Shown piece by piece: positions 1 through 20,000 of a stretch of 20,000 nucleotides of DNA. The stretch comes from Pseudovirgaria hyperparasitica (lineage: Eukaryota): the NCBI GenBank assembly GCA_010093815.1, contig ML996579.1; one strand, written 5' to 3'. How positions within the stretch are numbered: position 1 is the first letter of the stretch; each line of letters starts with the position of its first letter. Under the pieces are notes generated by a model, which was not told the DNA's origin, searched no databases, and worked only from the letters and a program-made list of their open reading frames with translations. The position numbers and the translations under genes are program-made.

Positions 1-806
1 CTCTCTGACGCTATATAATGCCACCTTCTATGGCTGCTCACTCTTGGACTCCAATGCTGGATAGATATGAAGACGATGATGATGATCGTTGTGAGGTGAC
101 CTTGGTGAAGAAAATCGCTGTTGTGTACTGACGATGCTGATCTGTGTGCTGGACAGATTGTCCGCGACGGCATGTGTCCGCGGCATCATTCATTTGTGTT
201 TTGGTAAGTGTGGCGGCGTGACATACCCTGTATGCTATTGTAGGGAATATAATAGCAGGTCACAAGGAATATACAAGGAGAGAAGGAGTGATTAGTAATG
301 TAGGAATGATGTGAAAGCAGTTAAAAAGATAGATATGCATTGTGGACAGTCTCAATACACGTACAGGACAGTCCCAAAAGTTGTAAGGAGAGCGCTAGGG
401 TATGATATATAAGAGGTAAATTCTATAAGAATAAACTTCTTCTATCCCTCTGCTCCCTTCCGACTACACAATTCTACCATATCTTCGTGTAGAGTATAGA
501 CTTACCGAGGAGAGGGAATGTATCATGCTCTCTTCACCCTACTCGAATATTCGATGATGCCTCGTTGTTTGCCTCTGTAATAGTATGACTGCTCAGCATC
601 GTGGAACGGTGACGCTCATCACCAAATTTAACCAGAAATAAGGACCATTGCTGACCAGATACGAGACAGGTACTCACGCACTGCCCTAATCTGAAGCTGT
701 TTTCAGGATAAGCTACTACAGCAAGAGTGTGTCTCTCAACCTTTTCGTCAGGCTAATAACCCATTAGCAAGTCCTTCACGCAAGACCGAGGTAGAGGTGC
801 TAAAGC

Positions 807-1090
807 ATCCGGGACTTCAACAACGTAGCTGTGATATGGGGTCCTTTGAGCCGTATCCAGGCTGCCGGGTACGCCGAAATGGCGAGTTTGACTCGAGACA
901 CATTACGAAGCAGAAGACCAACGTACCCGACAAACCTACAGCCTCAGCTATTAGACACTCCAGTACTTATACAATGCCCCGTGACTCTAAATTTCTTCTT
1001 AGAGTCTACAAGGAAAGTAGAATCTATCTGCCGAGGGTCACTGCTCGTAGTATAACAACTCCAAGTACATGTTGTCGCTCCTGCTGGATA
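807..1090 (+). pseudogene. Possible degraded BTB/POZ-domain gene remnant
   Basis: Fragments in three frames follow the motif order of fungal BTB proteins: RDFNNVAVIWGPLSRIQAA (810-866), NGEF...KTNVPDKPTASAIRH (878-958), LQYLY (958-972), QLQVHVVA (1056-1079). They are broken by frameshifts and stops. Recognised by eye only. Confidence 0.3.
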
Positions 1091-1667
1091 GATGTAATCA
1101 AATGATCCCGAGGAACAATGTTGGCACTATCCGCCTAAGCATTGTTCTTCATCTACGTGGGACGTTGATGATAATCGTCGCCAGGGAGTGGAGATTACGC
1201 TTAGTAGCGTCTATACAGAGGAACATCATTAAGGATGTTACAGACGACACATTGGTTGTGGCAGAAGTAGGAGTATAAGTTCCATTTCGTGAGATGGACG
1301 GCAGGTACCCACGAGGCAGTACAAAGCTCTGAAAGAAGGGTTAAGCTGATCGTATATACACAAAGGAGTGCCGGGTAGTCTGCCTGCAGTCTAAATACTA
1401 CAGCACCGGGCAAGCTGGCTCTATGAAAGAGATGTCTGTTTTTACCTCTTCGAACATGACTTACCAGAGAATCATGTAGGTAAGCAAAGCCTATATATCG
1501 AAACTTTCCTAGGGAAAGACCGCGAACAAAATACTATGGCTATGTCTGCCATACTAGAACTAAATCTATGACAACATAGCTCTAGGCTCTGGACATGTTG
1601 CTGCAAGTGCTGTTGCTTATTAGCTAAAAAAGTATCGCGAGCATAGACTGACATGACACCACCATTC

Positions 1668-2939
1668 TCACTGGCCTCCTCCAACTCCGAACATCTCCGT
1701 TCTCACTCTTTCACTGTCAACTCCATACTCCTTCAACTTCGCCTCTGCAGCACACATGAACTCCGTCGGTCCACAGACAAAGTACCGCGTTCTCTCATCC
1801 CCTAAATGCAACAGCTCCCGCTCTCTCAAAATATCCATGTCCATCCTTCCCTGACAGTCATACTCCTCCCCCTGAGTCTCCCCCTCATCCGGACAAGTCG
1901 TAAAAAATACAACCCTCAAGCCCACATACTCCCTTTCTACATCCCTCAACCGCACACGAAACACCCTATCCACGTCCCTCCTCGCCGTATGCACCAGCGT
2001 AATCCTCCTCTTTCCCTTCTCCGCCTCCAGCATCGCCATCAACGGCGTAATACCCACCCCAGCACCCAGCAACACCAACGGCACATTCCCATCCCCATCC
2101 CCATCCACACTCCCCTCCTTTGCCGCATCAAACCCAAAATCCCCACCCGGGCAAGAAACCTCAACCTCCCCCCCAACCCCCATCCCATGCAAAACCCCAC
2201 TCACGTACCCGCCCCTAAACCCACCCCTCCCATCCTCCCTCTTCACACTAACCCTCAAATACCCCCTTCCAGGCCCATCACTCAAACTATACTGCCGCGC
2301 CTGCAACATACCCTCATCCCCACTCCCAGTAGCGCCCGGCACACGCACCCGCAAACTAACATACATCCCCGGCACAAACCCCGGCACGTCCGCCCCATCC
2401 CCACGCACAAGATAAAACGACGTCACACACTCCGTCTCCATCTCCTTTCGCACAATCCGACACGTCTGCCAGCCTACCCAATTGCTGTGCTCCACACGCG
2501 CGTAGCCAGCGCGCTCAAGCGCAATCATACTGTTCGCAAGCTCCCAATACGCAGCCGTCCACGCAGCACGTACTTCGGCACTCCACACACCCCCGGGCAG
2601 ATCGCCGAGCACGCGCTGCATCGCGGCGATCAAGCCCTCGCCGACAAGCGTGTACATGGGCGGCGTGATGCCGAGGCTAACGTGCTTCGCGCATACCAGC
2701 TCTAGCATCTTCTTCAAACTGGCCTGGTCGTCGATATGCGTTGCGTATGCATGCAGAGCGGAGGCGAGGGCGCGGGCTTGGTGGGATGTGGACTGGTGGG
2801 TTGCGTTGAAGATGTTTGAGAGGTCTGGGTGGGCGGATAGGAGTGATTCGTAGAAGGAGGAGGTGATTGCTGTGCCGTGGAGGGCGAGGGCGGGGATTGT
2901 GGCTTTGATGATTGCGCGCTGGGGGGTTGTGAGGGACAT
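1668..2939 (-). CDS. fhb: Flavohemoglobin (nitric oxide dioxygenase), 423 aa, intronless
   Basis: N-terminal globin (SSFYESLL with TyrB10, HQARALA with GlnE7, KHVSLG with proximal His), FAD-binding RQYSLS, NAD-binding GAGVGITP, CGP and terminal EMFG motifs. Confidence 0.96.
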   Translation of the reverse strand: MSLTTPQRAIIKATIPALALHGTAITSSFYESLLSAHPDLSNIFNATHQSTSHQARALASALHAYATHIDDQASLKKMLELVCAKHVSLGITPPMYTLVGEGLIAAMQRVLGDLPGGVWSAEVRAAWTAAYWELANSMIALERAGYARVEHSNWVGWQTCRIVRKEMETECVTSFYLVRGDGADVPGFVPGMYVSLRVRVPGATGSGDEGMLQARQYSLSDGPGRGYLRVSVKREDGRGGFRGGYVSGVLHGMGVGGEVEVSCPGGDFGFDAAKEGSVDGDGDGNVPLVLLGAGVGITPLMAMLEAEKGKRRITLVHTARRDVDRVFRVRLRDVEREYVGLRVVFFTTCPDEGETQGEEYDCQGRMDMDILRERELLHLGDERTRYFVCGPTEFMCAAEAKLKEYGVDSERVRTEMFGVGGGQ

Positions 2940-2947
2940 TTTCTTGT

Positions 2948-2948
2948 G

Positions 2949-2983
<35 letters not shown>
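2948..2983. repeat. (GTGC)9 tetranucleotide microsatellite in the flavohemoglobin 5' leader
   Basis: Nine perfect GTGC units read directly; separated from the ATG (2939) by 8 nt. Confidence 0.97.
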
Positions 2984-2984
<1 letters not shown>

Positions 2985-3531
2985 AGCGAGGGAAGGGGTC
3001 TTTGGGTTAGAGGGCTGGAAGGATGTAAGAGTGCTGCTGTATGTAGTGCGAGATATATCGGATGTAGATTTGAAAGATATCGTAGTGGTTTTGAGGAAAG
3101 AAACATGTCCTTTATGCTCTGCCTATCCTCGTCCCTCGAGACACGGGACCCCCTGAGCCGTCTCTCGAAAGGGCTGACAGACTTTTTCTTTTATTATTTT
3201 CTTCAAGGACTGGCTGGTGTTGTGTTCGTACTGCTGGCTCCACTGCCAGACCCTGAGTTGCATCAACCCTGGTCCCGACGCATCGTCCTGCTCAGGCTTC
3301 TCCGGGGAGAAAAGGATCCGAGAAATGATTAATTATGCATGTGAGAGCCAAAGTTAGACTGGGCAGGTGAGATTCGATGAGTAAGAAGATCTCGCCAGGG
3401 ACATGGTGTCACAAGAACTATCATGCTGACTGATGTGGTACATCCAACTTGGGCCGTTTGCCCATGCGACGCAAGCATTCTCTGTCAGACCCAGGGACGT
3501 GAGCGCACATGCTCTACGTTCGACACAGCAT

Positions 3532-3539
3532 CTCCGTGG
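3532..3539 (+). promoter_or_regulatory. Putative NirA/NIT-4-type binding site (CTCCGHGG)
   Basis: CTCCGTGG matches the NirA consensus about 590 bp upstream of the flavohemoglobin ATG; a near match CTCCGGGG lies at 3300-3307. Confidence 0.45.
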
Positions 3540-4217
3540 CACGTAGATATACATGGTAGGACAAACATACACCTTCGGCACAGAAGAAACAGCTCAGCAT
3601 ATAGATCGTCTCTGTTTGACTCTACTATTATGCTCATTACTCTTAGCTTCAATCTCCCAACAACAACATACCAGCGCAAAGCCAAAGTATGTCCCGCCAT
3701 GATGCTAGTTATCTGCTATATGCAAATAATGCCCCTTTCACTTGATTGCTTTTCCTTCTAAAAGCCACCATATGAGTAAAGTATACCCATATATCATACT
3801 CTGAACTAATGCTCTGATAGGCTTTTCTTGCCTCTTAGCACTCCTGCTTGGTATCATCAAACTAATACTGTCCTGTCACACAGGGAACAAAGGAAAACTT
3901 GGGCAAATGGGAAAATGTGGATACGGGGGCGGCGTGGAATGGGTGGGGTAAGTCTATGTTACATACGACAAGTCGTAGGTAGTGAAGAAAGGAAAGTGTG
4001 AGTATATGACCTCGTAGCCATGTTGATTGAGAAGATGCCTTCGAGTCGGCCGTTCAGTGACGGAGGATCCGACGGCTAGGTGTCAAAGAAGAGCTTTTTC
4101 CACGATGAACTTTTATGGTCCCACAATGCGCCTTCCAGAGCCGAGCGCCGATTCGCCAGAAAGTAACACGACAACGTCCACCGATGGAGAGGTGAGGAAT
4201 GCTGGTGGACAAGACAA

Positions 4218-6638
4218 TCAAGCCTTCTCCTCACCCTCTTTTTTGCCAGCGTCATTGGGGGCCTCACCCTCGCCTTCGCCTTTAGACTTGACATATTCGT
4301 CATACACGTTCATAGCTTCATCAACCTTGGCACGAAGAGCGACCTCGTCGTTAATCCTGCACAGTGTTAGTGAAATTGTCCAAGTGTTTAGGTAGATATG
4401 GACTTGACTTACAGGTTGATGAGCTCGGTATTGTCCATCTCCAACAACATACCAGTGATCTTACCAGCCAACTCGGGCTGCTGAGTGTGGATCTTGGGGT
4501 ACAGAGCCTCACCGAGCATCTGTTTCTGAGTCTGTGGTGGAGCAGCGTTCAGAGCGTTGACGTCAACACCATCAACAGGGGGCAATGGTCCGGACTGGCC
4601 AGTCTGACCAGGGGCAGGACGACCTTGGGGAAATCCAAGACCACCTTGGCCTGAGCGTCCATTTTGCTGGAAACCACCACGGCCGCCTTGACCGGCTTGC
4701 TGACCACCACGCATGCCTGGAACCATCGGAGGCATCTGAGGCATGCCAGGAGCACCACCCATTGGACCACCACGACCACCAGAACCACGACCGCCCATAG
4801 CAGCGGCTTGTACTTGAGCGACCTGCTGCAGGTACTGAGGGTTCATGTACGGAGGGAAGGCGCCAGGAGGCATGTTTGGTGGCATACCATACATTGGTGG
4901 CATTTGCTGGCCGTTGGGGCCGCCACGTCCACCTTGTTGAGGACCACCAGGGAAGCCAGCTCCGCGTCCTCCTTGTCCTCCGCTCGGCATTACGGGGAAT
5001 GGCATCTGACCACGAGCATTCGGAGGCATGAAGCCCTGCTGACCAGGAGGGAAGAACATCTGGGGTTGAATGAATCCCTGGGTGGGCATGCCACCGGCGA
5101 CAGCAGCCTGCTGTTGGAGACGAATTTGATTACGAGCTTGGATGGTGGCCTCGAGCTATGGCATCATGGTTAGCAACAGAGACTAAAGTGCGCTTTCAGA
5201 GTTTGCAACGTACCTGACTCTTGCGCACATCCTTACGCTGAGCGAGAGCAACGTATAGAGGCTTGCTCTCAAACATCTTTTGATTCATCTCGGTAACAGC
5301 CTTGGTAGCCTCATCAGGATTGCTGAAGCACACGAAGCCGAAACCTTTGCTCTTGCCAAGAATCTTCTTCTCGCCCTTGATGGTGACCTTGTCCTTCTCC
5401 TTGGTGTCCTTTGACTCGTCGCCTGAGCCTTCCTTCTTGTCTTCGCTCTCTTCGTCTTTCTTTGCCTCATCCTTCTCAGTCTTTGCCTCGTCCTCATCCT
5501 TGTTTTCCTCAGCCTCAGCACCATCAGCGGGGAGAGTGTCACGCATGACCTTGGCGGAGGTAATGTTGCCGTATGGCGCAAACATATCGCGTAGCTTATC
5601 ATCATCCACATCGTCATTGAGGTTTTTGACGTACAGATTAACGCCCTGGTACTTCGACTGCTTCTCAATACGGGCAGCCTCATATTGCTTACGGAGCTCC
5701 TCCTCACGTTCGTGCTTCTTCTGCGCACGGCCCACGTACAGCTTCTGACCCTTAAAGTCAGAATCGTTCAGTGTGTCCACTGCGACAGAAGCATCCTCGT
5801 GCTTGATGAAGTTGACGAAACCAAAGCCACGGCTCTTACCAGCATCATCAACAGCCAAAGAGGCGGAGGTGATAGGACCGTGCTTCTCGAAAAGAGCGCG
5901 GAACTCTTCCTCAGTAGCCTCTAGATCAATGTTCTTGACGTAGATGTTGGTGAAATTGGCCTTCATCTCCTCAAACTTGCTCATGCGATCCTTCTTAGGA
6001 ATATGGTGACCAACGAAAACCTTCTTCTCGTTCAACAACATACCGTTGACATGCTTGATGGCATTGGTGGCTGCCTCGGCAGTCTCGTAGTGAACGAATC
6101 CGTAACCCTTGGAGTTGCCTTGCTCATCCTGAGCGACCTTGCAACTGAGGATGTTGCCAAACGCGGCAAATGTATCGTGGAGAGCCTTGTTGTCGATAGC
6201 AACATCCAGGTTTTTGATGAAGACATTTCCTTGACCAGTCTTGCGCAGAGCTGGGTCACGCTGGGACCACATGATGCGGCAGGGCTTTCCTTTGATGACA
6301 GTGTAGTTGAGCTCCTCCAAAGCCTTCTCTCCGTCCTCGGAAGAGTTGTAGTTGACATAAGCGTATCCGAGAGAGCGACGAGTAACGGCGTCACGGCAGA
6401 CACGAATCGAAGCTACCTGGCCGATGGAGGAGAAGAGCTCGAACAACATGGCTTCGGTGACAGAAGGATCGAGCTCGCCCACGTAGAGGGAAGCAGAGTT
6501 GTGATGGGCAGAGGAAGGTGCTGCAGAGGTGGGAGTTGGCACCTCAGAGCCGGAAGGCGCACCGACATTGGTGTTGATGCTGGCACCGTTGGGACCGGCC
6601 TCAGCGGGCGCCGGTGAAGTAGAAGCTTCAGCAGACAT
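4218..6638 (-). CDS. pab1: Cytoplasmic poly(A)-binding protein, 768 aa; exons 6638-5214, 5155-4413, 4356-4218
   Basis: Four RRMs ([42 protein letters not shown]), Pro/Gly/Gln/Met-rich RGG linker and MLLE domain ([11 protein letters not shown]...[10 protein letters not shown]). Introns 5156-5213 (GTACGT..GCTAAC..TAG) and 4357-4412 (GTAAGT..ACTAAC..CAG) keep the frame (2307 nt). Confidence 0.98.
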
Positions 6639-6815
6639 GTTTCTTTTCTTTGTGTTGACGTCGTTAAAGACTGAGTGGGCGATAAGATCCTGCGGAGGGA
6701 GGATATTGTCAAGAACAGAGAGCGTGCGAAGGTGAAGACCGAGTGCTCGCGTTGGCGAAGACGGCGGTCAGAATCTCAACGTGAGGGATTTGGCTTTTCT
6801 GTTCTTTACGGGGGG

Positions 6816-6931
6816 TTTTTTTTTTGCAAGGACGGGTTTTCGACGGTTTTCTGGAGGGGATGGGGCAAAGAGAGACTTCGCAGACTCTCCGGAGGATAGG
6901 CTTGACAAAGCTTGAAGATGTGGTTTTTTTT
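6816..6931 (-). promoter_or_regulatory. Oligo(A) tracts in the probable pab1 5' UTR (candidate autoregulatory element)
   Basis: T10 at 6816-6825 and T8 at 6924-6931 on + read A10 and A8 on the pab1 sense strand, about 180-290 nt upstream of the ATG. Transcription start unknown. Confidence 0.45.
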
Positions 6932-7560
6932 ATGATTTTGGGGGTGGAGAAAAAGTATCAGGCGGTCGCGAAGTGCGTCTTGTAAGAATTCGGGTAGTCA
7001 CGGGACCTGGCGGGAATTCGCGCTAGCCGCGAAAATTCAGTGAGGGAGCCCCCGGCCGCTAGCAGAGAGGGGGTGGGGGTGCATTTAAGCGAGCGAAAAC
7101 AACATCACCGTCGTCATCATCGTCAGCATTCACTTGTGTAAGGGGTGTTGAACAACAGAGTTCATTCTCTTATGATATCCACGTCTGAAAGGACCAGGCT
7201 CAAACGAAAGAAATCAGTTTAAAGGCCCTTGTCACTGTACACTGGGATTGGCTCACGCCGCCACATGCAAACAGCTGCTCAGGGGTTTATTCACATGCAC
7301 ACTGGGTAAGAGCTGGTCAGTGTGACAAGTTGTTACGTGGCATCATTATGACCCATGTCTCAATGTTGATAGCTTAGAGTATCTATCATACAAGTGCCAT
7401 CATGCTATCAAAGACACTATTCCGCATCTTTAAACAGTAACGCCGCGCTCGTTAACATAACGTGATACCTTATGTTCCCATATGTAAAGTATGTACCACA
7501 ATGGATCTCCAAATATACAATGAGCCGGATGTGGGTATCGTGCAATCGTCTTCTTTGCCT

Positions 7561-10500
7561 CTACTCCTGGAGGCTCTCATCCCATCCACCGCGCTCCATC
7601 AGGAAGCCTTCTACACGCTCTCGACACTCCTCCAAGCCCGTCCCTAGCGCATCTCGCCACTGTCCCTCTACCACCTCAACCTTCTCCTTCAAATCCAGTG
7701 TCAGTCTCGCCTCTTCATCTTGCCTAATGGCTTGCATCTCGGCTTCCACCGTCGCATGATCTTCCCCGGCCATATGTCTTTGCATCTCTAGCAGACGTGT
7801 ACTGGCAGCCATCACGCCATTCTTGACCTCATGAAGGAGGCAGAATAGATTTGTCTGCGATTCGATGAATTGATACGCAGACTTCCTTGCATGATCGAGC
7901 AGCGAGTACAAATACTGCATAGGAAAGTCGTAGTAGGACGGATTTTCGCTGTACTCCTGAAGTGGGATCAAGATCTGAAAATCCTCAAGATCCTGCGGTA
8001 CCTTTTGGACCACGGTAAGAAGTCCCGGAGCTATGTCCCAGAAGGCAGATAGCTGATCCTCCACACCGCGAGATACGTTCGCCTCTACGATCCTGAGGAA
8101 TTCTTCAAAGCGTCTGAGGGTGTCTTTCTCGAATCCGACCTTGCGCTCTTGTGCATCTTTGGTAAAGAAGGCATCGACCTCTTTGGCCTTATCTTGATTG
8201 CCTCCCATATCGTATGGGATCAGTACGTACTTCTTGTAGTATTCGTCTCGCTCTCGCTCAACTTCAAACAGATCCCGATGAAGTTGCTCGCGCACCTCGA
8301 AAAGCCACTTTAGAAGAGTCAATTTCTCGAGTAGCTCTGGTTGCTCATCTCCTTCTTCCTGCGTTTGATTGGGATTTGACTCATGCGCTAGATCCTTCCT
8401 CAGATGATCAATTGAGGCTGTAGCCTTGGTGACTCTCTCTGAAAGCAACGCATTCAATGGGCCGTATACTTCTTTTTTATAGCCGTCGAATTCTGCCTTT
8501 GCGCATTGCTGGCTACGCTGCACTTCTTGACTGTCGAAATTGGCTTCTGCTTTGGCTGCATCGGCAAAGCTCATATGTCCCGAACGTATTTGGTCCTGTA
8601 TATCGAAACGGAGATGGTTCCGTCGTTCTGCTGCTGCTGTGCGCTCTTGCTCTCGAGCTGACGCTACCCGGGATTTGAACTCATCTTTAATTGGGTTCAC
8701 ACTATCGAAATCGCTCAAGCTGCGTAGAACAGCACGAATAGAGGCTAAATCAGGATGGTTATTGTTGACTGCGGGGTGGTGACGAGGGTATGGCGGTGGA
8801 AGGGTGACTAGCCGAGAAACGTCAAGTTTATATGGGTCTGGAGTCGCTGGTGCAGAGTGGGTGAAGAACTGGTATGAGTGCGCAGATTGCGGGAGCTGTT
8901 GTTCGTGTAGGCCGAACTTCTCTGGCGGATACTCATTCGGACCAAGACCTGCATAGTCAATGCTAGGCCCTGGAGTACCACTATACGGTGGTGTGCTCTC
9001 TCCATCCCACTGGAGATGTTCGCGAACTTCCTTGGGAAGACCCATATACTTTGACTCACGCTTCGATCGTTCTAGCTTCTTACCGCCTCTGCCTACTGAT
9101 CCATTGGCGCTTTCTTCCCACCATCGACTGGCGGACCGTCCTCGAGAATCTTGCTCGTCTGGTACAGTGCTCACTGCCATACTTGGTATGGGTGATAGGC
9201 ATGGTTGGAACCCTGTGTGATGCGGGTTCTCCCCACGGCTCTGTTGACTCGAAACACTCGCTGGTGAGTCTGGCTCACCGCGGGCAAACGTTGTCTTCGT
9301 AACTGCTGGGCTAGGGGTTGGGAAAGGAGAGGAAGGTGTCGCAGACCGCCAATGAGATGCTGATAGAGGTGCCGTCTGGCTAGGGGTAGCGGATCGCCGT
9401 CCTGTGCCATTATATGAACGCCACATGTCCCGTGTAAGGTCGAAAATTTCGCTAGCCATGCTATCAAATGCCGCTGAATATTGATCACGCCGTAATCGAG
9501 ATTCTGCAACAATAAATTCGGCAAACATTTCAAGACGCTCTTGGTCGGTTTGAGCATTCCTTTCCCTGTCAACAAAAATCCGATGCCTCTCGATAGCAGC
9601 TTCGGCGAAGAGGGCACCTTCTGAAGACTTAGGTCGGTTTATGGCACCAGCAATGGCCGTAGGTGTTTTCGTCATACCAGCAGAAGGTGGACGAAATGGC
9701 GAGAGTGGAGCCTGCATCGAAATATCCTCATTGGGAACATGGAGAATGTGCGATATAGGTCGATCCAAGGCATGTAGCCTCGGTACCCCAAGTCCGGATG
9801 CGGAAGGCTCCATATGTTGCGATATGGGTGGTGTAGGAAGCGCTTTTGGAGGCACTGCCGGATTTACGGATCTTCCCTGTACCGCTTTCCCGGAGGCCTT
9901 GTCTACAGTTGGGGAGAATGGAGGAGTCGGCGCAAAAGACTCTGGCGACATCACTCTGGCCGATGGGTCTGCAGTCCGGGGCGTGGAATGAGACGATGAC
10001 GGTTCGGCTTCAAGAGAGCTCTTCTTCGTCAGAAACCCTGGTGATGGCATCCCTCTGCTGCCTGCGCTCCTCGGTGTACCCTTTGTGATGGTACGTCTCC
10101 GGCTAAGAGCGCTACCTATCGAGTCTAAAACTAAATCTGCAGGTTTGGCAGATGTGGATGGGCTGGCAGCTTGTTGCATGTCACGAGCCCAGGGATTATT
10201 GTTTTGCTCAACGGCCGTCGGAGGCTCCCCAATGCGCTCTCTCGCAGCTCGGCTTTCATTCCTGCGTTCTCTAATTCCTCTGGCGCTTGGATCACGTTTG
10301 GCTGTATTACGGTCCAGCACACTAGGGAACACGTGTGCGGTGTGAGGCTCAGAAATTCGGCTCCCTGAAGCTGTACTTCCTTCGCCATTAGTATTGGAGT
10401 TCCAGTCCGAGCCTGTAACGGAAGTTCCAGTCTCAAGACGAAGGCCTCTTGCAGCGGGTGACTTTGAACGCCTTCGAGCGTCTTCCTCAACCCAATCCGC

Positions 10501-11823
10501 GGGCGTTGGCGGTACAGGTCCAAGCATTGTGCCTGTTTGAGGTGGTCTTCTAGTAGGGGGCCCAGGAAGAGGGATTGTGCCTCCAGCGGCGGATGAGGAG
10601 GAAGGAAAGTGATCTGGTGTCCTACTCATACTCTGTGACCGCGAATTGGTCGGTGGTGGTGGACCTGGAGGTGGTGGAGGCAGAGCCGCCCCAGGAGCTG
10701 AAGCCTGCACGGGAGACTCCGTACTACCACTTCTCCTAGACGGCCCGGCGATGCCAATTGCACCAGTGGATGCAGCCCTCCTCGCTGCAGGTGCTCGAAC
10801 GTCCATGTTATAGAATTCACGCTCGTTGATGATGTGCTGGGTGCCTCGACTGGGTCCTCAATTAGTCGTCATACCTATCAAAGAATCCAACTTCACAACG
10901 GCACTTACTGCTGCAAGTCTGGCGTCCGCATTAGGGCATCTGTAGTACCTTGCCGGAGTGATTCCATGTTGCTCGGCCCTGCTATTATCTCTGGTGCCTT
11001 ATCTTTATGCCTGGACATCAGACTGAAGAAGCCTCGGTCGCCTTTGGGGCGTGACGAAGACCTATCTCGCCCGGGCGGCGGAGGGAAAGATGCACCAGCC
11101 AGTTGTGGGGTTGTATGTGCCGATATAGTTCTGTTTTGCTCCGGCGTCCTCGAACTGGATGCAACCGCTGGGCTATATTCAGCGTGCTGCGATCCCCCAG
11201 GCGACATAATGTTCTGTACAGATGCAAAGACATTGTTCGCGTTGTGGTGGGTCGGGCTGGCAGCATGGGCCATATTGGGAGAATATGGAGGAGGAGGAGA
11301 GGGCATTGAAGCTATATTATTCACAATCAGCATTTTCCCAGCGTCTACGCATGAGGATCGGCGACATACCCTCCATTCCTGTCAGACCATCCGACCTCAC
11401 AGTAGATTGAGGACTTGACCGTGGCATGAAAGTTCCACTGGTAGGGCCATGCCTCCCCCATTCTTGTGGATTGTACGACGACACCATGGCTGTCGCGCTC
11501 CGGCAGCTCATAGGCGACTGGGAGCCTCTCGAGGAAGACGACGGCAGCGTGGTAGCAGAGGCTGGCGAGAAGACTGACGGGGTATATGGGGAAAGCGGAG
11601 TGTTTATGGAGACGGCCGAGGCGGGTGTAGGAGGTTGTAAGAAAGTCCCGTGCTGCGCGCCTATTGTGGTAGTTATGGAAGGCGGCTGTTGTACAGCTAT
11701 GCGCCGTAATGGAGACGGCTGTGCGGTACGATACAACGGCGATGAAGATATGGCAGGAGAGGTAGGATTAGGCGGGGGACCTGGAGGAGGAGGATAGACA
11801 TTCCTTTGACTAGCGCCGTGCAT
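7561..11823 (-). CDS. Large protein of unknown function, 1381 aa; exons 11823-11370, 11311-10909, 10849-7561
   Basis: Three ORF-track ORFs join in frame through introns 11312-11369 (GTATGT..GCTGAT..TAG) and 10850-10908 (GTAAGT..ACTAAT..CAG), total 4146 nt. Pro/Ser-rich disordered N-terminal two-thirds and helical, coiled-coil-like C-terminus. Start codon is the first in-frame ATG and is less certain. Confidence 0.88.
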
Positions 11824-13007
11824 CTGGAGAAGCCTCGAGTGGCTGTCGCGAATGCGCGAATCCGAATTCACGGTTATACTGTGCTGTGGGAGGGTCTGCT
11901 TGAAGGAACAATTGTGGGCGTTGAGTCGTCTGTGGGTACGGGGTTTCTGTGATGGGGGCCATCTGATGGGGCGTCTGCTTAAGCCCTCAAGGATTGTCAA
12001 ACGGAGATGCTACACAGATGGTATAAGCAGGACAAGCTTCTGCCTTGTAAGCCTATACACCACACCACACTGATGGGCCGATGAGTGATAGTGACTGCAG
12101 CAGTAGAATGCAGCGATTGGATGGACAGCCTCAAGCTTCTCCTCAACCTCTGTAGTCAGTGGAAAGGCTTCAAGCCCGTTTCTATTTTGGAGGTCTACTC
12201 CATGCACTAGCATGCTCATGGCTGGGGCACGCGAATACAGTGGCTTCATTGAGCGAATCAAAATGCTTGGGCGTGCGTTCGGCATTGGCAGGGGTGCAGG
12301 GCACCATGCATATCTCCAGCGCCGGCGCTTAGCTTCTTGGTCCTCTGTCACTTTGTGCTTGAGGTGCTGATGCTGGTGCCGATATTACGGCGGCCGTTGT
12401 GTTCAACGAAGATATGCTGTGTAGCAAGATAAACGGCACACGCGTATATACGGGTCCAATGTAAGAACGTTCTGTAGTGACGCCGCATGAGGGAAAATAG
12501 GAGGGCGGACCTGAAAGACAGGTTGGGATATCGATAGTAATCAGATCCTCGGCCAGACTAGACCCGTTGGAGTCAATTTCTGGCGGGGTGACACACGGAT
12601 GCTACACGTTGATTGGTGTGTTGGGTCAGCCGTCTATATATAGATCTTCCCGCAGCTCACGTGGATGTATCCTTCAGATCCGTAAATATACGGTCAAAGA
12701 ATTAAGAGTCTACTGCGAAGTAACCATCATCACTGTCACCAAATACACAGCTTATAGCCTTCTAGACCTGCAGTTCACACAACGTGCTAGAATCCTGCGC
12801 ATGAGTGATTTCGAGAACTCAAAAGCCATTAGGTTGTATCTAAGTGTAGATTGTAGGTAGCTCTGCACGTTGATCAGGTTGTAATGATGTTGATTTAGGC
12901 TATGCTATTATGAGTGTGTATGTCGCAATGCAATCATCATGTCAACCCTCTGCAGTGTGTACCAACCACCCGTCTTACCAGAATGCCCCACACACTTGTC
13001 CGGATTC

Positions 13008-14198
13008 TTATTTCTGGTACTTGTTGTAGGTGTCAATCACCTTTTGCACTTCGTCATAACTGCCCAGGAAGATGCCGGACCGATCGTGAATATGCTCGGG
13101 CGGAACCTCAAGCATGCGCTGCATCTTACTATTGACAGCCTGACCACCAGCTATACATTCGTTAGCAAGCGGCATCCTATAAGCCGAGACGGAACTCACC
13201 ATTTTCAAAAACCATAGCCATAGGAGCGCATTCGTACAGAATACGAAGCTTTCCCTTGGGGCTCTTCTTGTCTGCTGGGTACGCAAAGATACCTCCGTAC
13301 AATAGAGTACGGTAAGCATCTGCCACCATGGAACCGATGTATCTCGCGCTATATGGCTTGCTCGATTCAGATCCCTTGAGGCTGTTGACCCACTCCTTGA
13401 TCGGCTCTTCCCAGTAAAGACTGTTACCCTCATTCACCGAATAGATCGCGCGCTGCTTCGGAACCTTCATGTCGGGATGGGTCATGATGAACTCGCCCAG
13501 CGCATTGTCCATGGTGAAGCCAGTGACAGGACCGTCCTTTGTGGTAATGACTAATTGCGTCGAGGCTCCATACATGGTAAATCCACTAGCCACCAGCTCC
13601 GTTCCAGGTTTCAGGATCTCTTCTTTTGTCCCCTGCGCCCCTGGCTCGAGTCTATAGATGCCGAAGATTGTACCGACCGATACACCTGCGTCTAGATTGG
13701 ACGAACCGTCGATAGGATCGCAAACGACAGCATATCTGGCATCTGGAAATTCATCAAACTTGATGACCTCCTCCTCCTCCTCCGAGACCAACATGCGTAC
13801 TCTTGCACAGCTGCGCATCGCGCTGATGAACAGATCATTTCCAATCACATCAAGCTTCTTCTGATCGTCGCCCGTGGTATTTGATGAGCCCGCAAGACCA
13901 GTGAGCTACAGGCACTGTTAGCATCATGTCCGCACAGCTGCAGACTGTACGACGTACGTTGATGAGGGTAGCACGTCGAATGTAATATGCTATGCTTTTG
14001 AATGCAAATTGTAGGGCGTGGCAGAGTAACCTGAGCTCAGTGGTCAGTCTGTAGAACTGACTCAAGATGAGCGTCAACATACGTGAAGTCTCCAGTGGCT
14101 TCTTTGTGTTTGGTTTGCTCCTCGGTCAGGAAGCGCGTGAGAGTGACAATGTCGGTGTTGACCTTTTCCGTCGGAGCTCCATTTCCGTTCGTTGCCAT
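13008..14198 (-). CDS. fbp1: Fructose-1,6-bisphosphatase class I, 345 aa; exons 14198-14083, 14030-13958, 13905-13200, 13150-13008
   Basis: Motifs GDDQKKLDV, SEE, DPIDGSSN, RYIGSMVAD, GKLRILYECAPM. Three canonical introns (14031-14082, 13906-13957, 13151-13199) give 1038 nt in frame. Confidence 0.98.
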
Positions 14199-14479
14199 GA
14201 TTGCGAGTTTAATGGTCGTTGGGGTCTTTCAGGGAAAAGAGAGAGAGGAGAAAGCGATGATATTAAGATTTAGTACAGATGTCAAAGTGAAGCTTCAGAT
14301 GATTCAGAAGAGCCTCGGGTGTGCGGATTAATCTGCTACGGCCTTGGAGTTTCTGCAATTACTTCAAGTATGTGCGAGGTGAGTTATGGAGGTTGGTATG
14401 GACCCGATCGTGGTGTAATGAAGAAGCAGCGAGCCGATTGTCTCATGATTAAGTATCCCGAGGTCAAACTTGTACCAGG

Positions 14480-14492
14480 CCGTGATTTGCCG
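14480..14492. promoter_or_regulatory. CCG-N7-CCG site (AcuK/AcuM-type gluconeogenic activator motif), proximal copy
   Basis: CCG TGATTTG CCG, 282 bp upstream of the fbp1 ATG. Confidence 0.6.
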
Positions 14493-14503
14493 TTCTCGTG
14501 AGA

Positions 14504-14565
14504 GCGGAGTGTACTGCTACAGAGTGCCAGATGACGACGATAGGTGGAGCGTTCTGATTGCGGGG
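14504..14565 (+). promoter_or_regulatory. Cluster of three CreA/Cre1 consensus sites (SYGGRG)
   Basis: GCGGAG 14504-14509, GTGGAG 14544-14549, GCGGGG 14560-14565, between the two CCG-N7-CCG sites. The motif is short, so chance matches are common. Confidence 0.4.
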
Positions 14566-14601
14566 CAGATTAGCTCCTTGAGGTCTCTGCAGTGCTTTCT
14601 C

Positions 14602-14614
14602 CCGACATCTCCCG
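14602..14614. promoter_or_regulatory. CCG-N7-CCG site (AcuK/AcuM-type motif), distal copy
   Basis: CCG ACATCTC CCG, 404 bp upstream of the fbp1 ATG. Confidence 0.6.
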
Positions 14615-15206
14615 CTATTCGGCCGGCTTCATAGCGATAAATGGCGCATCGTCTTGAGACAGCGACGGTCATGTATCAATATCATAGATGAGAAGACATT
14701 GGAGTGAAAGGAGTCCGCCATTGCTACCCTAGCACCACTCAAGTTTAATCACAGACATCGGGATCAAGTGCTCGCGTGTTCATGACCTCCAGAAGCGGTA
14801 AGGTCTGATCGACTCGGCACAGCACCGTCCTGCTGGGAAAAAGACTACATGAGCGTGCCAACCATTAGCATATTCTGTGTCAGCAGGCTCATCGATTCGT
14901 GGAATGAGGTTGGCATAACGATTATTGCTGAGAAGTCATTGGGATTCAGGCTACAACAAAGCCAACGTGGGTGTTGGATCATTTCAGGGAGAGCCCTGGC
15001 AGGGAGAAGTGTGTAAGCTAGGCTCGAAAGAGCAAGGGAGCTATGGCCCAGCTAGCCTGCGCCGGGGAACAGCCGTAGTTCAACCGTAGTAGCGAAACTT
15101 TTTCTCGGTTACCAATTCGTCTACAAAGCTCTTCTTCACCAGCCCATCTTCAATACACATCTCGCCATGCAACTATGTAAGTACAGCTACTTCTCGTCTT
15201 TCCTTT

Positions 15207-15283
15207 CTGATGATTTGTACAACCGCAAACTAGAGTCTTTGACCTCCAAAGAGGAATGAAACTCATCGCACACGTCAGTCTGA
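15207..15283 (+). ncRNA. snR78: Box C/D snoRNA snR78 homologue (LSU Um2421 guide), with a second snR72-like guide
   Basis: Box C TGATGA 15208-15213; guide CAAACTAGAGTC 15226-15237 complementary to LSU GACUCUAGUUUG; D' TTGA 15239-15242; box D CTGA 15280-15283 preceded by CACGTCAG-T. Confidence 0.88.
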
Positions 15284-15483
15284 CTACTGTCGCTTCACGA
15301 AAACATTTTTTCTATTACTGCAAAGTCGTCAACTGACAATTTCTCTAGTTCGCATCCGTGACGCGTCGACTTCCTCGCGCTGATGTGATCTGACAGATCT
15401 CTTCGCATCTATTAGGTGCGAAGAGTATGAGCTTTGTAAATGTAAGTCTCTGATACCCTGCCATGATAATATTTACCCTCGCG

Positions 15484-15568
15484 ATGATGACGTGTGAGCA
15501 TTGCTCGCTGGAAATTACCGACCGAGTAGACTTCGGTCTCTCTGAGGCACAACAAAGGCTGTATCTGA
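15484..15568 (+). ncRNA. snR77: Box C/D snoRNA snR77 homologue (SSU Um578 guide)
   Basis: Box C ATGATGA 15484-15490; guide GCTGGAAATTACCG 15507-15520 pairs with SSU CGGUAAUUCCAGC with one bulged A; D' CCGA 15522-15525; internal AGAC-TTCG-GTCT hairpin; box D CTGA 15565-15568. Confidence 0.88.
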
Positions 15569-15689
15569 GCTTCAACTATGTCACCTACTGTTCTGCATAA
15601 TTGGTTGACGGTGTACTGACAAGATGAATTAGGTCGCAACAAGGCTCGCTCTTATACGGTATGGCCATCTTCTGCTCCTCGAATACTAC

Positions 15690-15772
15690 GTGATGAATGG
15701 CACTGGGCTCCGAACTCTAGAATGAAAAGGATATGCCATACTGCGACAGGCCTAGAAAACCTCGTCCACTGA
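15690..15772 (+). ncRNA. snR76: Box C/D snoRNA snR76 homologue (LSU Cm2197 guide)
   Basis: Box C GTGATGA 15690-15696; guide GCACTGGGC 15700-15708 complementary to LSU GCCCAGUGC; D' CCGA 15710-15713; box D CTGA 15769-15772. Confidence 0.87.
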
Positions 15773-15912
15773 TATCTGCCTTGTGTCTGCGACATGTCGA
15801 CGGTGTTTATTATTCATGGAACTGACGTCGCGTCAGGCATCGCGTTGAACACACCGCGCATGAAACCTCTTTACAGTGTAAGTCATGTGCACCACCTCCA
15901 CTCCTCCTCTAC

Positions 15913-15994
15913 GTGATGAACATCTAGATGACGAGTCTTATCTGGATTTTCCAATGCAGACACCACTTTTTTAATAACCATTCATGCCAACTGA
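15913..15994 (+). ncRNA. snR75: Box C/D snoRNA snR75 homologue (LSU Gm2288 guide)
   Basis: Box C GTGATGA 15913-15919; guide TAGATGACGAG 15925-15935 complementary to LSU CUCGUCAUCUA; variant D' CTTA 15937-15940; second antisense element CCATTCATGC 15978-15987 complementary to nearby LSU GCAUGAAUGG; box D CTGA 15991-15994. Confidence 0.9.
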
Positions 15995-16106
15995 AATGAA
16001 ACTGTTCTCCTCGGCCTTTATCGCTCTTCAAGCACTGACGCTGACATGTCGAAAGAAGTCTAGACCATTGGTGTAAAGTATCTCTCCTTCCGATTGCGCG
16101 CCTTCG

Positions 16107-16181
16107 ATGATGATTCGACTTAAAAATGACAAGCATATGTCCAAGCCACCTCGGTGGTGTTGACGAGACTGTCTCATCTGA
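16107..16181 (+). ncRNA. snR74: Box C/D snoRNA snR74 homologue (SSU Am28 guide)
   Basis: Box C ATGATGA 16107-16113; guide GACAAGCATATG 16128-16139 complementary to SSU 5' end CAUAUGCUUGUC; variant D' CCAA at 16141, with the fifth nucleotide upstream pairing to A28; C' TTGACGA 16160-16166; box D CTGA 16178-16181. Confidence 0.9.
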
Positions 16182-16336
16182 CTGTCGTGCGGCATGATCG
16201 GCGAGCTTGCCAGCAGGTCTGAACCTCTGACTGACTGCGCATCAGATTTGTGGTTGAACATTACGAGCTGGATGTATTCTACCAAGGTAAGCCATCTCCG
16301 CATGACGTCCCCTTGTTCAACTTTTACACCTTCCCA

Positions 16337-16420
16337 ATGATGATTTACTCTATCTCACGACGGTCAACTGAGCTACAAGTTAGCTTTGACGAAAGTGCCT
16401 GTGACAGGGCTTTGATCTGA
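16337..16420 (+). ncRNA. snR73: Box C/D snoRNA snR73 homologue (LSU Cm2959 guide)
   Basis: Box C ATGATGA 16337-16343; guide TCTCACGACGGTC 16353-16365 complementary to LSU GACCGUCGUGAGA; D' CTGA 16368-16371; C' TTGACGA 16386-16392; box D CTGA 16417-16420. Confidence 0.92.
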
Positions 16421-17422
16421 TCTTGACGCGCTTAGTCATGACTTTCATGCACTTGCTGCGATGGACTGTGCTGACACTCTCGCTAGGTACGTACAGTGTG
16501 GCAGTGCATTGTGATGTTCCCTCCCTCGTCCCCGTCCTTGTCCTCGTCTTCGCCTCGTAGAGCACATGGTGCCATGACTGGGCCGAAGTGGAAACGAGCT
16601 GTGACTGTTCTGATGAGCGAGTATTCGTATTAGTCTTAAGTTTTTAATCTAAATGTAATCTTGTTATTGCGAACCCAGCAGTGTTCAAGGTGCTTTCTCG
16701 TCAGTGGCATCGTGCAGTGAATGTGGTTGATCCTATGGCTTGTGGTGACATACCTGATACGCAGGACAGCTGGTTTAGATTTCGGAAAGGCCCGCTTATA
16801 CCCAGTTTTCCAACCATACTTCCATCGTTACCTTCGAAAACCCAGCTTGCCACAGTAATGTTTCAAGCAACACGACCAGTGGTGTCAGTGGGTGTATATC
16901 TTGCTATGAGCTTTGTCTCCTACATCAGCTGAAGGTTGACTCCGCCACTTGAGGGCCGACATTGTATAGCCAGCGTAGACATTACTTCATGCGAGGAATG
17001 ACGCAGTGGAGGCCCATAAGTATGCAGCGCCACAGAGCTTGATTCCTGGACCCTGACTCGATTGATCCAACGGCGGATACGCGGATAGAAATCGAACGAG
17101 TTCCAGGCAGCTAGAGGCTCGTTGTGGACCCACAAGGCACATCAATGAACACGATCTAAAGCGTTCAGAAGGCAAGCCCGAGCGATGTTGCGCCGCGCGA
17201 GCGAGGAGAGAGCGCATAGATAAACGAAGGGTTTATCCAAAGCGGCAGTGCAATCAGGGCAGGACAGCTGAGCAAAGAAGCGAGCAAAAGAGCGCGTGCC
17301 TACCTGTGTTTCCCTCTGATATCTATATCCTATATTTTCTCGACCCTTGTTTCTGTCTACTCGTCCAGAATATCTGTCTATTCGAATTATACCCACCGTA
17401 CCGCATCTGACTAAGAGCAAAC

Positions 17423-18139
17423 ATGCCCTTCTTCAAGCAAGTGACTGCAGGACTGAAAGACCTCAAGGCCTCCTACGATCGCAAGAACGCGAATAAAGAA
17501 GGGAAGAAGCCTGACTATGGGACTGGCAGTGACCCTCAAGCGATAGCCCAGCAACCGTTCGGCCACGGGCAGGCCTACGGCCAGCCATTCGGAAACCCTC
17601 CACAGCAGAACGGCGGTGACTATGCTCCACAGCCATCACAAGGACCACAACCTCAGGCCCAGGGACCGCCAGGCCAGAGCGTGCTTCCCGTAGGCTGGAT
17701 CACGCAGTTCGACCAGAGCAGCCAGCGGTGGTACTTTGTCGAGCAAGCGACTGGCCGCACGCAATGGGAGGCACCGGCTTCTTCTGCGCCTTTTCCTCAT
17801 CTTCAACAAGAACAACAACGACAACAACAGCAACAATTCATACCGCAACCCGCTGGTGCACATGACATTCCGCCTCCTCCTCCGGGACCAGCAGCAGCCG
17901 AACGCGGACAAGGCGGGAAGAAATACGTCAAGCAGGCCGCGCACCTGATCGTCGGCGCGCACAAGAAGAAGAAGGAGAAGAAGAAGCAGAAGAAACAGGC
18001 GCAGCAGCACGGCGGTGGTGCTGCGCATGAGCATGGTGGCCAGGAGGAAGAATACGAGGAAGGGGAGGAGTATGAGGAAGGGGAGGAGGGGGAAGAATAT
18101 GAGGAAGAGGAGGCGTATGAGTATGAAGATTATGAGTAG
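17423..18139 (+). CDS. WW-domain protein, 238 aa, with Gln/Pro/Gly-rich regions, Lys-rich block and Glu/Tyr-rich tail
   Basis: LPVGWITQFDQSSQRWYFVEQATGRTQWEAP is a clear WW domain; start context CAAACATG; single uninterrupted ORF. Confidence 0.9.
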   Translation: MPFFKQVTAGLKDLKASYDRKNANKEGKKPDYGTGSDPQAIAQQPFGHGQAYGQPFGNPPQQNGGDYAPQPSQGPQPQAQGPPGQSVLPVGWITQFDQSSQRWYFVEQATGRTQWEAPASSAPFPHLQQEQQRQQQQQFIPQPAGAHDIPPPPPGPAAAERGQGGKKYVKQAAHLIVGAHKKKKEKKKQKKQAQQHGGGAAHEHGGQEEEYEEGEEYEEGEEGEEYEEEEAYEYEDYE

Positions 18140-18184
18140 GATGATAATGTGGCGGTGTGTGAGGCGGAGAATGTGTTTTGTTGT

Positions 18185-18208
18185 AGATATAGATATAGAT
18201 ATAGATAT
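18185..18208. repeat. (AGATAT)4 microsatellite in the WW gene 3' region
   Basis: Four perfect units read directly. Confidence 0.9.
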
Positions 18209-18594
18209 ACCATTGTAAGAGTATTTAATTTTAGAATCATATGTGCTTGCCATGGATCTCTCAGAAGATTATACAGATGAAATCTACCACCCAGGCCAAA
18301 CGCCAAGTCGGCGATGACGAGCGGAAGAGATTTGAGACTTTCAAGTTGTAAATACATACCCGTAATACGAAGGGACTCCGATAGCAGGAGAGCACGGAGC
18401 CAAACACCAAGACGACTCCCTCCTCATCCTTGATAAAATGTCTCAGTGCTGTACATTATACGTGCCGTTGCCGTGCGGTGCCGTGCCGTGTTATACTATG
18501 CTGTATGGCCAAAGTACCAAAGCCCCGCGCCCCCAGACACGCAAACAATAAACGTGCAGATCAGGGCGCGCCCGGAGTCCGCGAGTGCATGAGC

Positions 18595-18614
18595 GGATGG
18601 ATGGATGGATGGAT
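18595..18614. repeat. (GGAT)5 microsatellite
   Basis: Five perfect units read directly. Confidence 0.9.
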
Positions 18615-19624
18615 TGAAGGTGGGGGCCAAGAACGAGGTACCCGGGCGGCACCACCACGACCACGCGGCAGCCACGGAGCGGCAGTGGGAGTACTGAAGT
18701 CTTGTATATGCGTATACTATACATAGAGTACACGAGATCCGGACGTGTCGATCATCTATGTAGATATAACTATAGATATATAGGGCGACTGACAAGACGT
18801 ACTAGTACGTAGCCATGCAACAAGGTAGACCATCTGGTACTATTCCAGCCCATAGCAGGAGGAGGAGGAGCCTGTGGTGCCTCAGGTCGGATTCTGAATC
18901 GCAGAACAGGAGAGAGAGACAGCAGAGGATAGGATCCTCATGCACCCAAGACCGTGGTGCAGAGCCGAGAGTGATATGGCCTCTCGTAAACAACGCATCC
19001 AAGAACCGGGGGGGCTACGTAAGGCTGCATGGCCGGGAGCGAGTAGGGGTTGTATGGGGGTGGATGCGGTATGGTATGGAGACTGGGGGATAAAGGCCTC
19101 ACTGCTGTGCGGGCCTGGGGGAAGGTCAGGGGTGCTTGGGCGGGGATGGAGTGCTGGGTCTGTAGTATGATGATATTCGGACTGTTGTCAAGCTGCGCCT
19201 AGGGGGTTAGGTTTTGTCATGAAGTAGCCTTCTCTTCAAGGACGACAAGGAGCAGAGAGATGTAGTAGTAGACATGAAGTCATGTAGCAGTTACGCGACA
19301 GCTTCATACATACATATATCCGAGCGCGTAATAGAAAACCCCCTAAAAACGAGGTACTCCTCGATCCATGTTAGAGCTGCCATAACAGACATAGTCCGCC
19401 GACGCACGGACCCGTGCCCAGATGTCCCGGCCAAGCACGCTTGAATACATCCGCAGACGGACAGATGCAGTGATCTCGTTCTTCTCTTTTCCCCCCCTCT
19501 CTCTCAATCTCTCTCTCATCGCTCTTCTTATATATCTTGTATCATCGCATAAGGAGAGATCCATCATCATCGTTATCATCGTCACAGAGCCGAAGATATC
19601 ATTAGGAACGATATACTGACAAAC

Positions 19625-20000
19625 ATGGTTCGGACCAACCACGGGCCTCGCCCATACTGCTGCACGCCTCAGACCGGAACTAGTACGTATCCGAATCTCT
19701 ACCATTACAATAATCACCAAACATAACCACACCAAACATAACTACACCAAACACTAAACAAACACAGATCCCCTCGCCCTAACCCGCACCACACCCAAAC
19801 ACGCAGACCACACCACCCGCCGCCCCTTCGAAATGAGCCACCACCTCCGCAAACTCCGCCTCCTCTACCTCGACGAAAAAATCGCCCAATCCGAATACAC
19901 TTCCTCTTCGACAACCACAACCACCACCCTCGAACCCGACCTCGCCTCCTTCAACACCTACCCAAAAGACCTCATCCCCTCCCTCCGGCCCCGGCCCCTC
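19625..20000 (+). CDS. Probable 5' part of a gene truncated by the window edge; product unknown
   Basis: ATG 19625, donor GTACGT at 19683, acceptor CAG at 19806 (branch CCTAAC) or 19767, both in frame with an ORF (...RRPFEMSHHLRKLRLLYLDEKIAQSEY...) open to position 20000 and strongly biased to C-ending codons. An alternative start is ATG 19833. Confidence 0.45.

Follow-up and report, generated by a model that had tools for sequence, protein, structure and literature searches.

The snR78-snR72 cluster of Saccharomyces cerevisiae is processed by Rnt1. As described in Luo 2013 (PMC3596301), it consists of seven separate snoRNAs and has no introns. The same account gives the cluster (fungal snoRNA gene cluster I) of Euascomycetes as wholly intronic, with a recombined snR78/72 intron. 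In the description of Canzler 2018 (PMC5824354) cluster I has a conserved order, a length of ~1.5 kb and, in Pezizomycotina, a double-guide first snoRNA. In Neurospora crassa spliced UHG-like hosts were confirmed by RT-PCR (Liu 2009, PMC2780460).

We have analysed a 20-kb stretch of DNA (the window) that contains a locus of this kind, and are confident that it is a filamentous ascomycete (Pezizomycotina-type) orthologue of fungal snoRNA gene cluster I, which serves as an intronic host of six predicted rRNA methylation guides. The locus is already known in kind, since the cluster, its order, its size and the host with one snoRNA per intron have all been described (Liu 2009; Luo 2013; Canzler 2018). 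A preliminary description, made from the sequence alone, had called the array hidden; what it had found is not hidden biology, but a real and ordinary arrangement in filamentous fungi.

An array of six intronic snoRNA modules

Six modules, each composed of a donor, a box C, a guide, a box D, a CTGAC branch site and an acceptor, had been reported at 15177-16486 on the + strand and are placed as claimed (Table 1). A regular expression covering the complete module, run over the window, matched six times on the + strand, always within 15177-16486, and not once on the - strand, whereas among 200 dinucleotide-preserving shuffles (both strands together) 186 contained no module, 13 contained one and a single shuffle contained two. 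The CTGAC branch site lies 11-15 nt upstream of the acceptor in 6/6 introns. From donor to donor the distances are 265, 217, 219, 195 and 214 nt, compared with the spacing of about 200-280 nt given previously. Units 1 to 6 measure 76, 84, 82, 81, 74 and 83 nt from box C to box D (70-100 nt is expected), and box C of unit 1 reads CUGAUGA, as it does in N. crassa CD5 (consensus RUGAUGA). From the end of box D to the 3' splice site we count 65, 64, 64, 64, 64 and 66 nt for introns 1 to 6; a rule for the distance between snoRNA and 3' splice site was reportedly set out by Hirose and Steitz in 2001. The cluster measures 1310 nt between the first donor and the last acceptor, and ~1.5 kb when taken from ~15110 to ~16650. 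In general the units have no similarity beyond their boxes, as had been stated, the exception being one 12-nt direct repeat, CTACGTGATGAA, which units 3 and 4 share around their box C.

The description of this DNA as ORF-free is borne out, in that a single ORF of at least 80 aa overlaps 15177-16486. It is found on the - strand at 16028-16303 (91 aa), and a Pfam search with an E-value limit of 1 assigned it to no family. The longest ORF of the spliced host RNA is 65 aa, and for the snoRNA hosts of N. crassa ORFs of 159-267 bp are given in Liu 2009 (PMC2780460).

One further candidate, a seventh (snR72) unit 3' of 16486 and behind GTACGT at 16487, was rejected. The regular expression yielded no module there, Rfam with an E-value limit of 10 yielded no match on the + strand of 16487-16700, and contigs run unspliced across 16485-16650.

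Table 1. Exons, introns and snoRNA units of the locus, in window positions, all on the + strand. Box C is TGATGA (first position given where no range is shown) and box D is CTGA; introns run from the first nucleotide of the donor to the last of the acceptor; joints are from contigs of runs X1 and X2.
Feature	Position	Elements	Evidence
Exon 1	14900..15176 (3' end fixed)		joint 15176>15349 in X2; contigs cover 14900-15176
Intron 1 (172 nt)	15177..15348	GTAAGT..ACTGAC..TAG	joint 15176>15349, X2 only
Unit 1, snR78/72-type double guide box C/D snoRNA	15203..15286 (approximate ends)	box C 15208-15213; D' guide 15226-15237; D' TTGA 15239-15242; D guide 15271-15279; box D 15280-15283	guides and likeness to N. 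crassa CD5
Exon 2 (93 nt)	15349..15441		joints on both flanks
Intron 2 (191 nt)	15442..15632	GTAAGT..ACTGAC..TAG	joint 15441>15633, X1 and X2
Unit 2, snR77-type snoRNA (Rfam Afu_300)	15477..15570	box C 15485; D' guide 15513-15520 plus 15507-15511; D' CCGA 15522-15525; box D 15565-15568	41.2 bits vs cut-off 40
Exon 3 (26 nt)	15633..15658		joints on both flanks
Intron 3 (178 nt)	15659..15836	GTATGG..ACTGAC..CAG	joint 15657>15836 (cut +1), X1 and X2
Unit 3, snR76-type snoRNA (Rfam Afu_513)	15686..15774	box C 15691; D' guide 15700-15708; D' CCGA 15710-15713; box D 15769-15772; conserved 3' half 15742-15773	68.8 bits vs cut-off 48
Exon 4 (41 nt)	15837..15877		joints on both flanks
Intron 4 (181 nt)	15878..16058	GTAAGT..GCTGAC..AAG	joint 15877>16059, X1 and X2
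Unit 4, snR75 snoRNA	15911..15996	box C 15914; D' guide 15925-15935; D' CTTA 15937-15940; second complementary element 15978-15987; box D 15991-15994	75.3 bits vs cut-off 40
Exon 5 (14-nt micro-exon)	16059..16072		5' end observed (15877>16059); 3' end predicted
Intron 5 (173 nt)	16073..16245	GTAAAG..CTGACTGAC..CAG	donor predicted; acceptor from joint 15875>16246
Unit 5, snR74/U27-type snoRNA	16102..16184 (approximate ends)	box C 16108-16113; D' guide 16128-16139; D' CCAA 16141-16144; box D 16178-16181	SNORD27 27.7 bits, E 0.05, below cut-off 52
Exon 6 (41 nt)	16246..16286		joints 15875>16246 and 16284>16485 (cut +2)
Intron 6 (200 nt)	16287..16486	GTAAGC..GCTGAC..TAG	joint 16284>16485 (cut +2), X1 and X2
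Unit 6, snR73 snoRNA	16333..16422	box C 16338; D' guide 16353-16365; D' CTGA 16368-16371; box D 16417-16420	52.9 bits vs cut-off 37
Last exon	16487..16650 (approximate 3' end)		X2 contig covers 16485-16650

Splicing of the host RNA

Splicing was read from contigs of X1 and X2, two runs from one sample of one study with no recorded library type; the GT..AG skips together with the depth profile suggest that both are RNA. In X2 the depth is 0 in bins within introns 1, 2 and 3 and 1296-1986 in exons, as would be expected of cDNA and not of genomic DNA. The proposal that each snoRNA is released from an intron of its own is supported by these contigs, which have GT..AG skips at both ends of introns 1, 2, 3, 4 and 6 and, for intron 5, at the acceptor. 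Intron 4 had been given the wrong 3' end, as the contigs show its acceptor to be the AAG at 16056-16058 and not the TAG at 16061-16063. The donor of intron 5 is probably GTAAAG at 16073, and no joint from 16072 was reported for the X1 or X2 contigs.

Several other splice forms are present. An alternative acceptor for intron 4, the CAG at 15957-15959, lies inside snR75 and is used in both runs (joint 15877>15960), exon 5 is skipped in X1 only (joint 15875>16246), and intron 5 is retained in contigs that cover 16059-16275 in X1 and 16059-16289 in X2, with contigs retaining parts of introns 3, 4 and 6 also found. At the 5' side the transcription start is not fixed, because the contig is unstranded and continues into the upstream FBPase gene; at the 3' side the X2 contig ends in an A+T-rich stretch near 16650 and that of X1 continues to 16900. 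Two features of the exons may be recorded here, a CCAAT motif with a pyrimidine-rich tract at 15112-15150 of exon 1, and an inverted repeat in exon 2 (15399-15425) that would form a hairpin with 13-nt arms.

We propose that the locus gives rise to one RNA polymerase II transcript of ~1.5 kb without protein-coding potential, which is spliced at six short introns. Every excised intron would then carry one box C/D snoRNA, whose box D precedes the 3' splice site by 64-66 nt, and if the general pathway for intronic snoRNAs applies it would be debranched and trimmed by exonucleases down to the snoRNP core, from which mature snoRNAs would be expected to accumulate.

In addition to hosting snoRNAs, the spliced host RNA might itself be functional, as a regulatory RNA or through a peptide made from the 65-aa ORF, with alternative splicing setting the relative output of snR75 and snR74. 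The hairpin in exon 2, the two alternative joints (into snR75 and across exon 5) and the retention of intron 5 could all be read in this way, and clusters I and II of N. crassa are alternatively spliced as well (Liu 2009, PMC2780460). However, the 65-aa ORF begins 2 nt before a splice junction and is without support, and the isoforms cannot be ranked by contig depth. We regard such a function as decidedly unlikely and retain the view of the RNA as a non-coding carrier of snoRNAs.

Identity of the snoRNAs and their predicted targets

The units had been named, in order, snR78-77-76-75-74-73, and a comparison with Rfam had been suggested, which we ran on the window at the gathering score and also at E up to 10. 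At the gathering score 4/4 matches fall inside 15177-16486 on the + strand, and these support the names of units 2, 3, 4 and 6. Unit 5 has a match below threshold, to SNORD27/U27, which is the homologue of snR74 (Liu 2009, Table 1, PMC2780460), and unit 1 has no Rfam match even at E up to 10. With regard to snR76, the Rfam family RF01514 has been merged with the yeast snR76 model (Canzler 2018, PMC5824354).

Compared by eye, units 1 to 6 match the printed sequences of N. crassa CD5, CD24, CD12, CD7, CD21 and CD31, respectively, the guides and boxes being near-identical, with blocks of 22 and 12 identical nucleotides between unit 1 and CD5 and one of 32 between unit 3 and CD12. Unit 1 does contain the snR78 guide but is actually a snR78/72 double guide, as is typical of Pezizomycotina, and the locus therefore has no seventh (snR72) unit.

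In a box C/D snoRNA an antisense element of no fewer than 9-10 nt is expected to end 1-2 nt ahead of box D or D', its fifth position facing the nucleotide to be methylated. Targets were predicted by this fifth-nucleotide rule on stand-in rDNA, L057 and L068, which belong to unidentified eukaryotes from metagenomes and do not represent the rRNA of this organism. Among 97 metagenome loci searched for a fungal rDNA only L068 has the 12-nt site for the D' guide of unit 1, and the 5' end of its SSU is without an exact site for unit 5 (snR74-type); L068 alone was thus insufficient and two stand-ins were used. On these the seven guides form 12, 9, 8+5, 9, 11, 12 and 13 pairs, with the fifth nucleotides U, A, U, C, G, A and C. 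Specifically, the D' guide of unit 1 (12 bp) places its fifth nucleotide on a U of the L068 LSU and the D guide (9 bp) on A883 of the L057 LSU; the D' guide of unit 2 pairs with the SSU through 8 contiguous pairs, a one-base bulge and 5 pairs, its fifth nucleotide being U551 in L057; those of units 3, 4 and 6 point to C2159, G2250 and C2918 of the L057 LSU; and that of unit 5 is a 12-bp complement to stand-in SSU 25-36, with the fifth nucleotide at A28. All seven predicted nucleotides agree in type with the sites of CD5, CD24, CD12, CD7, CD21 and CD31 in Table 1 of Liu 2009 (PMC2780460), namely Um2383, Am856, Um575, Cm2159, Gm2250, Am28 and Cm2917. The six snoRNAs, once assembled with Snu13, Nop56, Nop58 and Nop1 into snoRNPs, would be expected to guide rRNA 2'-O-methylation at these seven sites, the equivalents of yeast 25S U2421 and A876 for the double guide of unit 1, 18S U578 for unit 2, 25S C2197 for unit 3, 25S G2288 for unit 4, 18S A28 for unit 5 and 25S C2959 for unit 6.

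Short complementarity to rRNA is common by chance, and 9-mers that match conserved rDNA occur in both orientations. When antisense k-mers were scanned against rDNA, the sense control and the remainder of the window gave similar numbers of 9-11-mers, and in that remainder (~18.4 kb) rDNA matches of at least 11 nt number 15 in antisense and 18 in sense; k-mer scans alone do not tell guides from chance. The best duplexes that the D-side elements of units 2, 3, 5 and 6 form with L057 rRNA (-17.6 to -25.0 kcal/mol) were not better than those of 30 shuffled guides each. In N. crassa the D guide of CD24 has been assigned to U5-Am62 (Liu 2009, PMC2780460).

The 3' half of unit 3 (32 nt) is by eye identical to CD12 and is strongly conserved in the Rfam Afu_513 consensus. 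As this conserved half gave no duplex with L057 rRNA better than shuffled guides, it could be a guide for a target other than rRNA, with snRNAs, tRNAs, pre-rRNA spacers and mRNAs as candidates. Separately, the acceptor inside snR75, the skipping of exon 5 and the retention of intron 5 could be competing choices around the 14-nt exon. It is possible, though unlikely, that this half of unit 3 is a second, non-rRNA guide and that the splice choices tune the output of individual snoRNAs and with it individual rRNA methylations; both are small details for follow-up, one an orphan conserved half of an snR76-type RNA and the other alternative splicing around a very short exon.

It could also be argued that unit 1 or unit 5, or both, are decayed copies from which no working guide RNA is made, given that unit 1 is without an Rfam match, unit 5 with its 27.7 bits stays below the cut-off of 52, and the GTAAAG donor of intron 5 is weak, with this intron retained in contigs. 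Against this, boxes C and D are retained in the two units, their 12-bp guides place the fifth nucleotide on a U and an A as expected, and both match their N. crassa counterparts, CD5 and CD21, over guides and boxes. The Rfam misses are explained by the many N. crassa snoRNA families that are absent from Rfam according to Canzler 2018 (PMC5824354). Decay of either unit therefore appears very improbable to us, and we continue to treat all six as predicted guides.

Comparison with fungal and mammalian clusters

When set beside fungal snoRNA gene cluster I, as far as this is described in Luo 2013 and Canzler 2018, the locus has the same order, snR78(/72)-77-76-75-74-73, the same length of ~1.5 kb and the same intronic organisation, with no difference of substance. 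It has one snoRNA per intron, only short ORFs and a double-guide first unit, as in the Pezizomycotina form of the cluster, and in both the snR72 intron has been lost and its guide fused into the first snoRNA. The likeness to N. crassa extends to the six snoRNA families, each in an intron of a UHG-like host with short ORFs only, to a first snoRNA that combines the functions of snR78 and snR72, and to alternative splicing of the host. There are small differences. The D' guide of unit 2 has one extra A (GGAAATTACCG) relative to that of N. crassa (GGAAUUACCG), an A that the Rfam Afu_300 consensus shares, and a 14-nt micro-exon behind an AAG acceptor is a feature of the present host.

The mammalian UHG and gas5 are likewise non-coding spliced hosts in which each intron carries a single box C/D snoRNA, always equally far from the 3' splice site, and this parallel is drawn in Liu 2009 (PMC2780460). 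Their snoRNA content is different, however, and the introns of the present locus are much shorter (172-200 nt).

The order was correctly said to be that of the S. cerevisiae snR78-snR72 cluster, with which the locus shares families, order and rRNA targets. The yeast cluster is intron-less, whereas the locus is spliced, as seen from the contig joints, and snR72 is not a separate unit in it; with six GT..AG joints and six complete intron modules it is not an intron-less polycistron of the S. cerevisiae type. That an RNase III of the Rnt1 type would cut the six snoRNAs from an unspliced polycistronic precursor, the splice-like signals being incidental, has next to no probability, for although unspliced precursor is present (as seen from contigs with intron 5 or with portions of introns 3, 4 and 6) and the S. 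cerevisiae cluster does without introns (Luo 2013, PMC3596301), the six joints lie exactly at the predicted sites, the distance from box D to the acceptor is constant, six full modules stand against at most two in 200 shuffles, and all Euascomycetes in the account of Luo 2013 have the intronic organisation.

The locus is of little importance other than for annotation, where it should be entered as a non-coding host gene of six box C/D snoRNAs. It adds an exon-intron map for one more fungus, in which the donor of intron 5 is a predicted one. It illustrates the known rules of one snoRNA per intron and of a box D fixed at 64-66 nt from the 3' splice site, and it shows again that the intron-less cluster of yeast is the derived state.

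An intronic array of six box C/D modules

Direct reading and scripted motif mapping place six consecutive units on the + strand between 15177 and 16486, in each of which box C (TGATGA) lies 31-51 nt past a 5′ splice donor, box D (CTGA) lies 74-84 nt beyond box C, and a CTGAC branch motif sets its branch A 11-15 nt from the acceptor. A regular expression describing the full module matches the whole 20-kb window six times on the + strand and never on the - strand, whereas 200 dinucleotide-preserving shuffles, with both strands summed, gave no match in 186 cases, one in 13 and two in 1. The array described in the preliminary description is thus borne out. So too is the view that its units are unlike one another outside the boxes, since CTACGTGATGAA, the sole direct repeat of at least 12 nt among them, itself lies around box C in units 3 and 4, and the view that the DNA is free of ORFs, the one overlapping ORF of at least 80 aa being on the opposite strand and without a Pfam family.

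Features of the six units (all + strand). Joints are those of sequencing contigs (GT..AG); Neurospora crassa sites are as given in Table 1 of Liu et al., 2009 (PMC2780460); target positions are predicted on stand-in rRNA from metagenome rDNA units (L057, L068).
Unit (type)	Donor	Box C	Box D	Acceptor (last base)	Contig joint	Rfam match (bits; cut-off)	Guide, duplex	Predicted target	N. crassa site
1 (snR78/72)	GTAAGT 15177	15208	15280	TAG 15348	15176>15349 (X2 only)		D′, 12 bp	U2492, L068 LSU	Um2383
1 (snR78/72)							D, 9 bp	A883, L057 LSU	Am856
2 (snR77)	GTAAGT 15442	15485	15565	TAG 15632	15441>15633	Afu_300, 15477-15570 (41.2; 40)	D′, 8 bp, one-base bulge, 5 bp	U551, SSU	Um575
3 (snR76)	GTATGG 15659	15691	15769	CAG 15836	15657>15836 (cut +1)	Afu_513, 15686-15774 (68.8; 48)	D′, 9 bp	C2159, LSU	Cm2159
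4 (snR75)	GTAAGT 15878	15914	15991	AAG 16058	15877>16059	snR75, 15911-15996 (75.3; 40)	D′, 11 bp	G2250, LSU	Gm2250
5 (snR74)	GTAAAG 16073 (putative)	16108	16178	CAG 16245			D′, 12 bp	A28, SSU	Am28
6 (snR73)	GTAAGC 16287	16338	16417	TAG 16486	16284>16485 (cut +2)	snR73, 16333-16422 (52.9; 37)	D′, 13 bp	C2918, LSU	Cm2917

None of the runs recorded as RNA contains the locus, and splicing was assessed from X1 and X2, two public sequencing runs from a single sample (contigs totalling 23 and 27 million letters, library type not recorded), whose contigs were aligned to 14900-16900. Because these contigs show GT..AG skips, and bins within introns 1, 2 and 3 stand at depth 0 with exon bins at up to 1296-1986 (X2), we infer that both runs are cDNA. 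The contig joints coincide exactly with predicted introns 1, 2, 3, 4 and 6, and the proposed release of each snoRNA from its own intron is supported at both ends of these introns and at the acceptor of intron 5. One detail had to be revised, in that the acceptor of intron 4, earlier read as a TAG, is the AAG at 16056-16058, five bases upstream.

No contig joint leads out of 16072 in X1 or X2, and we infer the intron 5 donor and the 14-nt exon 5. A joint seen in X1 only, 15875>16246, uses the intron 5 acceptor and skips exon 5, placing snR75 and snR74 in a single 370-nt intron; another, 15877>15960, uses a CAG at 15957-15959 within snR75; and intron 5 is retained in contigs covering 16059-16275 (X1) and 16059-16289 (X2). 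Around exon 5, alternative splice choices are in competition, one of them splitting snR75.

In units 1-6 box D ends 65, 64, 64, 64, 64 and 66 nt from the observed 3′ splice site, a constancy which supports the AAG as acceptor of intron 4 as well as the position given to intron 5. Processing of intronic box C/D snoRNAs is known to depend on position, and this spacing fits that dependence; Hirose and Steitz are said to have set out a mammalian distance rule in 2001. Such distances are also discussed by Liu et al. (2009, PMC2780460). Between the first and last exons, the spliced RNA has internal exons of 93, 26, 41, 14 and 41 nt. The longest of these, exon 2, holds a near-perfect hairpin (15399-15425, + strand; 13-nt arms, 92% complementary, 1 nt apart), preceded by the box C/D-like GCTGATGTGATCTGA.

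Identity and predicted targets of the snoRNAs

At gathering score, an Rfam search of the whole window returned four matches, all on the + strand and inside the locus, so that the proposed identities stand on this test for units 2, 3, 4 and 6. In a permissive search of 14900-16800, unit 5 reached SNORD27 (U27) below threshold (16102-16165; 27.7 bits, E 0.05, cut-off 52) and unit 1 had no match. Table 1 of Liu et al. (2009, PMC2780460) gives U27 as the human counterpart of snR74, and Canzler et al. (2018, PMC5824354) treat RF01514 (Afu_513) as a single family with the yeast snR76 model.

Compared by eye only with the sequences printed in supplementary file 1 of Liu et al. (2009, PMC2780460), units 1 to 6 match the N. 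crassa box C/D snoRNAs CD5, CD24, CD12, CD7, CD21 and CD31 over boxes and guides. Two blocks are common to unit 1 and CD5, one of 22 nt (15221-15242) and one of 12 nt that ends in box D; unit 3 and CD12 share a 32-nt block (15742-15773), the 3′ half including box D, which is also conserved in the Afu_513 consensus. Unit 1 is an snR78/72 double guide and not the plain snR78 first proposed.

Guides were paired with stand-in eukaryote rDNA from metagenomes in place of the organism's own rRNA, taking as target the nucleotide opposite the fifth position upstream of box D or D′. A scan with two snR75 antisense motifs found at least 97 loci; among those listed, 15 have 4800 nt or more of upstream sequence and 1150 nt or more of downstream sequence around the site, and two of them, L068 and L057, were annotated with Rfam, both as complete SSU, 5.8S and LSU units. 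On this stand-in rDNA the predicted target nucleotide is of the type reported for the corresponding N. crassa snoRNA in seven of seven guides. Among the listed matches, exact D′ sites occur in 13 (unit 2), 14 (unit 3), 7 (unit 5) and 13 (unit 6) of the 15 full units; for unit 1 the D′ 12-mer occurs in 1 and its 9-nt core in 12, and the D site in 8. The unit 4 site is in all 15 by construction of the scan pattern. Complementarity by itself is weak evidence, because maximal 9-11-nt rDNA matches are roughly as frequent in a sense control and in the rest of the window; box-relative position and homology carry the weight.

The snR77-type D′ guide (15507-15520, + strand) has one A more than CD24, giving a bulged 18S duplex, and this A is also in the Afu_300 consensus. 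snR75 also has a second element (15978-15987), whose pairing lies 11 nt downstream of the D′ target and may be accessory, like the pairings that van Nues et al. (2011) reported. On stand-in rRNA, no duplex of the D-side elements in units 2, 3, 5 and 6 beat 30 shuffled guides each, nor was a target found there for the conserved 32-nt block that unit 3 shares with CD12. For CD12 Liu et al. (2009, PMC2780460) list only a D′ target, and they give U5 snRNA as the target of the D guide in CD24.

Flanking genes

Within 13063-15176, a fructose-1,6-bisphosphatase gene (- strand, ATG 14198-14200) and the host gene are arranged head to head. Unstranded contigs continue without a break out of the bisphosphatase coding sequence as far as 15107 in X1 and on into host exons 1-4 in X2. 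Either the bisphosphatase leader measures about 900 nt, or the 5′ ends of the two transcripts overlap. Pfam named other neighbours at 1668-6638 (-) and 17423-18139 (+): a flavohaemoglobin (globin, FAD_binding_6, NAD_binding_1), an intron-split poly(A)-binding protein (five RRM_1 stretches, MLLE) and, downstream of the host, a WW-domain protein whose transcript contig begins near 16754.

Comparison with cluster I

Intron loss in yeast snoRNA clusters was reportedly described by Mitrovich and colleagues in 2010. Cluster I comprises snR78-77-76-75-74-73-72, and in Euascomycetes the snoRNAs of such clusters are described as all intronic, with the snR72 intron recombined with that of snR78 into an snR78/72 unit (Luo et al., 2013, PMC3596301). 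Order and a length of about 1.5 kb are reported to be kept throughout Ascomycota, the first snoRNA guiding both sites in Pezizomycotina (Canzler et al., 2018, PMC5824354). For N. crassa, Liu et al. (2009, PMC2780460) report 45 of 55 box C/D snoRNAs as intronic, five yeast-conserved clusters in non-coding hosts resembling UHG, with RT-PCR confirmation, and alternative splicing of clusters I and II; the longest ORF in our spliced host RNA (65 aa) resembles the 159-267-bp ORFs of those hosts.

The preliminary description is right except for the identity of unit 1 and the acceptor of intron 4. The locus is a real feature whose arrangement has already been described, showing every tested defining feature of cluster I in its intronic Pezizomycotina form, and it departs from the S. 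cerevisiae cluster exactly as these papers describe for Pezizomycotina.

Follow-up and report, generated by a model that had tools for sequence, protein, structure and literature searches.

Can one small RNA do the work for which yeast employs two? This question is raised by the first element of a snoRNA cluster in a 20-kb stretch of fungal DNA (the window, whose first letter is position 1). A preliminary description had read the box C/D snoRNA at positions 15207-15283 (+) as a dual guide that combines the functions of yeast snR78, by a 12-nt D' guide, and of snR72, by the 8-nt D guide CACGTCAG. The anatomy of the RNA, its match to Neurospora crassa CD5, the conservation of its orthologues and the literature all agree with this reading. 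The segment 15203-15287 (+) is very probably a dual-guide snR78/72 snoRNA, corresponding to N. crassa CD5 and to snoStrip clan CD_5 and heading the snR72-78 type cluster of filamentous ascomycetes. The RNA would be released from intron 1 of a non-coding host transcript that undergoes splicing and would assemble with the usual box C/D proteins; a mature RNA is expected to accumulate and, by directing two methylations, to do the work of both snR78 and snR72.

Anatomy of the snoRNA

The RNA has a box C and a box D as well as internal D' and C' boxes. Box C (TGATGA, 15208-15213, +) is invariant in 66 of 66 orthologues among the matches listed, though it was demanded by the search pattern. It is preceded by C15207, and CTGATGA (15207-15213) thus starts with a C where the generic RUGAUGA has a purine. 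The spacer between box C and the D' guide ends in a conserved element, AACCGC (15221-15226, +). Then come the D' guide CAAACTAGAGTC (15226-15237, +), the single nucleotide T15238 and box D' (TTGA, 15239-15242, +), of which the UCUUUGA context is also boxed in N. crassa CD5. Between boxes D' and C' lies a hairpin of 4 bp (CCTC, loop CAAA, GAGG; 15243-15254, +) that is recognized by covariation: alignment columns 52/67 and 54/65 stay paired through two-sided changes in 21 and 17, respectively, of the 66 orthologues among the matches listed. The C'-like box ATGAAAC (15256-15262, +) emerges from orthologue conservation, its TGAAAC being 90-100% conserved in the 66 orthologues among the matches listed and absent from the search pattern. 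The D guide CACGTCAG (15271-15278, +) is separated by T15279 from box D (CTGA, 15280-15283, +), which is invariant in the orthologue alignment of the matches listed.

A terminal stem joining boxes C and D is absent; the flanks, CCTTTC and CTACTG, are not complementary, and flanks are unconserved in the orthologue alignment (A1). Many intronic snoRNAs have no such stem. It may also be mentioned that UGAUG of box C (15208-15212) is complementary to CGUCA of the D guide (15273-15277), and that RNAalifold pairs the two in all 66 orthologues among the matches listed. This pairing cannot be judged, because both sides are essentially invariant.

The two guides and their predicted targets

A scan of viral contigs for a 19-nt LSU motif gave no match, and all rRNA context is therefore taken from Additional file 4 of the N. 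crassa study (Liu 2009) and from general background. The D' guide is identical in 12 of 12 nucleotides to that of N. crassa CD5, 5'-CAAACUAGAGUC-3', which pairs over 12 of 12 positions with 26S 5'-GACUCUAGUUUG-3' (Um2383) (PMC2780460). A15234, at position 5 upstream of box D', lies opposite the U of this N. crassa string. On the strength of the match to CD5, the D' guide is predicted to have the function of snR78 and would guide 2'-O-methylation at the LSU uridine that corresponds to yeast U2421. The D guide of N. crassa CD5, 5'-UGUACGUCAG-3', pairs with 26S 5'-CUGACGUGCA-3' (Am856) (PMC2780460). In the window, the D guide pairs over 8 bp, and T15275, at position 5 upstream of box D, lies opposite the A of the N. 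crassa string 5'-CUGACGUG-3', the snR72 site, exactly as the preliminary description had stated. Pairing and conservation together predict the function of snR72 for this guide, which would guide methylation at the LSU adenosine that corresponds to yeast A876.

Each guide therefore combines an antisense element with the fifth-nucleotide rule, with the rRNA strings being those of N. crassa and not of this organism, of which the LSU would carry 5'-GCGGUUCUGACGUGCA-3' and 5'-GACUCUAGUUUG-3'. The assignment of Am876 to snR72 in the preliminary description agrees with the literature: in yeast, the D guide of snR72 targets 25S-A876 and the D' guide of snR78 targets 25S-U2421 (PMC5824354). For N. crassa, Am856 is itself a prediction, the primer extension reported there having covered other snoRNAs (PMC2780460).

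Conservation of both guides

Metagenome contigs were scanned with a pattern made up of just box C, the D' guide and box D', which returned at least 114 loci. Among the loci listed, 80 came with up to 2.5 kb of flank and 34 with 300 nt. The string GTCAGNCTGA is found within 90 nt after box D' in 105 of the 114 matches listed. Two loci (L017 and L109) are cut by contig ends and give no call on the D guide; seven listed loci are without the string (L011, L020, L034, L071, L091, L092 and L112), some of which may be chance or coding matches. Dereplication of the matches listed left 67 distinct C-to-D sequences, that is, 66 orthologues and the window.

Among these listed sequences, 64 of 66 orthologues carry ACGTCAG, which was not part of the search pattern; in the remaining two the heptamer reads ATGTCAG, by which a G-U pair is retained. 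The full 8-mer is kept in 54 of the 66, and conservation of the 8-mer, which the preliminary description had proposed as a check on its own reading, is thus borne out. The base before box D is a T in 63 of 67 distinct sequences (matches listed and window), and the exact CACACGTCAG of the window is common to four distinct sequences from 13 of the loci listed.

A covariance model (R1) was made from the 66 orthologues among the matches listed, with the window left out and the covarying D'-C' hairpin as sole structure. It matches 15203-15287 (+) over its full length with 78.1 bits (E 1.8e-17), while the next-best match in the 20-kb window reaches 5.9 bits. The high score is partly by construction, because the loci were fished with the D' guide of the window; this concerns the 5' half, and the hairpin, the C' box and the D guide lie outside the pattern.

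The shortness of the D guide deserves closer consideration. Pairing ends at 8 bp, since A15270 and C15269 (positions 10 and 11 upstream of box D) are opposite C and A of N. crassa 26S 5'-CUGACGUGCA-3', and the preliminary description had suggested that the guide could be decaying. On this view, the RNA would have kept only the snR78 function, its 8-nt D guide being a relic that has stopped directing methylation in this species. The box C/D RNP of Chaetomium thermophilum is reported to modify substrates of 9-10 bp efficiently in vitro, with longer duplexes being inhibitory, and the core pairing region comprises positions 3-11 upstream of box D (PMC7229835); the guide in the window pairs at positions 2-9. 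Moreover, 20 of the 67 distinct sequences listed have at least 10 bp. Against these points stands the distribution of pairing lengths itself. With scoring to a maximum of 10 bp, contiguous Watson-Crick pairing to CUGACGUGCA amounts to 5 bp in 2, 7 bp in 10, 8 bp in 27, 9 bp in 8 and 10 bp in 20 of the 67 sequences listed, so that 8 bp is the commonest class and 12 more sequences have fewer contiguous pairs. The window has an unbroken 8-mer and the T that precedes box D, and its duplex energy (-13.1 kcal/mol, rank 40 of 67 among the matches listed and the window) is close to the median of -13.4. Furthermore, ACGTCAG has been kept in the orthologues unasked by the scan. The tree built from the remaining five snoRNAs (47 loci among the matches listed) gives the window a long branch: no locus exceeds 63% identity to it and none of those listed is a close relative, and yet the window keeps the core. 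Because 8 bp is modal and the duplex energy near-median, the suggestion of decay is not supported, and we regard loss of the snR72 function as very unlikely. Judging by the pairing lengths, the conservation of ACGTCAG and the duplex energies, an 8-bp guide is the typical state of the CD5 family, of which the core is clearly constrained; the guide of the window appears short but not out of range.

A candidate accessory pairing in the spacer

A short D guide might be assisted by a further element. In the orthologue alignment of the matches listed, the spacer ahead of the D' guide contains a CC that never varies and that usually stands in the context (A)ACCG(C). The pairing published for N. crassa CD25 gives 26S 5'-UCGCAGCGGUUCU-3' (Am846) (PMC2780460), and the published numbering places the CUGACGUGCA target (Am856) directly downstream of it. 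The GCGGUU to which AACCGC is complementary thus abuts the D-guide target CUGACGUG on its 5' side in N. crassa 26S. Van Nues et al. described in 2011 non-guide elements of 4-11 nt that are complementary to rRNA directly beside the methylation site, some of them in the other guide region or in the spacer by box C (PMC3116282). AACCGC (15221-15226) fits this description of extra base-pairing, and it could be imagined that it serves as an accessory element by which a short D guide is compensated and not decaying; we put this forward tentatively, as a possibility that is less probable than its negation. The situation differs from the published elements in that the spacer here also bears an active D' guide and in that the element is known from sequence only. 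Neither snR72 nor snR78 appears in the lists of 13 and 11 yeast snoRNAs of that work (PMC3116282), which was also the only result of a literature search on snR72 and extra base-pairing; a description of an accessory element for snR72 was not found in it.

The orthologues seem to point to a trade-off. Among the 67 distinct and related sequences listed, the longest complementarity of the spacer to this rRNA stretch falls as the D guide lengthens (Spearman rho -0.73), with ACCGC or more in 42 of 47 sequences having a D guide below 10 bp versus 1 of 20 with 10 bp. Accessory pairing anchored on the CC, with G-U allowed, has a mean of 5.7 bp for guides of 7-8 bp, 4.4 for 9 bp and 3.85 for 10 bp (matches listed); when the rRNA 11-mer was shuffled 2000 times, the observed mean complementarity was attained in 22 cases. 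In one group, AACC has become AGCC, whereby pairing to UU is retained. That D guides of 7-8 bp keep 5-6 bp of accessory pairing, and those of at least 10 bp only 3-4, is suggestive and unproven. Since the sequences are related, the raw rho is not proof: the tree of the five other snoRNAs (47 loci listed) allows two independent pairs on supported branches and three on all branches, all in the compensating direction, with a sign test p of 0.5. Two further points bear on the element. GCGGUU is not unique in 26S, as it is also present in the target string of N. crassa Cm1489, and the CC may have another, older role, because the Rfam consensus of yeast snR78 has a conserved CCA just after box C. 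Some orthologues (L001, L002 and L039) have ACCGCAA(A/T) twice in tandem in the spacer after box C (in L001, ACCGCAATACCGCAAT). If compensation is true, the CD5 family with its spacer element would be a natural test case for the minimum length of a box C/D guide.

Host gene and order of the cluster

Evidence of splicing comes from contigs of two runs, X3 and X4, which are not recorded as RNA runs but have contigs spliced at GT..AG introns; stretches that no contig covers carry no weight either way. Intron 1 of the non-coding host gene, with the first snoRNA inside, extends from GTAAGT at 15177 to the TAG closing at 15348 (15177-15348, +). It is spliced in X4 only, in one RNA-like contig (side 93) with the joint 15176>15349. 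The consensus of fungal branch sites is CTRAY, and this consensus together with the 3' splice site at 15348 indicates CTGAC (15332-15336, +) as the likely branch site, with 52 nt from the end of box D to the likely branch nucleotide A15335. Four more snoRNA-bearing introns are spliced in X3 and X4 contigs. From these spliced contigs it follows that the cluster is transcribed as a host gene in which each intron holds a single snoRNA, exons are very short and coding room is scarce, as Liu et al. report for N. crassa (PMC2780460).

All following members lie on the plus strand. An snR77-like snoRNA (Rfam Afu_300, 15477-15570; 41.2 bits against a gathering score of 40) is held by the intron 15442-15632 (joint 15441>15633), and an snR76-like snoRNA (Rfam Afu_513, 15686-15774; 68.8 bits), with the guide GGCACUGGGCUCCGA as in N. 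crassa CD12, by the intron 15658-15835 (joint 15657>15836). These are followed by snR75 (15911-15996; Rfam 75.3 bits) in the intron 15878-16058, which has alternatives (joint 15877>16059). The snR74-like snoRNA (16102-16183) has an 18S Am28-type guide, GACAAGCATATGTC, that matches N. crassa CD21, and a D box CTGA at 16178-16181; its SNORD27 score of 27.7 bits is under the gathering score of 52. The last member is snR73 (16333-16422; Rfam 52.9 bits) in the intron 16285-16484 (joint 16284>16485). At the gathering score, Rfam recognizes four snoRNAs downstream of the first (Afu_300, Afu_513, snR75 and snR73), and the N. crassa guide list identifies Afu_300 as CD24 and snR77, Afu_513 as CD12 and snR76, and the RNA at 16102 as CD21 and snR74. 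From the Rfam matches and this list, the order of the cluster is therefore 78/72-77-76-75-74-73, with none after snR73. A "second snoRNA" at about 15383-15455, read from box-like motifs, was rejected, as it consists of exon 2 (15349-15441) and the next 5' splice site.

Several observations concern the transcripts of this gene. An alternative joint (15877>15960), present in both X3 and X4, places the 3' splice site inside snR75, and another joint (15875>16246) skips the introns of snR75 and snR74 together; exon skipping has been described for the cluster I host of N. crassa (Liu 2009, PMC2780460). Around the snR74-like snoRNA (16059-16289) the contigs are unspliced; the 3' site of its intron is seen (16245/16246) and the 5' site is not, and the exon following 16059 could be a micro-exon, about 10 nt long and too small for contigs to show. 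A 2274-nt X4 contig joins host exons 1, 2 and 4 to 1937 nt upstream of 15000 (13063-15176). Its upstream part overlaps a minus-strand gene for fructose-1,6-bisphosphatase (Pfam FBPase, 13008-13848), and the contig is probably a merge of divergent or overlapping transcripts. The D' guide of the snR77-like snoRNA (15504-15518) reads GCTGGAAATTACCG, with three A's, while the counterpart in N. crassa CD24, GGAAUUACCG, pairs perfectly with 18S. The AAA is also present in 20 of 28 distinct orthologue contexts among the matches listed and in the Rfam Afu_300 consensus, and the implied duplex would consist of 8 bp, a bulged A and 5 bp.

Elsewhere in the window are a flavohaemoglobin-like ORF (1668-2939, minus strand; Pfam Globin, FAD_binding_6 and NAD_binding_1), a poly(A)-binding-protein-like gene in two ORF pieces on the minus strand (four RRM at 5196-6638 and MLLE at 4409-5089, Pfam), a 1081-aa ORF without a Pfam match (7561-10806, minus strand) and a WW-domain ORF (17423-18139, plus strand; Pfam).

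Search for a separate snR72

A different explanation would be that a complete snR72 elsewhere in the genome methylates the A876-equivalent and that the D guide described here is redundant. The 20-kb window contains no second ACGTCAGNCTGA, and together with the low next-best score of R1 this confirms the earlier observation that a separate snR72 does not follow snR73. Nor is there a second ACGTCAGNCTGA in the 52 loci (51 among the matches listed and the window) that have at least 1500 nt downstream, the 51 related loci being covered within 2.5 kb. In 38 of these 52 loci, all five other guide motifs are found in the order 77-76-75-74-73, the remaining 14 missing at least one of the exact motifs used. 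With no second copy in the 20-kb window or within 2.5 kb in the 51 related loci, redundancy with an snR72 elsewhere in the genome seems highly improbable.

Rfam 15 contains an snR72 model. The family named snR72 gave no match up to E=10. The snR78 family (RF01176) gives 14.4 bits on the first snoRNA, against a gathering score of 48 and for the 5' half only, and it gives no match at E<=10 when 1.9 kb is searched. By its sequence, the first snoRNA belongs to the published CD5 family and not to the yeast-trained Rfam families.

The exact string CACGTCAGNCTGA occurs once in the 20-kb window. As a bare string, the 13-mer is not rare, its pattern with one mismatch having at least one match in 28 of 200 shuffles of the window; what counts is its position directly before the D box of a real snoRNA. 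An accidental resemblance of CACGTCAG to LSU can practically be dismissed: an arbitrary 8-mer has, by simple arithmetic, fair odds of matching some site in several kb of rRNA, but this one precedes box D in exactly the right register and falls on the known snR72 site, and coincidence is contradicted by its conservation in the independently retrieved loci.

Comparison with known systems

The dual-guide arrangement is already published for filamentous fungi, and the window is one more instance of it. In N. crassa CD5, the D guide is assigned to 26S-Am856 (homologue snR72) and the D' guide to 26S-Um2383 (snR78) (PMC2780460). An "snR78/72-associated intron" was reported in 2013 for all Euascomycetes and Yarrowia lipolytica, with the snR72 intron lost from the end of the cluster in most fungi (PMC3596301). 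In the fungal snoRNAome of 2018, the first snoRNA of the Pezizomycotina cluster guides 25S-3615 by D' and 25S-1866 by D, and the dual guide is placed at the root of Pezizomycotina (PMC5824354). In the descriptions of the "snR78/72" intron (PMC3596301) and of snoStrip CD_5 (PMC5824354) that were available, no difference from the window was found, and Figure 4B and the supplements of PMC3596301 may already show similar orthologue sequences. As to the origin of the dual guide, the preliminary description had weighed an ancestral dual guide later split by duplication against a fusion. The same two histories are left open in the literature, where Liu et al. 2009 consider a recombination of two halves or a duplication with specialisation (PMC2780460) and Canzler et al. 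set out the same pair (PMC5824354).

The published Pezizomycotina architecture is thereby confirmed in one more fungal genome, and the annotation gains six intronic snoRNAs, their introns and a UHG-like host gene. Beyond this, the 66 distinct environmental orthologues indicate that the snR72-type guide is typically 7-10 bp long, with an almost invariant core of 7 nt.

Compared with Saccharomyces cerevisiae, the two targets and the gene cluster are the same. Yeast uses two single-guide RNAs, the first and the last of a seven-gene, intron-less polycistron, whereas the window has one RNA in an intron, in a cluster of six snoRNAs with none after snR73. Both guides, the first intronic position in the order 78/72-77-76-75-74-73 and the overall similarity place the RNA of the window in the CD5 family. 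CD5 (EU780929) is likewise intronic, about 80 nt long and first in its cluster, with the same two predicted targets. AACCGCAAACUAGAGUCUUUGA, which comprises the end of the spacer and the D' guide, is common to both RNAs; in each, a short hairpin comes next and, after it, a C' box of the AUG type. The two RNAs are identical in the D' guide with its box, CAAACUAGAGUCUUUGA, and in the last 12 nt, ACGUCAGUCUGA. The spacer after box C and the sequence of the hairpin differ. The D guide of CD5, UGUACGUCAG, forms 10 pairs including one G-U, while that of the window, CACACGUCAG, forms 8 Watson-Crick pairs before two mismatches. ACGUCAG-U-CUGA is common to both RNAs, and the window has a C where CD5 has a U, a G-C pair taking the place of a G-U pair.
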